This document shows positions 1 through 64,000 of a DNA stretch of 64,000 nt, one piece after another. The position numbers and the translations under genes are program-made. How positions within the stretch are numbered: the stretch's first letter is position 1; each line of letters opens with the position of its first letter. The stretch spans positions 682,001-746,000 of the forward strand of contig CM061252.1 of NCBI GenBank assembly GCA_022605425.2. The letters run 5' to 3'. The stretch is from Hamiltosporidium tvaerminnensis FI-OER-3-3 (Eukaryota > Fungi > Microsporidia). The notes below the pieces were generated by a model, which searched no databases, had not been told where the DNA came from, and saw nothing but the letters and a program-made list of their open reading frames with translations.

Positions 1-1188
1 TTTTATGGTTTAATTTACACGTTCTACTTGACCTTGCGCCTTCGAATCGCGCGGTCTTCCATGTATAATTTTGATGTTATGGTCAGTTAAAAAGGCTTTG
101 AGTAGTGTATTTTCAAACTCTTGGCAGTTATCAAATTGTATTTCCACCGGGGCGCAACGTTGTCAAATAAAAATATTAATGAATCTTTACTAATTCCGAA
201 GTTTTATTAATCAGCTTAAAGCTCCAAGATGTTTTGTGTATGTGTAGAATACATTAAGAACTCAGCTATATTGATCATTTTTATCACTGTATCCCACGAT
301 ATCTACACAATCTATCACAAAAAGATCATATTTTTTGGTAATATGATTTATATATATTGGCTGAATTGTTTTTAGAGAATTGAATCCACTACATGCTTCA
401 CAGTCTTTTACAACTTTTTTCTATATGCCTTGGGAATCCAATACTATTTTCCTACAATGAAAGCCATCATTTTATTTACTCCGATGTGTGAATAGCACGC
501 ATATTTGAATAATTTGTTTCATTAAGACAGTTTCAAATCCTAAAACAGCTCTTATTAGATGATCGCACCTTTTAAAAGAAATATCATACCCGAGCAAAGT
601 AAAATTTTCTGCTTTGTGTCTCAACAACCTCTTTTCTTCTTTAGAATACTCAGCTAGATACTGATAGTTTTTAAATATGTTGTAAGAATTTTTTTTTCTT
701 GCCTATTTTTACAATTTACAATTTTTGGCAGTTTGGTTATGTTATATTTTTATATATTATAATCTGAATACTTAGAAAAAAAACAAATAATATGAAGGCA
801 TTAAATAAATTTATACACGATGTAATGTTGTTTGGTGTCTGTATCGAATTATACAACGAAATTTCGCTTTACAAATACTGACAATTGCAAAAATCCGAAA
901 AAGCAAAAAAAGAACTTAAAAAAATAATATAAATTTAATTGGATATTTCATCAATAATAAACACATCCAATTGTTTATACAAAAGAAATGTTAAGAAAGG
1001 ATCGATAAGAAATATCGGAAGGGAAACTAAAATAAGCAGATGTATAGGAATTGGGGAAATAAATAGGTTATAGGGGTATAGGAATTAAAGGGCTTTTAGA
1101 AAAATATAAAGGGGTTATCAATATTCAAAATGTATAGGAAATAACGGGGGAGCTATTGGACATGGGGGGGGTTTATTGGCGCGTGACA
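1..1188 (-). mobile_element. Decayed Ginger/GIN-like integrase-only DNA transposon (cut by window edge), 5' terminus at 1188
   Basis: Minus-strand remnants read QGQVERVN.TIK (1-55), IQFDNCQEF (~115-145) and YSKEEKRLLRHKAENF (~605-655). No RT lies upstream. The end reads inward TGTCACGCGCCAATAAACCCCCCC. GTATAGGAA subterminal repeats occur at ~1042, 1076 and 1132. Confidence 0.65.
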
Positions 1189-1399
1189 TTTTATATTAAA
1201 AATTTAATCAACCTTGTCTCTATTTAAAACTAAAAACATTATTTTTTAAAAAATTTATGTCAATACAACATCACTTAAAAGTTTTAGCACGGGCTACTTC
1301 AGTTTTAATTGCGACTTCCTTTTTATGATTATTCGAACATGTTCTGTTTAAAAAAGACACGTTTAATCAAATAGTGCGTTATACACAAGAAAAGTAGAA

Positions 1400-2400
1400 G
1401 AACCCTAAAAAATACTAGGTTTTAAAAAAATGAAATTTTGCATATCTTAATGCTTCTGCGAAGAAAAACGAAATATAAAACACAAGAGAAGTTTTTCAAT
1501 AAAGGAGAGTATTTATAACCACATTTGGAATCTTTTAAAGACTCACCGTAATAAAAATTCTGGACTCAAGAAGAGGTCACAAATATCAAGTAGATGACGC
1601 TCAAATGTACAAAATGATATACAAGAATGGAAAACATAATGTTTTTTAAAAGTTAAATAGGACTAGAATAACGAGCTAGTGTGTTGTTATGATTCCTTTA
1701 AATTATAGATAGGATTATATAAAGCCAATTAATAAAATCATATTCCATTTTTTTCAGGAGTTATAAAAATTATCGGTTGGTAAAGGACTCTGAATATTCT
1801 AGAATATTAGAATTTAAATGAGATATATATCAGTAAATTGTGAAAAAAACACAGACACTATAAAAAAACTGGAAAATGTTATGAAATATTCTAAGCATTT
1901 ATATCAATTTAAAACATATATAATTCATCGAATTAACTAATTTGAAGCCATTCCGCGCAAAAAATGTAATAGAATTATGCTGAAATAGAATAGAAATTAA
2001 AATAGAACCCGGTATCAAAGGCTACAATACTAGAGATGTTATAAGCATTAGAAAAAACCAATAAAAATAATCGCTTTTTGAACTCGGAATCATTTTAAAT
2101 AGTTCGCTCTAAATTTTTGAAAGCATAAAGCTAATTGATAGCCAGTTTTTACGGTGATTCTGATTTTGCAATAGGTGTATTAAGAAAATGGTTTCTTCTG
2201 TAAAAAAAAGAGTACGATGGTTTCACACATTAAATGAATTTTATTTTTGAATCTCCATTACCTATAAGGCTCAATCTACCTAGAGAAGCAAATGTTTATA
2301 AAAAAAAGAAACAACATAACTTCTATGTGCCAACTATGAGTAAATCAGATCAAACGCCTATTTGAGGGGATTTTTAAAAGATCAGGGTGTTAAACAAAAA
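1400..2400 (+). mobile_element. Highly decayed Ty1/Copia-like RT-RNaseH remnant
   Basis: Motif traces in the expected order: KYK..RxFxQKxGxxYxxTF-like (~1470-1525), FYGDSDFA (~2148-2170), YVPT (~2324-2335). Many stops and frameshifts. Confidence 0.4.
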
Positions 2401-4082
2401 AATGGAAACTATTAGTCTTTATTTATTTTAAAGGATCTGAAGAAGGAAGATGTATACCTAAAGAAAATTTGAAATTTTGTTGTCTAAATTCTATTGTTAC
2501 AGTTCGCCAAAGATTTAATAAAAACTAAGAATTAAGATAGATATAGAAGAAGATGATAAATAGTTCAGTTTATAAAATAATTCAACGCAACGAAGGTAAA
2601 TGACAGTGAATCTACTATTGCTTATTCTTTTGATTTTAAATATATCTTTGATATAAATAATATGCTATAAACAGTATACTACTTTATATTTATATTTACA
2701 AAAATTATATAAATTTTTAGAGTAAAAACATGATTGGTTTATTCTTTGTATGGTTAAAATCTTCAGTAAAACAAATGTTGTAAGTTTAAATTATTTTTAT
2801 ATCAGATACAGTGTATAAAATAAGACCTACTTTTAATACGATTAAGTTGATAAAAAAGCATCATAAAATTAAAATATTATTTTGCAAAAAAATAAGATTT
2901 AAGTTATCATAACTTTTAGCATATCTTTATTCTTTGTTGTTTTTAAAGTTCTAAAAACATCATTTCGTGGTATTTAAGGCGACCTATTAACAAATCAATC
3001 ATGTTTAGGTATCATTGTGGTTTTTAAAGTAAGGATTTAAATATAAGCTTGCATAATAACTAAAAAAATGTTAAATTCAAACATGCATTCCTCTAATTTC
3101 AGAGAAAAGATTAAATTTTGGTTAAAGATTGTAAAAAAATATCATTTATCAAAAAATAAGTTTAAAATTGACAACAATAGCACCAAACATAGTAGAGATC
3201 ACTATAGAAATTTTTCTTGCGCGAGGATAAGGATATTTCTTAAGAATGTGTAGCTAAGAAAGTTGAGATAATTTAATCCATCGGATTTTAATTTTTTGTA
3301 TTAATAATGATTAAGAAATTTTTATGTAAAAAAGATGGTATGAAAGAAAGCAGAAAATGGAATGTGTTGAACTAACTCAAGCTAGTTATTCGATTGAATA
3401 AACCTTGTAGCTAGGTACGTAGTTTGAAAGAATATAACACTTAAGTTTTCTTCTTAAACCCATTCATATAATCTAATATTAACCTTTTATCGTATTAATC
3501 TTATTTTTTTGTAATTATTTATAAATAAAGAAACGATTCAAATTTTTGAAATGTAATTTAATTTAATTTTCAAAAACATATGATTTTTGCATTCCTTAAT
3601 GGGATTACAGATATGATTAAAGAAGATTGCACTTTTTAGAGCCTTACGATGAAACCTTGTATATTTTTAAAATTATATAAAAATGTTTTTTTGGCCCATT
3701 TCTTCTGTTACTTGAAAATTATTAGCAGTCGAAGCTCTGAATAATTGGAATGTAAAAATTCTTAAGAAAGATAGAATTATAGGTATTATTATTTCTTTGT
3801 CAAAGAAATAGCTATACTCATGGAGGATTATTTGAAGACTTATGTATAATATTAAAATATAGTTTAATTCTAAGAAAGTAGAACGAGGCATTAAATCGCT
3901 TATTTTTTTAGGTAAACTAACAACCAATATAGAGAATACACTCCTAATATAGCATCTGCTTATTACACGCAATCGTATTGATTTCTTGTTTGTAAAAAAA
4001 TTATAAATGTAAATTATATTGTAAAATGCTTGAGTTGTAATCTAACTATTACAATCGTTTTTTCATCAAATATAAAAGATTA

Positions 4083-4256
4083 TTATCGCATAAATCTTAA
4101 AAATATTTTAAAGCTGCCGTAATTTTCGGGAATGCTGCTAAGTTTGAAGTACTTCTCCAACAAGGAGATCGTCTTCCTGCTCACCATTCCTCCGTCGTTG
4201 TATAAAGAATTGTTTTTAAAATCAGAATAATTCTCTTTATTAATTTTGTTCATCAT
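4083..4256 (-). CDS. Small ORF (57 aa), homologous to 32440-32601; unknown function
   Basis: MMNKINKENYSDFKNNSLYN...LLEKYFKLSSIPENYGSFK aligns without gaps to a second copy 28 kb away. Both have GTGCCATGATG just upstream or at the start. Confidence 0.35.
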   Translation of the reverse strand: MMNKINKENYSDFKNNSLYNDGGMVSRKTISLLEKYFKLSSIPENYGSFKIFLRFMR

Positions 4257-5270
4257 GTCATCATGGCACAATCCTCTTTTTCTTTTTAAAGTATAAAATA
4301 AAAATTTTATATTTTTGTGATATAAATAATATCACAAAATCATACAAATTTGCAAAGAAAGTATAACTTAAAATAGAAAAGAGCCATAAACTAATATTTT
4401 TATTTGTAATTACAGATTAACTTGTGTTTTTTTAGACAATATTTTGAAAGAAAATTGCAAGATATATTTTATATAATGATTGCTTCTTTAGAATCAACGC
4501 TTTTTTAAAGGAAAAAAATTAAATTTTATTTATCGGTTTGACTCTATTTTAAGATTATTTTCATAGATTCTAAAACTCCTCACAATTTTCTACAATTTTT
4601 TTTTTAATATATTAATTAGAGAATATATGGAATTAATGGAGATTAGTTGGTTAATATTGCAGTCCGCTACGTGTTTTTTTTCTTTTAATTCAAAAACAAA
4701 CTTTATATAAAAATTAAAAAAATAGCTTAATACAATTAAGGGCGGCTTGTTTTACAAATGTTCAAAATAAAAATTTAAGCTTTTCCATAAAGTAATAGCT
4801 TTAAACCAATTTTTACTCATTATATATGATACCAAACATAATTTAAACTTTAGAAATATTTTCTTGGATTTCAAATTTAAATCAATATTTTTCATAAGTT
4901 ATATGTATATGTACAATATCGAAAATAATTTTTATTAGGTAAGACTTAAAATTTCTTTTTATTACAAGTTTTCTACTCATGTTCAATAAACTGATAATAA
5001 TAATTTGAATTTGAAAACAGAAGCCAATATTTTATCGATTGCAAAAAAACAAAAACGTACTTTGTGAGGTTATGGAAAAATAAATTAAATAAAGCCATTT
5101 CTTAATGTGAAACATCGAAATCTATAAATTTTTAAGAGGGAAATTCTAACAAATTACATTAAATCATAAACCTTTGCTTTAAGACTTATTTTATAATTTA
5201 AAAGTATAACGTTCGATAAATTAAAATTTGAGATAGATTGAACAAATTATATTTGTTAAAAAAATGGATT

Positions 5271-5509
5271 TCCAACTATACTTGTGCATAATTGGCTTGG
5301 AGTATTCTCTGCTCTTCGTAAGAGGCACCTGAAAGGGATTCGTCCTCCATGTTGGGGTTGAGCGTAGAGCTAACAATTCACCCTGAAAAAACACCTTGTT
5401 ACGAAACCCAAAAAAGTAAACAAATCGACCAGAATAAGACATCCGGCAGTATTGCTGAGGGATTCCAAGGCGCGTGCATGGATGTAGTTCTGACGATAAA
5501 TTATACGTC
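5271..5509 (+). mobile_element. Older copy of the ~240-bp RTE-derived SINE-like element
   Basis: Colinear with the reverse complement of 57177-57416 (AATTGGCTTGGAGTATTCTCTGCT..TCGTAAGAGGC; TCCTCCATGTTGGGGTTG.GCGTAG.GCTAACAA; GTTACGAAA; CCAAGGC.CG). Degenerate TSD AAAAAATG(G)ATT at 5259-5270 and 5510-5520. Confidence 0.85.
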
Positions 5510-7704
5510 AAAAAATGATTTTATTACAATTTCTAGTATTCTTAAAGTTTTAAACCTTTACCTATGATTGAATTGAAGCTGGCTGAAAAGAAACTGCATA
5601 TCCGATCACTTCACAAATTCATAGTATATATATGGAAAACTGAACGTTTTCACAATAAAAAATAAAACAAACCACTAAGTCTGTGATTGGTCTAAAATCT
5701 ATAATTTATAAAAAAAGAGACAATTTAAATATCCAAAGTTCTATAATTGGAAAATCTATGCATCAATAATATTTTTCTATCCAGAATCAAAGGACCAAAC
5801 CTTTATTTATAGACAAAGCAACATAGCATTTTACTATTTTAGATACGTATAATTGTCTAATTCTGACTTATTCAAATGATTATTTGTTGCCCGATATCTA
5901 TAGGCGATATACTATAGTAAAATACGAGGTTTTCTAGTATTATGCTAAAAAATAAACTAATTTGCGAATGTTATAAATATGATTGGTAGTCATATTTAAT
6001 TAATTATGTTTTAAATTCGTATTTAATGTTGATATCAATTAGTATTTATTTTTGTTTTACTTTTAAGAGTCAATGTTTTCGATGATATAAGTTTAAAATA
6101 ATTTAGTATAAAAAAATAGAAATAAATTTTGAATTTAAAGTAAAAACTCTAAAATAAATGCAAAAAAAAAGTACATGATTTTTGTCATTCAAAAACCTTG
6201 AAATAAATATTTGAACAATCATAGACTTAAAAGTCATTTTGACTAATAGTATTTTAAATTATATAGAAAATCTTGTATTGAAAGAGTCTAAAACCATAAG
6301 AATAAGTAGTTAATGAATCTTATTTACTTATTCCATTTCTCTTTTATCTCGCCGTGTCAAGAATGAACAACAAAAAATTTTTTAATTGCTTCATTTAATC
6401 TTTTGTAACTCGGGTCATAGAGTATTTGTTTATAGATCCGATGTGCTTTATATCTTATCAAAATGTCAACAATGATTTTCACATCAATTTCACAAACTCA
6501 TTCCCAAACAGATAGCTTTTAATGTGGTTCTTATATCCTATACATTCGTGTAAAGAAATACTTGATTAAAATACTTGTTTTTGCAAAAATAACAACAAAT
6601 TGTAAAATATGGCGATTCTATTTCCATATTATTGTACATTTCGAAAGTATTCATTAGTACAGAAACCTATGCTATTAAAAAAAATTCCAAAATTTTTATA
6701 CTTAAAGAGATTTTGTGATATATTAGCTATACCCGCATACATTTAAGGCCTAAGCATAAAAACTTAAAAGAGTTATTTTTAATCTGATTTACGTGAAATT
6801 AAAAATATAGAAATTGACTCGAATAATTATTTGATAACTGCTTTATATTATAGGCGCGAAAAGATATATTATTTGTATTGGCATAGATAGACGTAGAATT
6901 TTAAACTTACTATTTCGTATTAATTCAATAAAAATAAATAACATACATCTAAATAATGTAGATTCTCTACAAATATTCTCTTTTAGATTTATTAGAAGTA
7001 AAATAAAGTTTTCTCGCTTATATAAAATTTAAAATGATCAGATTTTTTTAAATGAAATTCGTTAGCGAAAATTAAATTTCTTTAAATATATTATAAAGTT
7101 AAATTTTATCGTCTTGATTGAAATTAAAAATAAATTAAATTACTATCTTTAGTATTACTTACAATAATTTCGGTTTGTATTTTTATAAATCAAAAATATC
7201 CGCCTTTAAAGAATTATACGCAAAAAAAAGTTTAAAATAGATTTGCTGAAATAGCACAGACTATTATAAGCTAAAAAAATTGAAAGCAATTAAATTTAAT
7301 TACAATAATCACAATGTTCCGAATATTATCAATTCAATAATATAGTCTAGTTTATCTAGGCTTGATACATGTTGATAAACTAGGTTGAATCTATCACCGG
7401 AAATTAAATATTGGATTTAAACTGTGATCTAAAATAAAAAAGAGTCTTAGAAACATACTAGCTTTAAAATATAACTAAAAATTGTTTCTACCGCCATATA
7501 TCTTAGTTGAGATGAAAGCAAAAAAGCAACCTACATTTGTGATATAAATATTTTATATTATCATAAACCAAAATATTTATCTATTTCAATGATATTATAA
7601 CAGAAAAATTGTAAAGCTTGAAAAGAACGAAAGGAACTAAAATTTATTTAAGTATAATTTGTTTGAATGATTTCAAAACTTTAATTTTATATATGAACTA
7701 AAAT

Positions 7705-9693
7705 TTATTTTCGTTTAAAATTCATTTTTAAATTATAATGGTATTTAAGAAACAATTGAATATATTCAAGTCTTTTATTACATTCCGAGAATGCTTGGAT
7801 CTCATATGATTCCGTATACGCTTGTGAATTCCATCCACATTTTATAAAAAAATTGAATAGAACACATAAAGCTTCGGCTGTTTGTGACCAAGATTTGAAA
7901 TTTAATTGATTAATTAGAAGCTTTTCAATATAATAAGGTTCAAATAAGTTATAAAAAGTTGAATTTATATTTTCTAAATAGCAAAAATTTTTACTTTTCG
8001 AAAATTTAATTTGTAAAGCTTCATGTTTGAAAAAATCAATATATGCTAAAACAATTCTCTTATAGATTATTTGAAAGTCTACAATTGATTCATCGTTCAA
8101 AATATTAGCCTCGTGCGTAATATTCCAGAAAAATTTAGAAATCTTAGAACGAAATTCTCCGCCGTTTAAATTGATAAGCTTTTGCTTTTCCATCTGCAAA
8201 ATAAAAATTGATATGGTGTTTGGACTCATTCTAAGCATACAATCTCTTATGACCCTAATATACCCTATAGGCTTACCAAGTGAGATATGAATATCTTTAT
8301 TGCTAAAATAGAGACTTTTATTTATAAAATCAAGCATCTGAGTAGATTCTGGAAAAATTTCTGTTTTTTTAAAAATATGTCTAGCCATTGTATCAAATAA
8401 TTCATATTGACTTCTTATCAAAGTAAAAATATAGTTATCTCCGTTGTATGCATCATATTCACTGTATTTTGGGCAACAATTTTTCCCGGATGATATTTGA
8501 TTCAGATGTTTGTTCTTTAATGGAAACATACTAAGTGATTGTACAAATTTAAGCAGAAAAATCCATAAACAAGAGTTTTTCACCAAATTTATATCATTGA
8601 GAATTATATTTTTAATAAAGTGTTTTATATGTATTAAACCAGGATAATAAGTAAAAATAGGAGAATTATCATTATATAAATTGATTTTCTCAACACATTC
8701 TAACATATTTTCGCCTATATTTCGAAGTATGCCAGGATTCCCAGATTTATGCCAAAAAGTTTCTTCTTTTTCGGCCACTGAATCTATCAGATCGAAAAAT
8801 GGAGTAGGATCTGTTTGTAAATAGTTAGCATCAATATAAAAGTCGCCTGATATAAAAGTTTGTATGTCCGAAGAAAATAACTCTTTTCGTGATTCATTAA
8901 GAACGGCATATGATTTTCCTTTTGTATTTATTATTTTTTCTTGATATTTTTTTTTTAGTAAATCCAATTTATGTTCCAAGCTTTCTTTTGCGATTTCTAG
9001 TTTAGATTTAGACATTTTTGAAATATCAATAGTACTGGATGATTCAAGAAAACTTTTAGTATCGGAATCAGAGTCAATGTATAACGGATCAACTATTTCG
9101 GATTTTAAAAAAAAGTCTGGCGTTTTTCGCTGCTCAGTAGAATTATAATGCTCATCCGAGGTATCATTCCGAAATTCTAAACCGGCTTGATGCTTGTCGA
9201 TGTCTGATGTTCTTTGTTTTTCCACTTTGTTACAATAAAAATGAGTATCTGTCTCAGATGAATAATTTCTTGATAAATCTACAGAAATACTTCTCTTTTT
9301 ATAAGGATGATAACGAAGCATTTGTTTCTTGTTTTTTTGGACTTTGTTTCCTAAATTATGAAAATCTTTGGCATTTCCTTCCAGATATTTTTCTTCACCA
9401 TTCGAAAAAAATTCAGATAAAATCTCTTTCTTTATCTCATATTGGGCATCAGATTCGTTATCAGCAGTTCTAATTTGTTGTGTAACATCCAAAATCGGAC
9501 AGGAATTGCAGAAGTGTTCGGTATCATTTGCTTCATTTAAACATTCTTTATTGTTTTCGAATATATTTGTATTCAAATCATAATTCGCTTGGGAACTTTC
9601 TTTTTTCAAGGAATTATAACAATCGGTGTTTATGTATCTCGAGGAATATATTATATTTAATTTGCATAATATATAGAAATATTTCATAAACAT
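7705..9693 (-). CDS. Orphan 662-aa protein, putatively secreted, paralog A
   Basis: Long intact ORF with a near-identical paralog at 20306-22294. Short hydrophobic N-terminus; basic KKQMLRYHPYKKR motif. Confidence 0.9.
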   Translation of the reverse strand: MFMKYFYILCKLNIIYSSRYINTDCYNSLKKESSQANYDLNTNIFENNKECLNEANDTEHFCNSCPILDVTQQIRTADNESDAQYEIKKEILSEFFSNGEEKYLEGNAKDFHNLGNKVQKNKKQMLRYHPYKKRSISVDLSRNYSSETDTHFYCNKVEKQRTSDIDKHQAGLEFRNDTSDEHYNSTEQRKTPDFFLKSEIVDPLYIDSDSDTKSFLESSSTIDISKMSKSKLEIAKESLEHKLDLLKKKYQEKIINTKGKSYAVLNESRKELFSSDIQTFISGDFYIDANYLQTDPTPFFDLIDSVAEKEETFWHKSGNPGILRNIGENMLECVEKINLYNDNSPIFTYYPGLIHIKHFIKNIILNDINLVKNSCLWIFLLKFVQSLSMFPLKNKHLNQISSGKNCCPKYSEYDAYNGDNYIFTLIRSQYELFDTMARHIFKKTEIFPESTQMLDFINKSLYFSNKDIHISLGKPIGYIRVIRDCMLRMSPNTISIFILQMEKQKLINLNGGEFRSKISKFFWNITHEANILNDESIVDFQIIYKRIVLAYIDFFKHEALQIKFSKSKNFCYLENINSTFYNLFEPYYIEKLLINQLNFKSWSQTAEALCVLFNFFIKCGWNSQAYTESYEIQAFSECNKRLEYIQLFLKYHYNLKMNFKRK

Positions 9694-9887
9694 GGTCTTA
9701 CAATTTAGATGGTTTATATATTAAAGAATTAATTAAATTTTAATGAAACATACGGATAAAAAATATTTTGCTGGTTAATTAAATATTAATATTATTTTTT
9801 ATCAAAATATGTTTTAATCAGTTCACGATAATATTTTCTCAATTTTAGATTTTTTTTACAATTTTTTTATGTGTTTTGCAACATAAA

Positions 9888-12800
9888 TCCTCTATCTATC
9901 TATATATCTAAAAATAAGTGTGATTGTGTGTGTGTGTTTTAAGAATGTAAATAATAGATATTATTTCTTAATAAACAGGTATTTTTTTAATTATAAATGT
10001 AATTTATCTAAAAAGTTTATTATGGAATTTTTATTAAAAAGATATAATATGCGTGGGTGAATTAAAAAGTATTAATATAACGGGTATCATGTATAAGAGT
10101 GTTAATATCACAAGTGGTTTGCAGAGTGCTTCTGAAATAAGTGTACATGTTAAATGATCCTAGTAATATACAAATATTATTAAAAAATGTGTTATTTATT
10201 CTTTATACTCTATCATCAAATTTGCTTTATAAAAAAAGTACAAATATAGACAGTGTGATTGTAGAACGTATGCCTCACAAATCGAAAAATAATCTTCGAA
10301 ATCGAACGGTCGAAAGATAGAAAAGAATTAGGAGGTAGGGCCCAAACAGAGCATCACAATAAAAAGTTGGAATTCAATCGATTGCGCACCGCACAATTCC
10401 GCTTAAATGAAACAACAGAACATCGAAATATAACGGAACGATTGTGTACTGCAAGATTCTTTTAACTGATTTAAAGGAACAAAAGGAAGTAAGACTGGAG
10501 ATCAATTGAAAGTGCAATGTTCGAATTAGAAAAAAAATGCTTCGATTGCAAGTTTGCTGCGTTCCATTGAGGCTGATTATCATTAAAGTCTTCATAATAG
10601 TGTTGTCTTACGAAAAATATTCAAGTTTTTTTTATTTCATCTTGTCCTGAAATTAAGGAGCGAAACCCCAAGAATGTGCTTTGCGGGTGGAAAAGTGAAA
10701 TTGCCGGAAATAAATCCCCAATCGGAACCATTATCTACATTAACTTCAGGTGAAAAAATATGATAAAAACATTTTTATGCCAAATATATGGATGTATAAT
10801 TCTGTTTCTAATTACAGCATTCGGAGAAAGAGAATATACGTGAAAATTATATGCTGACATACAAAGTACAGAGGCGCTTATATCCTCGGGCTGATAACTT
10901 TTACCAAAAGCAAATTCAAATCATAAATTCCTTCAAAATTATTTTATGTGAACCAAGGAAACCCAAATTGATCAACTTTTTTGAGTAAACACTAATTCTA
11001 ATCGACAAATTATTGTTTCATTTCAAATATTATTTGATTAAACAACGAACTGGTCAGGCTATTTAGGACAGCTATTGAAAAAAAGCCAGTTGATAATTTG
11101 ATGTTATAATTAAAGCTGACAAAACACAGGCCAGTGAACATCAAAGAAAATAAAACTCTCCTAAAATTAATAAGGTAGCAGTTTTAATAGTTGAAACTAA
11201 ATTTAACAATTTATATAATTTAAAAGATTCTTTTTCAGAAAGATGGTAATTTTTGTAGATTCTAAAAGTTTTCGCTCCTATGACACTTTGCGACATCTAA
11301 CTTTAGTTTGGAAAGTTGATGAATATCATTTAACATCAAAATGAAAACGCCACAACTACATGAATAGACAAATAAGAAATTTGGTGCTATAAATAACTAT
11401 TCTTATCGATTTATGATCCGTAAAAACCAAAAAAATTATATTTTAAACTGTCGGAAATTGTTTCCTCAATCATTTCGATATGCATGCAAAAATCGTAACC
11501 GAAAGACTACTTTTCAATTGAATAAATCAAACTAAATTACGTTCTGAGATATATATTCATTTACGAGACGCTGTTTCTACCGACAACAATCTCTATAAAG
11601 CAGCAAAAATGATCATTCTGCCGATTTTAGGGAAGTCTACGGCACTTACAAAATACGCTCTAGATGCGATGGCTCAGGTTTGTGCACACGTTCGTGTAGA
11701 TTTACTCATTAGATTCAAGGGCAATCTTACTTGGGCTGAAATCAAAGAACTTCTGATACATGAATAATCTTCTTTGATTCTACATGAAATCATTGTACGT
11801 GTATTCAAACAAAAATTTAAGTCAATGATATATTTTATTGTAAAACACATGTTTTTGATATATACGCTGTTGGATGTACTCTATTAAATGGGAAAAAAAG
11901 AAACTAAAACATGCACATATTCTTATATGGTAGGTCGAAAAAATTGCACCTGACAGAATTGATACTATCATTTATGCAGAAATACAAAATTCAGAAATTG
12001 ATCCTAAATTATTTGAAATTATCATAAAAAAATATGATTCATGGACTATGTTTGGCGATCAACAAGCCTTCTTTGTGTGTTTAAGATGGCCAATGCACGA
12101 AACGCTATTCAGAAGACTTACACGCCGAAACAATAACAGAAAATGATAGGTATCTATAATATCGTCGCTGGAAGTTAAAGATGGGTGGTCAATGATCATT
12201 AAAGTGAAAAAAAGACTTTGAAGTAATAGTCGCCAGGTTGTACCGTACTCTTCATTACTCTCAAAAATGTTTAAAACCCATATTAATCTCGAGTATTGCG
12301 ATTCGGTAAAATCTATCAAATAAAGTTGTAAATATGTCAACAAAGGCTGTAATTTGCAATTTTCGGTTTGTAAAAAACGGATTACCAATTGATGAAATCG
12401 AAAATTTTTCATTATGACACTATATTAGTACCACTATAGCAATTTTACGTATTTTTAATTTCATTCATGAACGTTATCCGACAGTTGTTTATTGGCGGCG
12501 TGTTTTGAAAATGAGCTCGTGTGTATTCCACAAAAAATACATGCAAAAGCATCATATGCACCACTGACTGCATTAACCGACTTCTTCAAATGAGCTCTGA
12601 AGATTTCTTTGCAAGAACGCTACTTTACCCTGAAGGGCCACTCTTATACTTATAGAATGCAGTAACTAAAAAACTTCAAAGCTGTGAACGAGGGTAAATG
12701 TTGATGAGAATTCAAATATATATTATTCGGGCTCTTAAAGCTGTCTTGTTACAGTTCCTCGACACAATCAAGAATTTTTTTTTTGTCGGCTTTGTTAGTA

Positions 12801-14719
12801 AACACACTCGAATCGAAATCTTTCCAAGAGGTTTGATACGAGAAGGTGAGGTCTGAACGACTTATTGAGGAACTTATCAATAATTGAATCTTCTCGAAAA
12901 AGATGACCAATCAAATATAGCACTTGAGATGTATGTAAGAAAATTTCCCCAGAAAATACGCACTTTATTTGCAATAAGATTAAAATCTTGTTCCCTATTT
13001 AATCCAAGAAATATTTAGTAAAAATAAAAAGATTATAGGAGTGAGGACATCTTACTTAATTTGCAAATAACAAATCTTGATATGCACTTAGATGCAAACG
13101 TATAGAATCGCGCGTTAGTGATGAATGGGGATATTTTTCTGGCAATTGTATGCATAAAGCTGAAGAAATCCGGCATATGTGCCACAAATCGAGCATAAAT
13201 AATACTTATGTTTGTGATTTACAACGGGAAATAACCTGAATATAGATGATTTGAAAATATTTGTTGTAAAGAACCTTCTGATTGTTTTTCCGGAAAACTC
13301 ATTGTATATAAAGCAATCATGCAAGAAACCAAAACTAAAAACGGAGAATTATTCTTTATATAAGCGCCGAGGGCGGTGTAAATACTTTTGTTCTTTCGAT
13401 CATCTTTACCGATATACTATCCCGGAATTAAATTGCACTGGCAATAGCATCATCTGAAATTATGGCGACGTTTATAGAAGGTGATCTGACAGCCAATTTG
13501 GCACGAAAATTGCCATCTAATTTACAAACAAGTAGGACGACAAAATGCAATATAACTAAAAATTTTGAAATTAGCGAAGTTCTGAAAACATGTAAACATA
13601 TTGTATACAAACGCACAATGCCCTATTAAAAAGCGGTATAAGCGCTTATCGTACGCTGCAAGGTTTGCGAGGAAAATGCAACTTTGCTGGTGCACAGATT
13701 TTTGTGTTCGGTTATTTTCGTCAAACTTTGACTGTTTTTTTACTTCCGAGCCGGCTGATGAACTAAGTGCGTGTCTCAAAATTTCTGTCTTTTAGAAAAA
13801 ATGTAAAGAAGTTGTTTTATTAAACAAATATCGCCCTTCAAATACAAAATGATGAATAGACAAAAATGTTCGCGAAACATCAACTAGATATTGTGAATAA
13901 AAATTTAGCATGGGATAAATTCACACAATATATCATGTTTCAAAAAAAATTTGTTTTATCAACATCAAAAAAAATGAACTTATCAAAATTTTATTCCCTA
14001 ATATCACAGTAAATTACAAAAACCATTAGTTGATTGGTGAAAGTGCTATTTAGCTGCTACCTTCAATTATGTGCATCTCATTAATTTATATTCAAAATTT
14101 CGTACCAGACGAAGTCACGACATATATTTCTATTGATAACGACGTGGTCGATCAAGAAGAAGTTTTCAAGTTTCCAACCTAATTCTTAAATTCACTAGAT
14201 TTGCCTGGTGTTTATCTCAAGCTTATAAATTGAAATATAGAGTGCTTATCTTCTTTTTCGAAACATCAACTCGCAAAAACTGTGCAACGGTACGAGACAT
14301 TCGGTAACAAAATTTAGGCAGAATGTCATTTAAGCAACTATTTTTTATGGTAAATATAAAGAAGATGATATACTGTTACCACGCATTCCGATAGTTTCAA
14401 CAGACATGTCATATGAATTTTAACGTATATATTTTATGTGCTGCTTGTTTTGCGATGACAATAAACAAATCCCAGAGACTATCGCTGCAAATCTGCTGAA
14501 TATATTTAGAGAATCCGTGCTTCTCATATGGTCAAACCATGTGGCTATTTCGCGCGTAGAAATTCTTCTTGATTTAGTCGTATATATACCAGCAAAAAAA
14601 ATATTGTATATCCAAATGCTCTCAAATAAATGAATAAACACCGTTAAAATTTATATATTTAAATGCGTACTTTATATTTTTTCTTTTGAGATCGCTGTAA
14701 CGCGCGACGAGTAAGCTAG
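9888..14719 (+). mobile_element. Decayed full-length Helitron (Rep-PIF1 helicase pseudogene)
   Basis: 5' A/TC..TCTATCTATCTATAT start. ETP.MC..GGKVKLP-like zinc finger (~10660-10707). Rep motifs YSIxW.K....HAHIL (~11877-11925), MIHG (~12034) and KYVNKG (~12330-12347). Helicase motifs IASSxIxATxIEG (~13441-13485), KLCNGTR (~14277-14297) and PCFSxGQ (~14515-14535). 3' GC-rich hairpin-like tract, then CTAG/T at 14716-14720. Confidence 0.9.
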
Positions 14720-15354
14720 TATTCAATTAATTTTGATGAGGGTTTACTGTGAATAAAATTTGTTTAAAAAGTTCAGTATTAAAAAATCAATTCTATACTA
14801 TTGGACGCAAATTATAGAAATTTTCAGAAATATTGACCGTATCTTGTCTATAATCTTACACACTATCTTTTTGATTCCAGATATGCAAAGAAAGGCTATA
14901 GAAATTTTTAAATTTAAAAAAATATATGTAACAAAAACATAATGTTACTAATACGTATAAAAAATTACAAATTTTTGTCTTTTAATGTTTAAAACAGCTT
15001 TTTTTTACGTAAGAATACTTAATGGAAAAAACTAGCTTTCGGAGTCAAAAATTTGGAGATTTAAAGTTGCAGAATTAGCCACAAAGAAGTAAAAATGAAA
15101 TATGCTTGCATAAAATAGGTTAATATTTTTATAATAGAAATTTTAAAATATTATCTTTTGGTATCTTGAACGAGTTAATTTATTTTGTCCGGATTAATAG
15201 AAACGCGAGACTATTTATCCTATATAAACATACAATGCACTATAAAAACTCCAACAAAAAAATACGCCACAAAAAAATACTTTCATTAATTTATTAAAAT
15301 TTTGTTTAATCTTGATAAATCTGAAAAAATAATTATGTTCCAGACAATCCTAAC

Positions 15355-17195
15355 CGTCATCAGCTAATAAACCACCCTCGTTTCCAATGGAATACAGGTT
15401 GCTTCTCATTTTACTTCATTTATTTTCTATCGATTTTTTACTAACTGCTTTATTTTCTAATGATTTTATAAAATTCCAATATTTTAAGAATATTACATTT
15501 ATAGCTCATATATTTGAAAGAAGAAAGCGCTTATTGTTATAAATTTAATCCAGGGTTCAATGCAAAAAAATGCTTAGTGGTTTTTAATTTTAATATTCAA
15601 CCAAATAGCTCTTAAATTTTTGTCAGAATAAATAAAACCATTGAAGCTAATATTTAGCAAATAGGAATGCCTTATTATAATCGCCGGTAAACTACACACT
15701 TACGTATTCCATTCTTGTTTTACTTTTCAGTGTCGAGAATGATCAAATAGAAATTTTCTATTTGTTTCTTTCGATCTGTTGTACTTCGGGACTATAGGGG
15801 TACGACTTTACACGAAACCAAAACAAGGATCGAATACGTTTTATTAAACCTTTGTAAATCGTTCTTGTGTAGTCATCTTTATTTTTTACTTTGATCATGC
15901 TGATCATCAAAAAAGCGGTTACTTTCATCATCAAATTGTCGTAAAAGAGTCAAAGATGCTCTTTTTGTTTTTCTAGTACGTAGAAGTCTGTATTTTATCT
16001 AGAGTTTATGTTCAATAAAAAAAATCTTCCGTGAGTCTATTTGAATTGTTGCTCACGGCGATTTTTAAAATGCTTAGCAATATCCACAGAAATTTGCTAT
16101 TTTTTCATAGTCCTAAGCTATTTGGGTAGTTGTGGTGTTTCGGGTTTGGTAAATTCTTTGTGCCCATCTGAGACCTTCTATAGGCTCCACTATTTATGCT
16201 TTGAATTTTTTTAAGATGAATACTCCAAAATTTTCTCATTGAAAGCCCTATTATACGAGTTTCTTTTTCAAATATTATGCTTCTAGAGATTATATACTTA
16301 AAAGCTAGTTGTTCGAAGAAAGAGATGGATTACGATTTCTTTGTTGAATATTTATTGTTCTGTTATATGTATGATAAACACGTTAGTCTAGTCATTATAT
16401 ATTGTTGCGCCTGCTTCCTGCCAGTTGGCAAGCCGACTTTTTATCGTCTGATTTACACGTTCGACTTGGTTTTACATCTTTGGATTGCATGGTCTCTATT
16501 TATATCTCTGATTACACGTTTAGTTAACCACGCCTTGTGTAGGGCATTTATAAACTCTAATATGTTATCAGATTTTATTACCACTGAAACATCAAATTTG
16601 CTAAGTAAAATTCTAGCAAATCTTCACTTATTCCAAAAAATTATTAACAGCTCAGATACCAGAGATATTTTGTATGTCCTCGATTAAATTGAAAAGAAAA
16701 CGAAAGTAATTATTTGTATCACTAAATCCCCAGAATCTACACAATTCATCATAAAAAGATTATATTTTTGTTGATTTAGGGAATTAATATCTGTTGAAAT
16801 GTATTTAGAAAATTAAATCCGCTGTATACTCACAATCTTTAACATGCTCTTTTAGTTAGTCTCGAGAAATCTCATAGTGTTTTTGTTTAACAAATCTATG
16901 TATTATATTTACTTCTATATATGCAATACGGGCTCTGTTTCAATAATACGTTCAATCAAAGTCGTTTCAAATGTAAAAACGACTCGTATTAGATTATCCG
17001 CTCGTTAAAGGTAGATATAATTTCCTAGAAAAGTATAGTGATCTGCATTCTTTCTCAAAATGCCCTTTCCCCTTTAGAATACTCGGCTGAATACTGACCG
17101 TCTTTGGAATATGTATTGAAAATCTCCTTTTCTTGTCCTTTTTAGAACTTATAATCTTAGGCAGTGTGATTAATTCGAATTTTAAAAATATTAGA
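15355..17195 (-). mobile_element. Second decayed Ginger-like integrase transposon (3' terminus at 15355)
   Basis: 16440-17195 aligns with 1-760 (e.g. ATTTACACGTTCxACTTG; TTTAGAATACTCxGCT). The left end CGTCATCAGCTAATAAACCACCCTCGTTTCCAAT resembles the inward-read terminus at 1188. Confidence 0.7.
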
Positions 17196-17199
17196 GCCC

Positions 17200-18426
17200 T
17201 ATGCAGAAATCGATCTGAAGATTTTTAAAGTGAATGTAGAAGAGCCCGACCAACAACCTATAAAATATTTGATCTAAAAATGAGGCCGGGTAAGCGCTAT
17301 GAACACAATATCTCAACAAATCATCTTCTGTAGACTACAAGAAAGTATATGACAGCATTGATCGACAATTTTAATACAGAAAACTCAGCAATTTTAAACA
17401 TCTTATAAATAATATTACTTTAATTAAGATGACAATATTGCGAACAAAAGAAAGGTATTGTTAACAAGTGATATATCCTGTGATTTTATAATTAATTCTG
17501 GACTGATACGGCTTGATACTTTATCTTGCGTACTGTTACATCTAACACTAGAAGGAATAATCCGTAAGTTTTCAAAGAACATTGGTGGTGCAATATAATA
17601 AAATCACACAAAATATAGTATATGCAGAGGATCCGGTAATTTGGGAAGAAAACAAGAAGATATGAAATCGAATTTACTAATATTAGCAGCGGAATTAGAA
17701 AAATCTGGCCGAAAAATATGAAACCAAAACATATACTTTGGTGATTTCCTCTGTGCCAAATACATGTGTAACTCTTTAAAAATTAATTTTTGTACATTTG
17801 AAAGTGTATCGAGCTTCAAATATCTTGGGATCTCTTCTGAACGAAGATAATAAAAATGCTTTTATGATTAAAAAAAGAATAAATTCAGGTAACGAAACCA
17901 TACTTTGCTCTGAGGCGCTTACCGAAGGCAAATCCTTAAAATCGAAATAGGGAAAGGCAAATACATAGGACTATTATTAGAGCTATTGTACTGAACGCTC
18001 CGAAACACTGATTATGACAAAAAGAGACCAAGTCTTGTTAGACATATGAGAAGGAATGATATTTAGAAGAAAATATGGCCTAATATTTGAAAATAACAAT
18101 TGAAAATTAGAAAAAATCTAGAAATCCACGGGCTTTATGATGAAATGATTTGGGTCATCATTATGAAACATCGAAGACCTAGATGGCTAGAAACTAGAAG
18201 GAATGTCGATGTAAAGAGCTGTTGGTAAAATCCTTAAATCTGCACCTGAATGTAAGAGATGATTAGGGAGACAATGAAAAAGATGCCAATGGGATTGAAA
18301 ACGATCCAAGGAAACCCAATATATTGCAATGAAAAAACTCGATGCACAATAGAGAAAAATGGAGGAGAATCGTTAAGGAGGCCCGAGCTCTCCAAGAGCT
18401 GTAGCGCCGGGGATTTAGTTAGTTAT
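17200..18426 (+). mobile_element. 5'-truncated decayed RTE-clade non-LTR retrotransposon
   Basis: RT traces VDYKKVYDSIDR (~17329-17365), LSCVL..L.LE (~17520-17552) and FKYLG (~17815-17830). C-terminal WRRIVKEARALQEL* is followed by GCGCC and a (TTAG)n tail, typical of RTE 3' ends. Confidence 0.8.
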
Positions 18427-18599
18427 ATGTAGTTTTTAGTATGATAGAAACGGATTGAGCTTCGCTTATTGTCTTCATAACCTGTATTAAAATTTTTAAG
18501 ATTCAAAGGCTAAAAAAAACTCGAAAAATTAAATTTTTATTGTCATATTTAAATCCCTATAAGATGATTTTAAATTTATATTTATTTCTAAAATTTATT

Positions 18600-19177
18600 A
18601 AGTAGGAATCACTTCCCAAGATTCACTTCAAATAGTTGAGACTGAAAAACTTAGGAAGTATGACCTGCTAGCCAATGAGTTGGGTCTTATTTATAGGTGT
18701 AGTGTTGAGATAATCCCTTATGTGATGACCTGGGACGGTATTGTGACAAAATACCATAAATCTCATCTTAAAAGACTAGAAATACCTATGAATGTAGAGG
18801 CATACATTCAGGCTATAGTACTTAAGAAAACAGTCGAAACAATTTCCTTTGATCGACGAAGAGGATTTGAGTCAGGACTAAATGCCGAAGAGAGCTGGGA
18901 GAGAGCGTCAATGGGTGTTATTATGAGATCAGAGATGCAGGAGGAACCAACACCCCCTTTAAAAGAAGAGAAGAGAGAGGAAGATAGTGCAAAAATTTTT
19001 AAACCGAAAAATAAAGCACCCTTTATTTCACAAGGAGAAACCACTTTAGAGGAACCGACCAATAACATAAATAAAGAGTCGGATTTGGAAGAAGAGACAA
19101 AAGTGGTTAAAGAGGTAGAAGAAAACATATAAAAATGGTAAAAATATTTTAACCCAGAATTTTATTAAATAAAGTAA
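18600..19177 (+). mobile_element. 5'-truncated R4/Dong-like REL retrotransposon copy, 13-bp TSD
   Basis: Matches the 3' part of 59750-63524 and ends AACCCAGAATTTTATTAAATAAA. TSD TCTAAAATTTATT at 18587-18599 and 19178-19190. Confidence 0.92.
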
Positions 19178-20305
19178 TCTAAAATTTATTTAATATTTTT
19201 TTATTTCATCAAAATTAAATAAATTTCGGTTCGTAAACGAATATTCACTATATTATGCTCTTAATTTGATATTATTAATTGTAATTTCATAGAACATGAC
19301 TATATTATCATAATCAATATTTTCAAGCTATCGTATTGAAAAAATATAAAATAGTCGAAGTCTTCAAAAAAATCTACTAAGCGTATATAAGTCTTTAAAA
19401 AGAATAATCGATAATGTTTCAAAGATTTCTTATAAATTCATTATTAGCAATTATTGTCCGAAACATTATTATTTCAGATTTATCAAGATTAAACAAAATT
19501 TTAATAAATTAAGGAAAGTATTTTTTGTGGCGTATTTTTTTTAGAGTTTCTATAGTTCTTTGAATGTTGATATAGGACAAATTTGGTCGCGTTTCTGTAG
19601 ATCCGGGCAAAATAAATCCACTCTATCAAAATAGCAAAATATAATATTTTTGATTTTTTAATAAAAATGTTTCCCTATGTAAAGCCTCCAGAAGTAATTT
19701 TCACTTTTTTTCTGAAAATTCTGATTCTATTTATCTCTTAATTTTTTGATTCCTGAAGCTTGCTTTTGTCCTTAAGTATTCTTACCTAGTTAGAATCCGA
19801 TTCAAAACAAAAAAAAAATAAATATCGACGTTTTTATCTGTATTGGGCATAATATGTTTTTGCAGCATATATTTTTTTTAAAAGTTTAAAATCTCTATGC
19901 CTATTTTTCAATGCTCGGCACGAAAAATATAGCTTACAGATCATAGACAAGATACGATCAATATACCTTAAGAATTATATTTTTTTGGCACAATAGTATT
20001 AATTTTCTTTGTATTATTAAACATTGTAAAAATTTTTTATTTATTGAAGACCCGAACAAATTAATTTTTAATTTAATGTTAGAAATTATTCTTTAATTTA
20101 CTATAAAAGATTTATGTTGCAAAACACATAAAAAAATTGTAAAAAAAATCTAAAATTGAGAAAATATTATCGTGAACTGATTAAAACATATTTTGATAAA
20201 AAAATAATATTAATATTTAATCAACCAGCAAAATATTTTTTATCCGTATGTTTCATTAAAATTTAATTAATTCTTTAATATATAAACCATCTAAATTGTA
20301 AGTCC

Positions 20306-22294
20306 ATGTTTATGAAATATTTCTATATATTATGCAAATTAAATATAATATATTCCTCGAGATACATAAACACCGAATGTTATAATTCCTTGAAAAAAGA
20401 AAGTTCCCAAGCGAATTATGATTTAAATACAAATATATTTGAAAACAATAAAGAATGTTTAAATGAAGCAAATGATACCGAACACTTCTGCAATTCCTGT
20501 CCGATTTTAGATGTTACACAACAAATTAGAACTGCTGATAACGAATCTGATGCCCAATATGAGATAAAGAAAGAGATTTTATCTGAATCCTTTTCGAATA
20601 GTGAAGAAAAATATCTGGAAGGAAATGCCAAAGATTTTCATAATTTAGGAAACAAAGTCCAAAAAAACAAGAAACAAATGCTTCGTTATCATCCTTATAA
20701 AAAGAGAAGTATTTCTGTAGATTTATCAAGAAATTATTCATCTGAGACAGATACTCATTTTTATTGTAACAAAGTGGAAAAACAAAGAACATCAGACATC
20801 GACAAGCATCAAGCCGGTTTAGAATTTCGGAATGATACCTCGGATGAACATTATAATTCTACTGAGCAGCGAAAAACGCCAGACTTTTTTTTAAAATCCG
20901 AAGTAGTTGATCCGTTATACATTGACTCTGATTCCGATACTAAAAGTTTTCTTGAATCATCCAGTACTATTGATATTTCAAAAATAGCTAAACTCAAACT
21001 AGAAATCGCAACAGAAAGCTTGGAACATAAATTGGATTTACTAAAAAAACAATATCAAGAAAAAATAATAAATACAAAAGGAAAATCATATGCCGTTCTT
21101 AATGAATCACGAAAAGAGTTATTTTCTTCGGACATACAAACTTTTATATCAGGCGACTTTTATATTGATGCTAACTATTTACAAAAAGATCCTACTCCAT
21201 TTTTCGATTTGATAGATTCAGTGGCTGGAAAAGAAGAAAATTTTTGGCATAAATCTGGGAATCCTGGCATACTTCGAAATACAGGCGAAAATATGTTAGA
21301 ATGTGTTGAGAAAATTAATTTATGTAATGATGATTCTCCTATTTTTACTTATTATCCTGGTTTAATACATATAAAACACTTTATTAAAAATATAATTCTC
21401 AATGATATAAATTTGGTGAAAAACTCTTGTTTATGGATTTTTCTGCTTAAATTTGTACAATCACTTAGTATGTTTCCATTAAAGAACAAAAATCTGAATC
21501 CTATATCATCCGGGAAAAATTGTTGCCTACAATACAATGAATATGATGCATACAACGGAGATAAATATATTTTTACTTTGATAAGAAGTCAATATGAATT
21601 ATTTGATACAATGGCTAGACATATTTTTAAAAAAACAGAAATTTTTCCTGGATCTACTCATATGCTTGATTTTATAAATAAAAGTCTCTATTTTAACAAT
21701 AAAGACATCCATATTTCACTTGGTAAGCATATAGGATATATTAGAGTCATAACAGATTGTATACTTAGAATGAGTCCAAACACCATATCAATTTTTATTT
21801 TGCAGATGGAAAAGCAAAAGCTTATCAATTTAAACGGCGGAGAATTTCGTTCTGAGATTTCTACATTTTTCTGGAATATTTCTCACGAGGCAAATATTTT
21901 GAACGATGAATCAATTGTAGACTTTCAAATAATCTATAAGAGAATTGTTTTAGCCTATATTGATTTTTTCAAGCATGAAGCTTTACAAGTTGAATTTTCG
22001 AAAAGTAAAAATGCTAGGTATTCAGAGCATATAAATTTCACTCTTTTTAATTTATTTAAACCCTATTGTATTGAAAAGCTTCTAATTAATGAATTGAATT
22101 TTAAATTCTGGATGCAAACTGCTGAAGCGTTATGTGTTCTATTCAATTTTTTCTTAAAATGTGAATTGAATCCCCAAGCTTATACGGATTCTTATGGGAT
22201 ACAAGCTTTCGTAGAATGCAATAAGAGACTTAAATTTATTCAATCGTTTCTTATTTACCAATATAATTCAAAAATGAATTTTAAACGAAAATAA
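20306..22294 (+). CDS. Orphan 662-aa protein, putatively secreted, paralog B
   Basis: Intact ORF, same length as and colinear with 7705-9693. Confidence 0.9.
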   Translation: MFMKYFYILCKLNIIYSSRYINTECYNSLKKESSQANYDLNTNIFENNKECLNEANDTEHFCNSCPILDVTQQIRTADNESDAQYEIKKEILSESFSNSEEKYLEGNAKDFHNLGNKVQKNKKQMLRYHPYKKRSISVDLSRNYSSETDTHFYCNKVEKQRTSDIDKHQAGLEFRNDTSDEHYNSTEQRKTPDFFLKSEVVDPLYIDSDSDTKSFLESSSTIDISKIAKLKLEIATESLEHKLDLLKKQYQEKIINTKGKSYAVLNESRKELFSSDIQTFISGDFYIDANYLQKDPTPFFDLIDSVAGKEENFWHKSGNPGILRNTGENMLECVEKINLCNDDSPIFTYYPGLIHIKHFIKNIILNDINLVKNSCLWIFLLKFVQSLSMFPLKNKNLNPISSGKNCCLQYNEYDAYNGDKYIFTLIRSQYELFDTMARHIFKKTEIFPGSTHMLDFINKSLYFNNKDIHISLGKHIGYIRVITDCILRMSPNTISIFILQMEKQKLINLNGGEFRSEISTFFWNISHEANILNDESIVDFQIIYKRIVLAYIDFFKHEALQVEFSKSKNARYSEHINFTLFNLFKPYCIEKLLINELNFKFWMQTAEALCVLFNFFLKCELNPQAYTDSYGIQAFVECNKRLKFIQSFLIYQYNSKMNFKRK

Positions 22295-25022
22295 GTTTAA
22301 TTATATAGGAAAAATTAAAGTTTTTGAAATCATTCAAACAAATTATATTTAAATAAATTTTTCTTCTTTCGCCTTTTCGAATTTTACAGTTTTTTTGTGT
22401 TATAATATTTTAAAAACGATCAATATTGTGTTTTTATGATAATTTACGATATGTATTAACAAATTTAGGTTGTTTTTTTGCTTTCATCCCAAGTAAGATA
22501 TATGGCAGTAGAAACAATTTTTAGTTATATTTTGAAGCTAGTATGTTTCTAAGACTCTTTTTTATTTTAAATCACAGTTTAAATCCAATATAGATTTCCG
22601 GGGATAGGTTTAACCTAGTTTATCAACTGGTATTTAGCTTAGATAAACTAGACTATAGTATTGAATTGATAATATTCGGAACCATGATAATTATATTATA
22701 ATTGAATTTAATTTCTTCTAGTTTTTTTAGCTTATAATAGTCTGTGCTATTTCAGCGAATTTTTTGCAAATTTTTAGTTGTAATGTTAAGAATAAGTGTA
22801 TATCTTGACTTATGAAAATACAAAACCGAAATTTTTGAAATGCAACGGGCAATTTGATGAATTTTTTTGGTTTTAAATAAAAGCATCATATTAAAGGGAA
22901 TAAGTAAGAAAAATATGTAGGCTAATGTAAATTCATATATTTGTTTTAAAAAATGACAAATCTAAGAATATTAATTTGTTGTAGCAGCTTTCAAGTTAGA
23001 AAAATTCAACTTTGATAGTTTTTTTACGAAATTTGCAGGTTTCCAATTTGGGTTCACATTTGCATTAACATCGACTATAACTCTTACACTCTGTCTTGGA
23101 GGATATTCTTGCACATTTTCTTAAGGAAAATATGCCCCGTGGAATGTTTAATAAGAATCAACTTTTAATTACATATTTTAAATTTCTCTCTCGCGTAAAG
23201 CTGATTTGGGATTCATGTTTGTACCAAATTCATAAAAAGGAGCATTTTTTATATCCCGAACAAATGTCATAAGGTCCCTTGCATCTGTATGGCTTCTGTC
23301 TTCATATGAGACTTTAATTGTGGCTGAGTAATCGTCGTTGACGAAAAATCGATTTGAATTAGATATTTTAATCGTTTTCGGTTTGTTTTGGAATTTCTTG
23401 ATAAAATTGTTCTAATATTTAATCTGTACGAATTTCTTTGTTTACACTTAAAATCACTGGGAAATCATCATAACCCTAATTTGCACATTTCTCATGATCA
23501 GTGACCGACAATTTCGAATGTTCATAAATTTTTCCTTCCCTTTCTCTGTTTGAAAATTAGAACATGATAGATAATAAAGCTGGGTATTAGCTATAACCAT
23601 CAATAGACAATATTTACACCTTCTTGTTTTTGCTTGTGTTATGCTAACTTGTTTATATAGCGGCAAAGTTTCTTTAAAAGATTGTAAACTCTTCTGATCT
23701 ATTGATATTACCTTTAAGTCTCATTCGGATTTTATTTAGGCAGAACTCTATAAGAAAAAAACTTTTTAAACCTCTTTTAACTTCGTTTTAAATGTTACCT
23801 AATATGAAATGAATCGATACGCTATTATGAGCCAGGTTTTACATTATCTGAATAAAAAATCGGCTTTCTGATCATTTTCTGACGTCATTAGCCCCAACCA
23901 GGTATAACGAATATTTATAACATCTTGAAGTCTACGTTCCACTTAGCTCCAATATTGAGGATGTCTAAGCTTTTTAGCACTATCTTCCACAGCAGCCACA
24001 TTCTACCCGATTCTAAAATAATGTTATTGGCTTTTTCTTTATCATTGTCACTTTGAAAAATAGAAAGTCTTCAAAAATGGTAAAACATACAAGACTAAAT
24101 GCACAACATCTACTGCACTTTCGGTTTCAAGAGATCTAATTTAAAAAAATAACAAACGAGCTTAGTACGCAAGTTTAAATTGCAACTGATCTTCAGATTG
24201 TGAATGCATGTCGAGAAAATTGATTTGTCATCTATTTTCATAGTTTTACTTAGTAAAGATTTCACAACCAAGTTTATTTTTGATGCATTGTGTTTCTTTT
24301 GTATGGCAATATATAAATTTAGATAGTCTAGTATTATTCTTCTTATGATATTTTTACATTTTGAATTCATATATTTTTCCATATTTCAGAGAAAACCGAT
24401 GTCCAAATTCAGCATATGCATCATAAAAAATAAATTTCTCCTCTTGAGTGGCATAAAACCTACTATGATTTAAATTTTTTCTACAGGAATATCGTTTTTT
24501 TCTTCGCTCCAAAAGTTATAACATCAAGCCTATATAAAAGCTGTAAGCTTCGGTTTTTTTACAACTTTGAATCCGGATGTTTTACCCTTTTTATTAGGCT
24601 CAAGTATTGTTTTTTGTAAGAATTTATGTGTTTTACTTTTAGATGGGCACAGTTCATTTACCTTTCTTTCAAAATATGCTTTGTATAACTTAGTCGATTT
24701 ATTTAGGTTATCGTATTTCCTGTTTTAGAAAAATTCTATAAAAATTAAAAGCAGGAAATATTCTTTAAATTGTTAAAGCTCGGGATTATATAAGCTGAAA
24801 TAACAAGTGGCTATTGCCAAACTCATGTCAATTTGTTATTCTGACGCAATAAATTGTATCCGTAATTTTATGATAATACAGTTAAATCTATGATATTCTT
24901 TTATTTTTAAATTTATCAAATTGCTTATTGACCTTGGCCATTTTTTAACTAGACATTAGCATATATGTATAAAATTCTTTCATTATTTAAAATGTAAATA
25001 TTAAGTTTATAGACCCACGCAA

Positions 25023-26948
25023 ATGAGGTACATTCATATAATCTATATTTTCAAAACAATGTCTTTGGTATCAAAAGATTTGGATCGTTGTTCCAGACAA
25101 AAAGAAAAAGACTTCAAGAATTTATAAAAAGTAGTATATCATTTGATCACCAAAAGGAATCTCTCTCATTCTAACTTATGATAATCAATCAAGTTATAAC
25201 CAATCAATTACAGGTCTAGTAAAAAAAGATACAGAAAAATTTTCTTGCATACTTCTTTAGATACCAATGAAAAAAATATATCATCTAAAAATTCTTCAAA
25301 CAACGATGATGATATTTTGTCTAAACAAAATAAATCGGATAAAGAATAGAAAAATAGCGAGAAAGCAAATAAGAGGAAATGAAGCCATTGTATTCATGCT
25401 GGTTATGAAAGACAATATCCGCTTGGAATGTCTATGGAAAAAAAATTTCCACACCCATAATTCATCGAAATAATACTATTTAAAAAATCTAATTTTGTAA
25501 TGCATCAAAACTTACGGCCGAAAATTTTATAAAAATCAAAACTCTGATTATATTTGAGGAAATCGGGACTCAGGATACATCCCATATCAAATCGAATTTG
25601 GATATTTATAATAATCCGGAAGAACTTATAGATATTGATAATCCGAAATTACCTGTATCAAAACTTAAATTAATAATGGAAAAGTTAAAAAAAAAGCTTG
25701 ATCTAGTTAAACAAGAATGTTTAGCTAAAGCTATGAATACAAAAATAATGTATATGTTATGTTTATTGATTCATCAGAATTAGAAGTTGGTCTTAGGGAT
25801 ATAATTACCTTTATAAAGACAGATTACGATATAAACGCAGTTTATGTACTAGAGGATACCAAATTCTTCTCGAATTGATAAAATATGTAAATCAAAATGA
25901 AAAATTATTTTGGAAAAATTCCGGTTTTTCCGAACTCTCTGATATTAAAAATTTAAAGGATAAACTTTTAGATCGTATCGGTAAATTTAATTTTTGTAAA
26001 CACAGTTCTCTTTTCCTTACATACTTTCCAGGTTTGATACACATGAATTTTTTTGTTGAAAATTTAATCAAAGAAGATATAAATTTAGTGAAAAATGCAT
26101 GTCTGTGGATTTTATTGCTTAAATATGTAGAATCTCTGACATTTATATCAATAAAAGATCTAAATACATCAGGTATTTGTCATGAAACATATGATGACAT
26201 TGAATATGAAGGTTTTGAAATTTATACTGGAAATAAAATTATTCTATGTAAAATGAAAGAATTATACGAAACATTTGAAGCAATAGTGAGACGTGTTTTT
26301 TCAAAAACAAAAATTTCTACCGAATTTAATGTCATGTTTGATTTTATAAAAATGAATTTGAAAACAACCTATAAAGACAGATATGTTTCAGATCGTAAGC
26401 TCATTTTTTTTAGCAAAGTTCTAACTGATTGTGTACTGAGAACTAGCCCAAATCTAATTTTGAATTTTATTTTACACATGCAAAACAAATCTGTAGCCAC
26501 TTTACGCCTAAAAATTTTATTTTTTTGATTAACAATTTTCTTATGAGAATTTATCGCAAATTGATTGAATTAAACAATGAGAATATGAAGGAAATTAGCG
26601 CTTTTTATGTAGAAGTTGCATTGAAATATATTGATTTTTTTAAAAAAAGAAGCGGCTTATTTGGATTTTTCCAATGAAAAATATCCGGAATATATACAGA
26701 AAATGGTTAAAATTGTTAAAGAGATTTTTAAAACCGATCAAGTGCCGGAAATTGCTTCAAAACTTACATACTTAAGAGACCTATTGAGTTTTAACGAAGA
26801 TTTATGTGTTCTATGAAATTATATCATAAAATCGAGACAAAATAGTCAACCTTATTCGGAAATTTATTCATCTCGAACTTCTGAGGCATGTCAATGGAGA
26901 TTACAAGAAATTAATATTTTATTGGCAGCAATAAACAACAAAAAATAA
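25023..26948 (+). pseudogene. Frameshifted, divergent third member of the 662-aa family
   Basis: Fragments FLTYFPGLIHMNFFVENLIKEDINLVKNACLWILLLKYVESL and VLTDCVLRTSPNLILNFILHMQ align with the intact paralogs. CCC motif before ATG 25023. Split over several ORFs. Confidence 0.88.
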
Positions 26949-27043
26949 ATCTTTAATGATCGCAACCTAAAATCTGTCAAGAAATAAAATCTATTTGAAA
27001 GTATCAAGTAGGACAAATTAAAACACCCAATTTACTTTTTCTC

Positions 27044-30000
27044 TTTATTTTTAATTTACATATTTTGGGTTAAAAACAGAATTTTTCTTTTATATATTCT
27101 CTTCTAATATTTAACCAACACATATTCTTCCGCTAAATCTGACTCTATGTTTATGTTTACTGTGGTTCCTCCATATGAAACCGAGGTATTATTTTCAATT
27201 TTATAACAGTGAGCATCATTTTTCTTTCTGTCGCCTATTTTGAAAGCGTATTGATTCGTCGTATGTTTGCGTTCATTTGCTAACATATACCGACGCTTTT
27301 TCTCAGCTCTCTTTATAATTTTGTCCAGAGTCAAGTTTTTTTATCGCCGAATAGAGGAATTGTTCCGAGGTCTTATTGTGTACTCCGGCTTAAATATTTG
27401 CTTCGTAACCCATGGCTATTTAAAGTCTTAAAAATTTGTCTTATAGTATTTAGTCACAGTTTCGTCCCAAGCCAATAATATATAGAATTATCTCGATTTT
27501 AAATTTACAATTTAGACCCTAAATTATTTTTAATAAGTTATACTATATAATCTTCTCTGCTTTAACTATTTGCAGGGAGTCTTGGAGGTGCTTAATATTG
27601 CAAAAAAGGACATCTTATTTTGAGACTTGATCCAAATGAATATATCTGGCTTAAATTAGCAATCTAACGTCAGTTTTATTCTGAGCGACTCTTGTTTAGA
27701 CGTATACATTTACAATTATTTCTTACAAAGAATCTTCTAATTCGTTTTTTTTTGACTTGATTCTATATTTATTGAGTAGAATTAAGTATATTCCTGATAC
27801 TCTTCGTTATGTCGTCTATTAAATTCATGATTAATTATTGTTTGAAAGTTCATTGTCAAATAGTCTACTCGTTTTCTAGACATGTTGCACTGTTTGCACA
27901 TACCTTCTAGTTCTTAGAATACATTTCTATCCCGGATTCAACAGAAAATAGCTTTATTTCGTGAGGTTATGTTTTTTCCTTAACTATATGAAGAATTCAT
28001 TTACACTTCTAGCTTGTTATTTCATCAATTTTATACTTTTATACGAGTTTTTCGGTTTACTATGTTCTAAATTAAGTTTAATAGTTGAGTTTCTTTGAAT
28101 TTCTTCTTAGCTACATTCTCTCACATCCCGTTTTTTATTTTTAAAAAGTTTTTATCGGTACGGTAAAATTTGTTATCACCCTCACTCCTTAATATAGTTG
28201 CTTTTTTAGTCGTGGTATCTTAGAGTTTCAAGACAATCCAAGAGTTGCAAAAGTGTATGTTAATTTCTAGCTAAACTGTTGTAAAGATCTTCCTAGGTTC
28301 TTTACGGGAAAGATATAGATGGTCTTTACCCCTTTGTTTAAGGTTGATCTTGTTTTTTTTATCAACACATAGGCACCTCATCATTTGCTCAGAGGATTTG
28401 CTGGTTCCAGTCATATGCCTACTTTGCAGTTTAGTAAAAAAAATTGTATGTGTATTATTAGCACGAAATACATTTTTCGCATTACACCTCGTAAAAGATC
28501 CTGCTCTTATTATCAGTTTACTCTGTATTTCTTGAAATTACTACCTTTTCATATCTTCTGCTGTCTTTTTTGTGTAGGTATTCTTAAATACCTATTCATT
28601 TGAGAATATTGGCAGTTATTTTCAATTAAGGATCATTTTTAGCCAAATTTTCGGCTTTGATTCTATTCTTTGTTATAATCAACCTTTTCCCCTCCTAAGT
28701 CATTAGTTCTGATGTTTATATATTTTTAGCAAAAATTTTGTGATTATCAATGAACCAGAGATGATTTTTAAACTGTGATGTAGCCTCCGGTTGTACTGCG
28801 AATTTTTTATATTCCTCATTAATTTTTGTTTTAATAGATCTATTACAGCACAAACAACAATGTTACAAACCTTTTCCACTGCGAAAACTCTTGCTCATTA
28901 TTCTTTCACATGGATTTCTCAGGCCCTACTAGTATATCAATTTTTTATTTAGATATTATTAATTTTATGAATTCTAGGATCAATTAGTTACATTGAGGTT
29001 TTGAGATCTATAGGATTAAATATGAGGTAATATATTTCCGCATACGAAATTTCTGCATGTATTTACGTTACCTTAAGATTTCATGCAATATTTGATAGTG
29101 CCTGGCATTTCGCTTTCCAAACTCTTACCGCGTGTGATGTTATTTACATGCAACTCTGGGCTTACTGCAAATTTAACGACTTATAGCTCTACATTTCGTC
29201 GTCAAATTTTAGAATATAGACATACATATGGTTGATCAAAGTAGAACCCATCTTTTTTGTACTTTTAAGTATCATATGTTTAAGTCTATAATGATCATAG
29301 CAGTTGGCTTGGTGCGTTTCTTCACAACATATAGCTTTCACAATATTTTTGGTTATATGAAGACTCGTAGTTTTCTTAATGTAGATGTTTTAGATGCAAC
29401 CACGCCAAAAGATTTATTAGAACCAATAATGATGTCTACAAAGTCTTCCGGTGAAGAAAACGTAATCTAAAGAGTATCCAATACGAATGGTATCAATAGT
29501 CATAATACGTAACTACTTTATACCTTTTGTTTAATCCTGTTTTCCGAATGTCAAAAAATTTTTACAATTTACCAGATGCCTGCATTAACGCTCTCGTACA
29601 ACCAACATAACATTGGATTTTAAATGACTTCCACACTCAATTCTCTTGTCGGAATGGTTTCCTACTCTCATACATTGTAATTTTTTTCTATTAACATTCA
29701 AAAACGCATTCTTTTTAAAGCAAGCTTCGGAAAGATCGATTACATCCTTAAAGTTTGAAGGATACTTTAGCAGAATTTTCTTAAGGCTTTTCGCATCTGA
29801 AATCGAGAGCTTTCGTGCCTAGTAGCCTTCGCGAGAAGATCCGCGAAAATTGCTAGCTAAGAAATTCGACCTTCTATTTTTTCCTTCTAACCATATCTAG
29901 GGTTTTACTTTGCGTTAATCCTCGTCATAAAATGCCCGAGCTGCATCTGTGAAAGTATTAGGTTTATGAGATTCGGAATATTTATACTAATTCGACTAAT

Positions 30001-30700
30001 GAGGTCTAAAGGTTTGCTATCAAACAATTCCCTTTGATGCTTTCTAGATCTGACTAGTGCATCTCCGGTTTTCGTCATTGTGATTTACTTGATTTTACAC
30101 AAGAAGTTCTTGGCATATTTAAAATAGAGTGTAGTGTTGGTCAAATAGCTAGCTATTAGACGATTGGCAAATTTACGTCGCTCCCCATTCTCTTTTTGCC
30201 TTATTTCAATTCGGTCTCATTGTGCGTTAATTTAGCCGGACATCGATATTCAAACTAAGGCTAAATTTCCGGATATAGTACCTAAGAATTGCAAACCAGC
30301 TATTTCTGCAGCCTCTCTAATTTCTCTCTTTCTCTAGAATAAAAGATTTCACTATTCTTGCTCTATGACTATGACAAAGTCAAGCATTCAAGGCAATAAT
30401 ATCCGTCGCTGTTCTTCTAAAATAGCAGCAGGACTGAGGTTTATCATGGTGTTGATTCATTAAACGCAAACAAATCGGAACGGGAAGAAGAATATATGCG
30501 AAAAGCGAGTATTTTGGTGCAGACAGGCGGTTATTGATAAATGGTAAGTTGGTATGTTTATGTATGATCGGTGTTGGTGGTACCTCTCGGATGTTTTTTC
30601 CTCCCCTAAATAACCGAATTTAATCACTGCTGGACTAGTTTCCGCATTGCTCACGCCTTTTAGTTTTTCCTTTTTGCTGTCAAATTTTTCCCCAACTCAT
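27044..30700 (-). mobile_element. Old, near full-length decayed copy of the R4-like REL retrotransposon
   Basis: Colinear with 59750-63524: 3' end AACCCAAAAT...AAATAAA (~27044-27072), ESDLAEE tail, CAATCCAAGAGTTGCA (~28233 vs ~60968), NHLWFIDN (~28735-28765), and 30361-30450 vs 63181-63270. Confidence 0.85.
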
Positions 30701-30954
30701 ATATTTTACACATATTTGCAATCTTTTTTAAATTTAAAATATTTTTATTGATTGCTTCTCAGAATATAAAAATATTTAAGGATTCGCATTATTATCTTTT
30801 AATTATAATATTTTTATGAGGGAAACATCATCAAAAAATCTTAATTTTTTTCAAATTAAGACTAAAAAAACAAGAAAAAATTTTAGCAAAAATGAAGTAA
30901 TTTTAAAAGAATTTAGATAAAGTAATAAACATCAAACAAATCATTTATTTTCTT

Positions 30955-31587
30955 TTAGAATACCTCTTCTTCTTCTAACTTACCCATCTTCCAATCCGTA
31001 TTCAACTTAGTAGGTGGTGATATATTAATATTACTTTCTTCAACAGTAGCAATCTGTACAGTATGTGACATTTTTGTGTCTCTGTAATGTTCAATAAGAC
31101 AAGCTTCCTGAATAAGTGAAAATGCCTGGTCAATATTTGGTATTTCGTTTTCCAATTTAGCTCTAAGAAATGGAGTCACCAAATGTTGTCCTAAAGATGT
31201 CACAATAACATCGGAAGAATAAAAATTACCAAGATGGTTTACTGCCTTCAAGGTTCCATCACCACCTGCCACAACAACTTGTACATTCAAAGGTTCCAAA
31301 TCAGATCTTCTACCATAAAGAATACGTTGGATCAATTTATGAAATCCGTTTGGTGAAAGAGGCACAGGATCTTTAGATATTTCGAGATATAAAATTTTTA
31401 AAAGATATTGAATATCGCTGTATTCACCAGATAATCCTAACAGAGTCGAAGCACTAACTTGATGTATACGAGATACATCAGAGAATTTGGCAAGAGACCC
31501 ATACGAAAGTTGTGTATCGGTAGCTAATATTATTCCTTTGTCATATTTAAATGCAATTACAGAAGCACCAGTTAGTATTGTTTTCAT
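30955..31587 (-). CDS. PRE4: Proteasome subunit beta-7 (PSMB4/Pre4)
   Basis: ILTGASVIAFKYDKGIILATDTQLSYGSLAKF, SGEYSDIQY and LYGRRS..PL motifs. CCCCG lies immediately before the ATG. Confidence 0.93.
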   Translation of the reverse strand: MKTILTGASVIAFKYDKGIILATDTQLSYGSLAKFSDVSRIHQVSASTLLGLSGEYSDIQYLLKILYLEISKDPVPLSPNGFHKLIQRILYGRRSDLEPLNVQVVVAGGDGTLKAVNHLGNFYSSDVIVTSLGQHLVTPFLRAKLENEIPNIDQAFSLIQEACLIEHYRDTKMSHTVQIATVEESNINISPPTKLNTDWKMGKLEEEEVF

Positions 31588-32439
31588 CGGGGTAATTTCT
31601 GATTTATATTTTTAAGAATTTAAAATAAAATTTTTGAATTTTTAAAGAACTAAATAATTTAAGGAAAAATAAATTTTAGTGGTTTTTAATATTAAAATAG
31701 AATTTTAAAACTTGTAATGAGTTAATGAATTTTGCTTTTCTTTATAAAATAATTTTACCAGTTTTTAAGATTTAAAAGAATTTTAAAGCTTGAAAATAAG
31801 CTAAAGCTTTGTGTATTATCTTTAAAATTATAATTTTGGTGATAATGAAAAATGAGTTTTTAAATATTACATGCTTGTATCTTAAAGCTGATAAGTTATA
31901 TTTCAAGAGTTTATTTTATAAACTCTTGTTACAAATTAAAATAAACTTTTAAACCAATGTTTGAAACCTATAGTTATATTTTCAGATGTAAAATAATTAA
32001 AGTATTTTTTCCAACTTTTTTAATATAAATTTATATCGAAACATCTAAACTTAATATTCTTACATCTAAAAATATTCTTCTATTAAAAATCTTTAATAGC
32101 TATAATTTAATTATTAAATAGTTGAATCTAAAACTTCCTTCAATTCATACTTTAACCCTTAATTTAAGTCACCTAATTATCAAATAAAAAATTGATTTTC
32201 TCTAAAACAAAACAAACAATGATGAATTGTAATTTTATTTCTTCGTTTTCTCTGCTCTTTCTTCATTTGACTTAAAGTATTCTTTAAAAATGACACTTTC
32301 TATATTTTGAGCTAAAAAATAAAAATTTGTAAAAAAATCCTTCGGATACTAAAATAGATTATTAGATAAAAAGACTAACCAATTTAAAATTGCCTTTATA
32401 TTTTTATTTTATTTTTAAAATAAAAAGGAAGGGTGTGCC

Positions 32440-32601
32440 ATGATGAATAAAATTAATAAAGACGATTATTCTACTTATAAAAACAATTCTTTACATAATA
32501 ACAGAGAAAAAGTGAGCAGCGAAGCGAAATCCTTGTTAGAGACGTATTTCAAACTTAGCTGCCTTGCCGAAAATCACGGCAATTTTAAAGTACGCTTTTA
32601 A
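32440..32601 (+). CDS. Small ORF (53 aa), homologous to 4083-4256; not in the ORF track
   Basis: Manual translation MMNKINKDDYSTYKNNSLHNNREKVSSEAKSLLETYFKLSCLAENHGNFKVRF*. GGG motif lies just upstream. Confidence 0.35.
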   Translation: MMNKINKDDYSTYKNNSLHNNREKVSSEAKSLLETYFKLSCLAENHGNFKVRF

Positions 32602-33084
32602 CTCAACTTTATATACACAACAAGAAGTTAAATATTACAAAGTGGTGGAACCAAATAAATCAAAATAAAAATGTATTTAAAACAAAAAATATTACCTTAA
32701 AGATTACAAACAAAGTTTTCTAATAAAGTTCAGACTCTCTAAAAACAAAGTTTAAATGCAAGTCTAAGTCAGCAACATAATTTCATAGCTTATGAGTGAA
32801 ATAAACAAAATAAAATACAACAATAATTATAGAATATGTTTGATGGTAATAAATATCAGATTTAAAATTAAATAAATTAAAATTTTCTTTAGATACTAAA
32901 TAAACGATTAAATTTTATAATAAACTAATTATATTTTATACTTTGTGTAGTATTTAGTAGAATTTATAAAAACGTATTACCTGTTCATATTTATTCCAGT
33001 ACTCTTGTACCTCTAGGTGTTGAGGAGTAAAAAGAATGTATCACCTATATATATTATATGGTAATATTCTTTTTATTATTGAAT

Positions 33085-34106
33085 AAGTTATATAATGCAA
33101 GAAAAAATGAGCTTGTGAGTGTTAGTGACTCTTCAAGGTGGCTAAAGAGAGGAAATATTAGGCCACGAAATGAAACTGTGTTCTGCTATATCCAGGATAG
33201 AAATGTATTCTGGGGAGCAGATGGTGTGTGTCAACATTGCGGGAAGTCTGGTAAGACTGTGGATCATCTAGCAACTAGATGCGAAAAAATGCTAGGCCAT
33301 GATTACACTAGACGGCATAATGAAGTGGTCAGATGCCTACACCTTCTTCTTCTAAATAGATATAAGTTTAAGTCTTCAAAACGAATAAGGAGCCACTCAG
33401 TTCAAGAAATTCTTGATAATGAGTATGCAGAGATAAGAGTGGACACCAGAATTAAAACTGATGTTAAAATTCGGAATAACAGACCGGACATATTTATTTT
33501 AGATAAGAAGAAGAATAAGATAACACTCATTGAAGTAGGAATCACTTCCCAAGATTCACTTCAAATAGTTGAAACTGAAAAACTTAGGAAGTATGACCTG
33601 CTAGCCAATTATTTGGGTCTTAATTATAAGTGTAGTGTTGAGATAATCCCTTATGTGATGACCTGGGACGGTATTGTGACAAAATACCATAAATCTCATC
33701 TTAAAAGACTAGAAATACCCATGAATGTAGAGGCATACATTCGGTCTATAGTACTTAAGAAAATAGTCGAAACAATTTTCTTTGATCGACGAAGAGGACT
33801 TGAGTCAGGACTAAATGCCGAAGTGAGCTGGGAGAGAGCGTCAATGGGTGTTATTATGAGATCAGAGATGCATGAGGAACCAATACCCCCTTTAAAAGAA
33901 GCGAAAAGAGAGGAAGATGGTGTTAAAATTTTAAAACCAAAAAATAATACACCCCTTATTTCACAAGGAGGAACCACTCTGGAGGAACCGACCAATAACA
34001 TAAATGAAGAGTCGGATTTGGAAGAAGAGACAAAAGTGGTTAAAGAGGCAGAAGAACATACATAAAAATGGTAAAAATATTTTAACCCAGAATTTTATTA
34101 AATAAA
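33085..34106 (+). mobile_element. 5'-truncated R4-like REL retrotransposon copy with open endonuclease frame, 12-bp TSD
   Basis: CQHC...H....C zinc knuckle, RHN, and RPD...IEV...K REL motif. TSD TTATTATTGAAT at 33073-33084 and 34107-34118. Confidence 0.95.
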
Positions 34107-36061
34107 TTATTATTGAATTATTCTTTGTATAAATTGCTTGGAAAAATATTTTAAAAAATTTGTGTTTTTTAGACACCAACATCTTTAAACCTAGAAGTAG
34201 AATTTAAAATTATAAATTTACTAAAAGAAAATGATTTTAGAGAGCTTTGTATAATATTTTAAAAGAATAATAATTTATTAATACATGGTCTTGTCAACAT
34301 ATACAAACATAAACTAGGCTGATTAATATTGTATGAAAATTATATTTTTACTAAAATAAATACTTAAAAATCACGGTAATATATTAGAATTTGCTAAAAT
34401 TATAATTTTTGATTAAGATAAGAAATATCAAAAAAGTTACTTATTTCGTAATATTCTAAATATAAAAGAAATAAAGAATTATAGTGATTCTATACTTTAG
34501 ATTATGAACTTAAAAAATCTTTTAAAATAAAAATATTTTAATACAAATATACTTTTTAATTAAAATTTAAAAATAAATATAAAGTATATATCTCTTTAAA
34601 TTTAATAAAAAAAAAAGTATTCCCCATACAAAACCAAAAATATATTTTATATTTTCTTCAAAATTTAATAATTAAAAATTTTTTTTGATAAACAATTTAT
34701 AATCGGTGCCTTCAGATAAACAAGAAAAAAAGTTTTACTACTTTATCCATTTTCTTTAACCTCTTTTTAATTACATTTTTTTAATAAAATTCTCGGTTAA
34801 ATAATTTACGATCTTTATCCATTTTCTTTTACCTCTTTTTTAAGTAAATTATAATCGAAAAATATAAATTAAAAAAAAATATTTTAGAAAAGTATAAATA
34901 TATGAAGAAATATAATTTTATGTTATTTTTATTATATTTTTTCTTAGAAAAATAAAAATGTAATTGTATAATGGTGTTTGTCAAATACCTATAAATCAAG
35001 TAGATATGTTTAAAAACCATTGTGCAATATTTAAACCTGTTGTTTTAAATTCAAACGAAGTAATATCGAAAAATATAGATCATACATTGATTGGAGAAAA
35101 TATTTTAGACGAGATCAGTTGCTTTATCTGATACAGATGGGAATAAATCTAATAAATTGAGTGTAAATAAAGAAAAAGTAAAAAATCGCACATTTTAAAC
35201 AGAACTAGACTTCATTAAACATATAAGTTATTTAATTTAAAGGTAGAGCTAAGATTATTAATTTTAACTTAAAAGATATTTAAAATAAATAAATAGTTTG
35301 ATATAATTATTTTACAAATATGTGAAATATAAATTTGTGACTTAAACGATATTTAAAATAAATAAATAGTTTGCTATAATTATTTTACAAAGCTAAAATT
35401 ATCAATGTTTAAATTAAAAGATATTTAAAAACATTATGAAGTATTTCTAAAAAGAATACACGTGAATTATTATTATGTTTATAAGCATTCTCTTTCTTGT
35501 TTATATAAACTCATTAAATCTGTCTTTTTTTAAAAAATATTATTTTTTTTTGTCCGTTTTTAAATTTACTTAAAATCTATTTCTTGAATATAAATCTTTT
35601 AAAGATATAAAATCCTATTCCTATATATTTATCATTACTGTTCTTATAAGTATTTCTAACAAAATTTATAAGCAAAGAACATAACTTTCTATTAAACTTT
35701 CCATCAAATTATAAATTAAAATTTCTATTGAACTTTCTATTAACCTTCCTGTTAAACTTTCTATTAAATTATAAATTAACCTTTCTATTAAATTATCTAC
35801 TAGATCTTTACAGATTAATATCTATTTGTAAAAATATAATATAAACCTCTTATATAAACATTCTTGGTTTGATGATTATATTTAATATAGATTTATTTAT
35901 ATACTAAACTATAGCAGATATCATATGTAATGTATTTAGATTTATATTTATTTTTGTATTTAAAATAGATTCTTCATTTTATTTTTGTTGCTGACTTAAC
36001 CATTTGAAAGAAAAATGTTTTGTTTTTAAATACAAACTTGTTTATTGCTCCAGTCTCTTTA

Positions 36062-36210
36062 ATTTGTTGTTCTTTTCTCTACAGATGAACAAAAAATACG
36101 ATTTTTTAATTATTCGCATATTTGTTTGATTCTTTTATTTGTTGTTCTTTTCTCTACAGATGAACAAAAAATACGATTTTTTAATTATTCGAATATTTGT
36201 TTGATTCTTT
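36062..36210. repeat. Direct tandem duplication, ~76 bp x2
   Basis: ATTTGTTGTTCTTTTCTCTACAGATGAACAAAAAATACGATTTTTTAATTATTCG occurs twice in tandem. Confidence 0.9.
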
Positions 36211-36847
36211 TTTATTTTTCTATTAAAGTATAAGATTCATAATCATATTTAAATATCTTATTTCATAATAGTTAAGAGATATACTTCCTAAGGAGTTGAT
36301 TTTAAAGTCTTCAAAATTCATATTTTAATATTTTTACTAATATAGCAAATCTAGTATAACAAATCTAGTAAAGAATCTAATATAAATATATTAAAGAAAA
36401 TATAAGTTAAATAATTTAAACTAATAAATATTTAAAGAAAAAATAAAAACGTATTATTAAACAATTATACCAACGAGAGTGGTAAGAATATATACTAATT
36501 AAAAATACAGAATAAAATATACGAAGATTCTAATATAAAAGGATAAAATATATAAAGATTTAAATATAAAAGGATAATTAAAAACGGATTTAAATGTAAA
36601 ACACTGATTAATGAAATATCAAACAACAATAAAATATAAAGAGATAATTAAATCAAAAGATATTTAAGCACAGATAAATTAAATATCAAAGAATAATGAA
36701 ATATCAAAAGATATTAGAAACACTGATAAATTAAATATCAAAGATGAATGAAATATCAAAAGATATTAGAAACACTGATAAATTATATAGAAATTCGAAT
36801 TCGACTATTTAATTAATTTATTTACTTTGATATTTATTTTTAATGTT

Positions 36848-37723
36848 TTAAAAATAAAAAAACTTAATTTTAACATATAATTTCCAAAAAGGTACCAAAA
36901 CGAGTGCCAACGGTAAAAACAGAAAATCCAAAACAGAATCACATCTTCCTGCCACCTTAAGCAGCCGTGTATTGACATCAGACACAATTCTATTATTATA
37001 ATACATACTGTTTAGCAGATGTTTGGCGCGTTCTTCTGGACTACAACTCTTAGAACATTCTCTACCTTCAATATCTTTAGTGAATTCTGGTTTATTCTTG
37101 TTTTCTTCGTCGTATCCACGTGATTTAATCGTAGAAACATAATAAACGTATAAAAACACACCACTTCTCGCCATTTCCATCTCTAACGAATCAAAAAGCG
37201 AATTTATTGCAGCCTTGCACGGTGAATACGAAGAATAACCAGGAAACGAATAAAAAGAAAGCGTAGAGCTCACCATCACAAACCCAAACGGCCGTTTGTT
37301 GTTGTTATAGAAATGCATCAGCGTATTAACAGTCCCAAAATAATTTATCTCCATACTCTTCTTAAACACATCAACATCCAGATCCTCAAAATATCCCGGA
37401 TAACAAATACCAGCACAGTTAAACACAAAATCATAATCATCACCTAAACACTCCAACGTCTCGTACCGCACAGCATCAGCCACAAACACAGAAAATCCGT
37501 GTTTTTCTTTTATACTCTTCAGTAAATCAAATCTCCTAGCAGCTACTGTAACATCACCCTTTCTTTTTTGTATCTCTATCGCTAAAGCCAACCCTAATCC
37601 ACTAGTACCCCCAATAATCAATACTTTCTTGTTTTTAAAGTTTATACTTCTTCTAGACATCCCCCTTCCCACATATACACCTATACATATTAAAATAGGT
37701 ATTCCTACTAAATACACCCACAT
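36848..37723 (-). CDS. TSC10: 3-ketodihydrosphingosine reductase (KDSR/Tsc10-like SDR)
   Basis: N-terminal TM segment, GGTSGLG NADP motif, NCAG, MEINYFG, YSSYSPCK (YxxxK) and a C-terminal hydrophobic segment. Confidence 0.82.
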   Translation of the reverse strand: MWVYLVGIPILICIGVYVGRGMSRRSINFKNKKVLIIGGTSGLGLALAIEIQKRKGDVTVAARRFDLLKSIKEKHGFSVFVADAVRYETLECLGDDYDFVFNCAGICYPGYFEDLDVDVFKKSMEINYFGTVNTLMHFYNNNKRPFGFVMVSSTLSFYSFPGYSSYSPCKAAINSLFDSLEMEMARSGVFLYVYYVSTIKSRGYDEENKNKPEFTKDIEGRECSKSCSPEERAKHLLNSMYYNNRIVSDVNTRLLKVAGRCDSVLDFLFLPLALVLVPFWKLYVKIKFFYF

Positions 37724-37814
37724 TAAAAATTCTTCAAAATTCTAAAAAATATATATAATTTGTAAAACAAAAGTTACACATTTGTAACACACAACTAACT
37801 GATAAAGAATATGT

Positions 37815-38800
37815 AAGAGGGTGTTAATGATAGAGTAGTGAATAAAGGGTTTTAATGACTGTAGTGTGAATAAAGGGTGTTAATGTATTTAGTGTGAATA
37901 AGAGGGTGTTGGTGATATTCAGTGGGAATTAGAGGGTGTTAATATAGAGAGTAGTAAAGTTTAGGGTGTTAATGACTGACGTGTTAATAAGAGGGTGTTA
38001 TGGATAGAGAATAGCGAAGTGATGGGGTGTTAATGACTGTAGTGTGAATAAGAGGGTGTTAAACATAATTAGATAATTAAAAGGGTGTTAAACATAATTA
38101 GATAAATAAAAGGGTGTTAAACATAAATACTAATAATTAAAAGGGTGTTAAACATAAATAGTAAAATTATAGGGGTGATAAAATAGTAGTTATAAATAAG
38201 AGGGTTTTAAACATATATACTAATAATTAAAAGGGTGTTAAACATAAATAGTAAAATTATAGGGATGATAAAATAGTAGTTATAAATAAGAGGGTTTTAA
38301 ACATATATACTAATAATTAAAAGGGTGTTAAACATAAATAGTAAAATTATAGGGGTGATAAAATAGTAGTTATAAATAAGAGGGTGTTAAACATATATAC
38401 TATAAACAAAGCTTGGTTAATTATAAGAATAGTTTTAAAGGGGTGTTATTAACAGGTATCATGTAACAGACTATTAAACATACCTAAACAATTAAAAGGG
38501 TGTTAAGTATTGTAATAATTTTAAAAGGTGTTAGTAATATAACACTAGTATCAGTATAAATAAAAAGGTGTTAAACATATGATTCTCTACAAAGGGGTGT
38601 TAATATAAAAGAATAGTAATAACACCCTATTAATAAACACCTATAAATAACATCCCTAATAATAAACACCTATAATTAAAACCCTATTAGTAACATACTA
38701 ACTAAAACCCTATTAGTAACATATATACAAATAACATACAATCTAAAACCCTATAAAAAAACATATAAATATAAATAAAACCCTTTAAACTTAAACCTTT
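37815..38800. repeat. AGGGTGTTAA minisatellite with a 90-bp x3 higher-order unit (38131-38400)
   Basis: More than 20 GGGTGTT-type cores. They switch to ACACCCT/AAACCCT orientation after ~38610. Confidence 0.92.
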
Positions 38801-38803
38801 TAC

Positions 38804-41284
38804 TTAAAGCTCTTCTTTTAACTCCTCCTCAACCACAGCCTTAGGAACATCCTTAACCTCTTCCTTCTCATCCTCCTTCTTATCCTCTTGTATTACTTCT
38901 TTACTAATACTATCCTCATCACCCTCCTCAATCTCTTCCTTATACTCCTCCTCCTCTCTATCCATACTATCTTCCTTATACTCTTTATACTCTTTATCCT
39001 CTTTATACTCCTCCTCTCTATCCTTCTCCTCAATCTCATTATCCTTATCTTTATCCTCTCTATCCATCTCATCTTCCTCTTCCTTAAATCCATACCCCTT
39101 TTGATCTTTATCTTCTCCAACAGTAATCTTAGCACCTGTCTCTACCATTCCCTCATCCTTAACCATTTCCAATCCTAACCCTACTCTTCCATTATTAACA
39201 AGTCCCAAGTAAGACCCTACCTTATCATAAACATCCACTCCACACAAAACACTGGTCCCAAGAAAATATGACTTAAGTAAAACCCCTGCTCTATCCTCAT
39301 CTACTCTACTCAACTCATCAAGTCTTTTAACCTCTTCATGTTCCATATTCACTTCAAAAATAGGTTTTACTTCAAACATTTGTCTAAAAACTGACTTCTG
39401 TATAGTATTGACACCTAACACACTCTTCATACCAGCACTCATCCTTCTACTCTCCATCTTAACACAAAAAGGACATTCCTTTAATCTCTGACTCACCACT
39501 ACAGAACTACAATCACTCTTTAATACTTTTCTAGCAAAATCTATAAAATCAATTCCACTAGATTTTTCTTCCTTTTCATCTTCTTTACCTTCTTTGTCAT
39601 ATTTTACTTTTGTCTTTTCTACTCCATAACTCACTATATCACATAATTCCTTATTATCAAATTTTACAACTGCTTGTATAACTTGTTCATCGTTTAATCC
39701 ATTCAAGAAAAAAAATGGAATTTCAATTCCATCAAATAACGGATGTTTCAATCCACCCCTCATTTTATAATCACTAATAGGAATAGAAGTATAATATATC
39801 TTATCACCAGTTACTCCTTCATTAAATTTACCTAAAGTTACTAATCCATCCACAGTTTCAAACGGTAAAATTATTGCCAATTTATTTACCAATTTTTCAT
39901 TATTTTCTTTCTTAGCATTTAACAAGCCACTCTTTATATGTGTATTGTAAGATTCTAAAACCTTTCCACTCATATTTTTTATTGTATCAACTACTTTAGT
40001 CTGTAAATTACTGTAAATACTTTTTATTGTATTTTCTGAACATAAAAATTCTTCTCTACTACTTGTCAACTGAGCATCTCTACTTCTCAATATTATGTAC
40101 ATCGGTGATAATAACTCAGGTACACTCTTCAATCTAGGATCATGTACCATACTACCACTTACATATACACGTACTGCACCCTTGTTTTCCATACCAAACA
40201 TTCTCATATCAGATATCTCAGGCATAAAAACTAAAGCTTCAAAATTTACCGGTACAATCACATCTTCACTATTGGTTTGAGAAATTGAAAATTTCACATT
40301 AAAAGCATTTAAAAGGGTTGAAGAAGAAGAATCAAAACATTTCTTAAAAATTATTTTTAGTTCTTCTAAGTCTTTAGAATAAGACCAAGGAGTCATTTCA
40401 AGATCATAGACACCATCAGAGTCATTGTCATTCTCTTCTTTGTCTTCTTTATCTTCCTTAGTAGATTCATTAGTAGATTCAATCTCTTCTTTAGTAGATT
40501 CAATCTTTTCATTCTCACCCTTCTCACCCTTCTCTTCTACCTTCTCTTCGGTTTGCTTGCTGGTGTCTGTCTCTCTGATTACTACTTTACCTTCTTTGTC
40601 AATAACTTTCATTTGTACTTTGAAACGAGCACTTGAAGGATCTCTAAGTAAATTCTCTTTAACCCACTTAGTAACTGTATCTTGTGTTATCTTATCTTGG
40701 TGTTTAGGACTGATTTTTACAGTAACGGTTGTACCGATGGGTGAAGTGACAGGATCTAAAGTGTATTTGGTAGATCCTTTTTGAAATGTAAATTTATATC
40801 CTTGATCACTATTATACCTTCTACTAACAATCTCTACTCCATCTGCTACACTAAGAGTTGAATATAAACCAACACCGAACTGTCCAATAAAATCACTATC
40901 TTCTTTTTTATTAGCTCGTGTACCAGATGCACCAACCTTACCAACATAATTAGTAAGTTCTTCATAACTCATACCAATACCTCTATCACGTATAGAAAAT
41001 ATATTTTCTTTTTTGTTTAAAGTTATAAGAATATGCTTATTAATATCAGCATCTCCTATTCCTGTCTCACTCACTAATTTCTTGTTCGCATCAATCGAAT
41101 TAGAAATTAATTCTTTGATAAAAGAATTTTGGTTCTGTAACAGTAATGAAGATATGTTTTCAAATAAATTCGTGTCAAGTGTAAACTCGTGTTGTGTCTG
41201 TATAGACAGATGGAGGTATATAAGTGTAATGAATGTTGTTTTTAAATGCTTGAGAAATGTATTCGTGTTTTTTTGTGGGTTCAT
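38804..41284 (-). CDS. Hsp90-family chaperone, ER type (GRP94/endoplasmin-like)
   Basis: FIKELISNSIDA, IRDRGIGM, IGQFGVG, SRE and FEVN.EH motifs. Hydrophobic N-terminal segment and C-terminal KEEL; no MEEVD. Confidence 0.88.
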   Translation of the reverse strand: MNPQKNTNTFLKHLKTTFITLIYLHLSIQTQHEFTLDTNLFENISSLLLQNQNSFIKELISNSIDANKKLVSETGIGDADINKHILITLNKKENIFSIRDRGIGMSYEELTNYVGKVGASGTRANKKEDSDFIGQFGVGLYSTLSVADGVEIVSRRYNSDQGYKFTFQKGSTKYTLDPVTSPIGTTVTVKISPKHQDKITQDTVTKWVKENLLRDPSSARFKVQMKVIDKEGKVVIRETDTSKQTEEKVEEKGEKGENEKIESTKEEIESTNESTKEDKEDKEENDNDSDGVYDLEMTPWSYSKDLEELKIIFKKCFDSSSSTLLNAFNVKFSISQTNSEDVIVPVNFEALVFMPEISDMRMFGMENKGAVRVYVSGSMVHDPRLKSVPELLSPMYIILRSRDAQLTSSREEFLCSENTIKSIYSNLQTKVVDTIKNMSGKVLESYNTHIKSGLLNAKKENNEKLVNKLAIILPFETVDGLVTLGKFNEGVTGDKIYYTSIPISDYKMRGGLKHPLFDGIEIPFFFLNGLNDEQVIQAVVKFDNKELCDIVSYGVEKTKVKYDKEGKEDEKEEKSSGIDFIDFARKVLKSDCSSVVVSQRLKECPFCVKMESRRMSAGMKSVLGVNTIQKSVFRQMFEVKPIFEVNMEHEEVKRLDELSRVDEDRAGVLLKSYFLGTSVLCGVDVYDKVGSYLGLVNNGRVGLGLEMVKDEGMVETGAKITVGEDKDQKGYGFKEEEDEMDREDKDKDNEIEEKDREEEYKEDKEYKEYKEDSMDREEEEYKEEIEEGDEDSISKEVIQEDKKEDEKEEVKDVPKAVVEEELKEEL

Positions 41285-41639
41285 CTTTTCTTTGGAGGTG
41301 TATGGAGGGGTCGTTTTTTTTTTATATTTATAGTTTCTTTTTGTATTTATATTTTCAATTTTGATGGTTAATACTTGTTTTACATATGGAGTGTTTCTAT
41401 TGGTTGGTTTGATATGAAATATTTTTTTAAAAAGAGAAGATATTGATATAGAGAAGTAATAGAGAGTATTAGATTGATTAGTAAGTATTTGTAATGGGTT
41501 AGTAAGTAATAGAGTATTAGATATGTAATGGGTTAGTAAATATTAGAGTATTAGATTTGTAATGGTTTAGTAAGTAATAGTATTACAGAGTATAAGATAA
41601 TAGTATTACAAAATATAAGATATAATTGATTACAAGAAG

Positions 41640-41897
41640 TTAAGAGTATATAAGAGAATATAAGAGAATATAAGAGTATATAAGAGAATATAAGAGAATA
41701 TAAGAGTATATAAGAGTATATAAGAGAATATAAGAGTATATAAGAGTATATAAGAGTATATAAGAGTATATAAGAGTATATAAGAGTTATAAGAGTATAT
41801 AAGAGTATATAAGAGTTATAAGAGAATATAAGATATAGGATATAAGAGAATATTAGAGTATATTAGAGTATATAAGAGTATATAAGAGTATATAAGA
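41640..41897. repeat. (TAAGAGTATA)n 10-mer satellite
   Basis: About 25 near-perfect units. Confidence 0.95.
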
Positions 41898-42439
41898 TAT
41901 TTAAATAAATTTTTAAATTATTTAATTTATTAAAGACTGTTTTTTTTATAAAACTGGTTGTTCTAAGAATAAAGAGAATATTTTTTTATATTTTTTTATT
42001 TTTTCAATTCTTTTTATAATTCATTTATAATTTATTTTTATATTCTTTTTATAAGAAGAATTCATTTTTTATTTTTTTTTTATATTTTTTTTATATTTTT
42101 TTATATTTTTTATATTTTTTATATTCTTTTTATAAGAAGAATTCATTTATTTTTTTTTTATATTTTTTTTTTATTTTTTTATTTTTTTATATTTTTTATA
42201 AGAGAATAAGAATATTATAAGAAGAAAAATAATTTATTAATAAAACAACCATTAAATTTATTCTTAATTCTTATTATTGTTATTTTCTTATTTTTTCTTA
42301 TTCTCTTATTCTCTTATTCTCTTATATTTATTTATTTTTACTTATTTCTTTCTTATTCTCTTATTCTCTTATATTTATTTATTTTTACTTATAATACTTC
42401 TCTTATAATATTACTGTTCTAATACTACTGTTCTAATAC

Positions 42440-42770
42440 TTCTCTTAAGGATTTTCTATTTCTTATCACTCTCACTGCTTACTTCTTTATTTTCTTCTCT
42501 TAAAGATTTACTCTTTTCTATTTCTTATCACTCTCACTGTTTACTACTTTATTTTCTTCTCTTAAAGATTTACTCTTTTCTATTTCTTATCACTCTCACT
42601 GTTTACTTCTTTATTTTCTTCTCTTAAGGATTTACTCTTTTCTATTTCTTATCACTCTCACTGCTTACTTCTTTATTTTCTTCTCTTAAAGATTTTCTAT
42701 TTCTTATCACTCTCACTGTTTACTACTTTATTTTCTTCTCTTAAAGATTTACTCTTTTCTATTTCTTTTT
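42440..42770. repeat. ~59-bp pyrimidine-rich tandem repeat, ~5.5 units
   Basis: TTTCTATTTCTTATCACTCTCACTG.TTACT.CTTTATTTTCTTCTCTTAA.GATTT repeated. Confidence 0.93.
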
Positions 42771-42867
42771 GTATTAATTCTTCTATTTTAATTCTTATTT
42801 TCTCTTCACTGTATGGAAATCTCATTTGGGGTTTGTAATTGTAATGTGTGTACATCTTTGTATTGTA

Positions 42868-43080
42868 TATGTATTACTATCTATAAGTATTACTATCTAT
42901 ATGTATTACTATCTATATGTATTACTATCTATATGTTTCAGACTTTACAGTATGTATCTTTAAATATCTATATGTATTACTATCTATATGTATTACTATC
43001 TATATGTATTACTATCTATATGTATTACTATCTATATGTTTCAGACTATATGTATTACTATCTATATGTTTCAGACTATT
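42868..43080. repeat. (TATGTATTACTATCTA)n 16-mer satellite
   Basis: Directly visible. It generates the spurious ORFs 42813-43082 and 42917-43126. Confidence 0.93.
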
Positions 43081-43137
43081 AAAGTATAAGAATGTTCAAA
43101 TACTGTGTTATAGTACTTTTAAATGACCCCTTTTATA

Positions 43138-46100
43138 ATGAAAGTAGATGATAGTTTTGATTTTGGAATAATAGGAACTTCTATATCTGGTTTGATACAA
43201 GCACAAAAGTATAAAAACAAGTCAATAATAGTTTTAGACTATCAAGATAATTACGGAACAACATGTACAAAGTATAGTGACTTATTACTATATAAAAACA
43301 TAAAAAATGTGAATATACGAATAGGTTTAGACACATTACTCATAGAAACACAACCTATAGTTGTGCGCGCATTCGATAAAATATTTAAATTTTTGAAAAA
43401 ATATAAATTGCTGAAATGCGTGGAGTTTGATTTTGTGAGTGAACATTTTTATGTGGGTGTGGATGGTGTGTGGAAAATTGTGCCGCATAGTTATAATGAA
43501 ATATCTTTTTGTACGTATTTGTCTAATAAAGAGAAACGGTATTTGGCGCGTGTGGCTGAAGGGAAGTGTGAGATGTACGAGGTTGAACATCTTTTTGAGG
43601 TGGGGAATTATAAAGTACTGTTTGAAGGTATAACGGGGAGGGAGTATGTTAGAGGGGAGTTGGTTAAGTGTGAAGTGAAGGAGGTGGTTGGGTGTAGAGT
43701 GGGAAGTGATGAGGGGAGTAATGGGTATGGGAGGTTGTTTATTAGGGAGATGGGTAGTCTGGAGAGTTTGAATGAAACGATTAAACCGGACAATGTTGAG
43801 ATTAAAAATGGTGATGGATATAGAAGTGGATCGGAGGATAGCAGTTCTTTTTATAGTGGGAAGGAAGCTTCGCCAATAACTGAAGTGGTAACAGAATTTG
43901 AAAATGAAAAGGATGAAGTTAAAGACGAGATGAAGGATGTAGATAATAACACTGGGAACGAAAAAGAAATGCAAGTGAAAGAAGAGGAGAAGGAAATTGT
44001 TAAAGTGGATGACGAGAAGAATGAAGCTGTGGAAGTCAGAGAGGAGAATGAAGCTGTAAAGGTGGATGAGAAAGGAGTAGAAGAAATGAAGGTTGAAGAA
44101 AAGGTGAAAGAAGAAGAGGAGAAGGAAATTGTTAAAGTGGATGATAAAGGAGTAGAAGAAATGAAGGTTGAAGAAAAGGTGAAAGAAGAAGAGGAGAATG
44201 AAATTGTTAAAGTGGATGAGGAGGAGAAAGAAGCAGTTAAAGAAGAAGAGGAGAAGGAAAGTGCTAAAGTGGATGAGAAAGGAGTAGAAGAAATGAAGGT
44301 TGAAGAAAAGGTGAAAGAAGAAGAGGAGAATGAAGCTGTAAAGGTGGATGAGAAAGGAGTAGAAGAAATGAAGGTTGAAGAAGAGGAGAAGGAAGAAGAG
44401 GAGAATGAAGCTGTAAAGGTGGATGAGAAAGGAGTAGAAGAAATGAAGGTTGAAGAAAAGGTGAAAGAAGAAGAGGAGAAGGAAATTGTTAAAGTGGATG
44501 ATAAAGGAGTGGAAGAAATGAAGGTTGAAGAAAAGGAGAAGGAACAGGCGAAGGAAGAGGAGACTATGGAAGAGGAGGAGAAGAAAGAAGAGGAGACCAT
44601 TGAAGAAAATAAAATTGAGAAATTAAAAGAAGAAAATAAATTTGAGGATGAAGAAGAAGAGAAATTAAAAGAAGAAGAAGAGAAATTAAAAGAAGAGAAA
44701 GAAGATGTTGAAGATAAAAAAATTCAAAAGGAAGAAAAAGAGAAAGAAGAAATGAAAGTTGAAGAAGAAGAGGAATTTAAAGAGGAGAAGGAAGATGTTG
44801 AAAATGAAAAGGAAGAAGAAGTGAAGATTGAAAAAAACGAAGAATTGAATGTTGAAGATTGTAAAACGCAGGAGAATGAAGAAAAGAAAGAAGAAGAAAA
44901 ACTTGGTGAAGAGAAGATTATAAAGGATTTTAAAACTGAGAAAGAAGAAGAAAAACTTGGTGAAGAGAAGATTATAAAGGATTTCAAAACTGAGAAAGAA
45001 GAAAAGAAAGAAGAAGAAGATATCAAAACGCATGTGGAAGAAGGACATCAGAAAAAGGAAAAAGCAGAGGATAAAAGTCTTAAGACTAGTAAATCAGAGA
45101 AGAATGAAGATTTGGTTGTTGAAAAGGAAATCGAAGAGAAAGATGATAATAACAAGAAAGTAGAAGATATGAAAGTAGAAAATAAGGAAGAGAAGAATGA
45201 AGAAGATATGAATGTTGGAGATAAGAATATTGAAGATAAGAATATTGAAGATAAGGAAGAGAAGAATGTTCAGGTTCAGAATGTGGTATTAAAAAATGAA
45301 GCAACGAAAGAGGAGATTGAAGAGAAAATCAAAGAGGAGGAGATGAGAATCAAGGATGTAAATTTTGAAACTAAAGAAAATCTGAAAGTCCAAAAGGAAA
45401 TCGAAAATTTAAAAGAATTTAATATAAAAAATTTGGTGAGCGATGAAAGTGTTGTAGAATTGGAAACTGAAAAATGTCTCGATTTGGATTTTAAAGAGAA
45501 ATCATGTTTGTCTTCTAAAGAAAAACAAGAAGAAAATAAAAATAACGAATTTAAAGATTTTAAAAGTAAAGAGAATTTAAATACTGAAAAAGATTTTAAA
45601 AGTAACGAGAATTTAAATGTTAAAAAAGATGAAAATAATTTAAATATTGAAGAAGATGAAAGTAATGAGAATTTAAATACTGAAGAAGATTTTAAAAGTA
45701 AAGAGAATTTAAATATTAAAAAAGATGAAAATAATTTAAATATTGAAGAAGATGAAAGTAATGAGAATTTAAATACTGAAGAAGATTTTAAAAGTAAAGA
45801 GAATTTAAATATTAAAAAAGATGAAAATAATTTAAATATTGAAGAAGATGAAAGTAAAGAGAATTTAAATACTGAAAAAGATTTTAAAAGTAACGAGAAT
45901 TTAAATACTGAAGAAGATAAAATCGTGGACTCTTTAAATACCAACAATGATGATAATATTGAGAATAATTTAAATACTGAAGAAGATAAAATCGTTGACT
46001 CTTTAAATACCAACAATAATGATAATATTGACTCTACAAATATTGAAAAATATGAAGAAAGTAAAAATGTTTTTAATGAAGAAAAGAGCAGTTCTCTGAC

Positions 46101-47304
46101 CACAAGACATATAAATTCTAGTGTAATGAATTTATTTGAAGAAAATAAATCAAGAATTTTTTTAGAAAAAAATTTGGAGTCTTTAAGAGATAAACAATTA
46201 ATAAATGAAAATATTGAAATTGACGAGGAGACTAAAGAAAACGATTTATTTTCTGACACGAAGAGTCTTTTATCACTTCAAGATGAAAAAATAAATGGAA
46301 ATGAAAATAAATCTGTGTACGAGACAAAAACAGAAATTTATACATCGGACGAGAGTACGTCTTCTGGTGGTCAAGAATTTGTTGAGAGAGAAGTTTTTGC
46401 TACAAAAAAAATTGATGAAAAAAATTTTGATTTAAATTCTGAAAAAGTTTTTAGTGAAAAAAAAGTGGATTTTACTGAAGAAAATATAAATTCTTGTGTT
46501 TTAAATGAAGATACGGATAATTTTTCAGAGTTGAAAGGTATTATTGATCAAAAAGTAGATGAACAAGTTATAAATACAGAATCTATTTATTTTGAGTGTA
46601 CAGAACCATTTACAGAGGAAATAAAAATACCGGAGACTGTTGTTTCATCTGAGAAAAGAAGATCTTCGTACATTAAAGAAAGTGATTTGGAAAAAGATTT
46701 TGGAAATATGAGTATAATAATGTCAGATTCTACAGATTTACAATCTACAAAAATAAAATACGAAAATGAAGATATTTTTCTTAAAAGAATGCTTAAAAGA
46801 CACTTTTTAAATTTTAAAAAAAATGGTTTTATATTTCCTCGGTACGGATTCAAAGAAATTTCTGAAGTCATCAGTAGATTCAATTCTTTAAATAATATTG
46901 CTCATATGTTGGATAGCAAATTGGAAATAGAAAAAGTAAAAGATGGATATTTGGCATCTTCTAGACACGGTACAGCTTTTTTTACAAATTTAATTCCTAA
47001 AAGAGTTGGAACAGTTGTTTTTTGTTGTAGAACACTTGTTTTGAATTCTAAATTTCAAAAAGAAAGATTTTTTGCGGTTTTTGAAGACAAGAAAGGACCA
47101 ATATGCTGTCTGGCATTAGATGACAAGTTTCATATGTCTAGCGCTAATCATTATGTTTTACAGATGTGGAGATACTCTCATGAAATAACTGATTTGGATC
47201 TTGAAAGTATCGGTATTAATTTAGAAAATAGAATTGGTGACATTTCTTTTGAAACATTTGGTGATTTTGAATGGGATAGTTTGAATATTGAAGAGTCGTT
47301 TTAA
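43138..47304 (+). CDS. GDI/Rab escort protein (REP/Mrs6-like) with ~1000-aa E/K-rich repeat insertion
   Basis: N-terminal FDFGIIGTSISGLIQA...IIVLDYQDNYG, PHSYNEI...LSNKEKRYL, and C-terminal FIFPRYGFKEISEVISR match GDI/REP conserved regions. The CCCC motif favours ATG 43138 over 43123. Confidence 0.8.
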   Translation: MKVDDSFDFGIIGTSISGLIQAQKYKNKSIIVLDYQDNYGTTCTKYSDLLLYKNIKNVNIRIGLDTLLIETQPIVVRAFDKIFKFLKKYKLLKCVEFDFVSEHFYVGVDGVWKIVPHSYNEISFCTYLSNKEKRYLARVAEGKCEMYEVEHLFEVGNYKVLFEGITGREYVRGELVKCEVKEVVGCRVGSDEGSNGYGRLFIREMGSLESLNETIKPDNVEIKNGDGYRSGSEDSSSFYSGKEASPITEVVTEFENEKDEVKDEMKDVDNNTGNEKEMQVKEEEKEIVKVDDEKNEAVEVREENEAVKVDEKGVEEMKVEEKVKEEEEKEIVKVDDKGVEEMKVEEKVKEEEENEIVKVDEEEKEAVKEEEEKESAKVDEKGVEEMKVEEKVKEEEENEAVKVDEKGVEEMKVEEEEKEEEENEAVKVDEKGVEEMKVEEKVKEEEEKEIVKVDDKGVEEMKVEEKEKEQAKEEETMEEEEKKEEETIEENKIEKLKEENKFEDEEEEKLKEEEEKLKEEKEDVEDKKIQKEEKEKEEMKVEEEEEFKEEKEDVENEKEEEVKIEKNEELNVEDCKTQENEEKKEEEKLGEEKIIKDFKTEKEEEKLGEEKIIKDFKTEKEEKKEEEDIKTHVEEGHQKKEKAEDKSLKTSKSEKNEDLVVEKEIEEKDDNNKKVEDMKVENKEEKNEEDMNVGDKNIEDKNIEDKEEKNVQVQNVVLKNEATKEEIEEKIKEEEMRIKDVNFETKENLKVQKEIENLKEFNIKNLVSDESVVELETEKCLDLDFKEKSCLSSKEKQEENKNNEFKDFKSKENLNTEKDFKSNENLNVKKDENNLNIEEDESNENLNTEEDFKSKENLNIKKDENNLNIEEDESNENLNTEEDFKSKENLNIKKDENNLNIEEDESKENLNTEKDFKSNENLNTEEDKIVDSLNTNNDDNIENNLNTEEDKIVDSLNTNNNDNIDSTNIEKYEESKNVFNEEKSSSLTTRHINSSVMNLFEENKSRIFLEKNLESLRDKQLINENIEIDEETKENDLFSDTKSLLSLQDEKINGNENKSVYETKTEIYTSDESTSSGGQEFVEREVFATKKIDEKNFDLNSEKVFSEKKVDFTEENINSCVLNEDTDNFSELKGIIDQKVDEQVINTESIYFECTEPFTEEIKIPETVVSSEKRRSSYIKESDLEKDFGNMSIIMSDSTDLQSTKIKYENEDIFLKRMLKRHFLNFKKNGFIFPRYGFKEISEVISRFNSLNNIAHMLDSKLEIEKVKDGYLASSRHGTAFFTNLIPKRVGTVVFCCRTLVLNSKFQKERFFAVFEDKKGPICCLALDDKFHMSSANHYVLQMWRYSHEITDLDLESIGINLENRIGDISFETFGDFEWDSLNIEESF

Positions 47305-48171
47305 TCAGTTTAGTTGGATAAGAATATCGATGTAGTTTGTTCATTAAATGAGAGAATTATTATTTTTTTTTAATTTATTTTTTTTAAGTTTCAAAAAAAA
47401 TATTTTTGATTTAAATTCCTACATTTTTTTAAAAATATTTTTTGTATTGTATTTGTTAATTTATCATTAAAAATTATTTTTTGGTTATAAATGTACGATT
47501 TTCATTTACAATAAATTTATTTGTTAATTTGCTATTAAATTATAATATTTTACTTTACTTTTCTTTTGATTTAATATGTGAAACTTGACTTTAAATTTTT
47601 TTTTACTTTATTTTCTATTTTTATAAAATATAAGAAAATATTTGAATTTTAAAATTTTTTACAAAAAATATTTTAATTTCATTTAAACATTTAAAAAATA
47701 TGAAATTAAAGAAAATATAAAGAATTTCAAGTTTTTAGAATTTTAAGATAATTATTTAAAAAAAATATTCTTTAGAAAATAATGAAGGAAACTTTGAAAT
47801 TAATTTGTTTTGAAATGACATATTTCTATTATAAATTAATTTTTTTTGAATCTTTAAGGTTACATTAAAAAATCTTTATAAAAATTTATTATTTTTATTA
47901 TACAAGCAAATTTATTTTTAGTTTAAAGGAAAATAAGAACTGTAAACAATTATGGAAAATGAAAAATTAAGGCTTATAATATGATAAAATAAATTTTAAA
48001 ATATTTTCATTTTTTCTATTTTTTTTTTTCAAAATCTTTCATTATAGATCTAATTGTCTATTGATTTGCTTTATGAATATAATGAAAATAAAAAAAAGTT
48101 ACAAATAAAAATCTAAGAAAAATAGAATTATTTGAATTTTTACTGTCATAAAATATTTTTTTTTATTAGTA

Positions 48172-48322
48172 ATGTCATTGTAAATATTTCATTTCTTAAA
48201 AAATCTATTTCAGAGGTACAATTTCTATTGATTTAAATTCCGAGTAAAAATGTCATTGTAAATATTTAATTTCTTAAAAAATCTATTTCAAAGGTAAAAT
48301 TTCTATTGATTTAAATTCTGAG
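48172..48322. repeat. Direct tandem duplication, ~78 bp x2
   Basis: ATGTCATTGTAAATATTT.ATTTCTTAAAAAATCTATTTCA.AGGTA.AATTTCTATTGATTTAAATTC occurs twice in tandem. Confidence 0.88.
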
Positions 48323-48653
48323 TTAAAATCATTTCGCTACTTTTCAAATATTTACTTCTGCCATTCTATTTTCAAATTTAAAACCGAGTCTTGATTTATA
48401 TATATCGTTAGATATTTCAAAGCTTACAACATCTCAAATAGAAATAAATAATTTTTTTTCTTGTTTTAAAACATTCTCCTCTTTTTTGATTGTCTAATAG
48501 AGTATTATTGGTTCCTCACCCATTTTGACTGCTTTTATAAGACATATAAATGTTTTTTATTAACTCTCTTAGGCATTTAATCTAGCTCAAGTCTTTCCCG
48601 TAAATTAAAAGAAAATGGTTTGACTTTTTTTTAACACATTCGATTGTATATAC

Positions 48654-49775
48654 CAGGGGTCTCCAAATTACGGCCCGCGGAAACTTTTCATTCGATGATC
48701 CGCAACTATTTTTTTAATCAAGTAGATTTTTTTTAAATATGGAAATAAATAAAAAAATATATTTAAATCATACAAAATGGATTACAAGTATAAGTAATTC
48801 GTCATGAATTTGTAATCCAAATAAGATTCATAGAGTTTTAATTATTTTTATATTATTATATACTAAAAAATCAAACTGAAATAACAAGAAATATAAAATA
48901 AGTATTACTTTATTTAAAAGTATCACATCTTTTTTAAAATATGGCAAGTGTTATAGTTGTTTTAATGACATTAACGCAGTTCTAGGTTTAACATAAATGA
49001 CTGCTACCCCAACACTCCATCGGTAACCCCTGCGATACCTACGTCCCAAAGCCTTTCATCTACCAGGTGCGTAGAACCTAATTAATAGGCGAGGCGGTTG
49101 CCCGGAGTTCGTTAATGTCCGTTGCATGGAGTGTGATCGAAGGCCGAGGCCCCCCCTGGGCTCCCCCAAGACTATGCAGCATTCCCACTTACTCTACACT
49201 TTCTGAACCCAATAAACTTCTAGCTAAGATATATTTCAGAGATTTACATGGGGTCCACCTAGACAGTACAATGTCATACCAACAGGTATAACCTGCTCCT
49301 TAGCTCTCCCGGCTTTTAATGGGTTTTATTTTTATATCTCCCAGGCGCTAGGTCTTCTAATCCGAGTGAGTAAGGTTAGGTTTCCATGCTTTTACATGGC
49401 AATTACCTACATGTTCAGATGCGGTCTACAATCTAGTTACATAAAAAACTACAAATAAATTTGTAGAAAAAGTTTCTCTATTTCTTAGACCTCTTCTCCT
49501 CATAACAACTCTCATGGAACAACCGAAGATGTAGTGTGGTTGTATTCCCACCAAAAATCCAAACAATGATCTCATACCAGTTTCACACACTCATTGCCAA
49601 GCAGAAAGTTTTTTTTGTGGTTATCCTCCCTCCACATATTTGATTTAAAAATATTAATAATTAAAATTACCGAAATATTTTTGAGTATGGTGGCATAAAA
49701 CGATGTGTCCCTAGGGAGAGAGACTTTTTTTAGAAGTTAATGTGGGCTGCAAGCAAAAAAGATTAGAGACTCTTG
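48654..49775. mobile_element. Non-autonomous hAT (Buster/Charlie-like) element
   Basis: Left end CAGGGGTCTCCAAATTACGGCCCGCGG; right end TTAGAGACTCTTG (degenerate TIR). 8-bp flanks GTATATAC / GTATATTT with central TA. Confidence 0.7.
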
Positions 49776-49944
49776 GTATATTTTGTTAAAAAAGATCGGA
49801 ACCAAAAAAACTCTAAATTTTCATATATTTTTGATAAAAATTTTGATTCCATTGTGATAAAAAAAAAATAGTTAGAATATTTAATACCTATATTATTCTT
49901 TGGAGTGTTTTTTTTATAATCTCTATTTATACATTTATATATAT

Positions 49945-51185
49945 ATTCGTTTCAAATGTCAAAAAAAATCTGGATACATAAAAATTATTAAATATTTTGT
50001 ATCATAGATCATTTAATAATTTTTTTTGTTTTTAGATCACCTTTTAAAGAGTTATATAATCAGCTGGGAATAAACATTATATAGTGAAATTAAGCTTAAA
50101 AAGCCATTTAAAAAGAATAATATTTGAATTGTTTCAAGTAGCTAGGTCTACAGTTAATGATACTTACAAGAATATAGAAATAGAAAAGTTCTAAACCGTA
50201 AACAGGTATCTGGACTATTTCTCATTTATAGATATTACCAATCGAATTTCTAATTTTAGAAGAGAAAATCTCAAAATTGAAAATGTTATTTAATTTTAAT
50301 GGTACTGTTCAAAATATAAAATATCACCTGAATAATTTGAAAATATGTCTATGTACTGCTCATAACATTGTTGTCCCCAAAAAATATGGTTGCTAGATTT
50401 AAAATTATTCTTTTTAATTTAAGACGATGGTCGGAAACGTACAGTATTTAGAGATGAATCCGAGTTTAACTTGTTTAATTCAGATGCTTGGGTTTGTGTA
50501 TGGAAGAAGCAGCGTTTACCTCCACACCAATCTTAAATATATGATATCAACACTACAATATGATTGTAAATATAATAGATGTGGTGTCGATCATATCAAC
50601 ATGTTGCCAATTTAAGATTTTTTGACACTACTATGGTCTGATTATAATACATTGGCAGGCTTGCAAATAATTTAGAATCATCTAGTAGAACTATGTGTTT
50701 AGACTTTATAATTTTTAAGCAATTAATGATCCTAAACATAGATCAAAGGTTATTTACAATATTTTGAAATACTTCCTTGGATATTCCGATACCCAATTAA
50801 AACGCAATAGAACCAATTTGAATTTATATGAAATTTGAACTGCTTAATTTTACTTTTAAATATATGAATGAGGTAAAACAAAAATTAATCGAAATTTGGA
50901 ATGAAATTCATAATGCTTTTGAGCAAAAACTTGTTATGTCTATGAAAAAAGAAGCATTGGTTATCTTAAGTACTCATAAAAGATATACTAAATATGAAAT
51001 AGAGTGTCCTGTTTTGTTTGACTAAACTTTATGAAATTTAATCTTTTTGTTTTATATAGACAATATTGTACGAATGAACTTTGCTATATTTGTAAATAAA
51101 TCAATATTCTCATTAAAATTTTCAATCTAACCTCTCAATATAATTTTCTTTATATATAGGTTTCGTTTTTTTTGACATCTATATG
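49945..51185 (+). mobile_element. Decayed Tc1-like transposon
   Basis: VFRDESEFNLFNSD...VWR (~50444-50508), NDPKH (~50725-50740), and terminal RYTKY (~50981-50995). Inverted ATGTCAAAAAAAA at ~49956 and ~51166-51178. Confidence 0.8.
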
Positions 51186-51189
51186 TCTC

Positions 51190-51830
51190 TGCATTCATAG
51201 AAATTTAGAAGTCTTTAAAAATATTCTTCTTATATTTTGTCGCAATAGTATGCTAGATATTACATACAAAATTATCACAACGCTAAGATGATAAGATCTC
51301 AATACTTGGCTATTAGGTTATCTTACAATAATTTCTATGTTTAAACATTTGGGAAATATTTGCAAGCGAATCCTACTTCGATGAATGCTAGCACACTTTT
51401 ACTCTTATCTCACAAAATATACGATAATAATGCTCCGAATCTCAACACAGGCATTTATTCTGGTGTCCAAATTAATTTTCGTATATTCGTTATAGGGAAT
51501 TTACTGGAATGCATAGTTTATGATTCGTTTGAACACTTGAATGTATATTTTATGTATAATTGCAGGTGTATATATGATATAACTTCATTATGTCGTCTAG
51601 TATAGTCGTTCAAAAGCTTTTTCTAGTATCTGTACTCAAAATCTCTACGGATTTTCTAAACTGATTGCAGCTTTTACAAACATCATTGGCTCCCTGAATA
51701 TGCTTCGGTTTAAAATATAGCAGAACAATGCTTCCTCATTCGATCATTAATCTAGTTCATTTGATCAAATAAAATAGAATAATATATTTTGTATAAATTT
51801 TTTTTTATTTATTCCAATACTCCTGTCCTT
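51190..51830 (-). mobile_element. Divergent REL-endonuclease retrotransposon fragment
   Basis: Minus strand reads DYTRRHNEV (~51581-51607) and DKSK....FIEVG (~51370-51410). Confidence 0.7.
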
Positions 51831-52601
51831 AGGGAATTAAATAAACAGATGGTATTTGTGATCTTTCTATTAGATTCTTGTAATCTGGTGTTATGTTTCA
51901 GGTAAATAGATTATTGGCTCATAGGTCATTGCCTTGAATAAGGGCGTGCTTCCTTATGCAATAGACATGCTATTTCTTATTAACACTCTGTCTTTCAAAG
52001 CGGGTACCCACCTTCGGCCACGAGAACCCTATTTCCACATAATTCTTCAGATATAAGTTAAAGAAGAGGTCTCCGGGTTCCCGTCGGGCCTAATATAAAA
52101 GCCTTTCAGCAAATATTTGGTAAACAAATTTTAAATTTAATAAATGTTTCATAAAAAAATAGAACTTCAGAGGAAAAAAGATATTTACAGCTTAAACGAT
52201 CACCAAATTCTCAGATTTAAATAAATCGGATAAAATAGTTATAATTGTATTAAATTTAAGAGAATTTAATTATATTCAAGGTATTATAAAGAAGAAAAAG
52301 CTAAAATCTTAGTATTTCTTTAAAATATCCAAAATATTACAGTATAACAAACCTTTAATAGTGCCATGGAAGATTAATTATTGGAATATAAAAACAATTT
52401 CCGAACAATTAAAACAATAAAAATTTACAAATTTAAATAATAATACTTTTTTACCTAATTTTTATTTTAACAAAGATTCTTGGTTTATATCAAATTTCAT
52501 TCAGAAAACGAATTTTTCAAAACAAAAATTTGACTAAGAAATTTCTTTTTAAAAAAATTTTGTTAAACCCTTTTATATCACAAAAATATAAATACGCATA
52601 A

Positions 52602-54740
52602 ATGAATACAGAGAACGATACAATCAATGAAGAAATACGAAAATTTATAGAAACAACGACAAAACCAGAAAATATTACTTATAAAAATGTAAATCAAGAT
52701 ATAGAAACCAAAGATAATGAAATAAATAATTTAATATTTGTTTTAGAGAATTTAAATAAAATTTATGGCAAAATAAATGATGCCCTGATTATAGATGATA
52801 AAGATAAGCTTAAGACGGCTGTTTTTGGAACAGATGTGAAGATGAACATGGTATGTGAATCTCTATTAAAGGTATTACGAGATGTTTGTGTAGAAAGAAA
52901 CGAATACAAGCAAAACAAAACAGAGCTTTTAGAAAAAATAGAAAATTTAGAGAATGAAAAGGATTTGCTAAAAGAAAAGTTACACGACTTCGAACAAAAG
53001 AATTTGTATGCCAAAAATGGAAATAATGAACTAAACAGAGTAATTAAAGATCAAAAAGAAAGAATAAAAAGTTACCGAGACAAAGCGAACACTGAAAAGA
53101 AAACTTGTGATGACATAAAAGCTTTAAATATGGAAATTGAAACTTCAAAAAACAAAATTCTTGAAAAAAATAAAATTTTAGAAAAAGAAATTTCAATTTT
53201 AAATTCAAGACTGAAAGAAAAAGAGGATGAAATTTCTGAATTTAAATTACAAGTAAAAACAAAGGAAATTAAGGAATGTGAATTTAAAAATAGAAATATT
53301 GAAATTTCTCAAGAACTTGAAAATACAAAAACAAAACTTGATACCAAAGACAAGGCGCTTGGTATTTGTAATTCTGAGCTTGTTCGACTGATTTCTAAAG
53401 ATAAAAAAATAAATCGAGAGCTCCAGACTTTTAAAGATAAAAGTAATTATTATGAAAGGCTCTATCAGAGTGTAAGCAAACAAAATGAATATTTAAATGA
53501 GCAATTGACACGAATTCTCAATTTAAATAATATTCATTCAATTACGAATACAATAAATGATTCTATGAATACTGAGGATAAAGTTTTAGAAAATAAAAAC
53601 GAAGAAAATAATTTAAATCTTGAAAAAATGAAAGAAAATTTTAGGAAGATAAAAAGGAAACTTAAAAGTTATAAATCTAAATATTCTAGAAAAAATAAGG
53701 AGATAGATACGTTACATGAAAATTACAATAAAGAAAATAATGAAATACAACGAATGGCGAATGAAATTAAAAAATTAAGAGAAGAAAATCAGAGAGTTCT
53801 GGACAAAAATAAAAAAATGACAGAAAATTATATTTCAAAAATGGAGGATTTGGTTGAAAAGAACAAACAATATCAGAATAAAATAATACAACTTAGAACC
53901 GAGTCGATTTCAGATATTAAGGATATAAAATCAGAAAAGGGAAATTTCAAATATTTCTTTGATGAAAAACCTTACAACTTCAAAGCAGATGATTTTCAAA
54001 ATTTTTATAATTTAGACGATTTTAAAGAAGAAAATGTAGAATCAAAAAAGACTCCAAATTTCTTTGAAGATTTTAAATTTAAAGAAAAATTTTCAGATTC
54101 CGAAAGTTTTGAATACGAAAATATTAACTTTAATCCTAAAAAATTAATAGATTTGAGTATAAAATCAATCATAAAGGAAAAAAATAATAATGAGTATACG
54201 AGAATGAAGGGGGCTCTCAGTAAAGATTATTTCGAAGAAATTTCGGATGCTAAAATTATAGAAGAGGTAAAAGAAAAACAATTCGAGCAAAATAATATAG
54301 ACAAAAACCAAGAAACAAATAATATTCCTAAAGAAATATCTACAAACGATAAAAATTTCACTGAAAAAATCAATCAAGACAGTGAAAAACAAGAAATAAA
54401 TGAGAAAAAACAGGATTTTCAATTCAATAATATTCCTTCTGAAACCTACAAATGGAAAGATAAAAATAATGATTCGGACTCTTCTGATTCCTCCTTAAAA
54501 AACCCATCAGATTTCTCTGAAAAATCTATAAAATCTGTACATACAACATCAACCTTAAAAGAAATGATAGAAAAAACAGAAAAAATGAAACAAAAATTCA
54601 ATGAATTGGATGAAAAACTTAATTCAATAAAAAACAGTAACAAAAATTTACCAGAAAAACTCCACAATCAAATACAGGAATACACAAATTATTATTACAC
54701 AGACTTTCTTGATTTAGAAAACGATCCAAACTTTCTATAA
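52602..54740 (+). CDS. Coiled-coil protein of unknown function (712 aa)
   Basis: Long ORF with a heptad-rich K/E/N/L N-terminal two thirds and a short C-terminal coil. CCC motif ~30 nt upstream. Confidence 0.85.
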   Translation: MNTENDTINEEIRKFIETTTKPENITYKNVNQDIETKDNEINNLIFVLENLNKIYGKINDALIIDDKDKLKTAVFGTDVKMNMVCESLLKVLRDVCVERNEYKQNKTELLEKIENLENEKDLLKEKLHDFEQKNLYAKNGNNELNRVIKDQKERIKSYRDKANTEKKTCDDIKALNMEIETSKNKILEKNKILEKEISILNSRLKEKEDEISEFKLQVKTKEIKECEFKNRNIEISQELENTKTKLDTKDKALGICNSELVRLISKDKKINRELQTFKDKSNYYERLYQSVSKQNEYLNEQLTRILNLNNIHSITNTINDSMNTEDKVLENKNEENNLNLEKMKENFRKIKRKLKSYKSKYSRKNKEIDTLHENYNKENNEIQRMANEIKKLREENQRVLDKNKKMTENYISKMEDLVEKNKQYQNKIIQLRTESISDIKDIKSEKGNFKYFFDEKPYNFKADDFQNFYNLDDFKEENVESKKTPNFFEDFKFKEKFSDSESFEYENINFNPKKLIDLSIKSIIKEKNNNEYTRMKGALSKDYFEEISDAKIIEEVKEKQFEQNNIDKNQETNNIPKEISTNDKNFTEKINQDSEKQEINEKKQDFQFNNIPSETYKWKDKNNDSDSSDSSLKNPSDFSEKSIKSVHTTSTLKEMIEKTEKMKQKFNELDEKLNSIKNSNKNLPEKLHNQIQEYTNYYYTDFLDLENDPNFL

Positions 54741-54889
54741 ATCTCATTTTTATTTTTTAGTAAATATTTTTATCTAAATCTTTACAAAAATCAAATATTT
54801 TAAAATATTTTGTTTTCATTTTCTAACAAATAATATTTTAATGAATAATTTATTTTACTTGTTTTAATAATTTTATTCTTATTCATTTA

Positions 54890-55660
54890 GATCACAAAAC
54901 GCCATAATTTTTAGTCCGCGGGTCATATTAACTTCTATAAAATGTCTATAGGATCTAAAAATTATTAGACTTTATACCAACGCACTGAAAAGTATTTCTT
55001 TAATGTTTATTCTTAATATTACTAATGAAATATTAAAAGTTTCATACGGTTTTTCAAAAAAATTAAATGTATCTTACAATATTTTTAAAGAAAAATATTC
55101 GAATTAATTCTGGAATTTTATAGCTCTTTCCTGCCTCCCAATTCAATCATCTCTTTAAATTTCCAGGGTGTTTATTTCCGCTGTCAGTCCTACATATCTC
55201 CAAGAAGATACATTCTCTAAAATGAAATACACAAAAAACATTTAAAATTCAAATTAACCGTAAACACTTGAAGTCGTTTATCGATATATTTTACTAATAA
55301 ATTTAACACAAAATAAAAATTATTCATTATTGTGTCTCAACTACATCAACCTCATTAATAATATATTATGGTACATTTTTTTTATTTCCTTTCTAATTAT
55401 AAGTTTTAAATAATAGAAAAAATATGATTTTTGTTTAACAAAAATTTTAAAAGTTTATTAACTTTCTTCTTTTAGAAATTCATACCAAGAATTATATGGA
55501 ATTGTAATTTTCTTGCTATAATTTTTTTATATTTTTCGATCTTATTTAAAAACACACTTACTCTACAAGAAAATTGTGACATACAGGATACAAGTAATGT
55601 CTGAACAGCTGCTGCGGACCAGAAAAAACGTTTCTACAGTCTCGATTTTGAGATTCTTAA
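54890..55660. mobile_element. Possible very decayed hAT-type MITE
   Basis: TTTTTAGTCCGCGGGTCATA near the left edge and GCGGACCAG...TTTGAGATTCTT near the right edge resemble the ends of 48654-49775. Confidence 0.3.
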
Positions 55661-57176
55661 TTTAAATTATAAAAATTAACATTAGATTGTGTTTTATACA
55701 TAATGTATTAATAAAATATTTTGTAAGAGGAATCTACATTCAAATTTCTCTTTTATAATTGTCGTAATCTTTCTCGAGGCATCCAGATAAAAGGTATATT
55801 TATTAGAGACAGGTTCTATCATATAAATTAAAGGGATCGTTAACCCGTTTAACTAAAGAGTTGTCTTTTATAAAAAAAAGTTTACATTTTATTGCTTTAG
55901 TTCTTTTGTTTATTTTCTTCCACCATTAAGGTTTCAGTAAAATTTTATTTTATATTTTATAAGGGAATTTAAAAACCGATAATTATGTAGTAGAATATTA
56001 CAATAATACTTTTATTTCTGTTTGTTTATTCAATAATTTAATCCTCATTTGTAGAATATTAAACTTAGTTTATTACTGTTTCTTTATCAAATAAATTAAT
56101 CTTCATTTGTAGAATATTAAAATTAATATCAATAATAATTCATGCTGATTAAAATTGAAGAATTTATTAATTTTAAAAATAATTTTGCTTCCAATTCATA
56201 TTTCAATTGGAACATTTGTAATTTTAATAATTTATAGAAATTCTAGACATTAAGCTCATAGAAACGAACTTTTTTTACATTTCTAAGAAAAAACTCCGAA
56301 TTAATCTTAAACTTCACTATCTGAGGTATAATTTCTTAAGATTTTCAATAAAAATTTTATACTCTCACCTAATGTGTTCTTCGTATATTTTTTAGTCCTT
56401 CATTTTTGGATTATTTGCCGCTCTTAAGCAATTTCTCAAAAAAATTTTAGGATATTTTTAATGACGTATTGCCCTCCTTCTATTTTATTTACTTTCAATT
56501 TTTCAAAACTTCATCTCTGCATTTTATGTTTAACCTGTTCACTTTCCAACTATTTTTATTCAATTATGTCTTTTGTCTCAAATATATTTATTCAGATGTT
56601 GAATTTTCTTTGTCTGAAAACACTGTTCATTTAACTATATGCAGTCTTATTTATTTTATTTATTCTATAAATTCTTGGTCATTTCTACCACAAATCTTTG
56701 ATTTAATCAAGTACAAAGTTCTTTGAAGGTATTCAAGCCATATTTGTTATATGCAATTAGTATTAAGAATATAAATAAATTGCACGGAAGAACGGCAAAA
56801 AAACATCATTTGTATCATAAAATGTTTTATGCAACTGTAAATTCTTAGAAAAGAAATCAGAACAAATTAATTTAATTTTTTTTAGACAGAATATTTAGAA
56901 AAATGAAAACAAATGTATTTATTCGTTTCTCCTTATATATTCATACAATCTAGAAAGGATTTTTACAATTTTTATTGCTAATATTTTTTTGAACCAATAA
57001 AATTTTTTTAATTGTTTTATTTTCACTTCTACTCACTATTATTGGTTGCATAAGATTTATGAACAAATAGAAAGAGACATATCTTACTTGGAGCACTCTT
57101 ATTAGTGACTTAGATTCTTTTAAACAATTAAACATTTCGAGGTGAGTTGTCGTAGTCGTCTGAACATTGCTGAATT

Positions 57177-57416
57177 TTCATTCATTCATCCTTGGCACTT
57201 CAGCTCTGTGCGAGCCTTGGCCTCCCTTAGTAGTATCGCCCACCGGTCTTTTTCCAGTGGGTTTGTTCACTTATAGGATTTCGTAACGAGGTAGTTTTAA
57301 AGGGTGGGTTGTTAGCCCTACGCCCAACCCCAACATGGAGGATCAGTCCTGTTTAGTCGCCTCTTACGACAAGCAGAGAATACTCCAAGCCAATTCTGCT
57401 CCCGGCATAGTGGGGA
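57177..57416 (-). mobile_element. 240-bp RTE-derived SINE-like retroposon, 11-bp TSD
   Basis: Perfect TSD ATTGCTGAATT at 57166-57176 and 57417-57427. (GAAT)n tail. 3' end GGAGGCCAAGGCTCGCACAGAGCTG.AGTGCC resembles the RTE end at 18377-18407. Second copy at 5271-5509. Confidence 0.92.
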
Positions 57417-57538
57417 ATTGCTGAATTATATAAATGATAAATATAAATTTTCATAATCTTTAATATAAATTAGTTATAAAAATCTGAATATAAAAATATT
57501 TCCATTATTATTTTAACTAAAACTATTTTTAGGATTAA

Positions 57539-57987
57539 GATAACATGGGACGGTATTGTGACAAAATACCATAAGACTTATCTTAAAAGATTACAAATAC
57601 CCATAAATGTAGAGGCATACATTCAGTCCATAGTACTTAAGAAAACAGTCGAAATGATTTCCTTCGATCGACGAAGAGGAATTGAGTCAGGACCAAGTGC
57701 CGAAGAGAGTTGGGAGAGAGCGTCATTAAGTGTTATTATAGGAGCTGAGATGCATAAACAGCCAACACCCCCCTTAAAAGAAGTGAAGAACGAGGAAGAT
57801 AGTGTTAAACAAGTAAATACAAAAAATATTTTACCCCTTATTTTAGATGACGTTACTAGATTAGAGGAACCGACGATAGACATTAATGATAAGTCGGATT
57901 TAGAAAAAGAGAATAAAGTGGTTAAAGTGATGGAAGAAATTAGTTAAACGAGAGAAAATTTGTAAACCCAGAATTTTATTAAATAAA
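57539..57987 (+). mobile_element. 5'-truncated R4-like copy (second subfamily), 14-bp TSD
   Basis: ORF 57558-57947 is homologous to the element C-terminus. TSD ATTTTTAGGATTAA at 57525-57538 and 57988-58001. Confidence 0.92.
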
Positions 57988-58010
57988 ATTTTTAGGATTA
58001 AAAGTATATT

Positions 58011-58214
58011 TTTATTTAATAAAATTCTGGGTTTACAAATTTTTCTCTTTTAAATAATTATTTCCACCATTTCAACCATTTCTATCTCTTCCTCCAACTC
58101 CAACTCTTCATTTATATTAGTTGTTGGTTGCTTTGCTGTGGTTATGCCATCCAAAATAAGGGGTAAAATATTTTTTGTATTTTGTGTTTTAACATCATCT
58201 TCCTCGTTGTCTAG
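58011..58214 (-). mobile_element. Very short 5'-truncated R4-like copy, 10-bp TSD
   Basis: Reverse complement of the element 3' end. TSD AAAGTATATT at 58001-58010 and 58215-58224. Confidence 0.88.
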
Positions 58215-58590
58215 AAAGTATATTAATAAATATTTATTTTAATTTTAAAAATAATCAAAGGTATGATAAAACTCATTGATTGAAGCAAGGTTATTTTCAT
58301 ATTTAATACTCGAGAATGCTATAACCATATTTTTAGATGATATTGGTGATTTAAAAAAAGAAGTACTAATTGTTCTTAAGAGACACCGGTATTATACTTT
58401 TATTATATTTTTAGTCGAATTAGTACATTTATTTGCTTATCTTGAAAAAAAATGTTCAAAAAAATTTTAAGTTTACATTGGTAAAAATTTTAGTAAATTT
58501 CGTAATTTAAATCAAATCAAGATAACTTTTGTTATATGAAACTTGTTTGAAGAGAAAATAAGAATATCTGAAATATTTTGTTGTTTTTGT

Positions 58591-59637
58591 ATGAAAGTGA
58601 TTCCTATAATTATATTATATGTATTTTCTATTTTAGTGGTTTATGCTTCTACTTGTCAGAAACGAAATTATAAAGAGTACTTAAATGTCTATAATGCTAT
58701 TTCTTTGCCTATATTGGCTTCTTTGGCACTTTTTATGACATATATATGTCTAAAGGTTGTAAAAGTGTATTTTATGAATGTTATTTTGGCCACAATATTT
58801 TCTTTTTTAAGTTTTTTTAGTTTGATATCTAATTTTGAATTATTCTATCGGTTCGCAAAAGTAAAAATTTTTGGTAAGAAACCACAACCAATACCAGTAA
58901 ATGATGCGAATACTACAATAGTTTCTATATTATATGAAGATCAAATAATGATTAACACCAGTTGTACTCCTTTAACTTCGTTTGAAGAAAGTAATAGTGA
59001 TCAAAACAGTGGATACTTTTTAAAAAAATATTATAATAATATTTTGGAATGGTATAGCAATTTGACATTTATGAAATTATTATGTATTTCTATTAGTATG
59101 ATGTTATGTTTGTTGTATGTCATATCTACTCATTGGATATTGATAAATATAATGACGATATCAGTTATGTTTCAGACAATACGAAATATAGGATTGGATT
59201 CTACACGTACAGGAATTTTTATTTTATTGGCGCTATTCTTGTATGATGTTGTATGGGTTTTTTCTGGAAATGTTATGGAAACAGTTTCGGAAAAAATACA
59301 AATACCAGTCAAAATAGTTGTTCCGAATGAAAAAAATACCTTTACAATTATAGGATTAGGTGATCTTTTTATACCCGGTCTTTTTTTATCGATGATACGA
59401 AATTTTTCGATTCGACAGAAAAAAATTGGAATATATTGGTTTACTTTATTGGGATATTCTTTGGGTCTCGGGATTGCAATATGTTTTATGGTTTTGTTTA
59501 AAAAATCTCAGCCTGCGTTGATGTATATTTGCCCGTTATTGTTACTAACATCATTTACTTACAGTTTATATTTGAATATGTTTAAAGATTTTTTGATATA
59601 CAAACAAAACAATACATTTTATGAAATTGAAAACTGA
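58591..59637 (+). CDS. Signal peptide peptidase (GxGD intramembrane aspartyl protease, HM13/SPP family)
   Basis: LFLYDVVWVF, IGLGDLFIPG and QPALMY motifs; multiple TM segments. First in-frame ATG is 58591. Confidence 0.93.
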   Translation: MKVIPIIILYVFSILVVYASTCQKRNYKEYLNVYNAISLPILASLALFMTYICLKVVKVYFMNVILATIFSFLSFFSLISNFELFYRFAKVKIFGKKPQPIPVNDANTTIVSILYEDQIMINTSCTPLTSFEESNSDQNSGYFLKKYYNNILEWYSNLTFMKLLCISISMMLCLLYVISTHWILINIMTISVMFQTIRNIGLDSTRTGIFILLALFLYDVVWVFSGNVMETVSEKIQIPVKIVVPNEKNTFTIIGLGDLFIPGLFLSMIRNFSIRQKKIGIYWFTLLGYSLGLGIAICFMVLFKKSQPALMYICPLLLLTSFTYSLYLNMFKDFLIYKQNNTFYEIEN

Positions 59638-59749
59638 AATGTGTATTCTTAGCTTAAAAAAATCAAAAAAACTTCATTGTAAGGTGTCATTTAAATTTAT
59701 AGAAATAAATATAAAAATCTTGTTTAGTCCAACTATTAAATACAAATAT

Positions 59750-64000: not shown

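What the first reader, a model, noticed from the sequence alone, without database searches (positions are those of the whole stretch)
57166..57427. A ~240-bp non-tRNA SINE-like family with a structured head and an RTE 3' end
Seen: two dispersed copies of almost the same length (240 bp at 57177-57416, 239 bp at 5271-5509). One has a perfect 11-bp TSD and a (GAAT)n tail; the other has a degenerate TSD. The 3' ~70 nt resembles the end of the decayed RTE at 18360-18426 (EAKARTEL vs EARALQEL plus G(C/T)GCC). No tRNA A/B boxes are visible. Known: RTE LINEs mobilise short partners that share their ends. Inference: this is a discrete non-autonomous family that retroposed as a unit, not random truncation. 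I know of no such SINE description in microsporidia, but could not search.
Basis: partly seen in the sequence, partly recalled or inferred. Interest (0 to 1): 0.8.

Follow-up and report, generated by a model that had tools for sequence, protein, structure and literature searches.

The report
Mini-RTE retroposon with twister-like head
The 240-bp repeat is a real, abundant retroposon made of the first ~168 and last ~80 bases of a 3.1-kb RTE LINE. It is an ordinary kind of parasite-of-a-parasite element, but its head carries a conserved, unclassified RNA fold that resembles a twister ribozyme.

Summary
Window 57177-57416 (minus strand) is a 240-bp element with a perfect 11-bp target-site duplication and a (TGAA)n tail. 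Window 5271-5509 is an old copy, about 75% like the consensus.

The genome matches Hamiltosporidium tvaerminnensis in size and contig number. It holds at least 130-400 copies. Of 42 copies read, 38 are full length, and at least 28 have 10-17-bp duplications.

This is not a pol III SINE. It is an internal-deletion derivative of a 3.1-kb RTE LINE ("RTE-B"). SINE positions 1-168 form the LINE's 5' end. Positions 160-240 form its 3' end, including the last 17 codons and the stop. The two parts join in a CTGGAAA microhomology.

RTE-A copies carry sub-threshold twister-P1 hits at their 5' ends. RTE-B and the SINE carry an unclassified head in that place. The head's core has twister-like nested helices. 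A 19-24-nt core recurs exactly in the 5' leader of two other, differently built LINEs, in a tandem array and in one more contig from unrelated sources. No Rfam family matches it.

Its function is untested. The cut predicted by analogy lies 35 nt inside the element. Earlier scan notes on other pieces of this genome had raised the twister and shared-head leads.

The parts
57177..57416 (-). Full-length copy of the 240-bp mini-RTE (SINE-like element). It is 95% like the family consensus.
57166..57176 (.). Target-site duplication ATTGCTGAATT. This copy follows the element's 3' tail.
57417..57427 (.). Target-site duplication ATTGCTGAATT. This copy precedes the element's 5' end.
57249..57416 (-). Element positions 1-168, equal to the 5' untranslated leader of the 3.1-kb RTE-B LINE.
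   Evidence: nhmmer places SINE model positions 3-168 at L087 4014-4178, E 8e-33. Alignment A4.
57177..57258 (-). Element positions 159-240, equal to the 3' end of RTE-B. It holds the last ~17 codons (DRWAVLLREAKART.L), the stop inside GCTGTAG, a short stem-loop and the (TGAA)n tail.
57336..57387 (-). Twister-like core of the head (positions 30-81). Order of parts: P1, UAU, P2, GC-UU, P4 hairpin GUC-GUAAGAGGC-GAC, UAAA, P2', L1', P1'. This particular copy has two substitutions in P2'.
57203..57215 (-). 3' stem-loop GCUC-GCACA-GRGC just before the stop and tail. A hairpin sits at the same place in RTE-A (AGCUCU/AGAGCU) and RTE-B (CCC/GGG) with different sequence.
57177..57190 (-). (TGAA)n / (GAAT)n tail.
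5271..5509 (+). Old copy of the same family, about 75% like the consensus. It shares the diagnostic bases of the older subfamily. No clear target-site duplication.
17600..18426 (+). 3' part of a decayed RTE-A LINE with a (TAGT)n tail. It is a cousin of the partner family, not the partner.

Best explanation
The element is a non-autonomous internal-deletion derivative of a ~3.1-kb RTE-type LINE, called RTE-B here. It keeps the LINE's 5' leader (about 168 nt) and its last ~80 nt. Those last bases hold the final 17 codons, the stop, a small stem-loop and the (GAAT)n tail. The two parts join inside an 8-9-nt microhomology (CTGGAAA).

Its RNA was copied into new sites by the RTE-B endonuclease and reverse transcriptase through target-primed reverse transcription. 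That process gave 10-17-bp target-site duplications, occasional 5' truncation and a uniform 5' end identical to the LINE's own.

Shown: the family, its ends, the duplications, the shared termini and the junction.

Inferred: mobilisation in trans, recognition of the 3' stem-loop and tail by the RT, and the role of the 5' leader. The family looks extinct or nearly so. Copies lie 5-12% from the consensus, and I found no open RTE reading frame longer than 173 aa.
For: Family, ends and duplications.

Tail shared with RTE-B:
- L005 841-917 matches SINE positions 160-236, E 1.5e-12.
- The match is about 80% identical and keeps the reading frame and stop: D(Q/R)WA..LLR(K/E)AK...GL*.

RTE-B behaves as a LINE. 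It has about 24 copies with a common 3' end and variable 5' truncation.

Full-length RTE-B in sister Hamiltosporidium assemblies (L087, L088, L089):
- These copies are 96% identical to L005.
- SINE positions 3-168 sit at L087 4014-4178, and positions 160-236 at 7027-7102.
- The element is flanked by TACCT(AA/TT)AGGTTC.

In the window's own genome, the head 25-mer lies 3104 and 3105 nt upstream of two independent RTE-B 3' ends, on the same strand.

The older SINE subfamily shares diagnostic bases with the LINE tail: ACTGAGG and GCCGAGG.

A piece of L087 hits RVT_1. The nearest outside relatives are insect proteins named endonuclease-reverse transcriptase.
Against: - The full-length evidence is therefore coordinates plus sequence from sister assemblies.
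- The one full-length RTE-B lineage I read is decayed. Pfam found no endonuclease domain in its pieces, and I made no phylogeny, so 'RTE clade' rests on architecture.
- A 25-mer from SINE positions 131-155 was not found (up to 2 mismatches) at the two own-genome LINE 5' ends. The decay seen in L087 explains this, but the 126-168 stretch is supported by a single LINE lineage.
- I obtained no RNA evidence.
Confidence: 0.85

Rival explanations
1. The head acts as an ordinary LINE 5' leader. It would hold an internal promoter and perhaps a translation element that sets transcription to start at position 1. Its twister-like fold would then be structural, vestigial or a protein-binding site, not catalytic.
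For: - The SINE copies and the full-length LINE start at the same base, right at the target-site duplication. No 5' ends pile up at the cut site predicted by analogy, position 36.
- No Rfam ribozyme model matches the head.
- Contig L086 has the head in tandem units, as seen for promoter monomers of some LINEs.
- The loop and strand that form the key pseudoknot in twister differ here.
Against: - A 19-24-nt core is identical in LINEs with unrelated reading-frame layouts from unrelated sources. That is unusual for a promoter.
- P1 and P2 keep pairing through sequence change.
- In the same genome the sister family RTE-A carries twister-P1-like hits at the same position.
Confidence: 0.45
2. The head is an active self-cleaving ribozyme related to twister. 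It would process co-transcripts or multimers of RTE-B and of the mini-element, as twister variants do for Perere-3 and HDV-like ribozymes do for R2, RTE and L1Tc.
For: - The parts come in the same order as in twister type P1: UAN, P2, GC, hairpin with a 9-nt loop GU.....GC, UAAA, P2' (against Table 1 of PMC8501958).
- P2 has two compensatory pairs. 91.8% of cells are paired, against 37-61% when the partner columns are slid.
- P1 is complementary with a different sequence in each of four sources. Minimum-energy folds recover P1-P2-P4.
- The motif sits at the 5' end of three LINE architectures.
- RTE-A copies have twister-P1-like hits 3.06-3.1 kb upstream of their 3' ends.
Against: - The cut predicted by analogy (U35/A36) lies 35 nt inside the retroposed unit.
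- The loop reads GUAAGAGGC where twister has GUCCCAAGC, and there is no GAGGG strand. The T1 pseudoknot is therefore not conserved and I could not place it consistently.
- Only five sequences from about two lineages support the covariation.
- There is no Rfam hit and no experiment.
Confidence: 0.35
3. It is a classical pol III SINE whose head derives from a tRNA, 5S, 7SL or other small RNA gene and was fused to a LINE tail.
For: The element is short, has a uniform 5' end and has a LINE-derived tail.
Against: - ARAGORN finds no tRNA in nine loci.
- Rfam at E up to 10 gives no small-RNA family.
- By my own reading of the consensus, the best candidate A and B boxes miss key consensus bases.
- The whole head is the 5' leader of the LINE itself.
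Confidence: 0.04
4. The copies are random 5'-truncated LINE fragments or segmental duplications rather than a discrete mobile unit.
For: A few loci are duplicates of one another: L002/L003, L016/L023 and L019/L028.
Against: - Most copies have different flanks and their own target-site duplications.
- The internal junction is identical in all copies.
- 38 of 42 copies share the 5' end.
Confidence: 0.01

Closest known systems
NARTc / L1Tc of Trypanosoma cruzi and RIME / ingi of T. brucei (short non-autonomous partners made of the LINE's own 5' and 3' ends)
   Same: A short non-coding element shares both termini with its autonomous LINE and is flanked by target-site duplications. In L1Tc the retained first 77 nt are a functional RNA module, an HDV-like ribozyme (PMC3185411, abstract seen). 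The NARTc and RIME details are from my own knowledge.
   Different: The partner here is an RTE-type single-ORF LINE in a microsporidian. The tail is a (GAAT)n repeat, not poly(A). The 5' module is neither HDV-like nor any Rfam family.
Perere-3 (RTE clade) of Schistosoma mansoni with twister-variant ribozymes at its 5' end (PMC8501958)
   Same: An RTE-type LINE with a short tandem-repeat tail and a structured RNA at its 5' terminus. The core of the head has the same order of helices and loops as twister. The sister family RTE-A in this genome has twister-P1-like hits at its 5' ends.
   Different: In Perere-3 the target-site duplication abuts the cleavage site, and the flank supplies the 5' strand of P1. 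Here P1 is internal and 35 nt lie upstream of the would-be cut. The L4 loop and L1' strand differ from the twister consensus. The twister-P1 model does not hit the head.
SINEs that borrow an RTE 3' end, such as Bov-tA (from my own knowledge)
   Same: A short non-autonomous element that depends on an RTE-type reverse transcriptase through a shared 3' end.
   Different: Those have a pol III (tRNA-derived) head. This one has the LINE's own leader.
Retrozymes and other tandem ribozyme-bearing non-autonomous retroelements (PMC4918200, PMC7229834; abstracts seen)
   Same: Non-coding retroelements built around a small structured, ribozyme-type RNA. The metagenome contig L086 carries the head core in five tandem ~110-nt units.
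   Different: Retrozymes use hammerhead ribozymes and circular RNA intermediates. There is no evidence here for circles or for cleavage.

Membership tests
Classical pol III SINE | Head derived from a tRNA, 5S, 7SL or other small RNA, with an internal pol III promoter | tested here: not met
   ARAGORN found no tRNA in 9 loci. Rfam at E up to 10 gave no small-RNA family. The head is the LINE's own leader.
Classical pol III SINE | Short and non-coding, with a LINE-derived 3' end and target-site duplications | tested here: met
   240 bp. The tail is about 80% identical to the RTE-B end. Duplications of 10-17 bp in at least 28 of 42 copies.
Internal-deletion non-autonomous LINE derivative (RIME / NARTc type) | Both termini are collinear with the two ends of one autonomous LINE family | tested here: met
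   SINE positions 3-168 sit at the 5' end and positions 160-236 at the 3' end of the ~3.1-kb element in L087, L088 and L089. In the own genome the head lies 3104 and 3105 nt upstream of two RTE-B 3' ends.
Internal-deletion non-autonomous LINE derivative (RIME / NARTc type) | One fixed deletion junction in all copies | tested here: met
   All copies align through the junction at about positions 158-168, where CTGGAAA is present in both parental parts.
RTE-clade LINE (the partner) | About 3.2 kb, single ORF, very short 3' UTR, short tandem-repeat tail | tested here: met
   Length about 3.1 kb. The stop lies about 25 nt before the (GAAT)n tail. The ORF pieces are collinear.
RTE-clade LINE (the partner) | N-terminal AP endonuclease plus reverse transcriptase domains | tested here: inconclusive
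   RVT_1 was found on one piece, E 5e-10. No endonuclease hit in the decayed pieces. The nearest outside relatives are named endonuclease-reverse transcriptase.
RTE-clade LINE (the partner) | Phylogenetic placement of the RT within the RTE clade | not tested
   No reference RTE proteins or Repbase were on hand.
Twister ribozyme | Nested P1-P2-P4 helices with internal loops L1 and L2 | tested here: met
   Read from five sources. Recovered by minimum-energy folds. P2 and P4 counts.
Twister ribozyme | L1 5' UAA, L2 GC ... (G/A)UAAA | tested here: met
   UAU or UAG, then GC, then UAAA(A), in all five sources. Twister parts as tabulated in PMC8501958. The third base of L1 is U or G where twister has A.
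Twister ribozyme | L4 loop GUCCCAAGC and L1' GAGGG forming pseudoknot T1 | tested here: not met
   The loop is GUAAGAGGC and there is no GAGGG strand. A swapped AGG:CCU pairing is possible but sits at variable distance.
Twister ribozyme | Match to the Rfam twister models | tested here: not met
   No twister hit on the head or its relatives by cmscan at E up to 10. None of the 29 genome-wide RF03160 hits at E up to 1 lies on a SINE or RTE-B head. Only twister-P1 was run genome-wide.
Twister ribozyme | Self-cleavage at the U-A step of L1 | not testable with these tools
   Needs an in vitro cleavage assay. The predicted site (U35/A36) does not coincide with the element's 5' end.

The most novel reading that the evidence does not exclude
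The ~50-nt core of the head would be a new relative of the twister ribozyme. It has the same helices and L1/L2 loops but a different L4 loop and pseudoknot partner. It would travel as a swappable 5' module among at least three LINE architectures: the RTE in a microsporidian, a single-ORF RT LINE flanked by (TAA)n, and a two-ORF endonuclease-RT LINE. The mini-RTE would then be the minimal unit that keeps this module plus the 3' RT-recognition end.
Probability: 0.3. Interest if true: 0.8.

Novelty: new member of a known kind. Interest (0 to 1): 0.55.

Why it matters
About a quarter of this 21.6-Mb microsporidian genome is reported as unclassified repeats (PMC10542269). This family, its RTE-B parent and the twister-associated RTE-A account for part of that fraction and give clean consensus boundaries for annotation. 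I found no description of a LINE-dependent short retroposon in microsporidia in the papers I could search.

The wider point is the head. The same short RNA core sits at the 5' end of LINEs with unrelated proteins from unrelated sources. In this genome it occupies the position where the sister family has a twister-like motif. If it cleaves, it extends the twister family. It would also support the idea that LINEs exchange 5' processing modules. If it does not cleave, it is a conserved 5' leader element of unknown role that can be tested directly.

Tried and rejected
**Partner LINE**
- The four intact RT-bearing families in hand share neither end with the SINE. They are the L031 group, the L036 group, L032 with an (ATTTT)n tail, and the large ~1250-aa family.
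- The tail variant GCCGAGG turned out to be an older SINE subfamily, not the LINE.

**Access to the genome**
After that I used coordinates only.
I recomputed the consensus from files.

**Other ribozyme folds for the head**
- HDV-like fold, tried by hand on the consensus and on L085. A 7-bp outer helix is possible in L085, but P3/L3 do not fit, and the conserved core would fall in a region that is unconserved in HDV-like ribozymes. Rejected.
- Hammerhead: CUGAUCC lacks the invariant G and A. Rejected.

**Covariation, expression and empty sites**
- Covariation among the 39 Hamiltosporidium copies is uninformative, because they are decaying copies.
- The whole-element fold is not unusually stable, z = -1.0.
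- The one RNA run laid gave no reads on the stretch. This is no test, as that run is filed under a different species label from the runs that best hold the window (organism B against organism A).
- No orthologous empty site was seen. Contigs from three organism labels bridge the SINE's 3' (tail) junction, and one of them also bridges the 5' junction. The joints at 57153 to 57417 have short sides (22-27 nt) and were not interpreted.

**Searches for relatives of the head**
- The 5' leaders of four relatives of the L085 LINE (L090-L093) lack the exact core. The three scanned with Rfam (L090, L091, L093) gave no hit.
- The viral contig scan found nothing.
- P0007 and P0008 gave no useful contigs.
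- A literature text search for the core sequence found only unrelated primers.

Full report
**1. The observation**

The element at 57177-57416 lies on the minus strand. Read on its own strand it starts TCCCCAC.ATGCCGGGAGCAG and ends GTGCCAAGGATGAATGAATGAA. The 11-mer ATTGCTGAATT flanks it on both sides. The second copy, at about 5271-5509 on the plus strand, is much older. It is 77% identical to the first over 190 bp and about 75% like the consensus, and I found no convincing duplication for it.

The window is contig 7, 682001-746000, of a 21,638,905-base assembly in 17 contigs. That matches the published near-chromosome assembly of Hamiltosporidium tvaerminnensis: 21.64 Mb, 17 contigs, 26.6% GC (PMC10542269). 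The window encodes eukaryotic genes such as an Hsp90 and a signal peptide peptidase. I take the organism to be that species on the size and contig match. No marker gene was compared.

**2. Size and behaviour of the family**

- The 240-mer gave 412 first-look candidates. All 40 scored hits are near full length at 86-93% identity.
- A tail 25-mer matches 130 places with up to 3 mismatches, and a head 25-mer matches 219. Both reversed controls gave zero.
- I aligned 42 distinct copies from the loci in hand. Of these, 38 begin within a few bases of the same 5' end.
- At least 28 of the 42 have a 10-17-bp duplication abutting both ends.
- The truncated copies starting at positions 60 and 115 have 16-bp and 15-bp duplications of their own.

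This is the signature of target-primed reverse transcription by a LINE enzyme.

Copies in hand lie 5-12% from the consensus, with mean pairwise identity about 85%. A distinct older subfamily lies at 75-88%.

**3. The LINE partner**

It resembles the SINE only over about 45 nt.

*RTE-B.* A profile of the SINE's 3' half found a tail-only match in locus L005, at 841-917, E 1.5e-12. It sits downstream of an RTE-like reading frame.
- That match is about 80% identical to SINE positions 160-237.
- It keeps the frame, DQWATLLRKAKTPAGL* against DRWAVLLREAKARTGL*, with the stop inside GCTGTAG.
- This family, RTE-B, has about 24 copies with one common 3' end and varied 5' truncation.
- The older SINE subfamily shares the LINE's diagnostic bases ACTGAGG and GCCGAGG.

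**4. Both ends are shared**

*By coordinates.* The head 25-mer lies on the same strand 3104 and 3105 nt upstream of the 3' ends of two different RTE-B copies (C8:639779-642883 and C3:1215434-1218537).

*By sequence.* A search with a 76-aa RTE-B piece returned two fragments from sister Hamiltosporidium assemblies. Their contigs (L087, L088, L089; GCA_004325065.1 and GCA_004325075.1) hold the orthologue of the L005 copy at 96% identity, with its upstream part.
- SINE model positions 3-168 match L087 4014-4178 (E 8e-33).
- SINE model positions 160-236 match L087 7027-7102.
- The element is bounded by TACCTAAAGGTTC and TACCTTTAGGTTC.
- After the shared leader the LINE continues to an ATG. The SINE instead jumps to the LINE's last 80 nt.
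- CTGGAAA is present at both break points.

So the SINE is RTE-B with about 2.85 kb deleted, and its 5' end is the LINE's own 5' end.

A piece of L087 hits RVT_1, but no endonuclease domain was detected in the decayed pieces. The nearest outside relatives of the C-terminal piece are cockroach proteins named endonuclease-reverse transcriptase, at 45-49% identity. No RTE-like frame longer than 173 aa was seen in the genome, so the system looks inactive now.

**5. The 3' end**

A small hairpin directly precedes GTAG(C/T)GCC in all three families, with different stem sequences:
- AGCUCU/AGAGCU in RTE-A
- CCC/GGG in RTE-B
- GCUC/GRGC in the SINE

. This fits a stem-loop plus tail recognised by the reverse transcriptase, which is an inference from what is known of stringent LINE-SINE pairs.

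**6. The head**

Earlier notes of this scan on other pieces of the genome claimed two things: twister ribozymes at RTE 5' ends, and a head shared between families. I tested the twister claim by coordinates.
- RF03160 (twister-P1) gives 29 sub-threshold, full-length hits. The best is 43.9 bits, E 1.7e-7, against a gathering score of 67.2.
- At least eight of these lie 2.5-3.1 kb upstream, on the same strand, of RTE-A-type 3' ends or reading frames.
- None lies on a SINE or RTE-B head.
- No Rfam family matches the head.

So the two RTE lineages carry different 5' modules at the same position.

**7. The head core outside this genome**

The head's core, GTCGTAAGAGGCGACTRAAAGGGA, occurs exactly in two metagenome contigs. 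A 21-nt version occurs in two contigs of prokaryote-labelled assemblies.

| Contig | Context of the core |
|---|---|
| L085 | Near the start of a 1171-aa RT-only LINE flanked by (TAA)n, whose relatives are in beetles and other animals |
| L094 | At nt 17-37, ahead of ORF1 and an endonuclease-RT ORF2 |
| L086 | In five tandem ~110-nt units |
| L095 | In a contig filed under a clam gill symbiont |

The RTE-B piece has no detectable similarity to the L085 protein. The conservation is therefore at the level of the RNA module, not the element.

**8. Structure of the core**

Lined up on the core, all sources read: P1 5' strand, UA(U/G), P2 5' strand, GC + two bases, GUC-GUAAGAGGC-GAC, UAAA, P2 3' strand, variable stretch, P1 3' strand.
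- P2 is UCUCU:AGGGA in three sources, CCUCCU:AGGAGG in L094 and CCUCC:GGGGG in L095.
- The tool count gives two pairs changed on both sides. 91.8% of cells are paired, against 37-61% when the partner columns are slid.
- P1 is UGGAG:CUCCA, CAGAG:CUCUG, CACCCG:UGGGUG and CCGCCG:CGGCGG in the four sources that include it.
- Minimum-energy folds recover P1-P2-P4.

This order of parts matches twister type P1 as tabulated in PMC8501958 (UAA, CUCC, GC, [P3], CCG-GUCCCAAGC-CGG, GUAAA, GGAG, GAGGG). That paper shows twister variants at the 5' end of the RTE-clade Perere-3.

The differences are real:
- The loop is GUAAGAGGC.
- There is no GAGGG strand.
- I could not place the T1 pseudoknot consistently.
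- No Rfam model sees the motif.
- The cut predicted by analogy (U35/A36) lies 35 nt inside the unit that is actually retroposed. No 5' ends pile up there.

The evidence shows a conserved structured RNA. It does not show catalysis.

**9. What is known**

- I found no text on SINEs, RTEs or ribozymes in the microsporidian transposon survey, the genome report or the earlier survey. Other microsporidian genome papers only list SINEs as a RepeatMasker class.
- A text search for the core sequence found nothing relevant.
- Short elements made of a LINE's two ends are a known kind (RIME/ingi and NARTc/L1Tc, from my knowledge; L1Tc's first 77 nt are an HDV-like ribozyme, PMC3185411).
- Dfam and Repbase could not be queried.

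**10. Expression and polymorphism**

Twenty of the 24 listed runs, from seven studies, hold the stretch or part of it. None of those is on record as RNA.
- Contigs from three organism labels bridge the SINE's 3' (tail) junction with 0-1 differences. One of them also bridges the 5' junction.
- The single RNA run laid had no reads on the stretch, which is no test.
- No empty site was seen.

**11. Verdict**

The family is a mini-RTE, a new member of a known kind and probably the first characterised in microsporidia. The most interesting residue is the conserved, unclassified, twister-like head module.

Noticed in passing
G000 C10:118503-118575(-), C5:399499-399568(+), C8:609607-609679(-), C2:354105-354176(-), C11:96711-96781(-), C3:519307-519376(-), C3:454268-454337(+), C3:1089558-1089628(+): Sub-threshold but full-length twister-P1 (RF03160) hits lie about 2.5-3.1 kb upstream, on the same strand, of RTE-A-type 3' ends or reading frames. 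This RTE lineage therefore appears twister-capped, as Perere-3 is in Schistosoma.
   Followed up: partly
L086 1-540 (metagenome contig WSSedL1B2DRAFT_1002041): Five tandem ~110-nt units each carry the head core. About 200 nt and an (ACAA)n / (TGTA)n stretch follow. It looks like a short retroelement with a multimerised head.
   Followed up: partly
L085 724-4386 minus strand (metagenome contig Ga0137377_10036353): A complete-looking LINE with a 1171-aa RT-only ORF lies between a long (TAA)n run and an (AAT)4 tail. It may target TAA repeats. Its relatives are in beetles, a lacewing, a mayfly, nematodes and fish.
   Followed up: partly
window 18680-19132(+) and 57540-57845(+); loci L043-L060: Fragments of a very abundant family with a ~1250-1300-aa ORF in which Pfam sees only RVT_1. 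Dozens of copies have open frames. The family ends in AAAATTTGTTAACCCAGAATTTTA with no obvious repeat tail. SINE copies are often nested inside it.
   Followed up: partly
loci L031, L034-L040, L042 (for example C4:7827, C9:2559, C9:6055, C13:50903, C14:50722): Two related RT-only families with 850-940-aa ORFs sit mostly within tens of kb of contig ends. They may be subtelomeric elements.
   Followed up: no
L032 (C1:619914-623657): An endonuclease-plus-RT LINE with an open frame of about 1195 aa and an (ATTTT)n tail. It is a separate family, unrelated to the SINE.
   Followed up: no
window 56744-57160: The stretch next to the SINE is itself a high-copy repeat in all three DNA runs laid. Several contigs join about 57153 to 57417 with 4-21 other letters between. 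The matching sides are only 22-27 nt, so I did not interpret this.
   Followed up: no
element positions 3-16 and 76-89 (window 57401-57414 and 57328-57341, minus strand): A direct repeat, CC.CCATG..GGG, brackets the twister-like core inside the head. It could be a remnant of a tandem unit like that in L086, or two strands of a larger fold.
   Followed up: no
window 61443-62363(-): A 306-aa ORF with an RVT_1 hit. It is part of a further retroelement at the end of the window, which another reader noted as a REL-endonuclease element.
   Followed up: no
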